Assembly (NCBI GenBank): GCA_963810935.1
Contig: CAWEPK010000017.1
Location: 64,001-128,000, forward strand
DNA length: 64,000 nt
Origin: an uncultured delta proteobacterium
GTDB taxonomy: Bacteria > Desulfobacterota > Syntrophorhabdia > Syntrophorhabdales > WCHB1-27
Direction: 5' to 3'
Positions 1 to 64,000 of the stretch are shown in pieces (positions within the stretch are counted from its first letter, which is position 1; each line of letters begins with the position of its first letter). The position numbers were made by a program, and so were the translations under genes. Below the pieces are notes generated by a model. It made no database searches. It was not told where the DNA came from and saw only the letters and a list, made by a program, of their open reading frames with translations.

Positions 1-571
1 AAAGGGCAAACTCACGACTGATCCTGCCAGTCATACGGGGGAGGGTATCTTTTTTACTTCTCGCATGTTCGATATGTTTAGCATCTTATCTGGCGAGGTT
101 TTTCTTTCCCACAGTTATGGGAAAGACGAGGATTGGATATTACAAAACTCAGAATATTGTAAGGGAACATGGATCACTATGAAACTTAAGAACAATACCT
201 CTCGAACCACAAAAGAGGTATTTGATGGCTTTAAAACAGGCGATGAGATTGGATTTACCAAGACAGTAGTTCCTGTGAGATTGGCGTTATATGGAAACGA
301 GCAATTAATTTCACGTTCTCAAGGTAAACGACTCATGGAAAGGGTAGATAGATTCAAAACGGTTATTCTGGATTTTGCAGGAGTGCAGACAGTAGGCCGA
401 GCGTTTGCAGACGAAATTTTCAGGGTTTTTGCAAATCGGCATCCGAATATACAAATTATTCCCGTAAACGACGGACCGGAGGTCAAGAGCATGATCGTCA
501 GGGCGCATTTACAAGCTTTTCTCGATAAACAACAAACGAACGAGGGGAAAAGCGATATCTCTTCGGAGTAA
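1..571 (+). CDS. 3' part of an ATP-binding/STAS-like (DUF4325) domain protein, truncated by the window start
   Basis: Frame open from the window edge (..HTGEGIFFTSRMFD.., HATPase-like G-box). C-terminal LISRSQGKRL..VILDFAGVQTVGRAFADEIF is typical of STAS-like DUF4325. AT-richer than flanking DNA. Confidence 0.7.
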   Translation, partial: KGKLTTDPASHTGEGIFFTSRMFDMFSILSGEVFLSHSYGKDEDWILQNSEYCKGTWITMKLKNNTSRTTKEVFDGFKTGDEIGFTKTVVPVRLALYGNEQLISRSQGKRLMERVDRFKTVILDFAGVQTVGRAFADEIFRVFANRHPNIQIIPVNDGPEVKSMIVRAHLQAFLDKQQTNEGKSDISSE

Positions 572-691
572 TCCGCTATAGTTCAACCGCACAAGCACGA
601 TTTGAAACTGGCCTGCTACCGGGAGAGGCGGATCGGGCTTTTTATGAAAACCCTTGCCGCCGCAGTCGATGATATGATAGAAATGACCATG

Positions 692-1270
692 ATGGTAAAG
701 ACTATAAAATGCGTTCTTGTCCTTTCGGTCCTGATGCTCGCGGTTAGTGCCCCTCCTGTCCGGGCGTTCAAGGAGACGGACCTGGAGAAGCTAAAATCTA
801 CCCAGTCATGCTCCTTTTGCGACCTGAAGGAGGCGCAGTTCGTGGCGGCAAAGCTGTCCGGCACGCGGCTGTCAGGCGCAAGGCTTTCCGGGGCAGACCT
901 GACCGGCGCCGACCTGTCAAAAGCCAACCTGAGGAACGCGGTCATGATAAAGGCAGTCCTCAACAAGGCCAACCTGACGGGGGCGGACCTGTCGGGGGCC
1001 AATCTGACGGAGGCCCGGCTTTCCCACGCAGACCTCACGGACATCAAATTGGACGGTGCAGACCTGGCTAACGCAGACCTGTCCCACTCGACGCTGTCGG
1101 GCGGGAGCCTTGCCCGTGCGAACCTGACCGGCGCCGACCTTTCAGACGTAGATCTCTCGGGCGTGAGCCTGTCGGGCGCACGTTGGACTAACGGGGAGAG
1201 GTGCACCGAGGAATCGGTCGGCGACTGCGCCAAGGCGCCCGTCCGGACCAAGCCGGGATTTATGTGGTAA
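692..1270 (+). CDS. Secreted pentapeptide-repeat protein
   Basis: Signal-peptide-like N-terminus, CSFCDL motif, then a long A(D/N)L(S/T)x repeat run; start codon uncertain. Confidence 0.9.
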   Translation: MVKTIKCVLVLSVLMLAVSAPPVRAFKETDLEKLKSTQSCSFCDLKEAQFVAAKLSGTRLSGARLSGADLTGADLSKANLRNAVMIKAVLNKANLTGADLSGANLTEARLSHADLTDIKLDGADLANADLSHSTLSGGSLARANLTGADLSDVDLSGVSLSGARWTNGERCTEESVGDCAKAPVRTKPGFMW

Positions 1271-1386
1271 ATGCCGGCGCCCTTCCGGCAGGTACAAACT
1301 GCATATCAGCGGAAAATTCTCGCTCCCTCAAGTTGACATCGATTAGAGAAACAGGGTTTGGATAACGGGTAAGAGCCGGAGCGGAT

Positions 1387-2910
1387 TTATCTGCGGGCGA
1401 CCAGCCTCTTCGTCTTCGTGCGGTGGCCCTTCCTTGCCGTCTTCGTACGGTCGGCCCGGTCCGTCTTATGCACGACGTGCCGTGTCAGGCTGGCTTTGAC
1501 TGCGGCCGGACCGCGGCTTTTCTTTATTTTCGCATTGGCGAGGGTCACAACCTCGTCATCTAAGTCCGCGTCCTGCATGACGGCCTGTCCGTGGGTATCG
1601 CCCGCAGTTACGGCCGCCCCTTTCGCACTGGCGAACCTGGGGATGAAGACGACCTTGTTTGCCCCGCGCTTGCCGCCTGTCCCCCCGTTGACGAGGGCGA
1701 AGTCGGAGTGGGAGACGTTGTATTGCTTCAGGACGCCGGCAAGTGATTCCTTCTTTTTTATGGAGTGCTTAACTACGCCCAAAAGCTGCCCGCCGCCCTC
1801 GAACTCCTCGTTTATCTTCTTTTTGACCGCTTCCTTGTCGGAGACGCCCGGCAGGGTTATCCTGTACGACTTGCCCGGCGGGGTCACACCCCGTGTAAGC
1901 TCCGGGTTTAGCACGGACAATTCGGCCGGGTCTATCGCCAGGGCGCGCGCGATCCTCGGCAGGGGCAGGCCACCCGCCACTTCTACCTTTGTCAGCGTAT
2001 CGACGGACGCCGACGGCTTCCCGTCAAAACCATATTTTTCAGGGTCTTTCGCAATAAGCGCGGCGGCGATCAACTGGGGCACGTATTCCTGGGTTTCGCG
2101 GGGCAGCTTCTTAAACCGGCGCAGCTTCCAAAAATCCCGCGTGTCGTTTTTTACGATGGCCTTTTCGATCCTGTGCTCCCCTGCGTTGTAGCCCGCAGCG
2201 GCCAGGTACCAGCAGCCGAACCTGTCGAAAAGCTCTTTCAGGTAGCGCGCGGCCGCCACTGTGGACTTCTCCACGTCGCACCGCTCATCCACCCAGAAGC
2301 CGACGTGCAGCCCGTACCGCTCGCCCGTCTCATGGATGAACTGCCAGGGGCCTTTCGCCTTTGCAGGGGAATAGGCCCTCATGTTGAAACCGCTTTCGAT
2401 CATGGAAAGATAGACGAGGTCTTCGGGCATGTTGTGCGCTTTGAGGATCGACCTGATCGTCGGCGCATACCTCTGGGCGCGCACAAGCCACCGGGCGAAG
2501 ACCTTGCGTTTCTTCTCGGAGAAATATTTTATGTAGAGATTTACGGCATCGTTAAGTACAAGGGGCATGTCGAAGCCGCCCGACTGGTGCGACGCTTCGA
2601 GGTTCTTCCGCACCGTCTCGACGATATTCTTCTCTTCGTCGGTGAGGCCGGTCGTCTGTGACTCCGGGGAGGCTGCATCGCGGCCGCTCAACCCTGCCGC
2701 GTCCGCTGCGTCCGGAATGCCGATAAACAGGTTGTCGGGAGGGTCGCTTTCGGCTTCGTCTGCTTCGCCGGTCTGCGATTTCATGTCGGACACGGCCGGG
2801 CTGCCCGTGTTCGCGGCCATTCCCACTGGCGCGTTTGCGCAGAATAACCGGGGGCAGGAAAAGAGCAAAATTAAACCGAACGTCAGGGACGCGAGGATAG
2901 TCCTTCTCAT
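1387..2910 (-). CDS. MltD-like lytic murein transglycosylase with LysM-like C-terminal region
   Basis: SLT motifs LSMIESGF, AKGPWQFI, LAAAGYNAGE, ETQEYVP. Confidence 0.9.
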   Translation of the reverse strand: MRRTILASLTFGLILLFSCPRLFCANAPVGMAANTGSPAVSDMKSQTGEADEAESDPPDNLFIGIPDAADAAGLSGRDAASPESQTTGLTDEEKNIVETVRKNLEASHQSGGFDMPLVLNDAVNLYIKYFSEKKRKVFARWLVRAQRYAPTIRSILKAHNMPEDLVYLSMIESGFNMRAYSPAKAKGPWQFIHETGERYGLHVGFWVDERCDVEKSTVAAARYLKELFDRFGCWYLAAAGYNAGEHRIEKAIVKNDTRDFWKLRRFKKLPRETQEYVPQLIAAALIAKDPEKYGFDGKPSASVDTLTKVEVAGGLPLPRIARALAIDPAELSVLNPELTRGVTPPGKSYRITLPGVSDKEAVKKKINEEFEGGGQLLGVVKHSIKKKESLAGVLKQYNVSHSDFALVNGGTGGKRGANKVVFIPRFASAKGAAVTAGDTHGQAVMQDADLDDEVVTLANAKIKKSRGPAAVKASLTRHVVHKTDRADRTKTARKGHRTKTKRLVARR

Positions 2911-3027
2911 AAGGGTAAGTGAGCTTAGCAGAACCGCGCTTCTGCCGTCAATAAAAAAAGCGCGAAAACCGACCGTCCGGGCTGTTTTTATGCGGGCGGC
3001 GCGGATGGCCGCCCGGCTGGCTACCTT

Positions 3028-3501
3028 TCAGTCGCGTTTCCAGTGGACCCTTACAAACTTCTCGTCTTCCAGGTATTGCAGCTTCAACTCTCCTTTAAAG
3101 GCGTTCCGGACCGCCTCTCCGACCCTTCTCGCCATGTGCTCGTATGTCGTCTTTATCTCTAATCGTCCCTCTTTGGCGGATATGTCCATGATTCTTTCGA
3201 GCGGCCTCCGCGCCTTCTCGGTCTGCCCGGCCCTCTTGATCGTGTTCAATATTTCGTCCTTGTGCTCCTTGAGAAACTCACCTTCGAGCACCACCTGGCC
3301 GCCCGTGTAATGTTCCTCTATCCTCCGGCAGGCGGGACAGAGCATTTCCGCCGCATCCCTGGGGGGCGGGTCCTCCCACGCGAAAACACCCCTGGTGAAG
3401 ACCACCTTGCACCTGGTGCATACGGATGGGTCGTGGTACCTCTCCCTGACAAAATACGGGTCGTCGACCTCTTCCTGGATCATCTTGTCGAGCCTTGCCA
3501 T
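3028..3501 (-). CDS. BCAM0308-family protein with two CxxC motifs
   Basis: CTRC...CPACRRI, PLERIM, TTYEHMARRVGEA; RBS-like AAGGGGG upstream of ATG 3501. Confidence 0.75.
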   Translation of the reverse strand: MARLDKMIQEEVDDPYFVRERYHDPSVCTRCKVVFTRGVFAWEDPPPRDAAEMLCPACRRIEEHYTGGQVVLEGEFLKEHKDEILNTIKRAGQTEKARRPLERIMDISAKEGRLEIKTTYEHMARRVGEAVRNAFKGELKLQYLEDEKFVRVHWKRD

Positions 3502-3632
3502 AAAGTCGTTTCCCCCTTTGTAGTTGAATCTAGAGCCAGCAGGGAACCGTGTCAACTCACGCGTGTGTGAGCGGATGAGGGCCGACGGGAAAAGGTGGGC
3601 GTAGCGGGGCAATCAGGTGTATATTAAGAATC

Positions 3633-4346
3633 ATGAGGCCGATCTGGATACCCAACATACTCACCCTCGGCAATCTGACCTGCGGATTCGTATCCGTCAT
3701 ATTTGCAAGCGGGGGCTCTGCCGAGGGGCTGCGCGTGGCTGCCGTGCTGATACTGCTTGCAGCGCTCCTGGACGGGCTTGACGGTCAGGTCGCCCGCCGC
3801 CTGCACGTCGACGGCCCGCTCGGGAAAGAGCTCGATTCGCTTGCCGACTGCGTGGCCTTCGGGGTCGCGCCCGGCTACCTGGGCTATAAGGCCTACCTCG
3901 CGGCGGCAACGCTCGATGTTTCCGGCCAGTCCGTTAACCTGGGCATACTGATGGCTGCGGTCTTCCCCGTGTGCGCGGCATACAGGCTTGCGCGGTTCAA
4001 CGTCCGCTCATCCCCGCACGCCTTTCAGGGGCTCCCTTCCCCTGCCGCCGGGATGCTCGTGGCGCTCGGGATACTCTGCTTTCCGGCGGGGAATATCCCG
4101 CAGCCGCTTTTCGCTGCGCTTTTCTGCGTCGTGGGGTTGCTGATGGTTTCTACAGTGGGTTATTCGAAGCCGCAGGCTGCTTTGCTTAAGAACCTGCAAG
4201 GGGTCAAGCTCGCCCTGCTCGTGGTGCTCGTGGTTGTGCTGCTGGCGTTGTTCAAGCTATGGGTGATATTTCTCGCAATGGGCGTATACGTGATCTCCGG
4301 CCTCTTAGGCTGGCTGATACAGTTCATAGAAGAGCGCAGGTACTGA
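3633..4346 (+). CDS. pssA: CDP-diacylglycerol--serine O-phosphatidyltransferase
   Basis: IPNILTLGN; CDP-alcohol phosphotransferase motif DGLDGQVAR..GKELDSLAD; RLARFN..FQGLPSP. Confidence 0.9.
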   Translation: MRPIWIPNILTLGNLTCGFVSVIFASGGSAEGLRVAAVLILLAALLDGLDGQVARRLHVDGPLGKELDSLADCVAFGVAPGYLGYKAYLAAATLDVSGQSVNLGILMAAVFPVCAAYRLARFNVRSSPHAFQGLPSPAAGMLVALGILCFPAGNIPQPLFAALFCVVGLLMVSTVGYSKPQAALLKNLQGVKLALLVVLVVVLLALFKLWVIFLAMGVYVISGLLGWLIQFIEERRY

Positions 4347-4349
4347 AGC

Positions 4350-5369
4350 TCATCCCTTCCTGAAGCTGTCGTATAGCGAGAGGTTTTCCTTGATGAGGTC
4401 GGGGATGGGGAGGCCGTAGGGGCAGCGCGCAAGGCATTCGCCGCATTCAGAGCAGTTGCGCGCTTTCTCGATGCCTTCCGTCATCCAGCCGAGCTCCAGC
4501 ACCTTCGAGCCGAACCGCTTGAACGTCGATTTCAGGCCCATAATGAATTGTATCGATATGCCCTCCGTGCACGGCTGGCAGTAATCGCACCTTCTGCAAA
4601 ACTGGTACTGGTGTTCCTTCCGCAGCGCCTCTATCCGCTCCATATCTTCTTCGGTGAGGCGGCCCCCTTCGGTGAAGATGCGCCAGTTCTCGCGCGACTT
4701 CTCGATGGTTTCCGTCCCCGGTATCGGCACTATGCCCTCCGTTGCAAAGACGTACCTGAGGGCAGGCCCCGCATCCTCGATGACGCCGCCGGAAAAAGGC
4801 TTCATGGCAAGGACGCCTATGTCGTGCGCAAACGCCGCGGGGAACACCTTCTCTGCCGCCTGCGGCTCTAAGATGCCGTAGCAGGCCATGATGACCGAGA
4901 CCCGCGCCTCTTCCGCAGCGCGCAAGAGCACGTCGAGGTTGTGGCTCGTCAGCCCTATGTGGTCGATCAGTCCCTCGTCCTGCGCCCTCCGAAGGGCGTC
5001 AAACCCGCTGCCAGGCGCCATCGCCTTTTCATACTCCTCCATGTTGGGGATCATGTGGAGGTGGTAGATATCGATCTTCTTCACCTTGAGCTGCTTAAGG
5101 CTCTCATGCACCTCATCGTAGATGGCCGCGGTTTTCGCCTGGGACTTCGTCGATATGACGACGCGCCTGTCGAGCCCGGCGAGTGCGAGGCCGATCTTCT
5201 GCTCGCTGTCGGAGTACGCGCGGGCCGTATCGAGAAGGTCTATGCCCATCCCGACGACCTCCCTGATGACGGGGACCGCCTCCTCCACGCTGACCCGCTG
5301 GATCGGTATGCCGCCCCAACCCATCCTCGTTACGACCAACCCCGTTTTGCCGAGCCTGACTTTCTCCAT
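4350..5369 (-). CDS. Aldo/keto reductase with C-terminal 4Fe-4S domain
   Basis: VRLGKTGL..DTARAY AKR motifs; CRRCDYCQPC and CSECGECLARCP. Confidence 0.9.
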   Translation of the reverse strand: MEKVRLGKTGLVVTRMGWGGIPIQRVSVEEAVPVIREVVGMGIDLLDTARAYSDSEQKIGLALAGLDRRVVISTKSQAKTAAIYDEVHESLKQLKVKKIDIYHLHMIPNMEEYEKAMAPGSGFDALRRAQDEGLIDHIGLTSHNLDVLLRAAEEARVSVIMACYGILEPQAAEKVFPAAFAHDIGVLAMKPFSGGVIEDAGPALRYVFATEGIVPIPGTETIEKSRENWRIFTEGGRLTEEDMERIEALRKEHQYQFCRRCDYCQPCTEGISIQFIMGLKSTFKRFGSKVLELGWMTEGIEKARNCSECGECLARCPYGLPIPDLIKENLSLYDSFRKG

Positions 5370-5594
5370 GTCCCTACCTCGTTTTGTCGCATGCGAGCGC
5401 CCCTGACGGCGCTCTGGCCTTTCATAAATAATATAACAATAATATCGCAAGGCCGGTTGCATGTAAAGGCGGCCAAGGCCCTTACGCGTTGCGCCCGGCG
5501 GGCGTCTGTGTTATCTATTGTACGGATACAGGACAATTTGACCGGCATCGGGGAAAGAGAGTCGCAGATTATCGCAACAATCCGGAGGCGGAAA

Positions 5595-6131
5595 ATGATA
5601 GAGATAATGCGCGCGCGACGGAGCATCAGGGCATACGAGGAGAAACCGATCAATGGGGAATCGCTCAATACCTTGAAAGAGGCGCTTTTACGCTCCCCTT
5701 CGTCTATGGGCAAGAACCCGTGGACGTTCGTTTTCGTTGATAACCCGGAGATACTCGCCCATCTGTCGAAGGCGAAGGAGCACGGGGCCGAGTTCATCAA
5801 GGGGGCTTCGCTGGCCATCGTCGTCTGCGGGGACGAATCGGTGTCGGACGTCTGGGTGGAGGACTGCTCAATCGCCTCCATCGTCGCGCATCTCACCTCC
5901 CATTCCCTGGGTCTCGGAAGCTGCTGGTGCCAGATCAGGAACCGGCCGCATTCCGGGGCGGAGACTGCCGAGGAGTACATACAGAAGCTCCTGGGCATCC
6001 CCGGCAACCTCCGGGTTGAGGCTGTCGTCGCCGTGGGATATCCGGCAGAGGCAAAGCAGCCGAGACCTGCGGAAGGGCTCGATTACGGGAAGATACACCA
6101 CAACCGGTACGGAAAGAAGGCGGCGCTTTAG
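5595..6131 (+). CDS. Nitroreductase family protein
   Basis: RRSIRAY, SPSSMGKNPWTF, LGLGSCW, VAVGYP; GGAGG RBS upstream. Confidence 0.9.
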   Translation: MIEIMRARRSIRAYEEKPINGESLNTLKEALLRSPSSMGKNPWTFVFVDNPEILAHLSKAKEHGAEFIKGASLAIVVCGDESVSDVWVEDCSIASIVAHLTSHSLGLGSCWCQIRNRPHSGAETAEEYIQKLLGIPGNLRVEAVVAVGYPAEAKQPRPAEGLDYGKIHHNRYGKKAAL

Positions 6132-6160
6132 GCTCACGGGGAAGCGAAAGGGGAGAGATC

Positions 6161-7202
6161 ATGGAGGAGGGCCGGGCGCAGCGCAAAGTCGGCACGGGCG
6201 GACCGCAGGAAGTGGCGGGAGGCATCTACAGGCTGGAGGTGCCTCTTCCGGGCAGCCCGCTGAAAGCGGTCAACTCGTACATCATCAAGGGACGCCCCCG
6301 CAACCTCGTTATCGATACGGGCATGCGGCGCCCAGAGTGCCTTGCCGTAATGACCGAGGGCCTGAGGGCGCTCGGCGTGATAGCCGCAGACACGGATTTT
6401 TTTATCACCCATTTCCACGCCGACCACCTGGGCCTCGTCTCCGAGGCTGGCGGCAAACGGCTCGACCATCTACCTGAACCGCCCGGACAGCGAGCGCATC
6501 GTCTCGGACCGCTGGTTCGAAGAACGCTTCGACGAGGCGGCGCGCCTGAACGGTTTCCCGGAGAAGCTCGTAGAGAAGGCCATAGGCCGCCACCCCGGGC
6601 TCCTCTACGGGCCCCGGCTGCCGCTCCCCTTCACTCCGACTCCCGACGGCATGATAATAGAGGCAGGTAACCGCACCCTGCGCTGCATAGAAACCCCCGG
6701 CCACAGCTTCGGCCACACCTGCCTTTACGACGCGCAAAAAAAGGTGCTCTTTTCCGGCGACCATATCCTGTCGGACATCACACCGAACGTCCAGGGATGG
6801 TTCCCCGATTGGGACCCGGTTGCCGAATACCTGAAGAGCCTCGAAAAGGTCTCGTCCTTAGACGTCGAGGTGGTACTGCCGGGCCACAGGAGGGTCTTTC
6901 GCGACATGCGGGGGAGGATCGAGGAGCTAAAAAGACACCACGCAGCAAGGGCAAACGAGATGCTCGCCGCGCTTGCAGCCGGGCCGAAAACGGCTTACCG
7001 CGTGGCGTCGGAGGTTACGTGGGATATAGAGTGCGATTCCTTCGACGTCTTTCCGCTCCCCCAGAAGTGGTTCGCCATGGGCGAGACGATCGCGCATCTG
7101 ATCTACCTCGAAAGCCAGGCAAGGGTGCGGAAGGAAATTGTAGAGGACAACGGCAGACAGGTTACGGTCTGGACGTCAGGGACCGGAAGTCGCGCCGGGT
7201 AA
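6161..7202 (+). CDS. MBL-fold metallo-hydrolase (frameshift near 6445)
   Basis: THFHADH in ORF 6161..6670; TPGHS, FSGDH and LPGH in ORF 6651..7202. A single-base shift joins them. Confidence 0.8.
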
Positions 7203-7249
7203 GCCTACCCACGCCCGCCTTCCGGTCCCTGACGGCCCATCTTTCTTGT

Positions 7250-8501
7250 CTAGTAGACCCCGTACTCCAGCGTGGCGTCAAACATGGCCTTCACGTTCTC
7301 CGCCCTGGCATCGTCCAGGCTTGTAGAGGCGTCCATTATATAGCCGCCGTCCCGGCCGCAGACATCGATGAGCTTCTTGCAGTAAGCCCGCACCTCGTCC
7401 GGCGTGCCCGCCACCAGAATAGACAGGGGCACCGCGCCGCGTATGCTGATCCTATCCCCAAGGACTGCCTTTGCCTTGAACATGTCCGTAGCCTCGAAGG
7501 CGTAGCAGGCTTTGCCTGCGGGCAGGCCCTTGATTATCTCCAGGCGGGAGGTACAGTTCCCTTCCCAGAGGGGGCAGGGGATGCATCCTTCCCGGATGAG
7601 GGCCAGCATCAGCTCGTTGAAGGAAGGCCAGAAGAATTTCTTGAACTGATCGGACGACATGAACCCGTCGACCCCCTTGTGGACAGGGATGAAGACCCTG
7701 GGATTGCCTGAGTTCCGCGTCGAGTTCATCGCCATATCGAACATGATCGGCAGGAGCTTATCGCAGGCCCGCAATACCATGTCGGGCCGCCTGTACATAT
7801 CGAGCATAAGCCCCCTGGTGCCCCTGAAGAAATCGCCAAGGGTGTCGAAGGGGGCCTGCGTGAAGCCTCCGAACTGCATCGGGAACCCCGCCTCTTTCGC
7901 CTTTTCCGTATAGATCCGCGTATACGTCGCAACGCGGACTGCCTCTTTTGCGGCCTTGATCGTCAATTCCAGGGACTCGATGACTTCCGGCTGGGCGAAA
8001 GCGGCAAGGCCGAAGGGGATGCCCATATAGTAGGTAATAAAATTGTGAGGGGACGGTATCATTCCGAAGCCCTTCCACGCGCCGCAAATGCGGGGCCAGT
8101 GCTTCCGTATCATGTAATCGGACGGGTCCGAGAGAAAATGGTCGTACTCGTCCGCCTTCATGTACTCGCCCTCGATGAACTGGTAGGTATGGTCGGCCGA
8201 CATGCCATGGCCGGGCCACTTCAGTTGCTTGAAGTCGAGGATATCGAGGACGGGCCCCAGGAAGCGCAAGCCGAAGGGGTTCTGGTCCATGTCGGGCTGG
8301 AAGTCGAGGAGGGCCTTCATCTGGGCGGAGAGGAGCTTCTCCGGGTCGTACATGACCTCCTGCACGGTGAAGCCGGCGTACCTGGTAGGAAAAAAACTGA
8401 ACATGGTCTCTATGGGGACCTGTCGGGGCACCTTCAGAGCGATGGCGTCGAGGGCCCCTCTTTTCGCGCTCCTTGTAAGCTTCCGCTGCATCGTTGCTCA
8501 T
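7250..8501 (-). CDS. UroD/MtaA-fold methyltransferase-like protein, copy 1 (frameshift near 8455)
   Basis: Close paralog of 14507..15757. The N-terminus MSNDAAEAYKEREKR lies in another frame and its ATG overlaps the upstream stop. C-terminal GTPDEVRAYCKKLID..GGYIM is typical of the UroD family. Confidence 0.8.
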
Positions 8502-9133
8502 GACCTGCCCCCTATCCACTTCCTGCAAAGGCCCACGGCCGCCACGGCGTCCTTCCCGAAGGCGTCGGCCCCCGCGTACTTGCAGACCTCGTCGTCCATC
8601 TGGCCGCCGCCGATCATGATTTTCAGCTTGTCACGCAAGCCCGCCTCTTTCAGGGCCTCCACCGTTTTCTTCATCGAATCGAAGGCCAGGGTGAGAAAAC
8701 CGGAGAGTCCGACCACATGCGGATCAAACTCCCGTATCTTCTCCACAAAGGTCTCAACCGGCACGTCGATGCCGATGTCCATGACCTCGAAGCCGCTCAC
8801 GTCAAGCATAAAGGTCACGATGTCCTTGCCGATATCATGGATGTCCCCGGCCACCGTGCCTATCAGGGCCCTGCCCTGCTTAACCCCGGCAGTCCCCTTC
8901 TCCATGAGGGGCTTGACGATCTCCGATATCTCTTTAAGCACTTCGCCGGCCATCATGAGATCGGGGATAAAATACTCGGACGCCTCGAAGCGCTTCCCCA
9001 CTATCTCCATGGCCGCCCGGGCGTCGTCGAGTATGGCGACGGGGTCGGTCCCTTCCGCGACCCGCTTTCTGACAAGGGCCAGCACCTCGTCTTCTTTCAA
9101 GTCGGCCATAAGGCTCACGAGCGTCTCTTCCAT
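8498..9133 (-). CDS. Corrinoid (cobalamin-binding) protein, copy 1
   Basis: Cap domain plus GTVAGDIHDIGKDIV (DxHxxG), VGLSG, MIGGG. Confidence 0.95.
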   Translation of the reverse strand: MEETLVSLMADLKEDEVLALVRKRVAEGTDPVAILDDARAAMEIVGKRFEASEYFIPDLMMAGEVLKEISEIVKPLMEKGTAGVKQGRALIGTVAGDIHDIGKDIVTFMLDVSGFEVMDIGIDVPVETFVEKIREFDPHVVGLSGFLTLAFDSMKKTVEALKEAGLRDKLKIMIGGGQMDDEVCKYAGADAFGKDAVAAVGLCRKWIGGRS

Positions 9134-9216
9134 GTCTGCCTCCTGCTGTAGTTGTTGACCGTTTTATACAGTCCTCTCACGGTCACCCGCCTAGCGGTCG
9201 CTCCGTGACGCGCGTT

Positions 9217-9243
9217 AAAAAAGGGGAGGTCTGCCCTCCCCTT
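9217..9243 (-). terminator. Intrinsic terminator after the MFS gene
   Basis: Minus strand AAGGGGAGG-gcaga-CCTCCCCTT followed by a T run. Confidence 0.6.
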
Positions 9244-9256
9244 CCGGGTGGTGCTT

Positions 9257-10601
9257 TCAAGTGCGCTTGGCCCGCGCAGGTCCCGTGAAAATGACCTTCC
9301 CCAGGACCGTGACGACCACCACGACCACGAGGGCGGCCAGGGCGTTGGTTGTACAAATCCTGGGCACTGTCCAGTTCTGGGTGAGCATAAAGCCGCCTGC
9401 GATGGGCGCGAGCAATGAGCCGATCTTCCCTATCGCGTAGGCCCACCCGAGTCCCGTGCCTCTCATGTCCGTAGGATAGGAAACCGTGGCAAGGCCCATG
9501 AGACCGGAATTGCCTCCGATCACGAAGAACCCCATTACTACGGACAGGATGGCGACTACGATGAAGGGACTCCCTGCGGCATATCCGAAGACTACAACGC
9601 TCAGAAAGGCCAGGATAAAACCTACCCCCAGTATCTTGAAGGGGCTGAACCTGTCCATAAGGATGCCGATGGTGACCGTAGCGAGGGCTGAGCCGATATT
9701 AATGCACGCAAAGGCGATGCTGAACTGCTGGACGGAGGCGCCGCTCTTTTTCAGGAGAGTGGGCGCCCATGAAAGGAGCAGCCAGAGAAGGTAGAAGCTC
9801 GCAAAAAAGGCTATCCATATCAGGATGGTGCTGAAGGCGCGGCCGTCGGTAAAAAGGTTCTTGACGGGCGCACCGGCAAGCTTCTTCTCGGATGAAACAA
9901 AATCGATGTCCTTCTCCTCGGATAGCTTGGGTGCGATTTTGTAAATGATCTTGTGAATCTGAGCCACATCTTTTCCCTTCTTTACAAGGAATTCAAGAGA
10001 CTCGGGAAGAAAGATGGCGACGCCTATGCCGATCACGCACGGCACGATGCCGCCGGCTAGCAAAGACCGATTGCCAGCCGAAATTGGGGAGAAGGTACGC
10101 CGCCGACAGCCCGGCAGTCGTAGAACCGATGGCCATGCCCGCATACATGATGGTAGTGAGGGTGGCGCGCATGTTGCTCGGCGCGTATTCGCAGCCGAAG
10201 GCAAGGGCGTTAGGGACTGCGCCGCCAAGCCCGAGACCGGCGATGAAACGGAACAGGGCCAGTTGCTCGACGCTTGTGATGAAAGAAATTGCTATGGTGA
10301 AGATGCCGAATACAAAGGCGGAGACAAAGAGCATACCCCTGCGCCCCCACCGGTCGGCAAGGGTGCCCAAACAGAGCGCGCCGATCAGGGCGCCGACCTG
10401 CCCCGCGCTCATTGCGAAGCCGAGGGCCGAGGGTTTCGAGTGGAGAAACTCTGCAATCTTGGGTAACGCCACCCCTATGACCGTCAGGTCGAATCCGTCC
10501 AGAAACGTGACGCAGAAACAAAGGAAACAGATCCAGACCTGGTAGGCAGAAAACGGATGGGTGTCGAAAACTTCCCTTACGCTCATCGACTTTGTCGCCA
10601 T
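9257..10601 (-). CDS. MFS transporter, aromatic acid:H+ symporter (AAHS)-like (frameshift near 10065)
   Basis: FLDGFD, LADRWGRR, RFIAGLGLGG, EYAP..R in ORF 9993..10670; LPES, LLSWAPTLL, YPTDMRGTGLGWA in ORF 9257..10228. Confidence 0.8.
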
Positions 10602-10765
10602 GCTTCCCCTCCTTTTGGTAAGGTCGAGCCAATAAACTTTTTCCCTTCGATTGATTGCAAATTCTATCAAAGGGCCGCCGGGGCCCGCTATCGGCGGGCG
10701 ACAATTCTGTCGTAGAATGTGGTTCAGTCCTATGTAGTCCTTGGACTACAATATAGACGGAGGGC

Positions 10766-11396
10766 CTAAAGGATAAGATTGTGCTCGAGGGCGTAGCGGA
10801 CCAGGTCGGCATTGGTCTTTGCCTGCAATTTTACGAGGGCCCTCGCGCGATAGCTACTGATGGTGGTGCGGGACAAGGATAGCTCGTGGGATATCTCTTT
10901 GACGGTCTTGCCGGCCGCCAACATCTCGAATACATGGTACTCCCTGCTCGAAAGGCTCTCGTGGGGCGGGCCGGTCCGTCCTCCCGCGATCTCGACGGCA
11001 AGCCGCTCCCCCAGGGAATCGCTGACGTACCTCCCCCCCTGCGACGCCTTGCGGATGGCCTTCACCAGATCGCTCGGCACGCTCTCTTTCGTGAGGTAGC
11101 CCGACGCCCCCTCCTTGAGGGCCCCTGGTCGCGTACTGGTCCTCCGGGTAAATGCTGAGGACGAGCACGGGGAGGGCCGGCTTCCTGGTCTTTATCTCCC
11201 TCAGCACGTCGAGACCCTGAATGCCCGGCAGGGCCAGGTCGAGAAGCACCACGTCATAGGTCCGGCTCATCATCAGCCTGATGGCGTCGCGGCCGTCGCC
11301 CGCTTCGTCCGCCACTTCCATGTCCTGCGTAGCGGAGAAATTCTTTATCCCCTCCCTGAATATTGCGTGGTCATCGACGATCAGGACCCTTACCAT
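10766..11396 (-). CDS. NarL/UvrY-type response regulator (frameshift near 11120)
   Basis: REC domain VLIVDDH..VLLDLALP; LuxR HTH LSSREYHV..GKTVKEIS..LSLSRTTISSYR in the second frame. Confidence 0.85.
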
Positions 11397-12666
11397 CTAT
11401 CTCTTGCCGCCCCCCTTTCCGGGAGGGCGGGCGCGTGATCGACCTCCCCTGATTCACGGCCGGCCGGGCTCAGAGGGATCGATACGATCATCGTAGTGCC
11501 CTTGTTCGGTCGGCTTTTGAAAAGCAATTGGCCGTTCCAGAAGCGCACCCGCTCCCTCATGCCGATAATGCCTAACGATCCCGGGCTTGAAAGGTCTTTC
11601 TTGGAAATTCCCCTGCCGTTGTCGGCCACTTTGAGAAGAATGTTTTCGTCGTCCTTTTTCAGGGTCACCCTCACGGCCGTCGCCTCCGCGTAACGCACGA
11701 CGTTCGTCGTCGCCTCCTGGAAAATCCTGAAAAGGACGAGGGCCAGGCCCTTATCCACTTCGGGAAAGACCGGGTCTATCCTTGCCGTGAACCGGATGCC
11801 GGTCGTCTTCTGAAATTCCCCCATGTGCCATTCGATGGCCGCTGCCAGTCCGAAGTCCTCCAGTATAGATGGTCTCAACTCGGAACAAATCCGCCTTACC
11901 GACTGCACGGCGTTGTCTATCTTCTTTGTCATGCCGTCAACCTGCTCGAAGAGGTGTTCCTCGTTGCCTCGCAGACCCTGCCCAAGGCACGCCAGATCGA
12001 TCTTCAGCGCAGTCAGGAACTGACCCAGCTCGTCGTGCACCTCCCGTGCGATGCGGGTGCCGTCTCCTTTCCCGGACGCGCTGCAAATGCTCGGACAGGT
12101 TCCGCAGCCTCTTCCCTCGACCGTTCAAGGGCCTTTCCCCTTTGCAACTGTATCTCCTTGAGCAGTCGTTCACGCTCAAGCTGTTCCTCCGCGTTCTTTC
12201 GCTCCGTGATGTCCTGGTTCGCCCCGTAGCATCTGATGATACGGCCCTCCCCGTCCAGGATGGCTCTTATGCGCGCGACGACGTGGCGCAACTCGCCGTC
12301 GCGCCGTATGATGCGGTGCTCGAAATCGTGAAAGAACTCCCCTTCCCGGTGGGAGTGGCGCTTGTCCCCGGCGTGCAGGAAGAGCGGGAGGTCGTCCGGG
12401 TGGATAAACCTCCGGGCGTATTCCTCCCTGGCCATCAGGTAGCCCCCTTCGCGCTCGGCAGTCGTGCGGTAAAGGGCATAGAAGGGGTCGTTGAAGATGA
12501 AGGTTTCCGTGGCAGGATCGAGACCCCAGTAAACGATGCGGGCGAGGTCCATGACCTGCGACAATTCGAGCTGGTTTTGAAGAAGGGGACCGCTTTTGTC
12601 CCCAACGGGTCTGTCCGCTTTCAGCCCGTCCGAAGGCCCTGTTTTTCTCTTCTTCTTATTCTCCAT
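11390..12666 (-). CDS. PAS-domain HisKA_3 sensor histidine kinase (frameshifts near 12065 and 12110)
   Basis: PAS_3 IHPDD..DITERK; H-box (V)HDELGQ; LFRIFQEATTNVVRY, DNGRG, GIIGMRER. Confidence 0.8.
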
Positions 12667-12792
12667 CGATCCGCCCGGCCAACCGTCTGTTACGGAGAAT
12701 TGCAACGGCAGAATAATTATAGCATCTTTCTAAGCAGCGGATAATTACCCAAGCCCGTTTGCAGGTGTCCCACCCTCCCCCCGCACAAAGTT

Positions 12793-13650
12793 TCAAATGG
12801 GCCTGCCCTGCCGCCACCCCGGATAGAGCGAGGCGAGCCGGCTCACCGTGTCCATGGAGACGCCGCCGCTGGAGCCGAGTATGAGGCCGCCGTGACTAAA
12901 GCCGCTTTCTGCGCCCTCAACCTCTGCCGCAACCCTTTCCGCGTCCCAACCCACTATGTCGATGTGTCCCATGAAGCAGACCCTTGTCCCGAACTCGGCC
13001 CTCAAAGAGTGAAGGTCCAGCCCCGCCTGGGCGTCTACCGGATGGACGCACGTGTACCCGGCCTCGATGAGCGGTCCTATGATCTTGCGCGTATCCCCGT
13101 CGGAGTGGAAAAAAGCGGCCAGGCCGCTCTCTTTGATAGTCCGGACGATGCGGGCATATACGGGCAGCAGCATCTCCGCAAACCAGACGGGAGAAAAGAA
13201 CAATCCCTGCGTCCCGGCAATGTCGTCTGCAAGGGTTATCGCCGAAATACCCCTATCGGCCGCAAGACGGGCCGTTTCCTCCGCCTCCCGCACCGCAGCT
13301 TCGCATATCTCCTGAAAAAGACCCGGTGTCTTGTGCAGGCTCAGCATGGCGTCGAGGAAGCCGCATCGCCCGACCAGGCGGGAGACGGGACCGTTCAGGT
13401 AACCTGCGAGGAAATACCCTTGAAGACAACCGCTGTTTGAACCGAAGAAGGGGGAAGCCAGCCCGCCGTTAAGATCGACGCCGACAAGGGAGAGACCGAG
13501 CGAGCGGGCTGCGGCGGCGAGACGGGCGGCATAATCGCTTTCCACGCTGAAAAAACCCTCAAGGAAGTCTTCGGCCAGGAACAACTCCCCCCTCGGCAGG
13601 GGATGGACTGCCTCGTGGCCGAGGGCCGCCCTGACCGCGTCTTTGCCCAA
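12793..13650 (-). CDS. Short UroD-family protein
   Basis: ITLADDIAG, FFHSDG, FMGHID, GGLILGSSGG. Probable TTG start at 13650 just after the stop of the upstream gene; the ORF track fuses the two genes. Confidence 0.7.
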   Translation of the reverse strand: MGKDAVRAALGHEAVHPLPRGELFLAEDFLEGFFSVESDYAARLAAAARSLGLSLVGVDLNGGLASPFFGSNSGCLQGYFLAGYLNGPVSRLVGRCGFLDAMLSLHKTPGLFQEICEAAVREAEETARLAADRGISAITLADDIAGTQGLFFSPVWFAEMLLPVYARIVRTIKESGLAAFFHSDGDTRKIIGPLIEAGYTCVHPVDAQAGLDLHSLRAEFGTRVCFMGHIDIVGWDAERVAAEVEGAESGFSHGGLILGSSGGVSMDTVSRLASLYPGWRQGRPI

Positions 13651-13652
13651 GG

Positions 13653-14505
13653 CTACTGCCCGGCCCGCCGCTTTCTGTAGTACGTCGTGAACCGCCTTGC
13701 CCGCGGGTCGCGCCCCATGAGAAGGTCGGCGGCCATCGTGTACGGCTTCATCGTGGCAGGGTTCGTGATCGCTGCATTCAGCCCCGAGCCGATGGCGAGG
13801 GCGAGGAAAGCGCCGTTGACTATCGTCCTGTCGGGCAGCCCGAAAGAGGCGTTGCTCGCGCCGTAGTACGAGGTTGAGGCCCAGGCTGTCGTAGACGCGG
13901 TGCATCGTGTCGAGGGTGACGGCTACGGCCTTATCGTTGACTGCGCTCGACTCCGCGACGCAATCGACGAGGATATCTTCGGGGGCGAGGCCCGCAGCTT
14001 GCGCCTGCTCAAGGATCCGCCTGACGACTTCGAGCCTTTCTTGTGCAGTCTTCGGTATGCCCGACGCGTCGGAGGCGAGCGCCACCAGGGCAGTGCCGTA
14101 ACGCTTTGCGACCGGCAGCAGGGCGGAAAGCACATTATCCTCCGCAGTGGCGGAGCTTACGACAGGCTTGCCGCACCCAAGGGCGAGCGTTATTTCCAGG
14201 GCAGCCGGGTTCCTGCTCTCTATGCACAGGGGGACATCGACCTCTTCCATTACAGCGGCGGCCGCCATAGGGAGGATGCGCGCCTCGTCGATGCCGAAGG
14301 CGGCCACGCTGACGATGAGCACGTCCGCCCCCGCCTCCACCTGCTCTGCCGCCACCCTGCGGATAGGCGCCATGTCGCCGGAAATCATCGCTTCTTTGAC
14401 CGGCCCCTTGCCGAACGGGTTTATGCGCTCGCCTATGATGACCGTAGGCAGGCCCGGCCCTATGACTACTTCCTTGCCCTTACTGCTTACGAGTCGTGTT
14501 TCCAT
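13653..14505 (-). CDS. Pterin-binding methyltetrahydrofolate:corrinoid methyltransferase (MeTr/AcsE-like; frameshift near 13861)
   Basis: IIGERINP, QVEAGADVL, DVPLCIES. The continuation GASNASFGLPDR..SAAITNP..ADLLMGRD..RAGQ* is in a shifted frame ending at TAG 13653. Confidence 0.8.
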
Positions 14506-14506
14506 G

Positions 14507-15757
14507 TTAATAGACACCGTACTCTTTGGTGAAATCGATCATCATCCTGATGTTCTCGGCCTTCGCGTTGTCGAGGCTCGCCGCTGAGTCCATGATGTAC
14601 CCGCCGCCTGGTGCGCAAACGTCGATGAGCTTCTTGCAGTACGCCTTCACGTCATCGGGTGTGCCCGTGACCATCAGCGAGAGGGGCACGTTGCCTTTGA
14701 TGCAGACCGTATCGCCCAGTATCTCCTTTGCCTTGAACATATCGGTCGCCTCGAACCCGTACAATGCGCGGCCGGCAGGTATGTCCTTCATATAGGGAAG
14801 GCGGCTCGTGCAGTTGCCTTCCCAGAGCGGGCACGGCATGCAGCCGGCATCGATGAGGGCCACCATCAGCTCCCTTAAGGTAGGCCAGAAGAACGTCTTG
14901 TACTGCTCGAGGGACATGAAGCCGTCGAGCCCCTTGTGGATGGGTATGAAGATCCTCGGGTTGCCGGACGCCTTCGCCGCGCCGATCGCCATGTCGCGCA
15001 TTATGTAAAAAAGCTTCTCGCACATCTCTATGACTTTTTTCGGCCTCCGGTACATATCGAGCATTAGGCCCTTGGTGCCCCTGAAGTAGTCGCCCAGCGT
15101 ATCAAAAGGGGCCTGGGTGAAGCCCCCGTACTGCATGGGGAAGCCCGCCTCTTTCGCCTTCTTCGTGAATGCCGCCGCGTAGGTGGCGACCCTGACCGAC
15201 TGCTCGCCCGCTTTCTTCAGCGTGTCGAGCGCAGAGGCCACCTCCGGCGTGCTGAACGGGGCAAAGCCGAAGGCCATGCCCATCGCGTAAGTCACTATGT
15301 TGCGGGGCGGGTTGATCTTTTCAAAGCCTTTAAGCGCGGCGAAGGCGCGGGGCCAGTATTTCCTCAGCATGAAATCGGTAGGGTCGAAGAGGAAATGGTC
15401 GTATTCGTCGGCAGTCATATATTCGCCTTCGACGAACTGGTAGGTAACGTCGCTCGCCAGGCCGTGCCCCGGCCATTTAAGCTGCGTGTGGTCGAGGGTG
15501 TCGAGGTGGGGACCGATGAAGCGCAGGGCGAACGGGTTCTGGTCCATGTCGGGCGCGAACTCGGTCATCACGCGCCAGTAAGCCTTCTCCAGCTTCTCCG
15601 GGTCGTACAGGACGTCCTCCACCGTAATGCCGGAATAGGCGGCCGGGAAGAAGCTGAAAAGGGCCGTCACCGGCACGCGGTCGGGCTTCTTCAGGGCTAT
15701 GGCGTCGAGTACTCTTTTTTCGCGCTCAGCGTAAAGTTCTTCAGGTGTAGTGGTCAT
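14507..15757 (-). CDS. UroD/MtaA-fold methyltransferase-like protein, copy 2
   Basis: EREKRVLDAIALKKPDRVPV, APFDTLGD.FRG, KGNVP, GTPDDVKAYCKKLID, GGGYIM. Confidence 0.85.
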   Translation of the reverse strand: MTTTPEELYAEREKRVLDAIALKKPDRVPVTALFSFFPAAYSGITVEDVLYDPEKLEKAYWRVMTEFAPDMDQNPFALRFIGPHLDTLDHTQLKWPGHGLASDVTYQFVEGEYMTADEYDHFLFDPTDFMLRKYWPRAFAALKGFEKINPPRNIVTYAMGMAFGFAPFSTPEVASALDTLKKAGEQSVRVATYAAAFTKKAKEAGFPMQYGGFTQAPFDTLGDYFRGTKGLMLDMYRRPKKVIEMCEKLFYIMRDMAIGAAKASGNPRIFIPIHKGLDGFMSLEQYKTFFWPTLRELMVALIDAGCMPCPLWEGNCTSRLPYMKDIPAGRALYGFEATDMFKAKEILGDTVCIKGNVPLSLMVTGTPDDVKAYCKKLIDVCAPGGGYIMDSAASLDNAKAENIRMMIDFTKEYGVY

Positions 15758-15758
15758 G

Positions 15759-16388
15759 TCACGCCCCTATCCACTGCCGGCACAGGTTGACGGCGGCAAC
15801 CGCGTCTTTTCCGTAGGCGTCCGCGTGCACGTATTTGCACACCTCGTCGTCCATCTGGCCTCCGCCTATCATGATCTTGACGCCCTTGCGCAGCCCGGCG
15901 GCGTCTAAGGCCTCCACCGTCTTCTTCATGGCGTCGAAGGCGAGCGTCAGAAAGCCGGAGAGCCCAACCACCTGCGGCTTGAACTCCCTCACCTTCTCAA
16001 CGAATACCTCCACGGGGACGTCTATGCCCAGGTCGAGGACCTCGTAGCCGCTCACGTCTACCATGAAAGTCACGATGTCCTTGCCGATGTCGTGGATATC
16101 CCCGGCCACCGTGCCGATGAGCACCCTGCCCGCCGTGGACGCCGTTGTTTCCTGTTTCAGAAGCGGCTTGACGATGTCCGAGATGCTTTTGAGGATCTCT
16201 CCCGCCATCATCAGGTCGGGAATGAAATACTCGCATTGCTCGAAGCGCTTCCCGACAACCTCCATCGCCTTGCTCGCGTCGTCGAGAACGGCCACCGGGT
16301 CCGTCCCTGCGGCTATAAGCTCTTTGACCAGGGCAACCGTCTCTTCTTCCTTGAGGTCCGCCATCAAATTGACCAGCTTATCGTTCAC
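15759..16388 (-). CDS. Corrinoid (cobalamin-binding) protein, copy 2
   Basis: GTVAGDIHDIGKDIV motif; GTG start preceded by GGAGGAG. Confidence 0.95.
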   Translation of the reverse strand: MNDKLVNLMADLKEEETVALVKELIAAGTDPVAVLDDASKAMEVVGKRFEQCEYFIPDLMMAGEILKSISDIVKPLLKQETTASTAGRVLIGTVAGDIHDIGKDIVTFMVDVSGYEVLDLGIDVPVEVFVEKVREFKPQVVGLSGFLTLAFDAMKKTVEALDAAGLRKGVKIMIGGGQMDDEVCKYVHADAYGKDAVAAVNLCRQWIGA

Positions 16389-16431
16389 TTGCTCCTCCGG
16401 ATATCTTTGTCATTCACGTGTTAGTAGTATA

Positions 16432-16466
16432 AGGCTGCCCGCCCCGCGGGGCAGGCAGCCCTTTTT
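16432..16466. terminator. GC-rich hairpin between dctP and the corrinoid gene
   Basis: GGCTGCC-cGCCCC-gc-GGGGCa-GGCAGCC followed by TTTTT on the plus strand. Confidence 0.45.
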
Positions 16467-16485
16467 AGCCGTAATCACTGTCGGG

Positions 16486-17541
16486 TCAGAAGGGGCTCGG
16501 CACCTTCCGCTGCGCTTCTTCTTTCTTCCAGTACCCTATCCGCTCCTTGATAAAGGCTATCCAGGTGTCCACGTCGGTTGCCTTGAAGCCCTCTTCGGTC
16601 ATGTGCTTCTTGTATGCGCCTATGACCGGCTGGACGGCCTTTACCCACTTCGCCGCCTCAGCATCGGAAAGCGTGATGAGCTTGCCGCCCTTCGCCTTGA
16701 ACACGTCCTTGCCCTCTATGTCCATCTCGTTCCACAGGCGGGCCTGCCACTCAAGCGCCTCGGCGGAGACCTCCGTGAATATCTTCTGTATGTCGGGCGG
16801 CAGCGCGTTCCACTTGGCCTTGTTCATCACGCAGTAGAAGGTGATGCCCGTGCCGAGCTGCGATACGGATGTTACGTTGTTGACGACCTCCGCGAATTTC
16901 CAGTACTTTAGGGTGGAGAGGTCGACCATGATGCCGTCGAGGACCTGCCTCCGCAGCGCCTCGTAGACGTCGGGCATCTCCAGCGGGACGGGTATGGCGC
17001 CGAGGTGCTTCAGCATGTCCGTGGCCTGCCCGGCCCCCCGGATCTTCATGCCCTTAAGCTCCTCCAGCGTCCTCACGGGCTTCTTTACCGTTTCGATTAC
17101 GAGCGGGCCCGTCGTGTTGATGTAGAGCAGGTGTACGCTGTCCCACTCGGCCGGCTTGAACTTCTCATAGAAATCCATGCACGTGTGGCTCGCGACCCAT
17201 CCGCTCGGGAAACCGAGGGGCAGGTCGAAGACCTCCGTCACCGGGAAGCGGCCGCGCGTATACTGGATGTGGGAGACGCCGATGTCGGCGATGCCCGTCG
17301 TTATGCCGTTGAACATCTTCACCGGCGACAGGACGGTACCCCCCGGATAATAGGTGATCTCAACGCGCCCGTTCGTCCGCTTCTTGATCTCCTGGCAGAA
17401 CCTGTCGGTCAAAACCGACATCTTGTGGGTCGTCGGCAGATAGTTGGCGGCCTTCAGCTTGATTACGTCAGCGGCGCCCGCGCTCATCGCGCTTACGAGA
17501 ATAAAGACAACCGAAAGCGAAACCAGCAGCACTTTTCTCAT
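16486..17541 (-). CDS. dctP: TRAP transporter substrate-binding protein
   Basis: Signal peptide; RTNGRVEITYYPGGTV, LKGMKIR, DVYEAL, MNKAKWNALPPDIQ. Confidence 0.9.
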   Translation of the reverse strand: MRKVLLVSLSVVFILVSAMSAGAADVIKLKAANYLPTTHKMSVLTDRFCQEIKKRTNGRVEITYYPGGTVLSPVKMFNGITTGIADIGVSHIQYTRGRFPVTEVFDLPLGFPSGWVASHTCMDFYEKFKPAEWDSVHLLYINTTGPLVIETVKKPVRTLEELKGMKIRGAGQATDMLKHLGAIPVPLEMPDVYEALRRQVLDGIMVDLSTLKYWKFAEVVNNVTSVSQLGTGITFYCVMNKAKWNALPPDIQKIFTEVSAEALEWQARLWNEMDIEGKDVFKAKGGKLITLSDAEAAKWVKAVQPVIGAYKKHMTEEGFKATDVDTWIAFIKERIGYWKKEEAQRKVPSPF

Positions 17542-17631
17542 CCAGCACCTCCCTTTACTTTTTAAAAAATCATCCTGCCCGCATCGGGCGATACAATTCG
17601 TCGTCAAGGCCGGCGCGCGCGGCCGACACCC

Positions 17632-18933
17632 TTACTTGTAGAACACCGACGGGAGCCAGAGGGCCAACTGGGGGAAGAAAAAGAGAAGGCCCCAGACCAC
17701 TACGAGCGAGATGAGAAACGGCGTCACGCCCTGGTATATCCTGCCCATAGGCTCTTTGGTTATGTTCTTCACTACGAAGACGCAGACTGCGACCGGCGGG
17801 ATGACCACGCCTATCATCAATACGACGCCGAGCACCATGCCGAACCAGATGGGGTTGAAGCCGAGCTTCAGGACGGCCGGGTAGAAGATGGGCGTCGCCA
17901 GTATCATGAAGGCGAGGTCGTCGATGAAGGACCCGCCTATCTCGTACATAAAGCAGATGAGTATAAGGACTATGTAGCGGTTGACCGGCAGCCCGACGAG
18001 CCAGTCGGCTATATGCTGCGGGATGTTCGTTATCGCGATGAAATGGCCGAGGATCGCGGAGCCCGCGATCAAAATGAGGACCATGCCCGCCGTCCGCAGC
18101 GACTCGGTGAGCGCCCGCACGTATGTCTTGAAGGTTATCTCCCGTTTTATGACCGAGAGCAGGAAGACGGCGAACGTGCCTACCGCCCCCGCCTCAGTCG
18201 GCGTGAAATAGCCCTGCATAATGCCGCCGACCACCAGGATGAAGACAAGGGCGATCCACGTAAGCTCAGGCAGGGAGGCAAACCGCTCCTTCCAGGTGGA
18301 CCGCTCCGACCTGGGCGCGATTGAAGGGCTCAGGCGCGCCCATCCGTAAATTATGAGAAGGAAGAAAAAGGCGATGACGAGCCCTGGGATGATGCCCGCG
18401 AGAAAAAGCTGCCCAATGGACTGCTCGGTGATTATGCCGAATATGATGAGCGTGACGGAGGGCGGGATGAGCACCCCGAGGGTACCGACCGTGGCCACAA
18501 TCCCGGTCGAGAGCCGCCTGTCGTATTTGAAACGGTCCATCTCGGGTATCGCGACGCTGGCGAACGTGGCGGACGTGGCGGCCGAAGAGCCGCAAATCGC
18601 CTTGAAGCCCGTCGCGCCGATAACCGTGGCCATGGCGAGGCCGCCCGGGATGTGGCCCACGAACTTATGGGCCGCGTTGTACATGCGCACCGCTATGCCC
18701 GCGTGCAGGCCTATCTGCCCCATGAGGATGAAGAGCGGGAAGACCGTGTACCCGTAGCTCGTGATCACATCGTAGACGTCCCTGCCGAGGAGGTTCATCG
18801 CGGCTTGCAGACCGTTAACATAGGCAAAACCGGCGAAGCCCACCAGGGCCATGGCAAAACCGAGCTCGAAACCGGTAGCGAAAAGCGCCAGGAGGACCAG
18901 GAGGGCGACTATGCCGACCGTCACTTCACTCAT
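17632..18933 (-). CDS. dctM: TRAP transporter large permease
   Basis: PLFILMG, GSSAAT, GTLGVLIPPS, FTPTEAGAVG, PIWFG. Confidence 0.95.
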   Translation of the reverse strand: MSEVTVGIVALLVLLALFATGFELGFAMALVGFAGFAYVNGLQAAMNLLGRDVYDVITSYGYTVFPLFILMGQIGLHAGIAVRMYNAAHKFVGHIPGGLAMATVIGATGFKAICGSSAATSATFASVAIPEMDRFKYDRRLSTGIVATVGTLGVLIPPSVTLIIFGIITEQSIGQLFLAGIIPGLVIAFFFLLIIYGWARLSPSIAPRSERSTWKERFASLPELTWIALVFILVVGGIMQGYFTPTEAGAVGTFAVFLLSVIKREITFKTYVRALTESLRTAGMVLILIAGSAILGHFIAITNIPQHIADWLVGLPVNRYIVLILICFMYEIGGSFIDDLAFMILATPIFYPAVLKLGFNPIWFGMVLGVVLMIGVVIPPVAVCVFVVKNITKEPMGRIYQGVTPFLISLVVVWGLLFFFPQLALWLPSVFYK

Positions 18934-19414
18934 GGAGGTCCTCCTTCCACGTCTTTATTATCTGAGAGACGAACACAAGACACTCGACGATGCAGCAGAC
19001 GCCCACCCCGTAAGCGACCGGATAAAAGGGTATCCGCAAGGTGGCCGTCACCTCGCGCGACTTGTGGAACTCCTTGCCGACGCCGAACAGGTTGTACGCG
19101 ATGAGGGCGAAGAGTATTATGCCGAGGATGCGCGTGAAGGTGTACATTGCAGCCTTCCCCCTGGGGCTGAGCCGCTCCAGCAGGAACTCCATGTACACGT
19201 TGGCGTTGTCGAGGGAGACGCAGGGGAAGCAGAACCCGATCACAAGGGCGAGGGACAGAGCCACTATCTCGAACGTGCCGATGATGGGGTGACCGGCAGC
19301 CCGAAGGCTCACGTCCGCAACTGTGAGGAACATCATGAAGCTGAGCGTCGCCCCGCCTATGGCATTGAGCAGGAACTTGCTCCCTTTGAGGAAGGAATCG
19401 AGCAGCCTATCCAT
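18926..19414 (-). CDS. dctQ: TRAP transporter small permease
   Basis: Four hydrophobic segments, DVSLR..PIIGTFEIV; overlaps the dctM start. Confidence 0.85.
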   Translation of the reverse strand: MDRLLDSFLKGSKFLLNAIGGATLSFMMFLTVADVSLRAAGHPIIGTFEIVALSLALVIGFCFPCVSLDNANVYMEFLLERLSPRGKAAMYTFTRILGIILFALIAYNLFGVGKEFHKSREVTATLRIPFYPVAYGVGVCCIVECLVFVSQIIKTWKEDLHE

Positions 19415-19701
19415 CTTGCCTCCCGGAATTTTAGCCGGCCGGTACGTCCGACACCATCAAGACTTCTTTCCGGGGACCTTCCGGTGATTCCTCCGGGACA
19501 GCCCGCGGACTTCCTCACAACCACCAGGTGCGCGTGTGCGCTGACTATTTTATAGAAAAAAAACACCGCCTTTGTCAAGATAAAAGGGAACTTCTATATA
19601 TAACCGGTTAATTTGTATTTTTCATTGGCCGTCAAAGGAATTGTCGCTATTGACTAGATGCGGACGATTTCGGTAAGATAATCGCCAAGAGGTTTCTTCG
19701 T

Positions 19702-20487
19702 ATGAAGCAAGCCGCACCCGGTATAGACCGGCTCTCCTTCGAGCCGGCGTACGTGCAGCTCGTCAATATAATCCGAGGCCAGATAGCGTCGGGGCTGGTG
19801 AAGCCCGGAGAGCGGCTGCCCTCGGAGTCGCAATTATGCGGGCGCTACCGTCTAAGCCCGATGACGGTGCGAAGGGCGGTCAACATCCTGGTGGCCGAAG
19901 GCCTCGTCAGCACCACCCAGGGCCGGGGCACGTTCGTAAAGCCCGTAGAGCTGAGCACGGTCATGTTCAGCATGGACGAGCTGCGGTCCATCTTCGACAA
20001 GAAGGCCACGAATAAAGTGAAACTCCTGGAGGTGAGCGTCGTAAGGGCCGACGCCCCGGTAGCCGCAAGGCTCGACATCGCCCCCGGCGACCGCGTGATC
20101 CTGATACGCCGCCTCATCATAGAAGGGGAAAACCCGATCCTCTACCATCATGAATACCTGGTATACGACCCGGCGCGGCCGATCGTCGAGGCGGAGATGG
20201 AGGTCACCGCGCTCCACGGCCTCTTTGCGGGGACGGGGGAGACGGGCCTGAAACGGGGAGAGCTTTCCATCGAGGCGGCGGCGCTAAGCGAAGATGAGGC
20301 GGCCCTGCTCATGGCGCCACGGGGGCTGCCGTCGTTCAGGCTGGAGCACGTCTTTTACGATTTCGATAACCGCCCTATCAGTTGGGGTTTCTTTACGTGC
20401 AGGGGCGACCTCATACGCTTCCATGCCACCGTCGGCTTGAACGAAGGCGCATGGACGAAAAACCGAAAGCCGGGGGCAGGCACGTGA
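19702..20487 (+). CDS. GntR family (HutC/UTRA) transcriptional regulator
   Basis: PAYVQL..PGERLPSESQL..SPMTVRRA..QGRGTFV followed by a UTRA-like domain. Confidence 0.92.
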   Translation: MKQAAPGIDRLSFEPAYVQLVNIIRGQIASGLVKPGERLPSESQLCGRYRLSPMTVRRAVNILVAEGLVSTTQGRGTFVKPVELSTVMFSMDELRSIFDKKATNKVKLLEVSVVRADAPVAARLDIAPGDRVILIRRLIIEGENPILYHHEYLVYDPARPIVEAEMEVTALHGLFAGTGETGLKRGELSIEAAALSEDEAALLMAPRGLPSFRLEHVFYDFDNRPISWGFFTCRGDLIRFHATVGLNEGAWTKNRKPGAGT

Positions 20488-21143
20488 AGGTTGAAGCCGA
20501 AAGCGCATTGAGCAGTCTTCTGGCCGACCTCCGGGAGGAAGCCGTCCTTGCCGAGGTGAGCCGCCGCATGGCGGACGGGGAGGACCCTCTCCATATAGTC
20601 GAAGAATGCCAGAAGGGCGTGCGGCTCGTGGGCGAGCGCTACGAGGAGGGCCTCTATTACATCTCCGGCCTGATAATGGCCAGCGCGATCATGCACGAGG
20701 TGGGCGACATGGTCCTGCCCGCCCTGAAGGCGCAGGTGGTCGGGAACGAATCGGGGCGCATCCTGCTCGGCACCGTAGAGGGAGACATACATTACATAGG
20801 CAAGGACATTATAAAGGTGCTCCTGCGGTGTTACGGCTTTACCGTCTTCGATCTCGGCGTGGACGTGCCGGCGAAAGACTTCCTGGCTAAGGCGATCGAG
20901 ATCAAGCCGCACATAGTAGGCGTCTCCTGCCTCCTCGATTCGGTCCTGGAAAATATGCGGACGACCATCGGCCTGCTCCGCTCCGAGGCAGGCAGCAAAG
21001 GCTTTTCCCCTTCCTTCATCATCGGCGGCTGCGTGGACGAGCGCGTCTGCAGCCACGTGGGCGCAGACGCATTTGCCTCGGACGCCATGACCGGCATCCG
21101 GCTCTGCCAGGAGCTGATCCGGGGCAAGATAGCCCGTCCGTAA
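20484..21143 (+). CDS. Corrinoid-binding protein, copy 3 (coupled to the GntR gene)
   Basis: GTVEGDIHYIGKDI, FDLGVDVP, IIGG; GTG start overlaps the GntR stop (GTGA). Confidence 0.85.
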   Translation: MKVEAESALSSLLADLREEAVLAEVSRRMADGEDPLHIVEECQKGVRLVGERYEEGLYYISGLIMASAIMHEVGDMVLPALKAQVVGNESGRILLGTVEGDIHYIGKDIIKVLLRCYGFTVFDLGVDVPAKDFLAKAIEIKPHIVGVSCLLDSVLENMRTTIGLLRSEAGSKGFSPSFIIGGCVDERVCSHVGADAFASDAMTGIRLCQELIRGKIARP

Positions 21144-21216
21144 CCGACACTATTGACCTGTCGGAATTGCAAACTCAGTCTCACCGGCGTTAGATTAGCT
21201 AAGAAGAGGGTAGGCA

Positions 21217-23758
21217 ATGGCCGAAGAAGAAAAGACTACAGACCCCCGCCGCGCGTTCCTGTCTGAAGGCGAACCCGAATTCGACCCACTGATCGAGCTC
21301 GCCCTCGACCTGCGATGGTCGTGGAGCCACACGGCCGACAAGCTGTGGGAGACGATCGAGCCGACGCTCTGGCGGCTTACGCACAACCCGTGGACGGTCC
21401 TGCAAAGCGCATCGCGCGACAGCATCAGGAAGGCGCTCGCGGACCCGGACGTGCGTTCCCTCGTAGACGACGTCCTCGAAGCGCGGCGCGTGGCCGCCGG
21501 CAGCCCCGGCTGGTTCCAGAAGAACCACCCGGACGCGAAGCTTTCGTGCGTCGCCTATTTCTGCATGGAATACATGCTGAGCGAGGCGCTGCCCATTTAC
21601 TCGGGCGGCCTGGGAAATGTGGCAGGCGACCAGCTCAAGGCTGCGAGCGACCTGGGCGTGCCCGTAGTGGCCGTCGGCCTGCTTTTCCAGCAGGGGTATT
21701 TCCGGCAGGCCATTGACAGGAACGGCTGCCAGCGCGCCCTATTCCCTTACAACGACCCCGGCCAGCTCCCGATACGCCCCCTGCACGACCCGAACGGCGA
21801 GCTGTTGCGCCTCCAGGTGCCCCTTGCGGGCTACTCCCTCTGGCTGCGCACGTGGGAGGTCCGCGTAGGAAACGCGAGCCTCTACCTCATCGACAGCAAC
21901 GACTCCGCAAACCTCCCCGCACACAGGGGCATCACGAGCGAGCTTTACGGAGAGGGCCAGGAGCTGCGGCTGACACAGGAGATACTGCTCGGCCTCGCGG
22001 GATGGCGTCTCCTTGCGGCGTTAGGGCTCAAACCCGAGGTCTGCCACATGAATGAGGGCCATACGGCCTTAGTCGTGCTTGCCCGCGCGCTGGGCCTCAT
22101 GCAAGAGACGGGGCAGCCGTTTCACACGGCCCTGGCTGCGACGAGGGCCGGAAACATCTTCACGACCCACACCCCGGTGGCAGCCGGGTTCGACCGTTTC
22201 GAGCCCGCCCTCATCGAGCAGTACCTGGGCGCATACGCCAAAGAGAAACTGGGCATCTCGGTCGACGAGCTTCTGGCCCTCGGCCGCGTACATCCGCGCA
22301 ACGAATCGGAGCCCTTCAACATGGCCTGCCTTGCCGTGCGGGGGAGCGGCCACGTCAACGGCGTCAGCCGCCTGCACGGCCAGGTCAGCAGGGAGATCTT
22401 CCGGCCCCTCTTCCCGCACTGGCCGACGCGCGAGATCCCCGTGGGCCATGTGACGAACGGGGTGCACATGCCTACCTGGGAATCGGCCGAGTCCGACAAG
22501 GTCTGGACGGAGGCGTGCGCGCGCAACCGCTGGCAGGGCACCCTGGAAACGATGGAGGACGACCTGCGCGACGTGCCCGACTCTAAGCTCTGGGCGTTCC
22601 GGGGCACAGGGCGCAGAATGCTGATCGACTATGTGAGGGACCACACGTGGCGCCACAAGGCAGCACTCGGCGCCCCTTCGTGGGAGATCGAGGCAGCGAA
22701 GGGCGTCTTTGACCCCGATACGCTGACCATCGGCTTCGCGCGGCGCTTCGCCACCTACAAGCGCACCACCCTGCTGCTCCATGACCCCGAAAGGCTGCTC
22801 CGCATATTGACGTCGGCGGACCGGCCCGTGCAGCTCGTAGTAGCGGGCAAGGCGCACCCGGCAGACGTTCCGGGGCAGGCGATGATCGAGGAATGGACGG
22901 CCTTTATCGCCCGGCGCGCCGGGGGCGCACGCGGTCTTCCTGGAAGACCACGACATGCTGATGACCCAGCGCCTGGTGCAGGGCGTCGACGTCTGGATAA
23001 ACACGCCGCGCAGGCCGTGGGAGGCGTGCGGCACGAGCGGCATGAAGGTGCTCGTCAACGGGGGTCTCAACCTTTCGGAGCTGGACGGCTGGTGGGCCGA
23101 GGCCTACGGTCCTGAGGTGGGCTGGGCACTGGGCGATAAGAAGGAGCATGGCGAAGACCCCGCCTGGGACGCCGCCGAGGCGCAAAGCCTCTATACCCTC
23201 CTGGAAGAAGAGGTCATACCCGACTTTTACAACAGGGACGCGGAAGGGATGCCGAGGGCATGGGTGGCCCGCATGAGGGAGAGCATGGCAAGGCTCACCC
23301 CGCGCTTCTCATCCAATCGCGCGGTGCGGGAGTACACGGAAGACTATTACCTCCCTGCCGCCGACAGCTACAGGGAGAGGGTAGCGGACGGGTGCTCCCT
23401 TGCGGACCGCATCGTAAGCTGGCAGGAGATGATAGAGCGGATGTGGCCCGCCGTGCGGTTCGGCAAGATAAAGGTCGAGACGTCAGGCGCAGTTTATCGC
23501 TTCACCGTGCGCGTCTACCCGGGCAGCCTGGACCTCGCCTCCATCGGCGTGCAGCTTTACGCGGAAGGGACAGAAGGCGAAGGTCCTTTCCTGCGAGATA
23601 TGGCGCAGGAAAAGGAGAAGGCCGGCCCGGACGGTTATGTCTATAAGTGCGAGGCGCCCGCCAACCGGCCCGCGTCAGACTATACACCCAGGATAATCCC
23701 CCGGTTCCCCGGCGCGTCCGTCCCCCTGGAGGCCGGCAATATCCTCTGGCAGAGATGA
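21217..23758 (+). CDS. glgP: Alpha-glucan (glycogen) phosphorylase (frameshift near 22915)
   Basis: YSGGLGNVAGD, HMNEGH, TTHTP, GFARRFATYKR, AGKAHP; EACGTSGMK in the second frame. Confidence 0.9.
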
Positions 23759-23921
23759 CGGGCGCCTCTAACTTGGAGTAAATAAGGTGCAACCCGTCCT
23801 TTTCCAACTTTCCGCAGAAAATTGCAGGTCTACCCCTTGTCAAGCGCCTTTAGCGTGTCCTAGATTGATTTGTGGGCATTGGACGTCGCCACAGCAGTCA
23901 AATTACATCAGGAGGTTCCAC

Positions 23922-24287
23922 ATGAAACGTTGTTTGATGGCAGCGGTGTTGTTCTCTTTCGTCTTGATGTTTGCTGGGCAGGCGTTTGCACAGGGGGAGG
24001 CCAGCCCGGCCGAGTGGGACAAGCAAGCCTTCATGAACCAGTTGGCGTCCGCGAAGGTGGTGAAGTTCAGCGGCACGGTGCTGAGCCATGACGTAGCGTG
24101 CCACTGCATAGTGGTAAATACGCCCAGGGGCGAGATTACCCTTCAGGACGACTACGCCAAGTTCATGCAGGAATACGACAAGGCGAAGGGTCTCAAGATA
24201 GGGTCCAACGTAGTGGGCACCTTTAAGACGGTGAACCACATCCACTACGCCACGACCGTCGCCTACGCGCCGAAGAAGGAGATGTAG
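23922..24287 (+). CDS. Hypothetical secreted protein
   Basis: AGGAGG RBS; signal peptide ending AFA; terminator downstream. Confidence 0.7.
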   Translation: MKRCLMAAVLFSFVLMFAGQAFAQGEASPAEWDKQAFMNQLASAKVVKFSGTVLSHDVACHCIVVNTPRGEITLQDDYAKFMQEYDKAKGLKIGSNVVGTFKTVNHIHYATTVAYAPKKEM

Positions 24288-24311
24288 CAGACGCGCGCTG
24301 GCGGTTTGCGA

Positions 24312-24350
24312 TTGAGGGAAGGGGGCGCAATTCCCCCTTTCTCAACTTTT
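24312..24350 (+). terminator. Intrinsic terminator
   Basis: TTGAGggAAGGGGG...CCCCCTTtCTCAA followed by CTTTT. Confidence 0.55.
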
Positions 24351-24683
24351 GGGGTTCAGCACCCCCTCGCTGGGCAAAGCCCGGCGAGCCTCCCCGCTCG
24401 GCGCGGCGCATTCGCTTGCTTTATGACCGCCGGACCGCGGCGGCCATTATTGGGGTTCAGCACCCCCTCGCTGGGCAAAGCCCGGCGAGCCTCCCCGCTC
24501 GGCGCGGCGCATTCGCTTGCTTTATGACCGCCGGACCGCGGCGGCCATTATTGGGGTTCAGCACCCCCTCGCCGCGACCCTTCCCTCCTTACGTCGGGCG
24601 GGTGCCCCGGCTCGGCGAGCCTCCCCGCTCGGCGCGGCGCATTCGCTTGCTTTAATACCCTGCTGCTTGCAGCAGGGTATTAA
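24349..24683 (+). repeat. Tandem array of structured repeat family A (3 units, 101-bp period) ending in a 15-bp perfect inverted repeat
   Basis: GGGGTTCAGCACCCCCTC starts at 24351, 24452 and 24553. Units 1 and 2 are identical; unit 3 differs in the central hairpin. TTAATACCCTGCTGC-TT-GCAGCAGGGTATTAA at 24652-24683. Confidence 0.95.
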
Positions 24684-24703
24684 TTCGGAAAGACATAGAA
24701 GGG

Positions 24704-25384
24704 TTAAGGCTCCTGCGACGAGGGATGCCGCGCGCTTATGCGTCTTGTCTGGCCCAGGCCCGCCTCGGTATGTAACCCTGTGCCGCAGTAGAAAGCGAAA
24801 TCGATAAGGGCGTTCAAGAGGCCGATCTCCCTCTCTGTGCGCCCTTTTTCGATCTCCAACGTCACCCAGCCCTGCGCTCCCGCACCGTATGGGGTGGCCG
24901 CACAGGAGACCCTGAAGTCGGAAACGCGCACCAGGGCCGCCGCGTCTGAGGCAGGCGCCGGGAGATCGACTTCCGAAAACTTGCTCCATACCTGCCCGTA
25001 GCGCTCGAAAACCGCCGGGATGACGGGAAAGGGCAGGCGGGCGCCCATAACCTGGACGATCACCGGGGTTGCGTACTGGACGGTGATTACCCTGCGCGAC
25101 CTGTCGGCGTCGGTGAGGATCTCGCTATAGGAAGCCCGCTTTACCTCCCGGTCGGCTGAAGACGCAAGGACCAGGCTCTTTTTTCCCGCCATATCCGCAA
25201 GTAGGGGCATCAGCACGCCCGGCGCAAGCTCGGTCGCCCGGAAGCGGACGCTGCCTGCGGCCTGCCTCTGGGCGAAGGAAAGGGTGTACGGTTTTATCTC
25301 CCGGTCTTCGAACCTTTCCCTGAGAAGGGCGGCGAGGCCGGTGAAGTGTTCGTCACTCGTGTATGCTATGGCGGAAAGGGGCAT
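24704..25384 (-). CDS. cas6: Stand-alone Cas6-like RAMP endoribonuclease
   Basis: KPYTLS in the N-terminal RRM, ITVQYATPV..PFPVIPAVF, and C-terminal G-loop FAFYCGTGLHTEAGLGQ (GxGxxxxxGxG). ATG at 25384 overlaps the nrdG 3' end. Confidence 0.75.
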   Translation of the reverse strand: MPLSAIAYTSDEHFTGLAALLRERFEDREIKPYTLSFAQRQAAGSVRFRATELAPGVLMPLLADMAGKKSLVLASSADREVKRASYSEILTDADRSRRVITVQYATPVIVQVMGARLPFPVIPAVFERYGQVWSKFSEVDLPAPASDAAALVRVSDFRVSCAATPYGAGAQGWVTLEIEKGRTEREIGLLNALIDFAFYCGTGLHTEAGLGQTRRISARHPSSQEP

Positions 25385-26105
25385 TCTGGATGATACCGGC
25401 GACTTTTTCCCTGATTGCGCGCATTTTTTCAGGCGGGTAAGGACTAACGCTCTCGTATTTCTCGTTGAGCGTCTCCCTGGGGACAAAATCCTGCAGGAAG
25501 AACCTGCGGGCGGGCCCGATCTCAACGGCAGCCTGCAAGGCGTCCTGCTCCCTGTGAAGGAAGGGCACCAGCGTCATGCGGAACTCGTAGTCTACACGCC
25601 CCTCGACGATGAAATCGATGCTCTGTCTGATCTTCGCCTTGTCTACACTGCACCCGCACCACCTGTCGTATGATGCGATGGGCCCCTTGATATCCATGGC
25701 GATATAATCGACCAGGCCCGCGCCGACGAGCGATTTTACCACGTCCGGCCGCGACCCGTTCGTGTCGAGCTTTACCTGCACCCCGCGCCCTTTAAGCATT
25801 TCGAGCACATTCGGCAGGCCCTTGTGCATTGTCGGCTCTCCGCCGGTGACGACGACCCGGTCGATCCATTTGTGGAATTTTTGCAGCCTGCCGACGATAT
25901 GCTCGAAGGGCACGTCCTGCAGCGATTCGGGGCGCAGCACCAGTTCCCTGTTATGGCAGAAAGGGCACCTGAAATTGCACCCGCCCGAAAATAGAACAGA
26001 GGCAAGGTGCGACTTCCAGTCGATAAAGCTCGTCTCGATGAAGCCCTTTACCGGGAAATCAGGCAGAGTGCACGGCAATGAGTACTTCTTCAACCTTGGG
26101 GACAT
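25353..26105 (-). CDS. nrdG: Anaerobic ribonucleoside-triphosphate reductase activating enzyme (radical SAM)
   Basis: GCNFRCPFCHN, VVTGGEPT, KLDTNGS, DYIAMDIK; start uncertain. Confidence 0.92.
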   Translation of the reverse strand: MSPRLKKYSLPCTLPDFPVKGFIETSFIDWKSHLASVLFSGGCNFRCPFCHNRELVLRPESLQDVPFEHIVGRLQKFHKWIDRVVVTGGEPTMHKGLPNVLEMLKGRGVQVKLDTNGSRPDVVKSLVGAGLVDYIAMDIKGPIASYDRWCGCSVDKAKIRQSIDFIVEGRVDYEFRMTLVPFLHREQDALQAAVEIGPARRFFLQDFVPRETLNEKYESVSPYPPEKMRAIREKVAGIIQNAPFRHSIHE

Positions 26106-26322
26106 CGCCCCTCCATTCTCCCAAGCCGTTTTCCAGCGCATCCTCCACCACTACGGTGGGCAGGGACATAACGCTGTAAAAGCTTGCCTCCGCAAGACCG
26201 TCCGCAGTCCCCACGTTGTAGGTAAGCACGTTGACTTTTTCTTCCAGCAACCGGCTGCCCAACTCTTTAGCCATAGGGCACTTAGGACAGTCGTCCTTAT
26301 AAAAAATCTTTACCACTCCCAT
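26059..26322 (-). CDS. Thioredoxin/NrdH-like redoxin
   Basis: 87 aa, KIFYKDDCPKCP (CxxC), VMSLPTVVV cis-Pro motif; lies between nrdD and nrdG. Confidence 0.8.
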   Translation of the reverse strand: MGVVKIFYKDDCPKCPMAKELGSRLLEEKVNVLTYNVGTADGLAEASFYSVMSLPTVVVEDALENGLGEWRGDVPKVEEVLIAVHSA

Positions 26323-26416
26323 GTTTCCCTCACTCGGGGTTTTTCCACCTGAGGCCAGTTGATGTGCCATATGTAAATTGTACTATTACGAACCTTGCCG
26401 TTGCTGACCACCCGCC

Positions 26417-26620
26417 GTTGCAGCAATTGGCCCCCGGCCCAATTGCTGCCGTGGTCGGAAGAGCGCCTGGAGAAATCGTGATAGGCGGATGCAATGTGAA
26501 GTGCGTCGGCCGGAGGCGTACGCATGTACGTCGGAGGGCACGCGCTGAACAGGGCGCCGCATAGCGCGATTCCTTCAGGCGCGAGTCCAAACCTTGCCAC
26601 AACATCCGCCTTTGTCTCTA
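26417..26620 (+). repeat. Dispersed repeat family B, uninterrupted copy
   Basis: Aligns with 40468-40566 plus 42078-42261 (GTTGCAGCAATTGGCCCCCGGCCCAATTGCTGCCGTGGTCGGA...GAGTCCAAACCTTGCCACAACATCCGCCTTTG). Confidence 0.9.
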
Positions 26621-26648
26621 ACACTCCCACCGGGCGCATTTATGGTTA

Positions 26649-28736
26649 CTATACCGCTTCTTTCTTCTCTTCATTCACCGAGAAGAACTCCCTATTGCGG
26701 TAGCGGTCGCGCAGCTCGCCCAGCTTGCCCTTGTTCCAGCTCGAGACTTTCGTAAAATAACCGGTGATCCTGGTGATGCCGTCGATATCACTCGAGTGGC
26801 AGTGGGGGCACGCATCCGCCAGCCCGCGTGACGTCCGGCTGCAGGAGTTGCAGATGGTGAACTCCGGCGAAAACGCGATCTGGTCGTTCAGGGTGTACCT
26901 GAAGGTCTTCGTGACGAAGTCCGCTATGGCGCCCTTCGACGGCATAGACTCGCCCATCCACACGTGAGAAATCGAGCCCGCCTCGATCAAAGGATGAAAG
27001 AGGCCCTCGCTCGTCACCCTTTCGATAGGGTTCATCGGTACAGAGACGTTCAGGTGCGTCGAGTTCGTATAGTAGACCTCGCCGCTCGACACGTCGCCCT
27101 TTACAACCTTGCCCGAAACCGGCGAGAAGTAATGGAGGTCGAGCTTCGCAAACCGGTAGCTGGTGCTTTCCGCAGGGGTCTGCTCCAGGACCAGCCTCAT
27201 CTTGTCCCGCTCTCTGACCCTGTCTGCCTGGAGCTTCAGGTGGGCCATGATCTTCAGGCCCATCTTAAGCGCATTCTTCGACTGGTGCATCTCCTCGCCC
27301 GTGTGTACCTGGACCATCTCGTTGAGGCCCACCATGCCGACAAGGTGCGATGCCCGGTTCATCCTCAGATACGGCATGCCGTCGCGGTTCATCGTCAGAA
27401 GCGACAGCGGGCCGTCCTCTCCGGCGGAAAGGAGCTTCTCTATGAAATTCCGCTTCTCTTTGTGCGCCTTCACGGCCAGCATGAACTGGTCCGTGATGAG
27501 CCCTAGGAGCGTAGTGTCGTCCCCCTTCGCCTTGTAGGCAAGGCGCGGCAGGTTGAGGGAAACGTTCTGGAGTGCGCAATAGCGCATGCGCCACGGCTCT
27601 TTTGCGTCCAAAAGGTCGAACTCGTCCAGCTTGAAGCTCAGGCGGCAGCACTCCGATATTTTGGCCGTCTCTCCCCTGTCGAAGACGAAGTACGTATTCC
27701 CCTTGTCCGACGCGACGTCCGATATGTGGTCCAGGAAGTCCTTGTGCCCTTCCGTCTTGAAGAATTTCTCGGTGATATGGACAAGCGGCTTCGGGAAGAA
27801 AAACGGGCGCCCGGCGCCGTCGCCTTCCTTGAAGACCTCGAAGAGCTTCCAGACGAACCGCTGCGCCTCTTTCTCGTATTGACCGTACGTCTTACCGGTA
27901 AAGGCCCCCGAAGGCCCGATAGCGGGGACGTCCACGAAATGCTTCGGAATCTCCCAATACAGGTTGACGTCGGTGAAGATCGCCTGCCCTCCCCTCGCCA
28001 CCGCCTGCTGTGAAAACTCGAAGATCAGCATCTGGGCAAGCTGCTTCACGTCGTTGTCGCTCATCCCTTCGAGGTACGGCGCAAAGAAGATGTTGATGGC
28101 GTCCCAGCCGATGGCCCCGGCGAAATTGCTCTGGAGGGCGGCCGCAAACTTGACCAGGTGGGCCAGCAGCACCTCGGGGTGCTTGGCCGGCTTCGCCATG
28201 GAGAGCGAATGCGGGAGGTTGAGGCCGAACTTCTTTATATATTCGAGGGACTGGCCGCTGCAATACGGCCTGTCGATAAACCCTAAGTCATGGAGGTGGA
28301 TATCGCCGTTCATATGCGCGTCGGCCACGTCCTGGGAAAAGACGGACAACAGGGCGAACTCCTTCTTTATCCTCTCCGCAAGGGTAAGGTTCGTCGCCTC
28401 CGGCCCGTGCGGCACGTTCGCGTTCTCTTTATTCTGGTGAAGGATCAGGTTGCTTACGTCATAGATAGGCATGCCGAGCCTGGTATGCATCCTCCGGGGC
28501 GATTCCAGCCCCTTCTCGATCAGCCGGGCATTGACCATCTCCCTGATGAGCGGCGCAGTCACGACCTTTATACCCGACTTCATGATCAGCTCTTCAACCC
28601 CTTTGCTGATCGATATTGCCGTATCCTGGTCGATCATCGTCTCCCGCATGAGAGCGTCCACTATCCGCGAGCGGTCCCAGTCCGAGATGGTTTCTTCCGA
28701 CGTGCGGACAAAAAGATTCAGATCGGTTGTCTCCAT
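26649..28736 (-). CDS. nrdD: Class III anaerobic ribonucleoside-triphosphate reductase with N-terminal ATP cone
   Basis: WDRSRIVDAL ATP cone, GDIHLHDL, ECCRL finger loop, QTPAEST, YYTNSTH, CNSC..CPHC zinc site, RITGY glycyl-radical loop. Confidence 0.97.
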   Translation of the reverse strand: METTDLNLFVRTSEETISDWDRSRIVDALMRETMIDQDTAISISKGVEELIMKSGIKVVTAPLIREMVNARLIEKGLESPRRMHTRLGMPIYDVSNLILHQNKENANVPHGPEATNLTLAERIKKEFALLSVFSQDVADAHMNGDIHLHDLGFIDRPYCSGQSLEYIKKFGLNLPHSLSMAKPAKHPEVLLAHLVKFAAALQSNFAGAIGWDAINIFFAPYLEGMSDNDVKQLAQMLIFEFSQQAVARGGQAIFTDVNLYWEIPKHFVDVPAIGPSGAFTGKTYGQYEKEAQRFVWKLFEVFKEGDGAGRPFFFPKPLVHITEKFFKTEGHKDFLDHISDVASDKGNTYFVFDRGETAKISECCRLSFKLDEFDLLDAKEPWRMRYCALQNVSLNLPRLAYKAKGDDTTLLGLITDQFMLAVKAHKEKRNFIEKLLSAGEDGPLSLLTMNRDGMPYLRMNRASHLVGMVGLNEMVQVHTGEEMHQSKNALKMGLKIMAHLKLQADRVRERDKMRLVLEQTPAESTSYRFAKLDLHYFSPVSGKVVKGDVSSGEVYYTNSTHLNVSVPMNPIERVTSEGLFHPLIEAGSISHVWMGESMPSKGAIADFVTKTFRYTLNDQIAFSPEFTICNSCSRTSRGLADACPHCHSSDIDGITRITGYFTKVSSWNKGKLGELRDRYRNREFFSVNEEKKEAV

Positions 28737-28787
28737 GATCCTCCTTATAATTTTCAGCTTACTATGAATAACGGCAAATAACTGGAA

Positions 28788-28834
28788 TGACTATATATTG
28801 TGATGAGGGATGTATTTAGTACTATATGTTGTGC
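28788..28834 (-). promoter_or_regulatory. Tandem NrdR boxes upstream of nrdD
   Basis: TGACTATATATTGTGA (28788-28803) and GTACTATATGTTGTGC (28819-28834), 31 bp apart, resembling the acaCwAtATaTwGtgt consensus. Confidence 0.8.
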
Positions 28835-28980
28835 CATCACCGCTATGATATCATTCTTCGGTGAGTCTTTGTCAAGAATTTTCTAAAGTTTTTTTAAATC
28901 TTTTTAAAAACTGCGCAACGGAAAGCAAAAGATGGAGGTTTTGGATGGAATTTTCATCAAGGTCACCGGCTCGACCTCTT

Positions 28981-29009
28981 CCGTCATACCGGCGGAAGCC
29001 GGTATCCAG
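28981..29009 (+). repeat. REP-like palindrome, family C
   Basis: CCGTCATACCGGCGGAAGCCGGTATCCAG; 28/29 identical to the reverse complement of 40404-40432. Confidence 0.85.
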
Positions 29010-29027
29010 CGGAGAAGGTCCCGGCCC

Positions 29028-29996
29028 CTATCCTTCGCCCTTCATTATGGCCGCCGCCTCTTCCGGCACTACGGGGACCGTATAAAACTCGTCTTCCCGC
29101 TTGTACTGTGAGTATGTCCTCGGGAGTATCTCGACATGCCAGTGGAAATAGTCGTCCACCTGCGGGCCCCGCTCGCCGAACCGGCCGGCGGCCGTGTTCG
29201 GGGACGTATGGATCACCACGGAATAGGCATCCCTGACCTTTTCGACGCGCCTCATGACGTTGAGGTAGACCTCGGCGAACTCCCGCCTCAGGTCTTCCCT
29301 TTCCCACGATTCGAAGGCGGGGCTGTGCTGTCTGGGGATGATCCACACTTCGAAGGCCATGCGCGAAGCGAAGGGGCAGATGGCTAAAAAATGGCTGCTC
29401 GCTACCACCACGCGCCTGTCCTGTCTCTCCTCCTGACTGACCACGTCGCACAGGAGGCACCTTTCCTTCTGCAGGTAATGGTTCCTTGAATTCTCCAGCT
29501 CCATGAACAACTGATGGGGGACGATCGGCGTCGCAAGCACGTGCGAATGGGGGTGCACGATGTAAGAGCCCGTTATCTCCCCGTGGTTCTTGTAAACATG
29601 GACGTACTTGAAACGTTTGTCTTTTTTCAGGTCGAGGATGCGCTCGGTGTACATCTCGACGACGCGGAACAGCTCGCCTGCATCGAACGTCGCAAAGGTC
29701 TTTACGTGGGGCCTGCCCTCGACGATGATCTCGTGGGCGCCGAGGGTCCCCATCTTGTCATAGAACCCTTCGGCCCTTTTATTTTCGCTCGCTTCTATTT
29801 GAAAGACGGGGTTTGCGGCGGGAAAAGCGCGAACGAGCCAGGCGCCCTGCCCGTCCCTTATCTCCCTGATGGACGGAGGGGTCAGGTGCTCGTTGCCGGG
29901 GCAGAACGGGCAAACGTCGATCTCCTGCGCTTTGACTTTCCTAACGCCGACTACGACCCAGTTGCCCGTCAGAGCGTCCCTTCTAAACTCGCCCAC
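29028..29996 (-). CDS. GalT-like nucleotidylyltransferase (HIT superfamily)
   Basis: EFRRDALTGNWV, CPFCPGNE, GAHEIIVE, KNHG, HPHSH, CLLCD, FHWHVEILPR, PEEAA. Confidence 0.85.
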   Translation of the reverse strand: MGEFRRDALTGNWVVVGVRKVKAQEIDVCPFCPGNEHLTPPSIREIRDGQGAWLVRAFPAANPVFQIEASENKRAEGFYDKMGTLGAHEIIVEGRPHVKTFATFDAGELFRVVEMYTERILDLKKDKRFKYVHVYKNHGEITGSYIVHPHSHVLATPIVPHQLFMELENSRNHYLQKERCLLCDVVSQEERQDRRVVVASSHFLAICPFASRMAFEVWIIPRQHSPAFESWEREDLRREFAEVYLNVMRRVEKVRDAYSVVIHTSPNTAAGRFGERGPQVDDYFHWHVEILPRTYSQYKREDEFYTVPVVPEEAAAIMKGEG

Positions 29997-30044
29997 AGAT
30001 AAGGATAACCCTTTCCCTTACGGGTTGTCAAAAGAACGGATACG

Positions 30045-32705
<2,661 letters not shown>

Positions 32706-32706
<1 letters not shown>

Positions 32707-32724
32707 TTAGGAACCATTCCTGAT
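32706..32724. promoter_or_regulatory. Putative Fur/PerR-family operator abutting the regulator start codon
   Basis: 19-bp imperfect palindrome ATTAGGAACCATTCCTGAT. Confidence 0.55.
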
Positions 32725-32839
32725 AACCTATAGCTTATATGTAAGACGCCGCTGCCCGTCCGTCAAGGTAAAGCGGCGCCTCTCTTCAAAGCAGATTGTT
32801 TTTGACAGAAAAGCTCGTCTGTGCTAACAATATAGATAA

Positions 32840-34273
32840 GTGGCCCTCAGGATCTATAACTCTCTTACCCGCGAAAAGACTAACTTTGCCCCCGTTGAAG
32901 AGGGAAAAGTCAAGCTTTACGTCTGCGGAGTCACTGTATACAGCGACTCGCATATCGGGCACGCACGCAGCGCCATCGTCTTCGACGTCGTCTCCCGCTA
33001 CCTGCGGGCCGCGGGCAATGAGGTCACTTACGTCAGGAATTTCACCGACATCGATGACAAGATCATCAACAGGGCCAACACCGAGAAGCGCGACTGGAAA
33101 GAAATAGCCGAGACCTACATCGCCTCCTTCCGGGACGATATGGCCGCCCTCGGCGTCGTCCCGTCCACATACGAGCCGAAGGCCACTGAGCACATCGGGG
33201 AGATGATCGCCCTGATCGAGGAGCTTGTCCGCAGGGGCTGCGCCTACCAGGCCGGGGGCAGCGTCTATTTCTCCGTCACGAAGGACAAAGCCTACGGCAC
33301 GCTGTCCGGCCGGACGCCGGACGAGCTGATCGCAGGGGCCCGCGTGGATATCGACGAGCGGAAAAAGGATCCCCTCGATTTCGCCCTCTGGAAAGAGTCG
33401 AAGCCCGGGGAGCCTTTCTGGGAGAGCCCTTGGGGTAAAGGCAGGCCGGGCTGGCACATCGAGTGCTCGACGATGAGCATCAAGTACCTCGGGAACCCCT
33501 TCGACATCCACGGCGGCGGCAAAGACCTCGTCTTCCCCCACCACGAGAACGAGCGCGCCCAGGCCGAGTGCGCCACCGGGCGGAAATTCGTCAATTACTG
33601 GGTCCACAACGGGTTCGTTACGATGGACCGTGAGAAAATGTCGAAATCGCTGGGCAACATTTTGCTTATCAAGGACTTCCTGAAGGTCTATCATGCAGAC
33701 GTCCTGCGCCTCTTCTTCCTTTCGGCCCATTACCGCAACCCGGTCGATTACACGGAGAAGGCGATAGAGAGCGCCGACAGCGCGCTCCAGCGGTTATATG
33801 CGACGCTGGAAAGGAGCACAAGCCTTAAGGCGCCGGACGCGGCCCGGGTCGACGCCCCAGAGATCGACGACCTGCAAAAAAAGTTCTACGAGGCAATGGA
33901 CGACGACTTCAACACGGCCCTTGCCCTTTCTTCCGTCTTCGACATGGCCACCATCCTGAACAAGCTGATGGACGAAGGTACTGAGGCGAACGTGCCGCTC
34001 ATCGCCAAAGGTAGGGACGCCCTGCTCGCCTGCGCGCACGCCCTCGGGCTTCTCACCAAAGAGACGGACGAGTACGCGGCCTGGGAGACGGCCCGCTTCC
34101 TTACTGCGGCCGGCCTCAACGAGGCGCAGATCGATCAGGCCATCGGCGCAAGGGCGGATGCGCGCGGCAGGCGCGATTACAAGGCCGCGGACGAAATAAG
34201 GAACAGCCTGCTCGAAAAAGGCGTCATCCTGCTCGATTCACCGCAAGGCACCAAGTGGCGGATCAAGAAATAA
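32840..34273 (+). CDS. cysS: Cysteine--tRNA ligase
   Basis: [39 protein letters not shown]. Confidence 0.98.
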
Positions 34274-34289
34274 CCGTCCTGCGTCCCGC

Positions 34290-35399
34290 ATGACCCTTTC
34301 TTCTCTCCTTCTGACTATCACCCGTTATATTAAGCCCATGCCGCAAGAGACTGTCCCCCTTATCGACGCCCTGGGGCGCGTGGCGGCCCGGCCTCTTGCG
34401 GCCCGCCGGGACCTGCCTCCCTTCGAAGTCTCGTCCCTCGACGGATACGCAGTCAAAGGGCCCGGCAGGCGGTTCACGCTCAAGGGTAGCCTTGAACCCC
34501 TCGGTCCCATCCATTCACGGCTCAGGCAGGGAGAGGCCCTTTTCGTCCCGACAGGCGGGCGATTCCCTCCGGATACGCGCTTCGTGGCGTGCGAATATGC
34601 CTCGGAAGACGCGCAGGCCGTCACCGTGGAACACGAAAAGGACGACCGTAAGATCGTAAAGAAGGGCGACTGGCTCAGGAAAGGGCGCATGATCGCGCAA
34701 CCGGGCGACGTCATAGGACCGACTGCGATGAGCCTGCTTGCCCAGGGCAGGCACGATATGGTAGGCGTTTACGGAAGGCCGCAGGTCTCCGTCGTCGCGA
34801 CCGGGGACGAGCTGAAAAAAGGCTATATCGCGGACTCCAATAAGTTCCTGCTGGCGGGCCTGGTCCGAAGGGACGGGGGAGAGACGGCCGGCCTTTATAC
34901 AGCAGGCGACGATGAAGAAGAGATAGCCACCGCAGTCGAAGATGCACCGGGCGCCCGCTTAATTATCCTGACAGGCGGGACGGCCTTCGGAAAGAAGGAC
35001 GTCACGATGGAGGCGGTGAGGCGGATCGGCTTCCGCTTCCTGTTGAAGTCCGCACCGATCCTGCCGGGCAAGACGATGGCCTTCGGCAGGAGAGGCAAGA
35101 AATTCTTTTTTATCCTGCCCGGAAGGCCGACGGCAGTCCGGACCCTCTACGATGTTTTCGTGAGACCCGCCCTCTTTGCCCTGGCGGGCCGTACGCAATT
35201 GCAGGCGGAGTGCCTGCTGCCCCTGCTCCGCCGGATCGAGAAACCCGCAGGCGCCGTGCTCGTCATACCCGTCTCCATAACCGGCCGGCCGGAAGGCATG
35301 GTCGAAATGTACGCAGAGGAGCCGGACGGCTACATTATCCTTGATGAAGGCGTAAAAAAGGCAGCCGCCGGGCAGACCGTAAGGGTGCTGCGCGTATAG
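34290..35399 (+). CDS. moeA: Molybdopterin molybdotransferase MoeA-like protein
   Basis: DALGRV, PPFEVSSLDGYA, ATGDEL, DSN, TGGTAFG..D, PGK, LPGRP. Confidence 0.8.
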   Translation: MTLSSLLLTITRYIKPMPQETVPLIDALGRVAARPLAARRDLPPFEVSSLDGYAVKGPGRRFTLKGSLEPLGPIHSRLRQGEALFVPTGGRFPPDTRFVACEYASEDAQAVTVEHEKDDRKIVKKGDWLRKGRMIAQPGDVIGPTAMSLLAQGRHDMVGVYGRPQVSVVATGDELKKGYIADSNKFLLAGLVRRDGGETAGLYTAGDDEEEIATAVEDAPGARLIILTGGTAFGKKDVTMEAVRRIGFRFLLKSAPILPGKTMAFGRRGKKFFFILPGRPTAVRTLYDVFVRPALFALAGRTQLQAECLLPLLRRIEKPAGAVLVIPVSITGRPEGMVEMYAEEPDGYIILDEGVKKAAAGQTVRVLRV

Positions 35400-35466
35400 A
35401 GACCCTGCCCAAAGCTTGAAAAAACCACCCCCCGGCACTAGCTTCTAAAACATAACGACTATCAAT

Positions 35467-36333
35467 ATGGACACGACAGCGCACAAAAAAGGCGGAGTTG
35501 TCCCTAGAGTTGCGATAAACGGCATGGGCAGGATAGGCAGGGCCGTTTTCAGGATCCTCTCTGCAGGGGCGGGCCTGGAGCTTGTCGGCGTAAACGACCT
35601 CATCCCGCCGCAGCAACTTGTCAGGCGGCTCGAGGCGGACCCCGTCCGCGGCGAATACGAGGCTGAGGTGGTCAGCGACGGGAACGATATCGTTACCGGC
35701 AGCTCGAGGATAAGGCTCTTATGCGAGCCGGACCCCTCCCGGCTCCCTTGGAAAGACCTCCGGGTAGACCTTGTCTTCGAATGCACGGGCCGCTTCACGG
35801 ACACGGAAGGCCTGTCGAAGCACATTCGCGCAGGCGCGGGCAGGGTAATCCTTTCTGCGCAGGCGGACGACGATGGAATACAAACCGTGATCTACGGCGT
35901 AAACAGCGCCTGGACGGGCGCCCTTCTCGTCTCGTGCGCGAGCGCAGCCGCAAACTGCGTCGCCCCCGTCATGGAAGTGATGGAACGAAGAATAGGGGTG
36001 AAGCAGATGGCCCTGACGAGCCAGGGGTCCGTGGCCGGGGCGTGTCTTTCCTCGACGAAGGGCATGATATTTTTGACGGAGAGGGAGACGAGCACTGACG
36101 AGATCAACGCTATCTTCAGGGAGGAGTCCGCAACCGACAGGTATAAAGGTATCCTGGGGACGGCCGAAGCAGGGGCGACGGGGACAGGCGTAGAAAGGGA
36201 CGCCAGGGCCTCCGTAGTCGATCTGGCGATGACGCGCGTCATCGACGGGGACCTGGCGAAGATATTAAGCCGGCACGACAACGAATGGGGCTATTCAAGC
36301 CAGCTCGTAAGGTTGGCCGCCTGTATAGCGTGA
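35467..36333 (+). CDS. Degenerate glyceraldehyde-3-phosphate dehydrogenase homologue
   Basis: RVAINGMGRIGR, LPWKDLRVDLVFECTG, HDNEWGYS. The active-site motif reads SCASAAANCVAP and the catalytic domain is shortened. Confidence 0.8.
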   Translation: MDTTAHKKGGVVPRVAINGMGRIGRAVFRILSAGAGLELVGVNDLIPPQQLVRRLEADPVRGEYEAEVVSDGNDIVTGSSRIRLLCEPDPSRLPWKDLRVDLVFECTGRFTDTEGLSKHIRAGAGRVILSAQADDDGIQTVIYGVNSAWTGALLVSCASAAANCVAPVMEVMERRIGVKQMALTSQGSVAGACLSSTKGMIFLTERETSTDEINAIFREESATDRYKGILGTAEAGATGTGVERDARASVVDLAMTRVIDGDLAKILSRHDNEWGYSSQLVRLAACIA

Positions 36334-36380
36334 TGATAGGAATGGAAGGCTCGGAAAGGCATACAGCAAGGAGGGTTAAC

Positions 36381-36806
36381 ATGGCAAATACAAAGGGTCT
36401 GAGCGCGTTCGACACTACCGTCCAGGAGTCGAACATCTGGATCAAGGACATCATGGAGGAGGAGGAGTGGAAAGACAGGCACAAGGCGTATACGGCGCTG
36501 CGCACGGTCCTGCACCTGCTCCGCGACCGGCTGACCGTTGACGAGGCGGCCCACCTGGGCGCCGAGCTGCCGATGCTCATTCGGGGCATCTATTACGAGG
36601 GCTGGAGCCCGAGCAAGGTCCCCCACAAACGGACCAGGGAGGCTTTTCTCTCGGCCGTTGCCGACAACCTCATAAACGACCCGGACGTCAACCCCGAGGA
36701 AGTCATCCGTTCGGTCTTCTCGGTGATAGAACGCCACGTCGCGCCCGGACAGGTCAAGAACATCAAGGCGTCCCTGCCTAAAGAGCTTGCTTCCCTCTGG
36801 CCTTAG
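36381..36806 (+). CDS. DUF2267 family protein
   Basis: FDTTVQESNIW, AYTALRTVLHLLRDRL, LGAELPMLIRGIYYEGW, LPKELASLWP. Confidence 0.85.
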   Translation: MANTKGLSAFDTTVQESNIWIKDIMEEEEWKDRHKAYTALRTVLHLLRDRLTVDEAAHLGAELPMLIRGIYYEGWSPSKVPHKRTREAFLSAVADNLINDPDVNPEEVIRSVFSVIERHVAPGQVKNIKASLPKELASLWP

Positions 36807-36924
36807 AAAAACGCCGCCGGCCGGCATGCCTGCGTGAGGGTGAGGAAGGCAGCACGCCCGCGCAAAACGCGCGGCCCGAAAGAAACGGTATTCACTTTGC
36901 CCGTGTCTTATCTTATAAGCAGAA

Positions 36925-37176
36925 ATGCCCGAGGAGGCCTATGTGAATGAGCCGGAGAAACTTTCAGACACAGAGCTTCTCTACATGCTGCGCATGGACT
37001 ACTTCGAAGCGATCCGGTCAGAGGATTACTATCGCATCCAGGCCACGATAGTTCCGACGTTCCGGAAGCGTTTCGCCAAATATTACAATGAGTACGAAAA
37101 AGAGCTGGAAGAACACCTCCGTACCCCGCCTGCCCGTCCGCGTTGCGCTGAACCCGACGGAGCGGCAGAGGGCTGA
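36925..37176 (+). CDS. Small hypothetical protein
   Basis: Protein-like composition; GAGGAGG precedes an alternative GTG near 36943. Confidence 0.45.
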   Translation: MPEEAYVNEPEKLSDTELLYMLRMDYFEAIRSEDYYRIQATIVPTFRKRFAKYYNEYEKELEEHLRTPPARPRCAEPDGAAEG

Positions 37177-37253
37177 GATCGGATGGATAGAGCGCGTGCT
37201 GAAGGGCCAGATCGACCTTGAGCCCGGATAAGCCCTTATCTTCCGGCTGTGCG

Positions 37254-38003
37254 CTATTGTCTTTTGATTATCTTCACGAGCCTTCCCGCAAGCAGGACGA
37301 AGGCCTGTATCAGATACGTCCGAAACACGTAGAGCCCCACCGTCGCTGCGACGCTTGCGGCGAGGATCCAGAAGAACGCCTTGTACTTGCCCGTTCTGAC
37401 CGCATCGCCCTCCAACGCCAGGACAAGCGTGCCCGGCAGCCTGCCCAGGATGTTCATCAGAATAAAGTCTATCCTTCGCAGGTGCGTGAGGCCGAGCAGG
37501 TAGCACAGCGTATCCTTCGGGAAGCCCGGCACGATGAACAGCACGAACGCGATCCGTACGCCCCGGTGCGTCACGAAATTATCGAACCGCTCCATCGCCT
37601 TCCGCTTGACCACCTTTCGCACGAGGCGCGTCCCGAAGAGCCTCGTGATCTCGAAAGCGCCCACAGAACCCAGCGTAAGGCCGACGGTTGAAAGGAGCGT
37701 GCCGATGAACGACCCGTAGAGGTACCCGCCGATGAACCCGGTTATCTCGCCCGGAATGGGCGCGAACAAGACCTGAAAGGCCTGGACGAGAACGAAGACG
37801 ATTGCCGAGTAGGCCCCGAAAGAGAGTATGAAATCCCTGAGGTTCTTAAAGCTGAAGAAATACTTGAACCGGAAGAACAGGTCCCGCCACGCGCCCTCAT
37901 AATAGAAATAGAGGATGAGCGCGAGGGCGGCCACGGCCAAAAGACCGCAGGCGGCCTTTAGCACCGGCATCGCGTAAGAAGATACGGGCCTGCGCAAAGC
38001 CAT
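37254..38003 (-). CDS. TVP38/TMEM64 (DedA/VTT) family membrane protein
   Basis: FAPIPGEI..GGYLYG...GT..GS..AF; PGFPKDTLCYLLGLT; GRLPG. Confidence 0.88.
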   Translation of the reverse strand: MALRRPVSSYAMPVLKAACGLLAVAALALILYFYYEGAWRDLFFRFKYFFSFKNLRDFILSFGAYSAIVFVLVQAFQVLFAPIPGEITGFIGGYLYGSFIGTLLSTVGLTLGSVGAFEITRLFGTRLVRKVVKRKAMERFDNFVTHRGVRIAFVLFIVPGFPKDTLCYLLGLTHLRRIDFILMNILGRLPGTLVLALEGDAVRTGKYKAFFWILAASVAATVGLYVFRTYLIQAFVLLAGRLVKIIKRQ

Positions 38004-38027
38004 CTATAAACAATATAGTTTCAGTGA

Positions 38028-38711
38028 CTACCGGCGGTCGTCTTTTCTTTTCCTGGCCTTGAGGATGACAACGCTCGATGCGTAAAGAAGGGCCGAGAGG
38101 ATAAGGAGGGCAAGCACGTCGGGACGCAGCAGGAAGGAGAGGCCTGCGGCGCCGTGCGGCCATTTGTGGATTACTACGATGAGTGGGGCCATAGCGTAGA
38201 ACCTCATGATCCTCGCCACTTCCTTGCCGCTTATGCGCCGCCACGAAAAACCGGCGAAGAGGTGCGCGCCGCGGACGGAATGGCGGTCCGGGAAGACGGG
38301 AGGGGTACCGAGCATATAGGCGACGGACCCCTCGCTGTGCATCTCGGTGAGGGTGCCCTCTTCCTTCCTGAAGGTCGGGCCGTAGCTCCAGAAGAAAAGA
38401 AAAGGATAAAGGAGCAGCAGGTAGCGGTTGCCGCTGAGCACGCAAAAACTCGAATCGATAAGGTAGTTGGCCAGGTAGTACGGGTGCCGTACTATCCCGT
38501 AAACACCCTCCCTGCAAAGGACCCGGTTCCTTATCAGCACGCCTTTGGTAATGAAGTGCATGGAGCTGCCCAGCACGAGAAGCAACAGGGCGACGCCTGT
38601 CTCGACCACCGTCAGCGGATAGAAAAACGCAGAAGCGGCGCAGAGCAGCAAGACCGCGTCCCGCAGCCCGCTCCTTGTCAGAAAACCCTCGTCTTTTTTC
38701 TTAATCGCCAT
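38028..38711 (-). CDS. Isoprenylcysteine carboxyl methyltransferase/PEMT-family membrane protein
   Basis: GVYGIVRHPYY motif followed by KEE and hydrophobic segments. Confidence 0.7.
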   Translation of the reverse strand: MAIKKKDEGFLTRSGLRDAVLLLCAASAFFYPLTVVETGVALLLLVLGSSMHFITKGVLIRNRVLCREGVYGIVRHPYYLANYLIDSSFCVLSGNRYLLLLYPFLFFWSYGPTFRKEEGTLTEMHSEGSVAYMLGTPPVFPDRHSVRGAHLFAGFSWRRISGKEVARIMRFYAMAPLIVVIHKWPHGAAGLSFLLRPDVLALLILSALLYASSVVILKARKRKDDRR

Positions 38712-38841
38712 CCTCTCCACAGCCTTTTGCACTTTTTGTAGTCAGCAGACCCATAACAATATCGGCTTGGCCCGGAGGAATCAAGTAAAAAGCACCGACG
38801 CACAATCCCCAATCACCCCCAGTTGCCGCTTGCTCCTTTCT

Positions 38842-38870
38842 CCGTCACCCTGGCGGAGGCCAGGGTCCCA
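38842..38870 (+). repeat. REP-like palindrome family C, left arm interrupted by IS element 1
   Basis: CCGTCACCCTGGCGGAGGCCAGGGTCCCA; same CCGTCA-stem-loop architecture as 28981. Confidence 0.7.
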
Positions 38871-40379
38871 TATAGCTGACAGTTGTCAAGCAGATTGTGC
38901 CTGCCCCTTTTTCTTTTTGTCTTTACATCCTATCAATCATCAATGTTATAAGAGGGCTCCGGGGGACGGGACTCATCTTGCGACGTTTGATCATTCTCAT
39001 ATTCGCGGATTTAACCGCATGACTTGGCTTCGTCACGGGAGCTGCCCTCGGTCTAGGTTCTTGAGTTCGGCTTTCGCCTTATCTATATGGACTCTCCGTG
39101 GGTTCTCCCAACGCGGTCGCGTCCCTCCGTATGCCCTGGATTCGCCTCCTTAAAGTAATGTCATTGTTCCGCCGCCACTTCCCTCGCTATGGCCCATATG
39201 AACCCCGTAAGCTCCCGTGCTATGGCTACGGTGATCTTCGTCTTCAGCTTTCCTCTCGCCATGAGCCTGCGGAACCTGCCGCAGAGCCTTACTTGAGCCT
39301 TCCAGGCAATATCGAGGACAGACTTTGGCAGGCCTTCATGACGCTTAAGCAGATGTCTGCTCACACGGGCAGGGAAGCCATAGGCATGGGAAGCTTCAAT
39401 GAGCACCCGGCGAACATGGCCGTTGCCCGTTTTGGTGATGCTTCCCCGGTGGACGCTCTCCCCCGTGGAGTGCTCCGAGGGGACGAGCCCAAGATAGCCC
39501 ATCAGTTGCCGGGGGTTCTCGAAACGGCTCATGTCGCCGATCTCTGCGATGGTAGTTGCCGCAACGATCGGGGCCACGCCTCTTAAGGCTTGCAGGGCCT
39601 TGACGACGGGGTTCAGGCGCCAGTCGGGAAGGAGCTTTATTATCTGGTCGGTCAAACGAGCCACTCGCTCCGCACATGCAGTGACAGTATTGATATACTC
39701 CTGCAATACAATCTGCTGGGACGGATGAGGAAGGGCTATATCAGAGAGCCATCGTATATGCATAGGCGTCCATGACGCCTTGCCGGGATACCGTTTCCCA
39801 TAACGGAGGAGAAAGGCGTTCAACTGATATCGCGCGGTCTTCGACGCCTTGGAGGCATCTTCTCTCGCCCTGGTCAGATCGCTCATGGCCTCGTCCTCCT
39901 CACGGGGGACATAGACGGCCGTGAGTTCACCCGCGCGCTCCAGGCGCGCAAGGGTCTCTGCATCCCTTCGGTCGTTCTTGATCCTGTCTCCGCTCTTATG
40001 TGGAGTTTTGGAAGGAGCGACGACCTTGCAGGAAAACCCCTTCCTGGTCAGGTGGCGGTATATCTCATACCCGCAGGGTCCGGCCTCATAGACAAAGCGC
40101 AAGGTTATCCCCCCACTGATGAGCTTCCTTACCGCCCTGTCCAGGGCGTCCATCGTACCGCCTATCTTGCCGTAGTGCCTGACTTCCATCGCTCCATCCA
40201 CATCTGCCGTTGCAATCTGAATGGAGTTCTTGTGCACATCGAGTCCTACAATTGTGATAGAATCTTTCACGGCCTGCCTCCTTATTAGTGGCTCTGTACT
40301 TGGTTTAGCTGCCAGAGTATAACCCACGGTCATAAGGGGCAGGTCCTTTCGTTCCTTCAACTGTCAGCTATTATGTCTA
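38870..40379 (-). mobile_element. IS110-family (IS1111-like) insertion sequence, element 1
   Basis: 14-bp perfect sub-terminal inverted repeats ATAGCTGACAGTTG (38872-38885 and 40358-40371); no target duplication; ~275-bp non-coding region downstream of the transposase. Confidence 0.9.
39161..40270 (-). CDS. IS110 family transposase/recombinase
   Basis: DEDD domain VGLDVHK..YEAGP..KNDRRDA; RFENPRQLMGYLGLVPSEHSTG..ITKTGN; GTG start after AGGAGG. Confidence 0.97.
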   Translation of the reverse strand: MKDSITIVGLDVHKNSIQIATADVDGAMEVRHYGKIGGTMDALDRAVRKLISGGITLRFVYEAGPCGYEIYRHLTRKGFSCKVVAPSKTPHKSGDRIKNDRRDAETLARLERAGELTAVYVPREEDEAMSDLTRAREDASKASKTARYQLNAFLLRYGKRYPGKASWTPMHIRWLSDIALPHPSQQIVLQEYINTVTACAERVARLTDQIIKLLPDWRLNPVVKALQALRGVAPIVAATTIAEIGDMSRFENPRQLMGYLGLVPSEHSTGESVHRGSITKTGNGHVRRVLIEASHAYGFPARVSRHLLKRHEGLPKSVLDIAWKAQVRLCGRFRRLMARGKLKTKITVAIARELTGFIWAIAREVAAEQ

Positions 40380-40403
40380 GGTCGCTCCAAGCCGAGGAAA
40401 TAC

Positions 40404-40432
40404 CTGGATACCGGCTTTCGCCGGTATGACGG
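40404..40432 (-). repeat. REP-like palindrome family C, right arm
   Basis: CTGGATACCGGCTTTCGCCGGTATGACGG, inverted relative to 38842-38870. Confidence 0.85.
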
Positions 40433-40467
40433 AGGCAAGGCGAATCGCCGACTACCGAATACCCGCA

Positions 40468-40566
40468 GTTGCAGCAATTGGCCCCCGGCCCAATTGCTGC
40501 CGTGGTCGGAGGAGCGCCTCAAGGAATTGCGATAGGCGGATGAAATGGGTGCCTTGCCGCCCGGAG
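40468..40566 (+). repeat. Repeat family B, left part of the copy interrupted by IS element 2
   Basis: Aligns with 26417-26515 up to CCGGAG. Confidence 0.85.
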
Positions 40567-40671
40567 TCTCTATGCTATAAAAGCCCTCTTCCACAGGGGC
40601 GGATAAAAAGGCTACCCTCTTTCTCTTAAGCGATGGATGCACATCGCAAACCAAGGAAAGGGAGGTAGCCA

Positions 40672-41748
40672 ATGGAGATTCATAGGGTACAGGATTTTGT
40701 GGTTGAAGGTAAAGAGGTTTTTATCGGTTTGGAAGACTCAAAGAAGACCTGGAAGATAGCAGTTCGGTGTGACAGGATGGTGATCCACCAGGTATCCATG
40801 GAGGCAAAGTATGTCTTGCTGAAGCAATACCTGAGAAACAGGTTCCCCGGTTGCACGGTCCATTTGATGTACGAAGCAGGCTTCAAGGGGTTCAACCTTC
40901 ACGATCTTCTTGCCGAAGACGGCATCGACTGCGTGGTGATCCCTCCCCATATGGTGACGGAGCCGAAGGCAAACAAGGTTAAGACCGATAAAAGGGATGC
41001 AAACCGTCTCGCCCGCATCCTGGAGAGCCACGATTACAGGGACCCCTGCTGTGTACCCGACAAAGAGAGGAGGGAGGACCGGCAGGTAAGCCGTACCATA
41101 ATCGCCATACAGAAGGATATCATCGGTAACCGCAACCGCATCCGCAAGCTCCTCGACTTTCACGGGATCGAGGTCCCCTTTGCCGGTAAGAGCGAATGGG
41201 GGCGAAAGGAGTTCGAGGGTCTTCGGACATTACCCCTGAGCGATCCCTTAAGGGCAGCTCTGGGCTCGCTTTTGACCATACTGGAGGAACTGTGGGGCCA
41301 GCGTGCGGTCTTGAGGGACTATCTCCGGGGTCTGTGCAAGAAGGAGCGTTATAGAAAGCCCTACGAGGTCGCAAAGAGCATCCCCGGCATAGGGTGGTTC
41401 ACAGCCATCCGCCTGATATTAGAGCTGGGGGAGGATCTCTCCCGTTTCGGAAGCGGGAAGAAGATCGCAGGCTTCGTGGGGTTGGGCTGCAGCGAGCATT
41501 CGACGGGCCAGACCGAACGGAAAGGTCGTATCACGGGCATGGGGTCGGGGTTCATACGGCATATCCTGGTCGAGAATGCCTGGATAGCGATCAGAAAGGA
41601 CCCGGCCCTGCTGTCCAAGTTCTCACGGGTATGGCGGTCGAGCGGCAGCAAGAAGAAAGCCATAGTGGCAGTTGCCCGTACTCTTATTGTGCGCCTTCGG
41701 GCCTGCATGCTTTCGGGCAGGCCTTATACGGTCGGAGTTATTAGATAG
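40672..41748 (+). CDS. IS110 family transposase/recombinase
   Basis: FIGLEDSKK..MYEAG..KTDKRDA; SIPGIG..ELGEDLSRF..GFVGL..EHSTG..GRIT; KKKAIVAVAR. Confidence 0.95.
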   Translation: MEIHRVQDFVVEGKEVFIGLEDSKKTWKIAVRCDRMVIHQVSMEAKYVLLKQYLRNRFPGCTVHLMYEAGFKGFNLHDLLAEDGIDCVVIPPHMVTEPKANKVKTDKRDANRLARILESHDYRDPCCVPDKERREDRQVSRTIIAIQKDIIGNRNRIRKLLDFHGIEVPFAGKSEWGRKEFEGLRTLPLSDPLRAALGSLLTILEELWGQRAVLRDYLRGLCKKERYRKPYEVAKSIPGIGWFTAIRLILELGEDLSRFGSGKKIAGFVGLGCSEHSTGQTERKGRITGMGSGFIRHILVENAWIAIRKDPALLSKFSRVWRSSGSKKKAIVAVARTLIVRLRACMLSGRPYTVGVIR

Positions 41749-41749
41749 G

Positions 41750-42060
41750 ATGAGCCTGACGGAAGAGGACCTTAACAGAACAAGGGCGTACAACGCCACG
41801 TACGCTGTATTAAAGAACGGCCCGGAGTATGTTGACGCCCGTTCCTCTTTTTTCGAAAAGCAGACACATGTGGGTTGGACCACGAATAGCAGCTTGCAAA
41901 GAACCTCCTCTTCAAGAAAGGCTCGCGCTTCGGCCGCGGACCTGTGTAAGGTCGTCGGCCTCGCGCTCGCTATCGGATATGTACTCACTAATAACAGAGG
42001 GAAAGTCATGGACTGACCCATAAAGAAAAGGGGGTAGCAAAAGCCCGCTGGAAGAATCCG
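41750..42060 (+). ncRNA. Putative bridge/seek RNA of IS110 element 2
   Basis: Stem GGGCGT-A-CAAC/GTTG-ACGCCC encloses ACGTACGCT (41798-41806) and GCCCGGAG (41820-41827), which match the two target flanks. A second loop carries ATAGCAGC (41886-41893), matching the right end. RNA boundaries approximate. Confidence 0.75.
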
Positions 42061-42077
42061 TTGACTTTTATCATAGC

Positions 42078-42261
42078 AGCGTACGTCGGTACGTCGGAGG
42101 GCGCAAGGCGAGCAGGGCGCCGCATCCGTCATATCAGTTGAAAGTAGGTTTGCCGGGTGCCCGCACGGTAAAAAGCGTGTTGAAAAGGCGCCACCTTGCA
42201 TGCGGGTGGTCCGCAGCAGGCACGAGTCCAAACCTTGCCACAACATCCGCCTTTGCCTCTA
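42078..42261 (+). repeat. Repeat family B, right part of the interrupted copy
   Basis: GCGTACG..GTACGTCGGAGGGC..CAGGGCGCCGCAT..GAGTCCAAACCTTGCCACAACATCCGCCTTTG aligns with 26516-26620, with a longer internal segment. Confidence 0.85.
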
Positions 42262-42264
42262 TCG

Positions 42265-43326
42265 CTACCACCTGAAGTCCTGTGTCGTCCAACCCGACAT
42301 ACACCTTTCGCGCATCCGCGCATACATCACCGGCAGATCCGCCGCACTCGCCCCCATCAGCGGCGCAATGCACTTCATTGCCCTTACCGCTCCCCACGCC
42401 CTTTGTCTCCCGTAGCCCGTGTGCGCCTGCGCCATATACCGCGCAGTCTTATACAGCGCGTACCCCCTCATCCGCCGGCGCGCCTCCGAATCGTGCGCAG
42501 CATGCTTGCATACCACGTACGCCCTGTTCAGTACCTGCATGACGCCCCATGCGGTCCCATTGACGCGCGCCTCCGGCGCCCGGTTATGGAAGACCCGGGC
42601 GTTTTCCGCATCGACCAGGAGGTGGCTGCCGAGGACTGCAAGGCTCGCATCGTAATCCTCGAACAGGGCATACGTACCCAGCGTCTCGTCGAAGCCCGTT
42701 TTCCGGATCAGGTCCGCCCTGAAGGACATCCTGAAGCCGGGCAGGGCCGTGGCGGGTGTTGCGCCGGCGGCCGCGAGCCAGGCCGGCCTTCCTATCCTTG
42801 CGCTCCGCGAATCGGCTTCCACAAAGAACGGGTCCGGAAACAGCCTGTATTCCAGGGAATCGATGAAACGGCCGACGGAGAGCTGGAGCTTGTCGCGGAG
42901 GGCCATGCGGTACGCCGGGGGCGCACACCCGGACATGCCGGGCGGCAAGGCGGCAACTTCCGTCCCCCCTACCCCGCCTATCGTCTCTTCCGCGTCCGTC
43001 TCGTAGACGCGCATGACGGAATCGGAAAAACCCGGGAACCAGAGGGCGTCGTCGTCGGGGAACATCGCGACAGGCGAGAGCGCGGCATCGAGCCCTGTGT
43101 TGCGCTGGAGGGAGGAGCCGGGCGCGGACCGCAGCACTACGAGGCGCACACCGGGGGCTACATCCCGCGCGATCTGCGCGACGGTCCTCGCGGCCTCCTT
43201 ATGGTTATCGCTCGAATCGACCACGATGAGGCTGCGGGGAAGGCGCGACTGGGAGAGCATCAGCGGAAGGGAAAGCCGCAGGGCCTCCACCCTGTTTCGG
43301 GTGGCAATGACGATATCGAAATCCAA
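42265..43326 (-). CDS. Glycosyltransferase family 2 protein
   Basis: DIVIATRNR, LIVVDSSD, QRNTG, MFPDDD, GFDE..Y..FEDYD; start (TTG) uncertain. Confidence 0.85.
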   Translation of the reverse strand: MDFDIVIATRNRVEALRLSLPLMLSQSRLPRSLIVVDSSDNHKEAARTVAQIARDVAPGVRLVVLRSAPGSSLQRNTGLDAALSPVAMFPDDDALWFPGFSDSVMRVYETDAEETIGGVGGTEVAALPPGMSGCAPPAYRMALRDKLQLSVGRFIDSLEYRLFPDPFFVEADSRSARIGRPAWLAAAGATPATALPGFRMSFRADLIRKTGFDETLGTYALFEDYDASLAVLGSHLLVDAENARVFHNRAPEARVNGTAWGVMQVLNRAYVVCKHAAHDSEARRRMRGYALYKTARYMAQAHTGYGRQRAWGAVRAMKCIAPLMGASAADLPVMYARMRERCMSGWTTQDFRW

Positions 43327-43539
43327 AATCCTTACCTTACCGTTTTTAAATAAAAGCACAAACGGAAGGGTTGCCAAGGGAAGCGAAAAGCGGCCTCCGG
43401 GAGCGAGGCCGCACGATTTGACAATCGATGGAAGCGGCCTCAGATTAAGGTATGGCCGGTCCTACAGGGACCGGGGCTAACCTGATAAAACGCACGTAAG
43501 CGAAAGAGGAGACGACCGCATGTTTGCAGGCGCTGCATC

Positions 43540-45045
43540 ATGATGCTCTCCGATCTTATAGACCTCTTCGGCGCCCTGAACGTCCTCGTTATAGGGGACG
43601 CCATGATGGACGTCTACCTCGAAGGGGTGGTCCAGCGGATCTGCAGGGAGGCGCCCTGCCCCATAGTGGACGTCCTCGACCGGCAAGAGGCTGCCGGGGG
43701 AGCAGCCAACACGGCCCTCAACGTCGCCTCGATGGGCGCGCAGGCGACCTTCCTGTCCGTCACGGGCGACGATGAGGAAGGAAGGGCCCTTCGCCGCATG
43801 CTTGACGGGTCGGGCGTGGATATAGACAATCTCCTCGTGGAAAAAGGCAGGGTCACGCTTACGAAGAACAGGCTGACATCCAATTCGAGGATCGTGATGA
43901 GGTTCGACCAGGGGACTACGGCGCCCGTAAGCAAGGCCGTCGAGAGCGCGCTCGTAGAAAGGCTCTGCTCGCTGTTCCCGAAAATGGACGCGGTGGTCAT
44001 ATCGGATTACTGCTACGGGGCAATCACCCCCGGACTTATAGATACGCTGAGGAAGCTTCAATCATCGGCGCCGAGGACCGTCGTGGTCGATTCGAGGCGC
44101 CTGCCGGAATACAGGTCCCTCCGCGTGACATCGGTCAAACCCAACATCGAAGAGACGCTGGACCTGCTGGGTTTCCCGGAAGACGCCTCGCCGGAAGAGA
44201 TAGCGCGTAAGGCCGACCTGCTCCTCGACCTTACGGGGGCCCGCGTAGCGGCTGTGACCCTCGACTCCAAAGGCGCCTTATTCCTGGAGAGGGGCGAGAA
44301 GCCCTACCGGACGCACGCTGTGCCCGCCGCCGAAACGAAGGTCATCGGCGCGGGCGACACGTTCACTGCCGCCCTCGCGTTGTGCCTCGCCCTCAACGCG
44401 CCTACGCCGGCGGCTGCGGAGGTCGCGTCCGCAGCGTCCGCCGTCGTCGTGGAGAAAGAGGGGACGACGGCGTGCAGCGCGGGCGAGCTGAAGGAATACT
44501 TGGTTCCCGGCGGTAAATACATCTGCGGGCCGGAGCGGCTCGCCGAGCACGTAGATCGGTACAGGGGCCGTGGACTGCGCATCGTCTTCACGAACGGCTG
44601 CTTCGATATCCTCCACAGGGGTCATATAACCTACCTCAACCAGGCAAAGGAATTGGGCGACGTGCTCATCGTCGGCGTCAACTCGGACGCGGGGGTCCGC
44701 AGGCTGAAAGGGGCCGGACGGCCCGTCAACAACCTTGAGGACCGGATCCGCGTGCTCGCTGCGCTTGCCTGCGTAGACCATATCATCGCGTTCGAGGAAG
44801 AGACGCCGGCCGAATTGATAAAGGTGGTGCGCCCCGACGTCTTCACGAAGGGCGGCGACTATACAATCGCCACCCTGCCCGAAGCCTCGCTCGTGAGCAG
44901 CCTGGGCGGGCAGGTCCACATCCTACCCTACGTCGACAACGTCTCGACCACCGGCATCATCGACCGCATGAAGAGGATGCCGGAAAAAACGCAGGCCCTC
45001 CGGCCGGGAGGGGATATCGTTCTGGAGCCCGCCGGCACGGGATAG
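43540..45045 (+). CDS. hldE: Bifunctional heptose-7-phosphate kinase/heptose-1-phosphate adenylyltransferase
   Basis: VIGDAMMD, GGAANTA, ISDY, GAGDT (PfkB); FTNGCFDILHRGH, VGVNSD, KGGDY, STT. Confidence 0.9.
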   Translation: MMLSDLIDLFGALNVLVIGDAMMDVYLEGVVQRICREAPCPIVDVLDRQEAAGGAANTALNVASMGAQATFLSVTGDDEEGRALRRMLDGSGVDIDNLLVEKGRVTLTKNRLTSNSRIVMRFDQGTTAPVSKAVESALVERLCSLFPKMDAVVISDYCYGAITPGLIDTLRKLQSSAPRTVVVDSRRLPEYRSLRVTSVKPNIEETLDLLGFPEDASPEEIARKADLLLDLTGARVAAVTLDSKGALFLERGEKPYRTHAVPAAETKVIGAGDTFTAALALCLALNAPTPAAAEVASAASAVVVEKEGTTACSAGELKEYLVPGGKYICGPERLAEHVDRYRGRGLRIVFTNGCFDILHRGHITYLNQAKELGDVLIVGVNSDAGVRRLKGAGRPVNNLEDRIRVLAALACVDHIIAFEEETPAELIKVVRPDVFTKGGDYTIATLPEASLVSSLGGQVHILPYVDNVSTTGIIDRMKRMPEKTQALRPGGDIVLEPAGTG

Positions 45046-45070
45046 GGGCGCGGCCTTCCGGGTTTTTCGT

Positions 45071-46411
45071 ATGGATTTCACTTACCTGTCGCGACTCCAA
45101 TTCGCCCTCACGACGATGTTCCACATACTGTGGCCCGTATGCGTCATCGGCCTCGGCATTTTTCTTTTCATCGTCGAGGCCCTCTGGCTCATCACTAAAG
45201 ACGGCGACTACTACGTACACGCCCGCTTCTGGGGACGCGTCTTTCTTCTTTATGTCGCCATCGGCGTAGTCACAGGCATCCCCCTCGAATTCGAGTTCGG
45301 CACAAACTGGGCGCCTTTCGCGCGGTCGGCGGGCGACTTCTTCGGCAACATGCTCGGCTTCGAGGCGGCGATGGCCTTCATGCTGGAGGCGAGCTTCCTG
45401 GGCATCATGCTTTTCGGCTGGCGCAGGGTCAGCCCGGCCATGCACCTCGTCTCGACAGGCATGGTCGCCTTCGGCGCCACCCTCTCGGCCTTCTGGATCA
45501 TGGTGGGCAACTCCTGGATGCAGACCCCCTCGGGTGGCGTGTTTCATAACGGCAAGTTCGTTGTCCAAAGCTACGCAGAGGCGATCTTCAACCCGAATAT
45601 GCCGTGGGGCGTCTCCCACATGTTGGTGGCCGCCATTCAGATATCGCTCTTTGTAGTGGGCGGCGTCAGCGCGTGGTACATCCTGAAAGGCAGGAACGCC
45701 GGTCTTTTCCTCAAGTCCTTCAAAATCGCCCTCGTGGCGGCAATCCTGGTCACGCCGCTCCAGGTCTACTTGGGCGACGGCTCCGGCCGCTCGGCCTATA
45801 AATACCAGCCCGCCAAGCTGGCCGCGATGGAATCGACGTGGGAGACGAACCGCGCAGGCGCCGGCGCACCCTGGCACGTGGTTGCCTGGCCCGACCCTAA
45901 GGCTGAGAGGAACCTCTGGTCCATCGATGTACCGTACGCCCTGAGCATCATCACTACAAGGACGCTGACGGGGCAGATAAAGGGGCTGAAGTCGTTTCCG
46001 CCGGATGACCGGCCGCCCATACTGATGCCTTTCTACGGCTTCCGCATCATGGTCCTCGTCGGTTTTCTTTCGGTTCTCCTCATGCTGTGGACGCTACGGG
46101 CGTGGGCCAAAAGAAGGCTTTCGGCAGAGCGGATAGGCGGCCAGAGGATGCTGCTTTACGCGTGGATGGCGGCAGCGCCGCTCAACTACCTCGCGATGGA
46201 GGCGGGATGGGTCACGCGCGAGGTGGGGAGGCAGCCTTACATAGTGTACGGGTTCTTAAGGACGTCCGGGTCGGCAAGCGCCTTGCCTGCAGGCGCGGGC
46301 TTTTCGCTTTTCGCCTTCGCGGCCGTCTACCTCGTGCTGCTCGCTGCATTTTGCGTCTTCGGGGCGATGGTCCTGGCGCGTGGCCCGGTGCATGAGCCGC
46401 CGGTGATATAG
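45071..46411 (+). CDS. cydA: Cytochrome bd ubiquinol oxidase subunit I (short Q-loop)
   Basis: LSRLQFA..FHILW, FEFGTNW, NSWMQTP, QPAKLAAME, FRIMV, GWVTREVGRQP. Confidence 0.95.
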   Translation: MDFTYLSRLQFALTTMFHILWPVCVIGLGIFLFIVEALWLITKDGDYYVHARFWGRVFLLYVAIGVVTGIPLEFEFGTNWAPFARSAGDFFGNMLGFEAAMAFMLEASFLGIMLFGWRRVSPAMHLVSTGMVAFGATLSAFWIMVGNSWMQTPSGGVFHNGKFVVQSYAEAIFNPNMPWGVSHMLVAAIQISLFVVGGVSAWYILKGRNAGLFLKSFKIALVAAILVTPLQVYLGDGSGRSAYKYQPAKLAAMESTWETNRAGAGAPWHVVAWPDPKAERNLWSIDVPYALSIITTRTLTGQIKGLKSFPPDDRPPILMPFYGFRIMVLVGFLSVLLMLWTLRAWAKRRLSAERIGGQRMLLYAWMAAAPLNYLAMEAGWVTREVGRQPYIVYGFLRTSGSASALPAGAGFSLFAFAAVYLVLLAAFCVFGAMVLARGPVHEPPVI

Positions 46412-46420
46412 GGGGAAGAT

Positions 46421-47455
46421 ATGGAGCAGGCTTCTGCCGGTCTCCTTGCGATGGCGAAGGCGTATTTGCCGGAGCTGTGGGTCGTCCTCATCGTCCTGTT
46501 TCTGCTCTATTACGCAGTTACGGACGGCTTCGACCTCGGCGTGGGGATCGTCTCGCTTTTCACGCCGGGCGCTGAAGACCGGAAAAGGATGATCGGAAGC
46601 ATAAAGGGCGTCTGGTCCGGGAACCAGACGTGGCTCGTAGTGCTGGGGGGAATGCTCTTCGGCGCATTCCCGATCTTTTACAGCGTGCTCCTCTCCGCGC
46701 TCTATATCCCCATGGCCCTGATGCTGATCGCCTTCATTTTCAGGGGCATCGGGATCGACCTGGGCGAGCAGTACGGGTACGCCCCTTTCTGGCGCTACTC
46801 CTTCGGCATCGGGAGCCTGGCTGCGACGCTCGCGCAGGGCCTTGCCCTGGGTGGCCTCCTCAGCGGGATAACCCTTAAAGACGGCATTTTCGCAGGGGGC
46901 GTCTGGGACTGGCTCAACCCGTTCGCCCTCCTGATTACGGCAGGCGTCCTTTTCGGCTATACGATGCTCGGGGGAAATTTCCTCGTCTGGAAGCTCGAAG
47001 GGCCGATCGAGGACAGGGCAAGGCGGTTCGCGCTGGCCGCCTCTGTCGCGGCAGGCATCGTGTCTGCGGCCACGTGGGTCTGGGTCGTGCTCCGCTACCC
47101 CTTCTTTGCGCAGAAGATTTACGCGTGGCCCGGCCTTCTTTTCATCATGCTCTTCCCCGTCCTCGCGCTCTTCTCCTTCGTCATGTTCCTGCGGGCCATA
47201 CTGAAGCGGCGCGACCTCTCCCCGCTTCTCTGGAACATCGCCATCATCCTGTTCTCGTTCCTGGGGCTTTCGATAGGCTTCTGGCCTTACATGATACCGG
47301 GCATCGCCGGGCCTGTAACCTTCCGGGCCGCGGCTGCCTCGCAGCCCACGCTCGTTTTCATGTTCATCGCGATGGTCGTTTTAACGCCGATCATCCTCGT
47401 CTACCACAACTACCAGTACTGGGTCTTCAGGGGGAAAGCGCGGGAAGGCGAGTAG
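46421..47455 (+). CDS. cydB: Cytochrome bd ubiquinol oxidase subunit II
   Basis: DGFDLGVG, WSGNQTWLV..GG.LFGAFP, YWVFRGK. Confidence 0.95.
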   Translation: MEQASAGLLAMAKAYLPELWVVLIVLFLLYYAVTDGFDLGVGIVSLFTPGAEDRKRMIGSIKGVWSGNQTWLVVLGGMLFGAFPIFYSVLLSALYIPMALMLIAFIFRGIGIDLGEQYGYAPFWRYSFGIGSLAATLAQGLALGGLLSGITLKDGIFAGGVWDWLNPFALLITAGVLFGYTMLGGNFLVWKLEGPIEDRARRFALAASVAAGIVSAATWVWVVLRYPFFAQKIYAWPGLLFIMLFPVLALFSFVMFLRAILKRRDLSPLLWNIAIILFSFLGLSIGFWPYMIPGIAGPVTFRAAAASQPTLVFMFIAMVVLTPIILVYHNYQYWVFRGKAREGE

Positions 47456-47476
47456 GATGACCGGCAAGGAAAAGAT

Positions 47477-47893
47477 ATGGAGGACCATATGGAACAGACA
47501 TTGAAGCAAATCGATCTCCCGCACCTCGTCGTCACGCTGCGGGAGCAGACAGCGGGGCTGGTCAGGTCGCAGGTCGCCCTGGCCCGCGCGGAGATGGGCG
47601 GCGTCGCACGCCGGGCCGTCAGGTACGCAATGTTTATGGTAGTGGGCGCTCTTATCCTTGCTGCGGGCCTGATCGCCGCAATTGCGACTGCGGTTGCCGT
47701 TATCGCCCTCTTCCTGCCGGTCTGGTTGTCGGTCCTGGTAGTCGCGGCTGCGCTGATAGTTGCGGGCCTTGCGCTGATCCTGAGGGCCGCATCGAAGTTC
47801 AGGCACATGCGATGGCTGCCGGTGAAAACCATCGAGACGTGGAAGGAAAGCCTGCGGGGACTGATAAGAGAGAGGCAAAGAGAAAAGATCTAG
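47477..47893 (+). CDS. Holin-X-like (phage holin family) membrane protein
   Basis: LVRSQVALARAEM followed by two TM helices and P.KTIET.KE. Confidence 0.7.
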   Translation: MEDHMEQTLKQIDLPHLVVTLREQTAGLVRSQVALARAEMGGVARRAVRYAMFMVVGALILAAGLIAAIATAVAVIALFLPVWLSVLVVAAALIVAGLALILRAASKFRHMRWLPVKTIETWKESLRGLIRERQREKI

Positions 47894-48110
47894 AAGCAAA
47901 GGCGTTTTACCGGGGCCGGGACTCGCACATTTTGCAGGATCGCGATTCCGAACAGGCACGGGTCCGGCCGCAATACACGTATCCTTCTCACCGCCGCCAG
48001 CCTTTACCTATTCCATCCACAACTTTGAGCGCACTCATTTAACTCTTGCAATAACGTGCCCGTTAGGCTATGGTTTCGTTCGTCGGTATAAAAGCACGGA
48101 GGTTATCGAA

Positions 48111-48689
48111 ATGAAGAAAGCGCTTCTGCTCGTTCTTGTCGTATTCGCGGCGGGGATCCTCGGCTGCTCGTCCATGCAGCAATACAGTACTTATCAGACT
48201 GATATGTCGAAAGCTAAGAAGATGCTGGACAACGCCGATTACAAGCAGGCGCTCGAAAGCTTCGTAGACGCGGCAAAGGCCATGCCGAAGGAGCCGGACC
48301 CTTACGCCTACGCTGCGACGGCGAGCTATAAACTGAACAACATCGAGGCCGCGTCCGGCTACATCCGGGATGCGGTACAACTGAACAAGAGCAGCGACGC
48401 CTATATCCGCATCCTGGGCTACAAGGCGCTGATCCTCCTGAGGCAGGGCAGGCATAAAGAGGGAATGGACGCCTTGAATGATTATATCCAAAATTACGAA
48501 CAACAATACGCGGCAAGGAACGTCCGCGACATCAAGGCCATGTGGCGGAGCAACAAGATAGACCTCCCCACCCTGGAGCAGTACCTGGACGAAGGGATAA
48601 CGACATTCGAAAGCGATATGGAGATGTTCCGCAAGTCGGGCGCGGGATGGTTCGCGGCGAAGTACGGCCCGGCGCCGTCAGGGCGGTGA
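48111..48689 (+). CDS. Lipoprotein with TPR-like helices
   Basis: MKK-hydrophobic-ILGC lipobox; GGAGG RBS. Confidence 0.75.
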   Translation: MKKALLLVLVVFAAGILGCSSMQQYSTYQTDMSKAKKMLDNADYKQALESFVDAAKAMPKEPDPYAYAATASYKLNNIEAASGYIRDAVQLNKSSDAYIRILGYKALILLRQGRHKEGMDALNDYIQNYEQQYAARNVRDIKAMWRSNKIDLPTLEQYLDEGITTFESDMEMFRKSGAGWFAAKYGPAPSGR

Positions 48690-49012
48690 AAGGAAGTCCG
48701 CCCCCCCTAAACCGACCAAACGCTGCCATTCGGGCGCATGTGGCCACAATGAGGCCCAGGCGCCCGTTTCTTTTGGCTTCCCGGTCCGTTCCTTTTTGAT
48801 TGACACGGGCCTCTCCGATTGGATAACATTATTCGGCTGATGGTGGTGCCTGCCTTCTGGGGTACAGTATGCAGTCCCAACATCGGCAAAAAAGCACGGA
48901 AAGGCAAACGGCCCTCCGGGCCGGCCCGGTTTCAGCCATCGGGTCGGGACGGGGCCGGTCGCACGGAGAGCTTGCCGGTGTTCACGCCGGCCCAACCATA
49001 TAGGAGGATGAC

Positions 49013-50041
49013 ATGAAAAAAGAGATTTGCGTGGCCCTGGCTGCTATCGTCGCCGCAGCTTCGATATTCTGTTTTATGGCGCAGCCCGGCTTCGCCCAGG
49101 AAAAGACGTACAACCTGCGCTACGCCAACTTCTTCCCGGCGCCCCACAGGAACAGCCAGATGTCCGAGGCGTGGTGCAAGGAAGTGGAAAAGAGAACGAA
49201 CGGTAGGGTCAAGATCGCATATTTCCCCGGCGGCACGCTCACCCCGCCCGCCCAGACCTATGACAGCGTCACGACGGGCATCGCGGACATCGGCATGAGC
49301 GTCCTCAATTACACCAGGGGGAAATTCCCGCTCATGGACGCCATAAACCAGCCGATGGGCTACAAGAGCGCCTACGTCGTAACGAAGCTCGCCAATGATT
49401 TCTATAAAAAGTTCAAGCCGAAAGAACTGGACGACGTGAAGGTGATGTACCTCCACGGCCACGGCCCCGGCCTCCTGCACACCAAAAAGCCCGTCACGAA
49501 GCTTGAGGACGTAAAGGGGATGAAGGTGCGGGCATCAGGCAGCATCACCAGGATCGTTTACGCCCTTGGCGGCTCCCCTGTCGGGACCACCATGCCTGAG
49601 ACGTACGACGCCCTCCGCACCGGCGTAGCCGACGGCGCCCTGGCGCCATATGAGGCCCTGTACGGCTTCAAGTGGGGGGAGGTCGTCTCCTCCACCACCG
49701 AGTGCTATCCCATATCTTACACCGACATCGAATTCGTCGTTATGAACAAGGACAAATGGAACGCCCTTCCCCCCGACATCCAGAAGACGATAGAGAAGAT
49801 CAACGAAGAATGGATCGAAAAACAAGGGCGCCTCTGGGATGAGCTGGACAAGGAAGGCAAGGCATTCGTGCTAAAGAGGGGCAACAAGATCCAGACGCTC
49901 AGTGCAGAAGAGGGCGCGCGCTGGAAGGCAAAAGTACAGCCGCTCATCGATGACTATGTCAAGACCAACAAGGCCAAAGGCCTGCCGGCCGAAGCGGCCG
50001 TCAGGTTTGTCCAGGATTACCTGAAGGCAAACCAGAAGTAG
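49013..50041 (+). CDS. dctP: TRAP transporter substrate-binding protein
   Basis: Signal peptide; RTNGRVKIAYFPGGTL, KGMKVR, ETYDAL, MNKDKWNALPPDIQ. Confidence 0.92.
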   Translation: MKKEICVALAAIVAAASIFCFMAQPGFAQEKTYNLRYANFFPAPHRNSQMSEAWCKEVEKRTNGRVKIAYFPGGTLTPPAQTYDSVTTGIADIGMSVLNYTRGKFPLMDAINQPMGYKSAYVVTKLANDFYKKFKPKELDDVKVMYLHGHGPGLLHTKKPVTKLEDVKGMKVRASGSITRIVYALGGSPVGTTMPETYDALRTGVADGALAPYEALYGFKWGEVVSSTTECYPISYTDIEFVVMNKDKWNALPPDIQKTIEKINEEWIEKQGRLWDELDKEGKAFVLKRGNKIQTLSAEEGARWKAKVQPLIDDYVKTNKAKGLPAEAAVRFVQDYLKANQK

Positions 50042-50104
50042 TACGCATCCGCCCGCGTCCCGCGTTTTACGGGCGGCAGAGCAAAATGTTTTTCGGGAGG
50101 CGTC

Positions 50105-50587
50105 ATGCAAGGATTTTTCCGGCTGATTGAAAAGCTGGGCAAGCTGATGCAGGTCATCTCAGGCATTGCCCTCACCTTTATCATGCTCCTTACCGTTACC
50201 GACGTTGCCGGAAGGCTGGTCGGCCATCCGGTAGACGGCACGTTCGAGCTGGTGGGGCTGGGCGGGGCGGTCGTGATCGGCTTCGCCCTTCCCATAACGT
50301 CGTGGCTCAGAGGCCACATATTCGTCGATTTCCTCTACCAGAAGGCGCCGCCGGCCTTCCAGCGGGCGCTCCACGTGTGCACGAGGATCATCGTACTGGT
50401 GATGTTCGTCTTCATAGGCTGGAACCTCATCAAGCTGGGCTACAAGCTCTACATAACGGGCGAGGTGACGCTGACCCGCCAGTTGCCTTTCTATCCCATA
50501 GCGTACGGCCTGGGCGTCTGCTGCTTCATCCAGTGTCTCGTCGCCCTGTGCGAGATATGCAAGGTGGCGGGAGGTACTTATGAATGA
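50105..50587 (+). CDS. dctQ: TRAP transporter small permease
   Basis: DVAGR..PVDGTFELV..GHIFVD; four TM segments. Confidence 0.88.
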   Translation: MQGFFRLIEKLGKLMQVISGIALTFIMLLTVTDVAGRLVGHPVDGTFELVGLGGAVVIGFALPITSWLRGHIFVDFLYQKAPPAFQRALHVCTRIIVLVMFVFIGWNLIKLGYKLYITGEVTLTRQLPFYPIAYGLGVCCFIQCLVALCEICKVAGGTYE

Positions 50588-51884
50588 GGTCTGGGTAGGC
50601 ATCGTCGGTCTCACCGCCGTGCTCGTGCTCTTTCTTACGGGCATCGAGCTTGCGTTTGCAATGATCGCCATAGGGTTCGCCGGCTTCGCGTACCTGGTCT
50701 CCATGAAAGCGGCCTTCGACCTTCTGGCCAAGGACTTTTTCGACGTCCTCGATTCGTACGGGTTCACCGTCATCCCCCTCTTTATCCTGATGGGGCAAAT
50801 AGCTTTTAACTCAGGCATAGCGAGGAGGCTCTTCGACGCCGCCTACAAATTCATCGGCCACGTGCCGGGCGGCCTGGCAATGGCTACCGTTGCCGGGGCG
50901 ACCGCGTTCAAGTCGATATGCGGCTCCTCCCCCGCCACTGCGGCGACGTTCGCCAGTGTGGCCGTACCGGAAATGGACCGCTACGGGTACGACAGGAGGC
51001 TTTCCACGGGCGTCGTCGCTTCCGTCGGGACGCTTGGCATCCTCCTGCCGCCCTCCGTCACGCTTATTGTGTTCGGCATCATCACGGACCAGTCGATAGG
51101 CCGGCTCTTCCTGGCAGGCATCTGCCCGGGCCTTATGATAGCCGCCCTCTTCCTCTGCGTCATTTACGGGTGGTGCAGGATCAACCCGGCCCTCGGGCCG
51201 AAAGGCGCCCGCTCGTCATGGAGCCAGAGGATTAGGGCCGTCCCTGAAATCGCCTGGGTCGTCCTCGTCTTCGTGCTCGTGATCGGCGGCATCCTTAAAG
51301 GGTTCTTTACCCCGACGGAGGCAGGCAGCGTAGGCACGTTCCTGGTGCTGATACTTACTTTCGGCAAGCGCGACCTCAACATCAAAGGGTACATCAAGTC
51401 CGTCTCGGAGTCGGTGAGGACGGCCTGCATGGTCCTCGTGCTGATCGTCGGCTCCACGGTGCTCGGCCATTTCATCGCCGTCACCAGGATACCGATGATC
51501 GCCGCGGACTGGATAGTCTCCCTGCCTCTCCACCCGGCGCTGATCATGTTCCTCATCGCCATCATCTACGAGGTGGGCGGCTCTTTCATCGACGACATGG
51601 CGTTCATGATCCTCGCGACGCCGATCTTTTATCCCGCCATTATCAAGCTCGGCTACAACCCTCTCTGGTTCGGCATCCTGATAGGCATCACCGTTATGAT
51701 AGGCGTGGTGATACCGCCTGTGGCCATCAACGTCTTCGTGGTCAAGCAGATCACGAAGGCCTCCTTCAAAACGATTTACGACGGCGTCTATCCCTTCCTG
51801 ATAAGCCTCGTCGTCGGCGGCATCCTGGTCTTTATCTTCCCCCAGCTCGCCACCTGGCTCCCGAAGGTGCTAATGGGCGGATAA
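50580..51884 (+). CDS. dctM: TRAP transporter large permease
   Basis: IPLFILMG, GSSPAT, GTLGILLPPS, FTPTEAG; paralog of 17632..18933. Confidence 0.95.
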   Translation: MNEVWVGIVGLTAVLVLFLTGIELAFAMIAIGFAGFAYLVSMKAAFDLLAKDFFDVLDSYGFTVIPLFILMGQIAFNSGIARRLFDAAYKFIGHVPGGLAMATVAGATAFKSICGSSPATAATFASVAVPEMDRYGYDRRLSTGVVASVGTLGILLPPSVTLIVFGIITDQSIGRLFLAGICPGLMIAALFLCVIYGWCRINPALGPKGARSSWSQRIRAVPEIAWVVLVFVLVIGGILKGFFTPTEAGSVGTFLVLILTFGKRDLNIKGYIKSVSESVRTACMVLVLIVGSTVLGHFIAVTRIPMIAADWIVSLPLHPALIMFLIAIIYEVGGSFIDDMAFMILATPIFYPAIIKLGYNPLWFGILIGITVMIGVVIPPVAINVFVVKQITKASFKTIYDGVYPFLISLVVGGILVFIFPQLATWLPKVLMGG

Positions 51885-51921
51885 GGGGCATCATCCTTTC
51901 AGCCGTTTTTCCGCAGGATCG

Positions 51922-52030
51922 GCCGCCCGGCACTACGCCGGGCGGGCAATTATTGGGGTTCAGCACCCCCTCCAGCGGCATCAGCCGCATGGAGCCTCCC
52001 CGCTCGGCGCGGCGCTTCGCTTGCTTTATT
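51922..52030 (+). repeat. Single unit of structured repeat family A
   Basis: Linker hairpin, then TTATTGGGGTTCAGCACCCCCTC...GAGCCTCCCCGCTCGGCGCGGCGC-TTCGCTTGCTTTA. Confidence 0.9.
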
Positions 52031-52137
52031 ATAGACGCGGTTTTTTTAGGCGACCTCGGACATTTGACTTTAACCTCTCGCCGCCTTAGTTTCAAAACAG
52101 GGGTTACTACAAACAACATCATAATGAGGAGGTCGCT

Positions 52138-52302
52138 ATGCCGAGCTGCGAGGAGATGAAAAAGGGACAGGTTTACGAGTGCAAGGAGTGCGGCCTTCAG
52201 TTGCAGGTGGTCAAGGAATGCACGACCTGCACGACATCGACGTCATGCGGCTGCCCCTGCACCTTTTCTTGCTGTGAAAAAGAGCTGACCCTCAAGCAGT
52301 AG
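52138..52302 (+). CDS. 54-aa cysteine-rich protein (desulforedoxin/metallothionein-like), not in the ORF track
   Basis: GAGGAGGT RBS; translation MPSCEEMKKGQVYECKECGLQLQVVKECTTCTTSTSCGCPCTFSCCEKELTLKQ*. Confidence 0.8.
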   Translation: MPSCEEMKKGQVYECKECGLQLQVVKECTTCTTSTSCGCPCTFSCCEKELTLKQ

Positions 52303-52343
52303 GGGAAGCGCGCCGGGGACGTTTTTCCATGGGCGGCGCCCCT

Positions 52344-55300
52344 TTATGGCTGCCCGTCGAGCGCGTTGCGGACGGCCAGTGCAATCTCCCTCTTCGTCAA
52401 CGGCTTCATCACGAAGCCGTTGATGCCTGCCGCCTTTGCTGAATCCGCGTCGACCAGGTGGCTGAAGCCCGTGCAGAGGATGACGGGGATATCCGGGCGG
52501 GCGGACAGGATGGCCTTCCCAAGCTCGATGCCCGTTATGTCAGGCATCGTCTGGTCGGTTATCACGAGGTCGAAGCGCGACGGGTCGGACGTGAAAAGGG
52601 CAAGGGCCTCGACGCTGTCGTTCCGCGTGGTCACCTCGTACCCGAGGTCTTCGAGCAAGCTCCCTGCCCATGTCGGTGAGCGGCTCCTCGTCGTCCACGA
52701 GAAGCACCCGCTCGTTGCCTCCGGGTATCGGTTCTTCCTCCAGGGCCGTTTCCTCCCGTTTCCCTTCGATCCTGGGCAGGTAAACGATGAATTCCGTGCC
52801 CTGGCCTGCCTCGCACTCCACGGTAATGTAGCCTTCATGCTGCCGCACGATGCCGAGCACGACCGAAAGCCCGAGCCCCGTGCCCTCGCCCCGCTCCTTG
52901 GTAGTGAAGAAGGGGTCGAATATCTTGTCGATGATATCGGGCGGCATCCCGACGCCCGTGTCCCGGACAACGAGCTTCATGTAAGGGCCCGCCTTCATAT
53001 CTGCGTCCTTCCAGGTTTCCGTGACCGTGAAATCGCTCAGCGTGACGTGCAGGATGCCGCCTGTCTCCCGCATGGCGTAGGCGGCGTTCGTGCAGAGGTT
53101 CATCACCACCTGCTGCATCTGCGTGGGGTCCGCATAGACCATGCCCGACTCGCTCTCCACCTTGACCGTTATGCTGATGGTCGAGGGGATGGAGGCGCGA
53201 AGGAGCTGCATTACCTCGCCCACTGTGTCGCTGAGGCGAAGCGGCTCTTTCTCGTGCAGGCCGCTCCTGCTGAAGGTGAGCATCTGCCTGACGAGGTCCC
53301 TTCCCCGCAAGGCGGCCTCGACCACCCTGCCTATGTCGTGCTTCTGGCGGCTCCCGTCCTCCGCCCTGCCTTTCGCCATCTCCGCAAACCCTACGATGGC
53401 GGCGAGGATATTGTTGAAGTCATGGGCTATGCCGCCCGTGAGCGTGCCGAGTGCCTCCATTTTCTGCGCCTGGCTAAGTTGCTGCTCGGTGCGCCTGGCC
53501 TCCGTGACGTCCAGGTTGATCTCGAGGACGGCCATGGGGTTGCCGTCTTCGTCCCTCTGGAGGGCCTGGCGGCTGAGCACCGTTATCCTGCGGCCGTCCT
53601 TGGTAGCGTGCACCAGGTCGCCGTCCCAGCGGCCTTCATCAAAAAGGGCGGTCGTATACTGATCGAAAGGCACGGCGAGCTGCGTATCGAGGAGGGTCTG
53701 GCTGAAGCTGCCCAGCGCTTCCGCCTTCGTCCAGCCGTATACCTCCACGGCCGTCGCGTTCCAGAACGTGATCCTGCCTTCCGGGTCGCGCACGATGACT
53801 GCGTTGTGTGCAAGCTCCAGAAGCTCCGCCTGCCTCCTGATGTCTTCGGTCCTCTCCCTTACCCGCTCTTCCAGCTCGTCGCGGGCCTTCTTCACCGCCT
53901 TCTCGCTCCTCATGCGGACTATGGCTACGGCCACTTGGCCGGCTATCGCCTTCATGAGTGAAAGCTCGTCTTCGCTGAAGGCGTCTTTTCCGGTCGCACC
54001 GAATGAGAGGGAGCCGACGACCAGCCCGTCGGGGCCTAATAGCGGGTTGGTGGCGTAGGCCCTTATGCCGTACGATTTGACGAAGTCCGATATGCGTAAG
54101 GGCGTATCCGCGCCATCGGCGCATCCCGCCTCAGCGCAGGCCCCGCAGCCCGACCCGTCGGAGAAGACGGCGGGAAAATCGACCGACTCGATCCGCGACG
54201 CCGCCTCTTCAGGGATGCCTGCAAAGGCATTCAGCTTCAGCCCGCCTGTCCCTTCGACGGTAAGGAAATTGAGGAACGCCTGGCAGCCGAGGCGCTCCAT
54301 CACTTTCGTGCAGATGGGGCCGACGAGCTTCGGCGGGTCCGGCTCCTGCAGCAGGTCGCCCGCCGTATCTGCGAGCAAGGCCAGCGACGCCTCGGCCGCG
54401 TCCCTGTCCGCCTTTCTTTCAAGGAGGGACTCGGCCATGTCGTCGAACGCCTGCGCGAGCTTGCCCAACTCCCCGCCTTTCACTACGTCCGATACATTCA
54501 CCCGGGCAACGCCCCCGGTAAGCTGCTCGGACGCCTTGACCAGCTTGAGGACGGGCTTTACGACCGCAGCCTCCCCCACGAACCAGACAAGCACGAGGGC
54601 GGCCAGGTATACGGCCAGGAGAACGGCCAGGTCCCTGTACATCGACGCGTAGGCCCTCGATACCGCGGAGGCCAGGGGAACGCTCAGGCGGACATAAAGA
54701 TAGGGGCCGGCCTCGTGCGGCAGGCTGACCCTCTTGTACACCACGATGCGGTGCTTTCCGTCGTTCCCGTTCGCCTCGAATGTCCCTTCCGGCCCGCCCT
54801 GCAGCATGTTGTCGAACATCACGCGGCTTGCGTCTGTGCGCCCGACGAGGCCCTGCGAAAATACGTCCTGGAGGCTCCTGGTCAGTATGGTCCCCTGATG
54901 GTCGAGCAGGGTAAGCGACGCGCCTGGCAGCAGGCTGTTATCATTCAGGGATTGCACGGTCTGCGGCAGGTTGAGGGCAACGACTATCACCGATATCAGC
55001 CTGCCCGACGCATCCTTCACAGGGTACCCGAAGTGGACGACGGGCTTTTTCACGCGCCTGCCTATGGCGTACTCGCCGGAAGAGAAAAGGCCCGTGCGGA
55101 CCGCGTTCTCGTAGTACCTGCGACCTGCCATCGACAGCGCGCCATCGCCGGGTATAGCGTAGGCCCAGGATGTGCCCGCAGCGTCGCCTATGCCGATCGT
55201 CGCATACTGCGGGTTCTGCTCAAGGAGCCGGACCAGGATGCGCTCGGTGGCCTGTGCGTTGCGGGACTGCACCTCGGGCAAAAAAGCCAGGGCCGTCACC

Positions 55301-55503
55301 AATTGCTGCACGCCCGCGACGACCGCCTGCTCCTCGCTCGCAATATTATTGACCACCCTCACGCATTCCTTGCGGGCGTCCTGTATGGCAGTCCTGCGCT
55401 CGGCCAGCCCCGAATGGATTATCAGGACCAGCGACGGCACGGCCAGCAAGGAAACGAATATTATTAATTGAGTGCGTATCGACCAGGATAGGAATCCGCG
55501 CAT
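52344..55503 (-). CDS. Hybrid sensor histidine kinase (Cache-HAMP-GAF-PAS-HisKA-HATPase-REC; frameshift near 52660)
   Basis: Two TM segments around a periplasmic domain; [38 protein letters not shown]. The REC domain VLLVDDE continues as [11 protein letters not shown] in a second frame. Confidence 0.9.
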
Positions 55504-55707
55504 CCGTTTGCTCCCCAACGTTCCCTGATGCTCCGAAAATCCTAACTTACATCGACGGCATTTACAACGTCAATCAGCCATTTTTGACCTCGCCGGGATG
55601 GGCGAAGGCAATATTCCGGGACATTAGCGCATTCTTCGTCATCTGAGGACAAAGGCGGCCTTAAAAGGCTGGCCTCGCCCGATAATCTGCTATAGTATAG
55701 GACCGCT

Positions 55708-56589
55708 ATGCAAGCACCCGGTGACAAAGAAGAGGAAGGCAGGACGCTAAAGAGAGTAGACGACCGCACGGTCCTCGTCGATTACGGCCCCATGCATATG
55801 TACATTCAGGCGACCGACAGGGGCAGGCCCCGCCTCGACCTCGCCGTAGAAGGCGGCAGAATGGCCGCAGGCGTCCTCGAAGACCAGGCCCGCTTCCTCT
55901 CCCTGCTCAAAAAGAAGGCGGGCGAAATAGAGGCGAAGGCGGACCTTCCCGCCGTTGTAGCCGGCATGGTCGTGGCAGCGCAGAAGATGGAGGCGGCCGA
56001 CCTGACGCCCATGGCCGCAGTCGCGGGCGCGGCATCCGACGCGGTAGCCGATTACTGCATAGAAAAAGGCGGCACAAAGATCATAGTCGATAACGGCGGC
56101 GACGTCGCGCTGCGCCTAAAAGGCGACGAGACGGCGCGCGTCGGGATCAAGACGGAAATAGACGCCCAGCGGCCGACGTACGTGCTAAACATCCCGGCCG
56201 GCGCAGGCATCGGCGGCGTAGCAACAAGCGGCCTGGGTGGCAGAAGCTTCACCAAAGGCATAGCCTCGGCAGTAACGGTGCTGGCCGAAACAGCGGCCCT
56301 CGCCGACGCAGCAGCGAGCGTAATCGCCAATGCAACCTACGTAGAAGACCCGGCAGTCGAGCGCTATCTGCCGGAAACGGTCTATCCGGACACGGACATA
56401 GCGGGGGAGTGGGTAACGGGGGCGGTAGGGGAGTTATCGGAGGGTAAGATAGACGAGGCGCTGACGCGCGGCCTTGAGGCCGCGCAGCGCCTCTGCGATA
56501 AAGGCTTGATTCTCGGCGCCTTTATCGCGGTGAAAGGTCGAACTACGTGGACAGCTACCTTAAATCCATACATCGCGGATTTAAGGTAG
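55708..56589 (+). CDS. UPF0280/ApbE-like protein
   Basis: DYGPM, LTPMAAVAGA, VDNGGDVA, GVATSGLGGRSFTKGIA, ADAAA. Confidence 0.8.
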   Translation: MQAPGDKEEEGRTLKRVDDRTVLVDYGPMHMYIQATDRGRPRLDLAVEGGRMAAGVLEDQARFLSLLKKKAGEIEAKADLPAVVAGMVVAAQKMEAADLTPMAAVAGAASDAVADYCIEKGGTKIIVDNGGDVALRLKGDETARVGIKTEIDAQRPTYVLNIPAGAGIGGVATSGLGGRSFTKGIASAVTVLAETAALADAAASVIANATYVEDPAVERYLPETVYPDTDIAGEWVTGAVGELSEGKIDEALTRGLEAAQRLCDKGLILGAFIAVKGRTTWTATLNPYIADLR

Positions 56590-56610
56590 CTGTCCAGCCG
56601 CTAACGCGGG

Positions 56611-56737
56611 GGCCGGAGATCCTTTCGCGCCTTTCGCGTCGATTTCTCGGCGCGAGTCCTCACATACACAAACCGTATGCTGCGGCTCGCTTCTTCGAAA
56701 AGCAACGCGAAATGCATCGAAAAATCTCCGGCCGAAA
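56611..56737 (+). repeat. ~125-bp hairpin repeat family D (MITE/REP-like), left copy
   Basis: Ends GGCCGGAGAT...ATCTCCGGCC; aligns over its length with the reverse complement of 58753-58881. Confidence 0.9.
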
Positions 56738-56864
56738 GGGCAAGACAAGTATCGGCCGGCAGAGCAACGGCTGATGGCAAGGAGAATTACTTCGTACAAC
56801 TTTCACTTCCTTTGTTCGAAAAATCGTGCGATATTACATATCATAAGGGGTTACGGGAGAAAGT

Positions 56865-57764
56865 ATGGCTGAATCAGCGGTTGTCGCACTCCAGCGTGAT
56901 GCTCTCGACCGGAGAGTTCCGATTACTGACCTTCTACGCAAGGCACTAGTTATCGCAAAAAAGCTTAGGATTTCTGAATTTGAGACTTGGATCACACACG
57001 AGTTAAACGGGTACGGCGAAACAAAAGATGTGCCAGAATATCGCTGGGTTAGGGGTACTGTTGAAGCATGGAATCCGTACCACGGCTGGACGCAGGTGTT
57101 TTTTCGCGATCACGAGAAGCAGGAGTTACTTTCCAAGCGACCGTGCGGTCTAGCCATCGCGGAGTTAGAGAATCTCACGGAAAAGAATACATCGGGACAG
57201 ACAATTCAAATGTCGTATTCTGCTTATATGGAACAACGGTTGCGAAAGTCAATTGACTTCGATACCGAAGTAACGTTGATGCTCCCTTCAAGCACCCTCG
57301 TACGCATTCTTGATGCTGTTAGGACCGTGGTCCTAAATTGGGCTATGAAACTTGAGGAAGAGGGAATAGCCGGTGTCGGGCTTGCGTTTAACGACAAAGA
57401 AAAGCGAACAGCAGGAAAAGGTTCATATGCGATAAACAATTTTTATGGCCCCGTTACTAATTCGCAGATACAACAGCAAACATACGGTTCGGTACAAGAG
57501 CCGATGACCGAACGGCTAGATATGGAAGTGCTCAAGGAGATACTGAAAGGTGTGAAAGACTATATTCACATGGGTACTTTGCCAGCAGCCGCGCGTGAGG
57601 AAATAGAGGCCGAGATGAAGACGGTCGAGGCGCAGTGTGCTTCTCCGAAACCGAAGACAATTATCATCAAAGAAAGCTTGAGCTCAGTGCGAAACGTCTT
57701 AGAAGGCACGGCCGGTTCGATTCTGGGCGCGAAACTCATGGCACTGATTCAGTTGGTACTATGA
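56865..57764 (+). CDS. AbiTii-domain protein (putative abortive-infection effector)
   Basis: LQRDALD..ITDLLRKALVIAKKL..FETWITHELNGY..VPEYR.VRG is the AbiTii-type N-terminus; AT-richer than flanks. Confidence 0.75.
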   Translation: MAESAVVALQRDALDRRVPITDLLRKALVIAKKLRISEFETWITHELNGYGETKDVPEYRWVRGTVEAWNPYHGWTQVFFRDHEKQELLSKRPCGLAIAELENLTEKNTSGQTIQMSYSAYMEQRLRKSIDFDTEVTLMLPSSTLVRILDAVRTVVLNWAMKLEEEGIAGVGLAFNDKEKRTAGKGSYAINNFYGPVTNSQIQQQTYGSVQEPMTERLDMEVLKEILKGVKDYIHMGTLPAAAREEIEAEMKTVEAQCASPKPKTIIIKESLSSVRNVLEGTAGSILGAKLMALIQLVL

Positions 57765-57815
57765 TCTTTCAGCTTGCTGTCATTACCCTTTATACTCCCT
57801 TACGCAGAGGATAAA

Positions 57816-58633
57816 ATGGACTGGATCCCTGCAATATCTACGACGACGGTACTGGCTTTTGTCGTCTGGCTATTGCGAAGCCTTATCATCACACGGTTAA
57901 CAAGGTCAGTAAGCCACGAATACGACAAGAAGATAGAAGATCTAAGAGCAATTCTACGTCAGAGCGAAGAAGCGTTTAAGGCTCAATTGAGGGCGAAAGA
58001 ATCTCAAATCGATGCATTGAGAACGGGTGCGCTGACAGGAATTAGCAATAGGCAAGCAGTCCTTTACCAGCGTCGAATTGTTGCCGTGGAACAAATATGG
58101 AATGCGGTAATATCTCTCGCGCCCGCGAAACAGGTGTCCGCAACAATGGCTATTCTTAAATTTGAAGCCGCGGCAAAAGAGGCGGCCAGAGACCCGCGTT
58201 TTAGGGAAGTGTTCGTGGCGATCGGCAAAGCGTACGACCCTGATCAACTTAGAACTGTCGAGGCTTCGAAGTCTCGTCCCTTTCTTTCGCACTCGCTTGG
58301 GCGTACTATTCTGCATACGAAGCGATAGTTGTTCATGCCGCGTTGAGGCTGAAGGCTCTTCAAAGTGGGATGGAGAAAGACTATGCTGACGTGGAGACCA
58401 TCACAAAGCTGGTAAGAGTCGCGCTACCGCATCGGGCTGAAATGATCGACAAGTTTGGTTCAGACGCTTTTCATTACTTTCTCGAAGAACTCGAGTCCAG
58501 CCTCCTGGCTGAACTTAGCAATATGCTACGTGGAGAAGAATCGGATAAGGAAAGTGTAGAACGAGCGGCTTTGATTGTAGAGGCGACAGAGCGCCTAATG
58601 AAGACTAATGAATCGATAAAAGAAAAGGGCTAA
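57816..58633 (+). CDS. Hypothetical protein with N-terminal TM helix and coiled coil (frameshift near 58290)
   Basis: ORFs 57774..58328 and 58343..58633 join with one added base (FLSP-LAWAYYSAYEAIVVHAALRLK). Confidence 0.6.
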
Positions 58634-58752
58634 TTTGACCACCGATCGTCATTACTTGATTATTGCATTAGCTGATACGAGGTGCCGATCCTTGGAATGA
58701 AAACCCTACCTTAAAGGGTTGACAGTTAGTAGGCGAACTATACGCGTGGTTT

Positions 58753-58881
58753 TTCCGGCCGGGATATTTTTGATGGATTTCGCGTTGCTTTTCGACCAAG
58801 CGAGCCGCAGCGTACGTAGTTGTGTACGTGAGGACTCGCGCCCGAGAAATACGACGCGAAAGGCGCAAAAAGATCCCGGCC
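58753..58881 (-). repeat. Hairpin repeat family D, right copy in inverted orientation
   Basis: Reverse complement GGCCGGGATC..GCGCCTTTCGCGTCG..GCGCGAGTCCTCAC..GCTGCGGCTCGCTT..TCGAAAAGCAACGCGAAAT matches 56611-56737. Confidence 0.9.
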
Positions 58882-58899
58882 GACTATGAGAGTGAGAAT

Positions 58900-60108
58900 A
58901 TGACCGACGATAGGCTTTGGACCAAAAACTTCATCATCATCGCTCTCGCTAATTTCCTGATCTACATCGTCTTCTACCTCTTGATGGTCGTCATCGCCGC
59001 CTATGCGGTGGATACGTTCCATGCTTCCACCGGCATGGCGGGGCTTGTCTCCGGCGTCTTTATTATCGGCATCCTGATCGGCCGCCTGGGGACGGGGCGC
59101 ATTGTTGAGGACGTGGGGAGCAGGAAAGTCCTGATCGTCGGGACACTGCTTTTTACGGTCACGTCCGCGCTTTACCTTGCCGCCGTCAGCTTGCCCCTGC
59201 TGGTGCTGATGCGGTTTCTGCACGGGCTGGGCTACGGGGTGGCGCACACGGCTGCGGGGACGATAGTAGCGCAGGTCATTCCCGACCGAAGGCGGGGGGA
59301 AGGCATCGGCTATTACACCATGAGCCAGATACTCGCGACGGCCCTGGGCCCGTTCCTCGGGATAGTATTGAGCCGGCATATCGACTTCAACATGATCTTT
59401 ATCATTAACTCGATCATAGCCGCTGCCGGATTCGCAATCTCTTTCATCATCACCCAACCGGCCCGTAAAGGCGTGAGGCAGGAGCAGGCCAAAGCCTCCG
59501 CGCGTTTTAAGGTATCGGGCTTCCTCGAATTGACGGCCATACCGATCTCGATTATCGTAATGATAATCGGTTTCAATTATTCCGCCATCCTGACTTTCCT
59601 GTCGTTGTACACCAAAGGGCTGCACCTGGAAGCGGCCGCGAGCTTCTTCTTTATTTGCTATTCGGCGGCAGTCGTCTTGTCGAGACCGTTCTCGGGGCGC
59701 CTGCTCGATGCCAGAGGCGCCAATTTCGTCGTATACCCCTGTCTGGCGATTTTTGCGATCGGCACGTTTCTGCTCGGCGGGGTCACTAATATAATAACCC
59801 TATTGCTTGCAGGGACTATAATGGGCTTAGGGTGGGGCAATTTCCTTTCCTGCGGGCAGGCAATATCGATAAAGAACGCCCCGTCCCACAGGCTGGGGCT
59901 GGCAACGGCCACATACTATATGTTCCTTGACGTGGGTTTCAGCCTGGGGCCCTATTTGTTCGGGTCCCTCCTGCCGTACACGGGATATCGCGGCTCGTAC
60001 TTCATTATGGCCGCAGTGACGGTTGCGACAATCGGCCTTTATTATTTACTTTCCGGCAGGAGGGGGGGCGAGCGCTTGCTTCGCCCGGCAACGACCTCTT
60101 CCGATTAA
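58900..60108 (+). CDS. MFS transporter
   Basis: LWTKNF, GRIVEDVGSRK, RFLHGLGYG, RRGEGIGYY, GRLLDARG; about 12 TM segments. Confidence 0.9.
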   Translation: MTDDRLWTKNFIIIALANFLIYIVFYLLMVVIAAYAVDTFHASTGMAGLVSGVFIIGILIGRLGTGRIVEDVGSRKVLIVGTLLFTVTSALYLAAVSLPLLVLMRFLHGLGYGVAHTAAGTIVAQVIPDRRRGEGIGYYTMSQILATALGPFLGIVLSRHIDFNMIFIINSIIAAAGFAISFIITQPARKGVRQEQAKASARFKVSGFLELTAIPISIIVMIIGFNYSAILTFLSLYTKGLHLEAAASFFFICYSAAVVLSRPFSGRLLDARGANFVVYPCLAIFAIGTFLLGGVTNIITLLLAGTIMGLGWGNFLSCGQAISIKNAPSHRLGLATATYYMFLDVGFSLGPYLFGSLLPYTGYRGSYFIMAAVTVATIGLYYLLSGRRGGERLLRPATTSSD

Positions 60109-60128
60109 ATGACGCGACGAGGATATAT

Positions 60129-60644
60129 ATGATAACTGAGATTAACGGAAAGAAACCGATAGTCGATCCCACGGCGTTTATAGCCGGCAATGCCATGGTC
60201 ATAGGCGATGTCACGATCGGCGCAGGCGCCAATATCTGGTTCCAGTCAATCGTCCGGGGCGATACGCACTATATACGGATAGGGGCGAACTGCAACATCC
60301 AGGACGCCTGCGTGCTGCACGTGGTAAGGGGCCGCTACCCTGTGATACTGGAGGACGACGTTGTCCTCGGCCACCGGGCCGTGGTGCACGGGTGCCATAT
60401 AAAGAGGGGGGCGCTCATCGGCATCGGGGCCGTCGTGCTCGACGGCTCGGAGATAGGCGAGGAGTCGATTGTCGGGGCGGGCGCGGTCGTCGCGCCGGGG
60501 ACCATCGTGCCGCCGAGGTCGCTCGTGCTGGGCACGCCGGGAAAGGTCGTCCGCACATTGACCGACGACGACGTCCTTGTGATCAGGGAGATGAACAAGC
60601 AGTACCTGGAGCTGAAGGAGATTTACAGAAAGGCGCTCCTTTGA
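60129..60644 (+). CDS. Gamma carbonic anhydrase family protein
   Basis: VIGDVTIG..IW..VRGD..IG..CNIQD..LH..GH..VHGC hexapeptide repeats. Confidence 0.92.
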   Translation: MITEINGKKPIVDPTAFIAGNAMVIGDVTIGAGANIWFQSIVRGDTHYIRIGANCNIQDACVLHVVRGRYPVILEDDVVLGHRAVVHGCHIKRGALIGIGAVVLDGSEIGEESIVGAGAVVAPGTIVPPRSLVLGTPGKVVRTLTDDDVLVIREMNKQYLELKEIYRKALL

Positions 60645-60663
60645 CGCGGGCAGTCCCCCGAAA

Positions 60664-60692
60664 TTGACATTTAATCCCCTATACGTTAGCAT
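60664..60692 (+). promoter_or_regulatory. Sigma70-type promoter for ssb
   Basis: TTGACA-17 bp-TAGCAT. Confidence 0.55.
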
Positions 60693-60730
60693 TTGATACT
60701 ATCTTATCCGTCGGTTATGGGAGGAAAGGA

Positions 60731-61168
60731 ATGTCGAACGTTAATAAGGTAATCCTTATCGGGAGGCTCGGGGCCGACCCCGAAATCCGCTATACCGCCG
60801 ACGGAACTCCGGTCGCCACTTTCAGGATGGCGACCAGTGAGACACGGAAGAACAAGGACGGCACTAAGTCCGAGCAGACCGAATGGCACAGCATAGTGGC
60901 GTGGCGCAAGCTCGGCGAGATATCGGCCGAATACCTCAAGAAAGGCAAGCTCGTCTACATCGAGGGCAGGATACAGAGCCGCGAGTACGAGGGCAGGGAC
61001 GGCGTCAAGAGGAAGGCCTACGAGATCGTGGCGTCGGCCATGAAGATGCTGAGCACTGCCGGGGGCGGACCGGGCGGCGACGACAGAAGGGGCGGCGGTG
61101 TTTCCCAGTCGCACGGGGACGACGACTTCGTGCACGAGAGCCCGGGCGAAGACGATATCCCCCTATAG
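60731..61168 (+). CDS. ssb: Single-stranded DNA-binding protein
   Basis: VNKVILIGRLGADPE, TEWH, YLKKGKLVYIEGR, acidic tail DDIPL. Confidence 0.97.
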   Translation: MSNVNKVILIGRLGADPEIRYTADGTPVATFRMATSETRKNKDGTKSEQTEWHSIVAWRKLGEISAEYLKKGKLVYIEGRIQSREYEGRDGVKRKAYEIVASAMKMLSTAGGGPGGDDRRGGGVSQSHGDDDFVHESPGEDDIPL

Positions 61169-61217
61169 GCCGCATATAGGGGCGCGGACAATTAAATTTT
61201 ACTCAGGGCCTCCTATA

Positions 61218-61524
61218 AATTACCCTGCTCAAAAAGCAGGATAATAAAGCAAGCGAATGCGCCGCGCTGAGCAGGGAGGCTCCATGAGCTTTGCTCGTGG
61301 AGGGGGCGCTGAGCCCCAATGATGATTGCCGCGCCAGCGGCAATAAAACGGAGCGCAGCGAAGTGCCGAGGGGGGAGGACTCCACGGACTTCGTTCGTGG
61401 AGGGGGCGCTGAGCCCCAATGATGATTGCCACGCCAGCGGCAATAAAACGGAGCGCAGCGAAGTGCCGAGGGGGGAGGACTCCACGGACTTCGTTCGTGG
61501 AGGGGGCGCTGAGCCCCAATGATT
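61218..61524 (-). repeat. Tandem array of structured repeat family A (3 units, 100-bp period), reverse orientation
   Basis: AGGGGGCGCTGAGCCCCAATGAT starts at 61301, 61401 and 61501; AAAGCAAGCGAATGCGCCGCGC matches the reverse complement of the 24.4-kb units. Confidence 0.92.
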
Positions 61525-61541
61525 GCTTAAAGGAGTCTTCA

Positions 61542-62986
<1,445 letters not shown>

Positions 62987-62987
<1 letters not shown>

Positions 62988-64000
62988 TGCGCGAGCACAT
63001 TTACTGGAAGAACGACGCGCTGTACGTCCTCGATCAGCGGCTCCTGCCTTTCAAGGAGACCTACATCCGCTGCGAGACTTCCAGGGACGCTGCAAAGGCG
63101 ATCAAGGAGATGGCTGTACGGGGAGCGCCGCTCATCGGCCTCGTCGCCGCCTACGGCGTTGTGCTCGGCGTCAGGGAGACGGCAGCGAGGCGCGGCCGTG
63201 TAAGGCCGGGCGACATCGAGCGCATCTGCCGCAGGCTCCAGGAGACAAGGCCCACCGCGGTCAACCTCACCTGGGCGCTTACCAGGATGAAGGCCGTGTA
63301 CGCGGAGCAGCAGGGCGCGGACGGCGTGGCCGAGATCATGCTGAAGACCGCCGTGGAGATGCACGAAGAGGACATAGAGAACAACCGCCGCCTCTCGATG
63401 TACGGGGCGGAATTGATCGACGACGGAGACACCATCCTCACCCATTGCAACGCAGGCGCCCTTGCCACGGGCGGCTACGGCACGGCCCTGGGCGTCATCA
63501 GGACCGCCCATGAGTCCGGCAAGGAGATACGCGTGATCGCCACTGAGACGCGGCCCTACTTCCAGGGGGCGCGGCTCACGGCCTGGGAGCTGCGCGAGCA
63601 GGGGATAGACGTCACGATCGTCCCGGACAACCACGCGGGCCTTCTGTGCGAGCAGGGCATAATCGACAAGGTGGTAGTCGGCGCAGACCGGGTGGCGCGG
63701 AACGGCGACACGGCGAACAAGGTAGGGACGTACATGATCGCACTGGCCGCCCACGACAACGAGGTGCCGTTTTACGTAGCCGCGCCCCTGTCGTCGTTCG
63801 ACCCCGCCATCAGGAGCGGGGAAGAGATCGACATCGAGGAGCGCGACGGCGAGGAGGTAAAGTACGTGAACGGCCGCCTGGTCGCGCCGGCGGACGTGCC
63901 CGCCAGGTACTACGCCTTCGATATCACGCCCGCGCGCCTTATCACTTATATCCTCAACGAGAACGGAGTACTCGAAAAACCCTTCGGCAAGTATATAAAA
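62987..64000 (+). CDS. mtnA: S-methyl-5-thioribose-1-phosphate isomerase (runs off the window end)
   Basis: Manual translation: MREHIYWK..LDQRLLP..MAVRGAPLIG..RPTAVNL..LTHCNAGALATGGYGTALG..ETRP..QGARLTAWEL..NGDTANKVGT. Confidence 0.93.

Follow-up and report, generated by a model that had tools for sequence, protein, structure and literature searches.

The window analysed here, which is the whole stretch of 64,000 nucleotides, carries on its minus strand an operon for the anaerobic ribonucleoside-triphosphate reductase (RNR), and the last gene of this operon encodes a protein resembling Cas6, the enzyme that makes CRISPR RNAs. The genes and the elements around them, in the direction of transcription, are the following:

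28819-28834 and 28788-28803, minus strand: two NrdR-box-like palindromes, centres 31 nt apart, aligned in 14 loci
26649-28736, minus strand: nrdD, anaerobic ribonucleoside-triphosphate reductase with ATP-cone (PF13597, 473 bits; TIGR02487, 413 bits)
26371-26648, minus strand: nrdD-redoxin spacer ("family B"), dispersed repeat modules with 25 BLAST matches elsewhere in the genome
26059-26370 (longest ORF), minus strand: thioredoxin-like redoxin (PF13192, 31 bits)
25353-26141 (longest ORF), minus strand: nrdG, class III RNR activase (TIGR02495, 172 bits; Radical_SAM)
24704-25384 (stop codon included), minus strand: cas6-like gene, 226 aa, last of the operon
24652-24683, no strand assigned: palindrome with a 15-bp stem, a dispersed repeat module 20 nt past the cas6-like stop, with 44 BLAST matches in the genome
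24349-24651 (tandem units 24349-24572), minus strand: "family A" tandem array of 101-bp units (Tandem Repeats Finder, 2.2 copies, 100% match)
24351-24366, 24452-24467 and 24553-24568, operon's strand: core hairpins in the family A array, matching the motif GGGGGTGCTGAACCCC

The open reading frame of nrdG ends, stop codon included, at 25353, and the cas6-like gene starts inside it with an overlap of 32 nt, as the sequence-only reading of this DNA had described. This start codon is supported by the invariance of M1-P2 in an alignment of 47 homologues. The 3' end of the redoxin gene likewise overlaps the start of nrdG. Comparison with relatives, which have in-frame stops upstream of the equivalent ATG, suggests that the real nrdG start is the ATG at 26105; the redoxin start common to relatives is probably M17 at 26322, and tblastn matches to the redoxin in relatives start at residues 4-31. 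The nrdD-redoxin spacer ranges from 29 to 558 nt in relatives. The two palindromes upstream of nrdD, which were named by what we take to be the NrdR box consensus, are the sole matches to CACWAYATATWGTR in the 64-kb window (0.03 expected). They lie downstream of a conserved TTGACA (within 28867-28878) that is aligned in 14 of 14 loci upstream of nrdD, and the genome contains an nrdR gene (196.7 bits). A strict sigma-70 scan of 24200-29000 gave 0 promoter-like sites. One metatranscriptome run, compared as contigs only with 24200-28800, left the cas6-like gene body and most of the operon uncovered, and says nothing on expression either way.

The 226-aa translation of 24704-25384 includes FAFYCGTGLHTEAGLGQ. 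Three lines of evidence indicate that the protein has the Cas6/RAMP fold, in agreement with what the sequence-only reading had concluded from its C-terminal loop. First, the Pfam model PF10040 (CRISPR_Cas6) matches residues 103-213 with 36.6 bits (cut-off 25), and the profile of the cas6-like family finds Cas6A among PDB sequences (E 4.8e-8). NCBIfam TIGR01877 scores 22.8 bits, below its cut-off of 58.65, and in the profile search the N-terminal Cas6 models that match two Chloroflexota proteins (L037, L039) did not match the window's protein. Second, the AF2 model (pLDDT 80.5) and the structure search predict two tandem ferredoxin-like/RRM domains. The VIA match of this model to Thermus thermophilus Cas6A (4c8y; Z 16.6, rmsd 3.5, 206 residues) spans residues 1-217, and the top 17 entries of the VIA ranking are Cas6 without exception. 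Foldseek matches T. thermophilus Cas6 with E 2e-11, its TM values are 0.65-0.73, and almost all of its 33 matches at E<=1e-3 are Cas6. Third, the C-terminal glycine-rich loop GhGxxxxxGhG is intact (GTGLHTEAGLG, residues 201-211), with G201, G203, G209 and G211 invariant in 47 sequences. These sequences are 39-71% identical to the query and share 28 invariant columns; K31, R47 and R49 are invariant in the family, and conservation is highest in the G-rich loop and its flanks (DFAFYxGTGxHTDEGxGQTRR).

The residues of catalysis are less well kept. In Thermus they are Arg22 and His37 of Cas6A and His23, His42 and Tyr256 of Cas6B, according to PMC3902920. Column 26 of our alignment aligns with the His of KLHEAPRKPF in chain 4c98, which was taken as His42 by assuming a 4-residue numbering offset, and holds E in 18, A in 12 and G in 10 of the 47 sequences. 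Tyr256 aligns with positions 207 and 208, which are near-invariant acidic residues (D/E) of the G-loop, and the position aligned with TtCas6A Arg129 is not conserved. More generally, the catalytic His of the alpha1-beta2 loop and its Tyr or Lys partners are not conserved in the alignment of 47 sequences. Since the positions aligned with His42 and Tyr256 are variable or acidic, the term "nuclease" is uncertain for this protein. Some Cas6 enzymes lack this catalytic His, and an active site may have been relocated here: Y8 and K31 are conserved, and 42 of 47 sequences have H205 within the G-loop.

We then placed the gene among 22 Syntrophorhabdales MAGs of one family, genomes that are not independent of each other. 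Wherever nrdG was found among these relatives (20/22), the order is the same: nrdD, thioredoxin-like gene, nrdG, cas6-like gene. The profile of the cas6-like family matches 20 of the 22 genomes, and in the two others (G006, G011) NrdG is likewise without a match at E<=1e-20. The gene adjoins nrdG in 19/19 relatives' loci and in 15/15 GTDB loci, sets that consist partly of the same genomes; the four-gene order is complete in 13 of the latter and cut by contig ends in the other 2. Across relatives its start lies 29-32 nt inside nrdG, and it is kept in five genera. In sister families it was not found (0/19 genomes of three families), nrdG was present in the 3 sister-family genomes checked, and these families run the same operon without the cas6-like gene, which is therefore not needed for RNR chemistry. 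Two of the 20 carriers (G001, G007) have the gene in two pieces. These splits are possibly assembly errors, since the reading frame of nrdG or nrdD is also broken in two further assemblies (L032, L033).

Within the family, the values of dN/dS (0.13-0.30 in 8 pairs, for 0.10-0.22 in nrdG) indicate that the cas6-like gene is under purifying selection, and its protein has changed more quickly than those of the neighbouring genes, with 44-95% identity where NrdD has 85-98%. The sequences form a monophyletic clade (100/99) whose stem measures 1.63 substitutions per site; the N-terminal domain is shorter by about 45-50 residues, and the tree separates g3 from (g1, g2) as the NrdD tree does. Only 11 of the 1349 matches in the library search reach E<=1e-30, after which scores fall from about 259 to about 125 bits. 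The nearest relatives outside the clade are CRISPR-linked Cas6 proteins; distant Cas6 loci have CRISPR arrays in 43 of 59 cases and nrd genes in none of the 59.

The cas6-like gene does not track CRISPR-Cas. The sequence-only reading had called it an orphan, with no other cas gene or spacer-containing array in the 64 kb, and this holds well beyond the window: in the whole assembly (4.06 Mb, 93.5% complete), Cas1, RAMP and cas3_core over the cut-off are all absent, PF10040 matches once, and a k-mer array scan of the kind that detected the arrays at 43 of the 59 distant Cas6 loci gave no CRISPR-like array. In the window, Rfam gave 0 matches and Tandem Repeats Finder two 100-bp tandem arrays and nothing else; no arrays were found at 15 related cas6-like loci. 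Across the family, Cas1 occurs in 10/22 genomes, cas3_core over the cut-off in 7/22 and type III RAMPs in 3/22. Half of the carriers (10/20) lack Cas1, RAMP and cas3 over the cut-off, and these include the window's genome and all six genomes of genus g3, where the cas6-like gene is found in 6/6 and Cas1, RAMP and cas3_core each in 0/6. The association with nrdG that the earlier reading asked about in relatives is thus kept where CRISPR markers are absent. Genomes with type III RAMPs hold extra, longer canonical Cas6 proteins (two in G009, one in G017).

The Cas6-fold protein is a permanent last gene of the anaerobic RNR operon in one family of anaerobic bacteria, with or without CRISPR, and it is a real Cas6 that has left CRISPR. 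The following history is strongly supported. The ancestor of this Syntrophorhabdales family acquired a Cas6 gene in a single event, behind nrdG at the 3' end of its nrdD-redoxin-nrdG operon; the nearest present relatives of the captured gene are those of type III-A and other CRISPR loci. Quick divergence came next, as seen in the long stem branch, the shorter N-terminal domain and the lost conservation of the usual catalytic His/Tyr, and later inheritance was vertical with the operon, under purifying selection, CRISPR-Cas being present or not. The gene is probably co-transcribed and translationally coupled with nrdG because it starts 29-32 nt inside it, and the operon promoter carries two NrdR-type boxes. 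Because the gene is fixed in the operon whether or not the genome has CRISPR, the protein probably has a new job. Since its best-conserved part is the G-rich loop with its flanks, to which K31, R47 and R49 can be added, we infer that it still works on RNA as a structure-specific hairpin binder, with cleavage that would be weak, relocated or none; a hairpin-binding protein would then be made together with the anaerobic reductase.

Several observations count against the RNA role. Typical Cas6 is a basic protein and this family is not (median pI 6.3, range 5.25-8.88). The acidic positions 207/208 of the G-loop could disfavour RNA contact, and the equivalents of His42/Tyr256 (TtCas6B) and Arg129 (TtCas6A) are not conserved. 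No RNA target was found in the non-coding parts of the operon across three genera: upstream of nrdD, in the nrdD-redoxin spacer and downstream of the cas6-like gene, k-mers included, the three genera share no motif other than the promoter, the NrdR-type boxes and a ribosome-binding site. We also count the split gene in 2/20 genomes, and the fact that all genomes are MAGs of one family. Taken whole, the account of a Cas6 that left CRISPR, was captured by the nrd operon and still acts on RNA as a hairpin binder seems to us about evenly balanced between right and wrong. A bolder form of it is that this domesticated, CRISPR-derived RNA-recognition protein has a post-transcriptional role dedicated to anaerobic dNTP synthesis. 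Under NrdR control and made with NrdG, it would bind or cut a particular hairpin RNA, thereby adjusting how much reductase is expressed or tying RNA processing to the supply of nucleotides. Candidate places for this hairpin are the nrd transcript and the REP-like elements present in the operon of several genera. This form is speculative and we regard it as unlikely; if true, the protein would be the first known case of a Cas6 doing housekeeping work independently of CRISPR.

The neutral pI, the acidic G-loop, the loss of the residues with which Thermus Cas6 catalyses and reads bases, and the long stem branch, which indicates a change of function, would also fit a Cas6 fold reused as a protein-level accessory of class III RNR, e.g., as a partner of NrdG or NrdD, that has lost RNA binding. 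The conserved overlap of 29-32 nt suggests coupled, roughly equimolar synthesis with NrdG, and the co-occurrence is strict (20/20 family genomes with nrdG found). However, what evolution has best conserved is the RNA-binding region of Cas6 (the G-loop and the flanking Arg-Arg), and the operon of sister families works without the gene. We see this explanation as credible but unlikely.

The hairpin repeats next to the gene had suggested a third possibility, that the protein binds or cleaves them, including the copies within or just after its own operon, in a CRISPR-independent processing of repeat RNA. The sequence-only reading placed the family A array about 20 bp past the stop codon; the palindrome at 24652-24683, which has a terminator-like score for the plus strand only, begins at this distance, and the 101-bp units come after it (24349-24572). 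The neighbouring repeats are modular REP-like elements dispersed genome-wide. The family A unit has 76 BLAST matches in the genome, and the core hairpin 82 copies in 76 places; the earlier reading had noted that the repeats also occur elsewhere. The core (GGGGGYGCUGARCCCC then AAUAAU) has a 5-bp G/C stem and a 5-nt loop, and 82 of 88 loose matches to it fall outside gene calls, which are crude. Among the 5 full IS200-like Y1 copies of the genome, 2 have the core hairpin at their flanks. A Y1/RAYT transposase was considered as keeper of the repeats, but the presence of Y1 does not track the repeat across 41 genomes.

The shape of the core is the general one of the short stem-loops bound by TtCas6A and TtCas6B in PMC3902920, and its closing pair varies in a compensatory way among the 88 copies (43 C-G, 26 T-A, 6 T-G, about 3 C-A). 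The motif is confined to the family that has the gene (15/22 genomes vs 0/19 in sister families), although shared ancestry confounds co-occurrence at this level. It lies in sense in the nrdD-redoxin spacer of 5/14 loci from two genera (the window's spacer is without it) and in three copies after the window's cas6-like gene; in tandem intergenic regions it is sense in 30 places and antisense in 12. Against this, genus g3 has the gene in 6/6 genomes, with dN/dS of 0.13-0.15, and 0 copies of the motif, nor are other REP-like repeats visible in its loci (five, of 8-13 kb each). Conversely, G011 has 36 motif copies and no match to the gene, in a genome that is 87% complete and where the nrdG match is missing too. 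Of about 2300 intergenic regions, 76 contain the repeats, and these regions are of every arrangement, 14 being divergent. The sequence downstream of the cas6-like gene is not conserved among relatives, and adjacency to repeats there is limited to genus g1, that of the window. The functional link to family A or B repeats, whose modules have 76, 44 and 25 matches in the genome, is accordingly not borne out: the association of gene and repeats is weak, and we hold repeat processing to be quite unlikely.

It is highly improbable that the protein is an ordinary crRNA-processing Cas6 serving arrays in trans next to nrdG by accident. Relatives are publicly annotated as "precrRNA processing endoribonuclease Cas6", Cas1 is present in 10/22 family genomes, and most type III systems appear to use Cas6 in trans according to a 2025 classification (PMC12669027). 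Yet 10/20 carriers lack Cas1, RAMP and cas3 over the cut-off, the window's genome has no array either, type III genomes own a canonical Cas6, and a conserved operon position with an NrdD-congruent tree fits mobile defence genes poorly. The annotation of the relatives is probably wrong for their function. That the gene is a decaying relic or selfish hitch-hiker without present function, as 2/20 interrupted copies and an evolution faster than that of its neighbours (44-95% identity vs 85-98% for NrdD) might suggest, is scarcely credible given dN/dS of 0.13-0.30, 28 invariant columns in 47 sequences and its conservation across five genera.

We thus favour a Cas6 that was captured by the nrd operon and kept as an RNA-binding protein. 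Whatever its present activity, a single Cas6 gene has stayed in an operon of core metabolism throughout a bacterial family, under purifying selection, with CRISPR-Cas or without. If RNA binding was kept, the protein would show how nature can make a cellular RNA regulator out of a CRISPR protein, and would be a small hairpin binder of novel specificity. If it binds the reductase activase instead, a RAMP fold would have been turned to protein recognition. The finding also corrects database practice, the label of pre-crRNA endoribonuclease being probably wrong for the function of the relatives.

The closest known structures are Thermus thermophilus Cas6A (TTHA0078) and Cas6B (TTHB231; PDB 4c8y, 4c97, 4c98, 4c9d), which share the tandem ferredoxin/RRM fold over both domains (Z 14.5-16.6, 200-206 residues), align in the C-terminal domain and G-rich loop (E 4.8e-8) and are, like the cas6-like protein, small (226-268 aa in all). 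They differ in being CRISPR-linked, whereas the gene studied here is in an nrd operon without CRISPR context, and in having K-T-x-x in the G-loop where the cas6-like protein has H-T-D/E-E. Among the nearest outside relatives are Cas6 proteins of type III-A (Csm) systems in Chloroflexota MAGs (L037, L039), 33-34% identical over residues 85-219 and also matched by PF10040. These are longer (268-283 aa), carry the Cas6 N-terminal domain PF19308, and adjoin Cas10, Csm2, RAMP, Csm6 and Cas1 in L037, a type III-A locus, and Csm6 and Cas1 in L039. The protein of PDB entry 3qjj reportedly binds repeat RNA without cleavage and is presumably still encoded in a CRISPR-bearing archaeon. Entitled "One RAMP protein binding different RNA substrates", this entry has the Cas6 fold (Z 7.4), but its structure is much further from that of the cas6-like protein than the Thermus enzymes are. 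A non-catalytic Cas6 is mentioned in PMC3902920.

The neighbouring repeats resemble REP/BIME palindromes in being short, G/C-rich, intergenic hairpins, partly in tandem and sometimes in operons; they differ in their modular units of about 100 bp and in that no single-copy RAYT-type transposase tracks them. Full-text searches of the literature, judged mainly from the entries listed, brought up no link of Cas6 to the anaerobic RNR operon and no such solitary Cas6. To our knowledge, the cases described until now of Cas components put to other uses belong to defence-like or mobile contexts. In Streptomyces, a cas5-6-7-8 module with a STAND NTPase keeps Cas parts without adaptation module or array for another use, as PMC8730458 reports. 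That system is a multi-gene effector module of a defence-like or mobile kind, whereas here a single Cas6 gene belongs to a housekeeping operon of nucleotide metabolism.

On the minus strand of the window, nrdD, a thioredoxin-like gene, nrdG and an ORF of 226 aa are consecutive, and the start of the last overlaps the end of nrdG by 32 nt (stop codon counted). The features to which we refer are these:

26649-28736, minus strand: nrdD, with ATP-cone (PF13597, 473 bits)
26059-26370, minus strand: thioredoxin-like (redoxin) gene, between nrdD and nrdG
25353-26141, minus strand: nrdG (TIGR02495, 172 bits)
24704-25384, minus strand: cas6-like ORF, 226 aa (PF10040, CRISPR_Cas6, 36.6 bits)
28788-28834: two NrdR-box-like palindromes, upstream of nrdD
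within 28867-28878: conserved TTGACA, upstream of nrdD
24349-24651, 51954-51969 (approximate) and 61274-61523, strand not given: sites of the core-hairpin repeat family

The cas6-like protein, which includes FAFYCGTGLHTEAGLGQ, reaches the curated threshold of one Cas6 sequence model, Pfam PF10040 (36.6 bits against a cut-off of 25), but not that of the other, NCBIfam TIGR01877 (22.8 against 58.65). The Cas6 N-domain models gave no match to its N-terminal half. An AlphaFold2 model built from an alignment of 47 sequences (mean pLDDT 80.5, with low confidence at the G-loop residues 202-211) aligns over both domains with Cas6A of Thermus thermophilus (4c8y; Z 16.6, rmsd 3.5, 206 residues) and with Cas6B of the same species (Z 14.5-15.5). 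Next come the Cas6 of S. thermophilus, a type IV Cas6 and a Sulfolobus Cas6; the top 17 entries are all Cas6, and Foldseek concurs (E 2e-11). By structure, the protein belongs to the Cas6 family. The sequence-only reading, which had seen a Cas6-like gene at the end of this operon and had proposed profile and structure searches, is borne out, down to the fold.

The association with the reductase genes is conserved. The protein or its profile has matches in 20 of the 22 genomes of the same family, in five of six genera, and in none of 19 genomes from three sister families of the order. nrdG lies directly upstream in all 19 relatives' loci, and the start codon of the cas6-like gene is 29-32 nt inside nrdG at every locus. 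The complete order nrdD, redoxin, nrdG, cas6-like gene is found at 13 of the 15 loci read with flanks of at most 6 kb, the other two being cut by contig ends (the genomes partly overlap those of the 19 loci). The gene is missing from two family genomes (84% and 87% complete), neither of which has a NrdG match at E<=1e-20, so that in this sample the gene is present wherever nrdG is found. Three sister-family genomes have nrdG at 56-57% identity, and no Cas6 follows it in the two sister-family loci read. In two assemblies (G001 and G007) the cas6-like gene is broken between two reading frames; since nrdG or nrdD is also split in two others, these breaks may be assembly errors rather than pseudogenes. 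One relative has, just upstream of the operon, a direct duplication of 1358 bp whose two copies are separated by 15 bp (L024, 1-2731).

The gene is an orphan, independent of CRISPR-Cas. In the assembly that holds the window (21 contigs, 4.06 Mb, 93.5% complete, 7% contamination), we found no Cas1, no RAMP-family match and no cas3_core over the cut-off, and the single PF10040 match is the gene itself. A simple k-mer scan of this MAG, where unassembled arrays are possible, returned no CRISPR array; the only regularly spaced repeats were tandem repeats of 100 bp and those of a gene for a repeat protein. Such a scan can detect arrays, because the same kind of scan found them at 43 of 59 distant Cas6 loci. 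Among the 22 family genomes, Cas1 occurs in 10 (two of them fragments only), cas3_core over the cut-off in seven and RAMPs in three, and 10 of the 20 carriers of the gene have no cas marker. Genus g3 has the gene in all six genomes (73-98% complete) and Cas1, cas3_core or RAMPs in none; the nrdG-cas6 synteny, which the earlier reading had singled out for a check in relatives lacking CRISPR, is kept there. Two genomes with type III RAMPs (G009 and G017) own extra, longer, canonical Cas6 genes, so the canonical job is filled separately in them.

How did a Cas6 come to be there? The profile, searched against 1.84 billion representatives, matched 1349 proteins at E<=1e-3 and 11 at E<=1e-30, with a drop in score from roughly 259 to roughly 125 bits. 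The lower-scoring matches are proteins of 260-290 aa aligned chiefly over the C-terminal two thirds, and hence the N-terminal domain of the cas6-like protein is some 45-50 residues shorter. The closest relatives outside the clade, by pattern search, are Cas6 proteins of Chloroflexota and Poribacteria; theirs are the 59 loci with frequent arrays, none has nrd genes, and one (L037) is a complete type III-A locus. In a maximum-likelihood tree of 13 clade members and nine outgroups hand-picked from the profile matches, the nrd-linked proteins form a single clade (100/99), whose stem measures 1.63 substitutions per site and within which g3 separates from g1 and g2 as in the NrdD tree. The dN/dS of the gene is 0.13-0.30 (eight pairs), slightly higher than that of nrdG (0.10-0.22). 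The scenario that fits best is one ancient capture of a Cas6 gene, which would then have diverged fast and thereafter been inherited vertically under constraint.

At 14 related loci the region ahead of nrdD has a TTGACA and a pair of NrdR-box-like palindromes in common. The latter were identified with what we take to be the NrdR-box consensus; their centres are 31 nt apart, and they are the only matches of CACWAYATATWGTR in the window (0.03 expected by chance). An nrdR gene lies elsewhere in the genome (196.7 bits), and the cas6-like gene is thus probably expressed within an NrdR-controlled operon. The proposal of a domesticated Cas6 co-expressed with the reductase is supported, more firmly than the sequence-only reading could tell. 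Immediately upstream of the operon (29031-32249, minus strand) are a GalT/HIT-like gene and a catalase-peroxidase, its peroxidase domain in two stretches; this oxygen-defence enzyme adjoins the genes of an oxygen-sensitive reductase.

The conserved residues bear on what the protein may do. Among those invariant or nearly so are Y8, K31-P-Y-T-x-S36, R47, R49, T51-E-L, D78, W133 and G172-W, and conservation is densest in D195-F-A-F-Y-x-G-T-G-x-H-T-D/E-E-G-x-G-Q-T-R-R215. According to excerpts of the source (PMC3902920), TtCas6B uses His23, His42 and Tyr256, TtCas6A uses Arg22 and His37, and the G-loop adjoins the scissile phosphate. In the profile alignment, the His of KLHEAPRKPF in 4c98, read as His42 assuming a four-residue numbering offset, corresponds to column 26, here E, A or G, and Tyr256 aligns to the acidic positions 207/208. 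The family has no invariant His (H205, in the G-loop, occurs in 42 of 47 sequences) and a near-neutral pI (median 6.3). From these residues, classical Cas6 catalysis is unlikely, altered RNA binding is plausible, and a relocated active site of H205 with D/E is conceivable. The evolutionary result is clearer than these readings of the mechanism.

Hairpin repeats had been proposed as the substrate. The tandem units of 101 bp, the palindrome close behind the cas6-like stop codon and the spacer between nrdD and the redoxin gene all consist of dispersed modules, with 76, 44 and 25 BLAST matches, respectively, across the genome. These modular repeats, about 100 bp long, are recognised by the hairpin GGGGGYGCTGARCCCC with AATAAT after it. 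Exact matching gives 82 copies of this motif and looser matching 88, the latter at 76 sites, against a total of about 2300 intergenic regions as delimited by our own crude gene calls. The closing pair of the hairpin is C-G in some copies and T-A in others, a compensatory change, and copies lie in tandem (30 sense, 12 antisense), convergent and divergent intergenic regions. Gene and repeats overlap at the family level, the motif being present in g1, g2, g5 and g6, four of six genera, and it recurs in the nrd operon, on the sense strand of the nrdD-redoxin spacer at 5 of 14 loci (g1 and g2). It was not found in that spacer in the window, nor in g3 (0/6), g4 (0/1) or the sister families (0/19). 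The region downstream of the gene is not conserved among relatives, and only the window's genome and its closest relative have the tandem array there. As g3 keeps the gene under equal constraint without the motif, the repeats are disfavoured as an essential substrate, and the proposal has at most weak support. One RNA library, read as contigs that give no strand and may stem from DNA carry-over, contains part of the array: one contig is identical to the window from before 24200 to 24408, and a second covers 24480-24639 with one mismatch. Another 283 letters of the first lie before 24200 and would take it back to the start of a convergent plus-strand gene for a small protein, whose 3' end it covers before running into the array. 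The small protein (23919-24287, plus strand; 122 aa from the start used) has no Pfam match, is convergent to the cas6-like gene and holds the same position in g1 and g2 (55-93% identity). Beyond it, an alpha-glucan phosphorylase (DUF3417 and Phosphorylase; 21217-23758, plus strand) is split into two overlapping ORFs (21217-23115 and 22955-23758), the cause being a frameshift or else misassembly. An IS200-like element with a Y1 transposase has five near-identical copies (97-100% over about 654 bp; L096-L100, on contigs C3, C5, C7, C8 and C12 of the window's genome), two of which have the core hairpin, equally oriented, on both sides, which would fit insertion of the element into the repeat arrays.

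Databases name the relatives crRNA-processing Cas6 or hypothetical protein. Compared with a typical Cas6, two usual hallmarks are missing, the CRISPR association and the catalytic His. In the parts of the literature covered by our search, we found no solitary Cas6 reported from an operon of nucleotide metabolism. Exapted Cas modules are known, e.g., the cas5-6-7-8 genes of Streptomyces with a STAND NTPase, as given in an excerpt of the source (PMC8730458).

Follow-up and report, generated by a model that had tools for sequence, protein, structure and literature searches.

RNA-guided insertion by IS110-family elements is a known mechanism, first described in 2024, and the locus reported here is a clear new example of it. 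In the passages cited here from the descriptions of IS621, its target guides are an LTG of nine bases and an RTG of four (Durrant et al. 2024, PMC11208160; Hiraizumi et al. 2026, PMC13626964). For the seekRNA of the IS1111 elements ISEc11, ISPa11 and ISKpn4 (Siddiquee et al. 2024, PMC11187229), the passages drawn on place the match to the top strand of the target 5' of the match to the bottom strand, state a recombinase length of 330-350 aa, and describe an S(t)G variant of the C-terminal motif for the family. ISPpu9 and ISPpu10 of Pseudomonas putida are multi-copy IS110-family elements that reside within repetitive extragenic palindromic sequences; in the parts of that account cited here, ISPpu9 has a small-RNA gene downstream of its transposase gene, Ssr9 is reported to be dispensable for transposition, and the circles of ISPpu9 built no hybrid promoter (PMC12288879).

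The window, i.e., the whole 64-kb stretch of DNA that was analyzed, contains what is very probably an IS1111-type IS110-family insertion sequence that chooses its insertion site by means of its own non-coding RNA (Table 1). The assignment to the IS1111 type is supported at the level of sequence by the layout, that is by the RNA-bearing 3' end, the subterminal inverted repeats and the guide order.

Table 1. Features of the element and of its target site (window coordinates)
Feature	Position	Strand	Description
Target site as a single sequence			GCCCGGAGCGTACGT
Left target half GCCCGG and core AG	40559-40566	+	core at 40565-40566; direct reading
Insertion sequence	40567-42079	+	1513 bp, including one copy of the AG core (right end)
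Left end	40567-40671		105 nt
Left subterminal inverted repeat arm	40570-40583	+	CTATG[CT]ATAAAAG; contains TATGCT; conserved in homologues; direct reading
-10-like hexamer of junction promoter	40571-40576	+	TATGCT; direct reading
5'-UTR hairpin	40610-40670	+	arm GGCTACCCTCTTTCTCTT (40610-27) pairs with AAGGAAAGGGAGGTAGCC (40653-70); inverted repeat I4
Recombinase gene	40672-41748	+	358 aa; RuvC-like domain, coiled coil, Tnp domain
3' non-coding end	41749-42079		331 nt
Predicted structured RNA	41778-41897		downstream of gene
Target-binding stem-loop	41778-41844	+	basal GAAC/GTTC; outer stem GGGCGT-A-CAAC/GTTG-ACGCCC; minimum-energy fold
5' target guide	41798-41806	+	ACGUACGCU; complementary to top strand of AG CGTACGT (42078-42086)
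3' target guide	41820-41827	+	GCCCGGAG; identical to left flank and core; complementary to bottom strand
Donor-binding stem-loop	41860-41897	+	inner hairpin GUGG/CCAC (41870-73/41880-83), in minimum-energy fold
Further hairpin, 3' non-coding end	41925-41966	+	minimum-energy fold
Inverted-copy blocks	42027-38; 42044-55	+	AAAGGGGGTAGC and CCCGCTGGAAGA; inverted copies of 40611-22 and 40587-98 (repeats I10, I15)
Right terminus	42061-42079	+	TTGACT, arm CTTTTATCATAG, C, core AG; conserved in homologues
-35-like hexamer	42061-42066	+	TTGACT; direct reading
Right subterminal inverted repeat arm	42065-42076	+	CTTTTATCATAG; then C, then core AG (42078-42079)
Right target half CGTACGT	42080-42086	+	direct reading

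Element ends and insertion sites

The subterminal inverted repeats lie 3 nt inside each element end and agree at 12 positions, with a 2-nt indel dividing them 5+7; this falls within the 7-17 bp of IS1111 elements. The pair was read by eye from the sequence and is absent from the list of an ungapped repeat finder. Over a longer span, the left and right ends share ~60 nt of inverted similarity in three blocks.

A prior reading of the locus made from the sequence alone (the sequence-only reading) had proposed that removal of the element restores its target, and that the element is programmed against a genomic repeat. Both proposals held. Deleting 40567-42079 leaves GCCCGG-AG-CGTACGT, and the exact 15-mer occurs unoccupied at four further places in the genome (15/15). 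This natural target is the loop of a REP-like hairpin repeat family, related repeats of which are numerous in the genome, and it is in such repeats that the four genome copies of the element and the empty sites are found. The copies are 99-100% identical, with guides identical in all and alignments ending at 40567/42079. All four read CCGG-AG/element…AG/flank, while the empty sites hold a single AG with the flanks abutting. This is the core-only duplication of IS110 elements: AG on both sides, without a longer target duplication.

Fit between guide and site varied among the copies. Only one of the four lies in a perfectly matching site. The site of another differs at 3 positions, two fit only if a single base is bulged out where the core meets the right half (ungapped fit 2/9), and a homologous element, L015, likewise sits in a site of +1 register. 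In the three copies other than that in the window the left flank is xxCCGGAG, and the right flank of these copies is CATACGT or G+CGTACG. Since the repeat subfamily flanking the window element usually reads CCGGAG-G-CGTACG (7 genome copies), the window site is a variant one base shorter, to which the guides fit perfectly. The four copies and the empty sites form a small natural specificity profile (perfect, 3 mismatches, 1-nt bulge), and the element may naturally tolerate a bulge of one base at the junction of core and right target half. If the register of the right half is elastic in this way, the crossover point would be set by the left guide alone. In the host genome, at least two different elements, lying side by side, use the REP-like repeats as landing pads.

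The recombinase and its expression

The encoded protein matched the Pfam families PF01548 (DEDD_Tnp_IS110; E 1.6e-9) and PF02371 (Transposase_20; E 6e-18), and reached 173.6 bits for NCBIfam NF033542, ‘IS110 family RNA-guided transposase’ (cut-off 140). Its predicted fold, from a model of moderate confidence (pLDDT 75.9), is nearest to the IS621/ISCro4 bridge-recombinase complexes (Foldseek E ~1e-11, TM 0.49-0.59; PDB 8wt6, 8wt9 and 9t56). At the level of sequence, a phmmer search of PDB sequences with the single protein gave no match, and a profile of 20 relatives matched only the Tnp domain of IS621/ISCro4. The positions of the DEDD tetrad read E21-E68-D106-D109 in the RuvC-like domain: the carboxylate of the first position is kept, but as Glu rather than Asp, as the sequence-only reading had correctly noticed in writing ‘GLED rather than GxD’. 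Among 131 aligned relatives position 21 is D in 124 and E in 6, while E68 is kept in 130, D106 in 126 and D109 in 131. D22 follows E21; one relative of the E clade instead reads GLEV. In the Tnp domain, T278-G279 aligns in the profile alignment with the S-G of the IS621 ‘YESG’ motif, the Ser of which we take to be the IS621 nucleophile; position 278 is S in 117 and T in 13 of the same relatives. The C-terminal motif, GLGC----TG, carries Cys in place of the usual Pro (Pro in 124/131).

In a plasmid collection, the nearest annotated transposases among the matches listed reach no more than 39% identity; the sole named one there is ISHvo9-like (29.5% identity), and all 1440 records lie below 60%. 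With this element the bridge/seekRNA recombinases gain a clade that is well documented, rather distant and abundant among uncultured anaerobes, Syntrophorhabdus-like ones included. Metagenomic relatives run into the hundreds (1862 search hits). It is doubtful, though conceivable, that this deep-branching clade represents a mechanistically distinct bridge recombinase, defined by Glu-Glu-Asp-Asp with a Thr nucleophile, near-symmetric 7+2/6+2 guides and bulge tolerance. The Glu/Thr variant of the active site and the longer right guide are of possible interest for orthologue screens in genome engineering.

Joining 42079 to 40567 yields TTGACT, 17 nt and TATGCT, the promoter potential that the sequence-only reading had expected from circularization, and an equivalent TTGACx-16..18-TATGNT arrangement lies across the joined ends in 22/22 elements. 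A scan of 40400-42250 found no sigma-70-like promoter in the integrated element, which leaves the supply of RNA before excision unexplained. The circle joint was not seen in contigs of four DNA runs, where rare forms would not show. A joint 40566->42079, present in one contig each of runs X4 and X6, was considered as evidence of excision and set aside, because the same join arises from empty paralogous repeats at other places in the genome; it is therefore no evidence of excision at the window locus.

Translation of the recombinase may also be subject to control. The Shine-Dalgarno sequence GGGAGG (40660-65) is buried in the 5'-UTR hairpin, with P(unpaired) of 0.17-0.19 in folding of three transcript contexts. 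A similar arrangement of this hairpin is visible by eye in homologues. It is possible that the three-block inverted similarity of the ends, which includes the anti-Shine-Dalgarno arm as one block, links recombinase translation to the state of the element. One specific version was rejected: the right-end block at 42027-38 might have liberated the Shine-Dalgarno sequence by pairing with the anti-Shine-Dalgarno arm in a read-through transcript, but folding keeps the sequence equally buried in all three contexts, so that the idea was dropped as a thermodynamic prediction.

These features of expression bear on the activity of the element. It could be that the architecture is real and the copies in this genome are immobile, readable but not working. 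Single-base indels shift the reading frame in two of the four copies (decay or assembly error is possible); in addition, the Shine-Dalgarno sequence is hidden, an internal promoter was not found in the scanned interval, and perfect targets are still unoccupied. We regard such a relic as distinctly unlikely, because two copies share 100% identity across 1513 bp and keep the 358-aa frame intact, which points to recent movement, because run X4, from another sample, has a contig in which the same element occupies a different site (a further repeat, with the right half perfect), and because every catalytic column is filled.

The predicted 3' RNA, its guides and their covariation

As the sequence-only reading had placed it, the RNA region lies at the 3' end of the element, where sequence and fold delimit the structured region within the non-coding end. 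Direct reading bore out the positions of the two target guides, their opposite strands, their coverage of the core and their one-base extensions, and the minimum-energy fold contains the stems that had been named (GGGCGT/ACGCCC at 41784-89/41835-40, CAAC/GTTG at 41791-94/41831-34, and GTGG/CCAC). Both target guides flank a short inner hairpin (41807-41818) within the target internal loop. At 41798-41806, ACGTACGCT matches the right junction 42078-42086 exactly as its reverse complement, and GCCCGGAG at 41820-41827 is identical to the left junction 40559-40566. The matches run one base on at each side: T41828 equals T40567, and G41807 pairs with C42077. The second loop, which had been described as carrying a match to the right junction and a weaker AGAC match to the left end, was found as described: ATAGCAGC at 41886-41893 is identical to 42073-42080, so that AUAGCAG (41886-92), the 3' strand of this donor loop, has the sequence of the right element end plus core, and AGAC (41862-41865) is reverse-complementary to GTCT (40566-40569). 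A stem enclosing both loops (41762-69/41906-13) is present in the minimum-energy fold, with no convincing alignment across homologues. Sequence resembling the further hairpin at 41925-41966 was seen by eye in several homologues, and other sequence takes its place in L002/L028.

To analyze covariation, 58 loci were fetched, of which nine (L023, L039, L051, L052 and L054-L058), being fragments or lacking the RNA region, were left out. The set comprised 30 distinct homologous RNAs with different loops, and structure statistics were calculated on 31 sequences. Across these 31 sequences, 92.8% of stem cells were paired, compared with 30-41% when partners were slid. RNAalifold reported compensatory changes in 13/17 pairs; double changes were found in 17/22 pairs, and the observed score was reached in 0/500 shuffles. 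The outer target stem was 98.7% paired, with compensatory changes in 9/10 pairs, and helices 2-4 were 94.6-98.7% paired, so that covariation supports two internal loops, each enclosed by a stem. G-U pairs (e.g., 11 at columns 52/110 and 53/108) are compatible with the gene strand only.

The target loop covaried with the flanking DNA. Against the right flank, the mean exact run was 6.96 for cognate vs 3.38 for non-cognate pairs (26 elements), and against the left flank 6.60 vs 3.60 (25 elements), values reached in 0/10,000 permutations in both cases. The signal stayed at 0/10,000 with the conserved edge bases removed and with just 17-18 close relatives, and the guide order of the window element is kept in aligned homologues. 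For example, the L002 group has guide AGUAUGCU and flank AG/CATACT, L001 has guide GAGUGUACU and flank AG/TACACTC, and in L021 guide and flank match at 11/11 positions. Weak or absent matches occur on the right in L019 (run of 2) and L041 (3) and on both sides in L030 (3 and 3); short left runs occur in L028 (3), L025 (3), L001 (4) and L014 (4). The fold and covariation check was thus positive for the stems, for the target loop against the flanks and, across the 30 RNAs, for the donor loop against the ends. Homologues with other targets carry other loops in the same columns, the opposite of the unchanged loop that the sequence-only reading had named as the observation that would tell against it.

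For the donor loop, the base that varies freely at the right end is mirrored in the RNA: the nucleotide that follows ATAG in the loop is the one that follows CATAG at the right end in 25/25 elements, including 6 in which it is not C. The 5' strand of the loop tracks the left end (cognate 4.76 vs 3.45; 0/10,000), and the donor loop shares the hairpin-in-loop geometry of the target loop. These results argue against a division of labor in which the RNA picks the target and the protein recognizes the ends through the subterminal inverted repeats, with the donor-loop matches as by-products of conserved sequence. We consider that division very unlikely, even though strong conservation of the ends leaves little variation for testing, the 5' donor strand of the window element, CAGACAC (41861-67), fits its own left end at just 5/7 positions (4 contiguous), the three-block similarity of the ends could represent protein sites, and the passages cited from the seekRNA paper describe target matches alone (PMC11187229). 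Next to no credence can be given to recognition by protein only, with the flank matches due to chance or to a captured fragment of the repeat: the target repeat is common in the genome and fragments of it are hence frequent, but the halves are swapped in order and on opposite strands in the RNA, which is thus no copy of the repeat, the 64-kb window holds the composite ACGTACGCT-N10-20-GCCCGGAG a single time and 0/100 dinucleotide-preserving shuffles contain it, and covariation contradicts both versions.

We therefore favor guidance of both target and donor by the RNA. The element's anatomy, its copies, the empty sites, the covariation of structure and guides, the predicted fold and the promoter potential are shown here; work on IS621 and ISEc11 suggests how RNA production, an RNA-protein complex, a circle and the chemistry would complete them. 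The element would be excised as a circle, with right and left ends abutting to build the TTGACT-17-TATGCT promoter, which would transcribe the recombinase gene and then the 3' non-coding end. The RNA of this end would fold into its two stem-enclosed internal loops. The target loop would engage both strands, ACGUACGCU with top AG-CGTACGT and GCCCGGAG with bottom GCCCGG-AG, the overlap being the AG core, and the donor loop would pair likewise with the joined element ends …ATAGC-AG-TCTC…. A recombinase tetramer, with the RuvC-like E-E-D-D and Thr278 of the Tnp domain, would swap strands at the AG core, and insertion of the circle would leave AG on either side.

Comparison with described IS110-family systems

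The guide code of this IS1111-type element is readable from raw sequence and checkable by covariation. The architecture of IS621 bridge RNA and IS1111 seekRNA that the sequence-only reading had recognized is supported by the Pfam and NCBIfam matches, the predicted fold, the guide order and the covariation.

On the passages cited (PMC11208160, PMC13626964), the element resembles IS621/ISCro4 in domain order (RuvC-like, coiled coil, Tnp) and fold, in having target and donor internal loops with two guides each that meet at a 2-nt core, in its junction promoter and in its REP-type natural target. It differs in that its RNA lies in the right end, where theirs lies in the left, with the guide order reversed, and its target guides are 7+2 and 6+2 nt, unlike those of IS621. 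In addition, its core, read along the gene strand, is AG (CT on the opposite strand), Glu21 takes the place of the first Asp and Thr278 that of the Ser, sequence identity is ~20%, and the RNA has no matching Rfam family (0 covariance-model matches at E <= 1 in 38500-42600, both strands).

With IS1111/seekRNA elements, as far as the cited passages describe them (PMC11187229), it shares a long non-coding region downstream of the gene, subterminal inverted repeats, two short target matches on opposite strands that overlap in the target and stand in the same order, a circle-junction promoter and an S(t)G-type C-terminal motif. It departs from that description in its protein of 358 aa, above the stated range, in GLGC----TG with Cys for Pro, in the inverted repeat split by an indel, and in the donor-binding loop covarying with the ends that is evident in this group of elements. 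By the parts of their description cited here (PMC12288879), ISPpu9 and ISPpu10 are likewise multi-copy IS110 elements in REP-type repeats; unlike ISPpu9 as so described, the window element has guide-like loops in its 3' RNA and a conserved junction promoter.

Anatomy of the element and its recombinase

The product of the single open reading frame (ORF) combines domains PF01548 and PF02371, the Pfam pair of IS110-family transposases, and scored 173.6 bits (cut-off 140) against the NCBI model 'IS110 family RNA-guided transposase'. We built an AlphaFold model from 20 relatives (mean pLDDT 75.9, pTM 0.69); the ten best PDB matches of this predicted fold are chains of the IS621 and ISCro4 recombinase-bridge RNA-DNA complexes (E 1.3e-11 to 1.6e-10, TM 0.49-0.59). 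To compare active sites, we aligned 131 proteins: the window element's, that of the neighbouring element and 129 full-length representatives. E68, D106 and D109 are almost invariant. Position 21 is D in 124/131 and E in six, including the window protein, and the clade with E carries the motif GLEDSK (GLEV once). Position 278 is S in 117/131 and T in 13, and position 273 is P in 124/131 and C in three; the window protein has T and C, and its T278-G279 aligns with the S-G of the IS621 'YESG'.

Features of the element, its neighbour and its genomic copies (C5, C7 and C17 are contigs of the source genome)
Feature	Position	Size	Description
Element	40567-42079	1513 bp	IS110/IS1111 type
Left end		105 nt	5' of ORF
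Single ORF	40672-41748, + strand	358 aa	GGGAGG upstream at 40660-65
Right end		331 nt	non-coding, 3' of ORF
Target loop	41778-41844		guides 41798-41806 (complementary to top strand), 41820-41827 (complementary to bottom strand)
Target-loop outer stem		10 pairs	RNAalifold
Short hairpin within target loop		3 pairs	RNAalifold
Donor loop	41860-41897		strands resemble element ends
Hairpin within donor loop		4 pairs	RNAalifold
GC-rich hairpin	41925-41966		downstream of both guide loops
Shine-Dalgarno look-alike	42027-38		AAAGGGGGTAGC
Neighbouring element	about 38865-40374, minus strand		ORF 39161-40360, 399 aa
Neighbour's landing site	40375-40438	~60 nt	repeat, CCTCCGTCATACCGGCGAAAGCCGGTATCCAGG…
Window copy			left GCCCGGAG, right CGTACGT; perfect guide fit, 15/15
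Copy C17:17179			left AGCCGGAG, right CATACGT; 3 mismatches to guides
Copy C7:15880			left GACCGGAG, right GCGTACG; 2 left mismatches, right fits only with 1-base bulge
Copy C5:83380			left TACCGGAG, right GCGTACG; fit same as C7:15880

Protein relatives numbered 1862 at E <= 0.001 in a 90%-clustered collection (closest, 78% identity) and 11,810 in a 50%-clustered library. Scanning a single genome for each species gave 58 homologous loci (L001-L058), mostly in uncultured 'delta proteobacterium' and Syntrophorhabdus-type MAGs, the others in Chloroflexota, Latescibacter, Chitinispirillaceae and further groups. One 73%-identical copy (L020) comes from a MAG with the label Nitrososphaerales archaeon, on a 3.7-kb contig; the other close relatives are all bacterial, and a binning error is more likely than transfer. 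Another locus, L058:250-760, is a deletion derivative in which the 5'-UTR hairpin and ~45 recombinase codons lead directly to what remains of the target loop (its 3' part) and then to the donor loop; it is a non-autonomous remnant retaining part of the RNA.

When right and left ends are joined, TTGAC[AT], a 16-18-nt spacer and a TATGNT-like hexamer result in 22/22 two-ended elements, with a 17-nt spacer in 17 (window element, TTGACT-17-TATGCT). No sigma-70-like site was found within the integrated element. A promoter would potentially form at the junction of a hypothetical circle. The left end (40567-40627), set against the reverse-complemented right end (42020-42079), is also collinear over ~60 nt; the three blocks concerned are the subterminal repeat, TCTTCCASMGGG and GCTACCCYCTTT. 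The 5'-UTR has a conserved hairpin whose anti-Shine-Dalgarno arm is the third block, so the right end contains a Shine-Dalgarno look-alike, which in folding was not predicted to free the Shine-Dalgarno sequence.

A predicted guide RNA that follows its flanks

The 3' non-coding end is kept among homologues, except for the stretch with the target guides. RNAalifold was run on 31 distinct sequences with 30 distinct target loops, from 30 loci plus the window element, and compensatory changes occur in 13 of the 17 pairs that it predicted. With five basal pairs added (22 pairs, 682 cells), 92.8% of cells are paired, relative to 29.9-40.6% after a shift of the 3' partners by 1-3 columns, and 17/22 pairs have changed on both sides. 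The observed pairing and covariation scores were reached by 0/500 shuffles; the 'further pair types' measure was not significant (74/500 shuffles). The basal helix, at 75.5% paired, is weak owing to a distant group that differs there. G-U pairs in the stems are compatible with the gene strand only. A number of homologues have sequence resembling the GC-rich hairpin; L002-L010 and L028 carry an unrelated insert in its place.

The sequence-only reading had proposed a bridge-RNA-guided recombinase aimed at a genomic repeat; its strings and coordinates all proved correct on direct reading of the window, and the composite ACGTACGCT-N10-20-GCCCGGAG occurs once in the 64 kb (0/100 shuffles). For the guide/target covariation that it called for, we used the 49/58 loci with a recognisable RNA and the four genome copies; both target-loop strands were compared with the flanks, taken as the 18 nt preceding the left CTATG and the 16 nt following the right CATAG. 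Each distinct loop was represented by the first locus in name order having the flank, irrespective of score, and poor matches were kept in the means. On the right side (26 elements) the mean exact run was 6.96 for cognate versus 3.38 for non-cognate pairs, with runs >=7 in 16/26 versus 8/650; on the left (25 elements) it was 6.60 versus 3.60, with runs >=7 in 13/25 versus 17/600. Neither cognate mean was reached in 10,000 permutations, nor when conserved edge bases were removed or 17-18 close relatives were taken alone. The covariation is positive on both sides. Misses occurred on the right in L019 (run 2) and L041 (3), on the left in L028 and L025 (3) and L001 and L014 (4), and on both sides in L030 (3 and 3); for L019, L030 and L041, secondary rearrangement, decay of the copy or an assembly join may be the cause.

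The donor-loop 3' strand reads ATAG-N-core, where N matches the base that follows CATAG at the element's own right end in 25/25 elements, including six in which it is not C. The two core bases are unlike the right junction in 7/25 elements, as would be expected had the element used a target with a different core. The right junctions of L022, L024, L027, L041 and L042/L049 read GA, AA, AA, AC and GA, unlike their own donor-loop core (AG or GG), and the left junction retains the donor core (e.g. L027); these look like insertions into mismatched-core targets. The donor-loop 5' strand follows the left end (4.76 versus 3.45, 0/10,000 permutations, n = 25), and the weak match noted earlier holds at only 5/7 positions in the window element.

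Genomic copies and their target repeats

The source genome (21 contigs, 4.06 Mb) holds four copies at 99-100% identity with identical guide regions. One has an additional A and another has six single-base deletions plus a few substitutions; decay or an assembly error may explain these differences. All four have …CCGG-AG at the left flank and AG closing the right end. Without a bulge after the core, 2/9 positions fit in the right half of the C7 and C5 copies. The flanks are REP-like hairpin repeats: there are 25 genomic matches to CCGGAG.?C[GA]TACG, most of them within three recognisable repeat subfamilies, and the exact 15-mer GCCCGGAGCGTACGT is present at four unoccupied sites. Sites with both window-copy flanks abutting are found elsewhere in the genome. 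The same element lies on a 1718-nt contig from another sample (run X4); its left flank there is different, and its right flank begins CGTACGT and runs on as another repeat copy.

At least three REP-like subfamilies share CCGGAG(G)CRTACG…GTAYGTSRAGG (window 40467-40566 and 42080-42180; genome-wide), and relatives in other genomes (e.g. L001, L014, L027) occupy other positions, or the opposite orientation, in apparently the same repeat family. A second, unrelated IS1111-type element, single-copy in the genome, lies 190 nt to the left. Its IS110-family protein is 28% identical to the window element's. The subterminal inverted repeat of this neighbour (ATAGCTGACAGTTG / CAACTGTCAGCTAT) is perfect over 14 bp, and TTGACA stands close to its right end. 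Its insertion site, CCTA-GAC-CCTGG, is in a different hairpin repeat, of which five other copies are empty, and within the neighbour's 3' non-coding end lie ACCTAGAC, which is left flank plus core, and CCAGGG, the right flank in reverse complement. Overall, the genome has at least five IS110-family element types, including a 316-aa type in four identical copies; the family model gave 16 matches, nine above cut-off.

Comparison with known systems

IS1111-group elements are described as having long right ends, with bridge RNAs predicted there in 93.0% of IS1111 elements (PMC11208160, Durrant et al.). For four IS1111-family elements, the non-coding region downstream was shown to yield seekRNAs, in which the bottom-strand match lies 3' of the top-strand match (PMC11187229, Siddiquee et al.). 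The window element fits this description and belongs to this kind. It differs in its Glu/Thr/Cys substitutions, its protein length (358 aa) and its split subterminal repeat; annotated plasmid-borne transposases are at most 39% identical to its protein among the matches listed. Whereas the guides of IS621 are given as nine-base and four-base (PMC11208160), its two target guides are of near-equal length. Its departures from known IS1111 elements are differences of degree.
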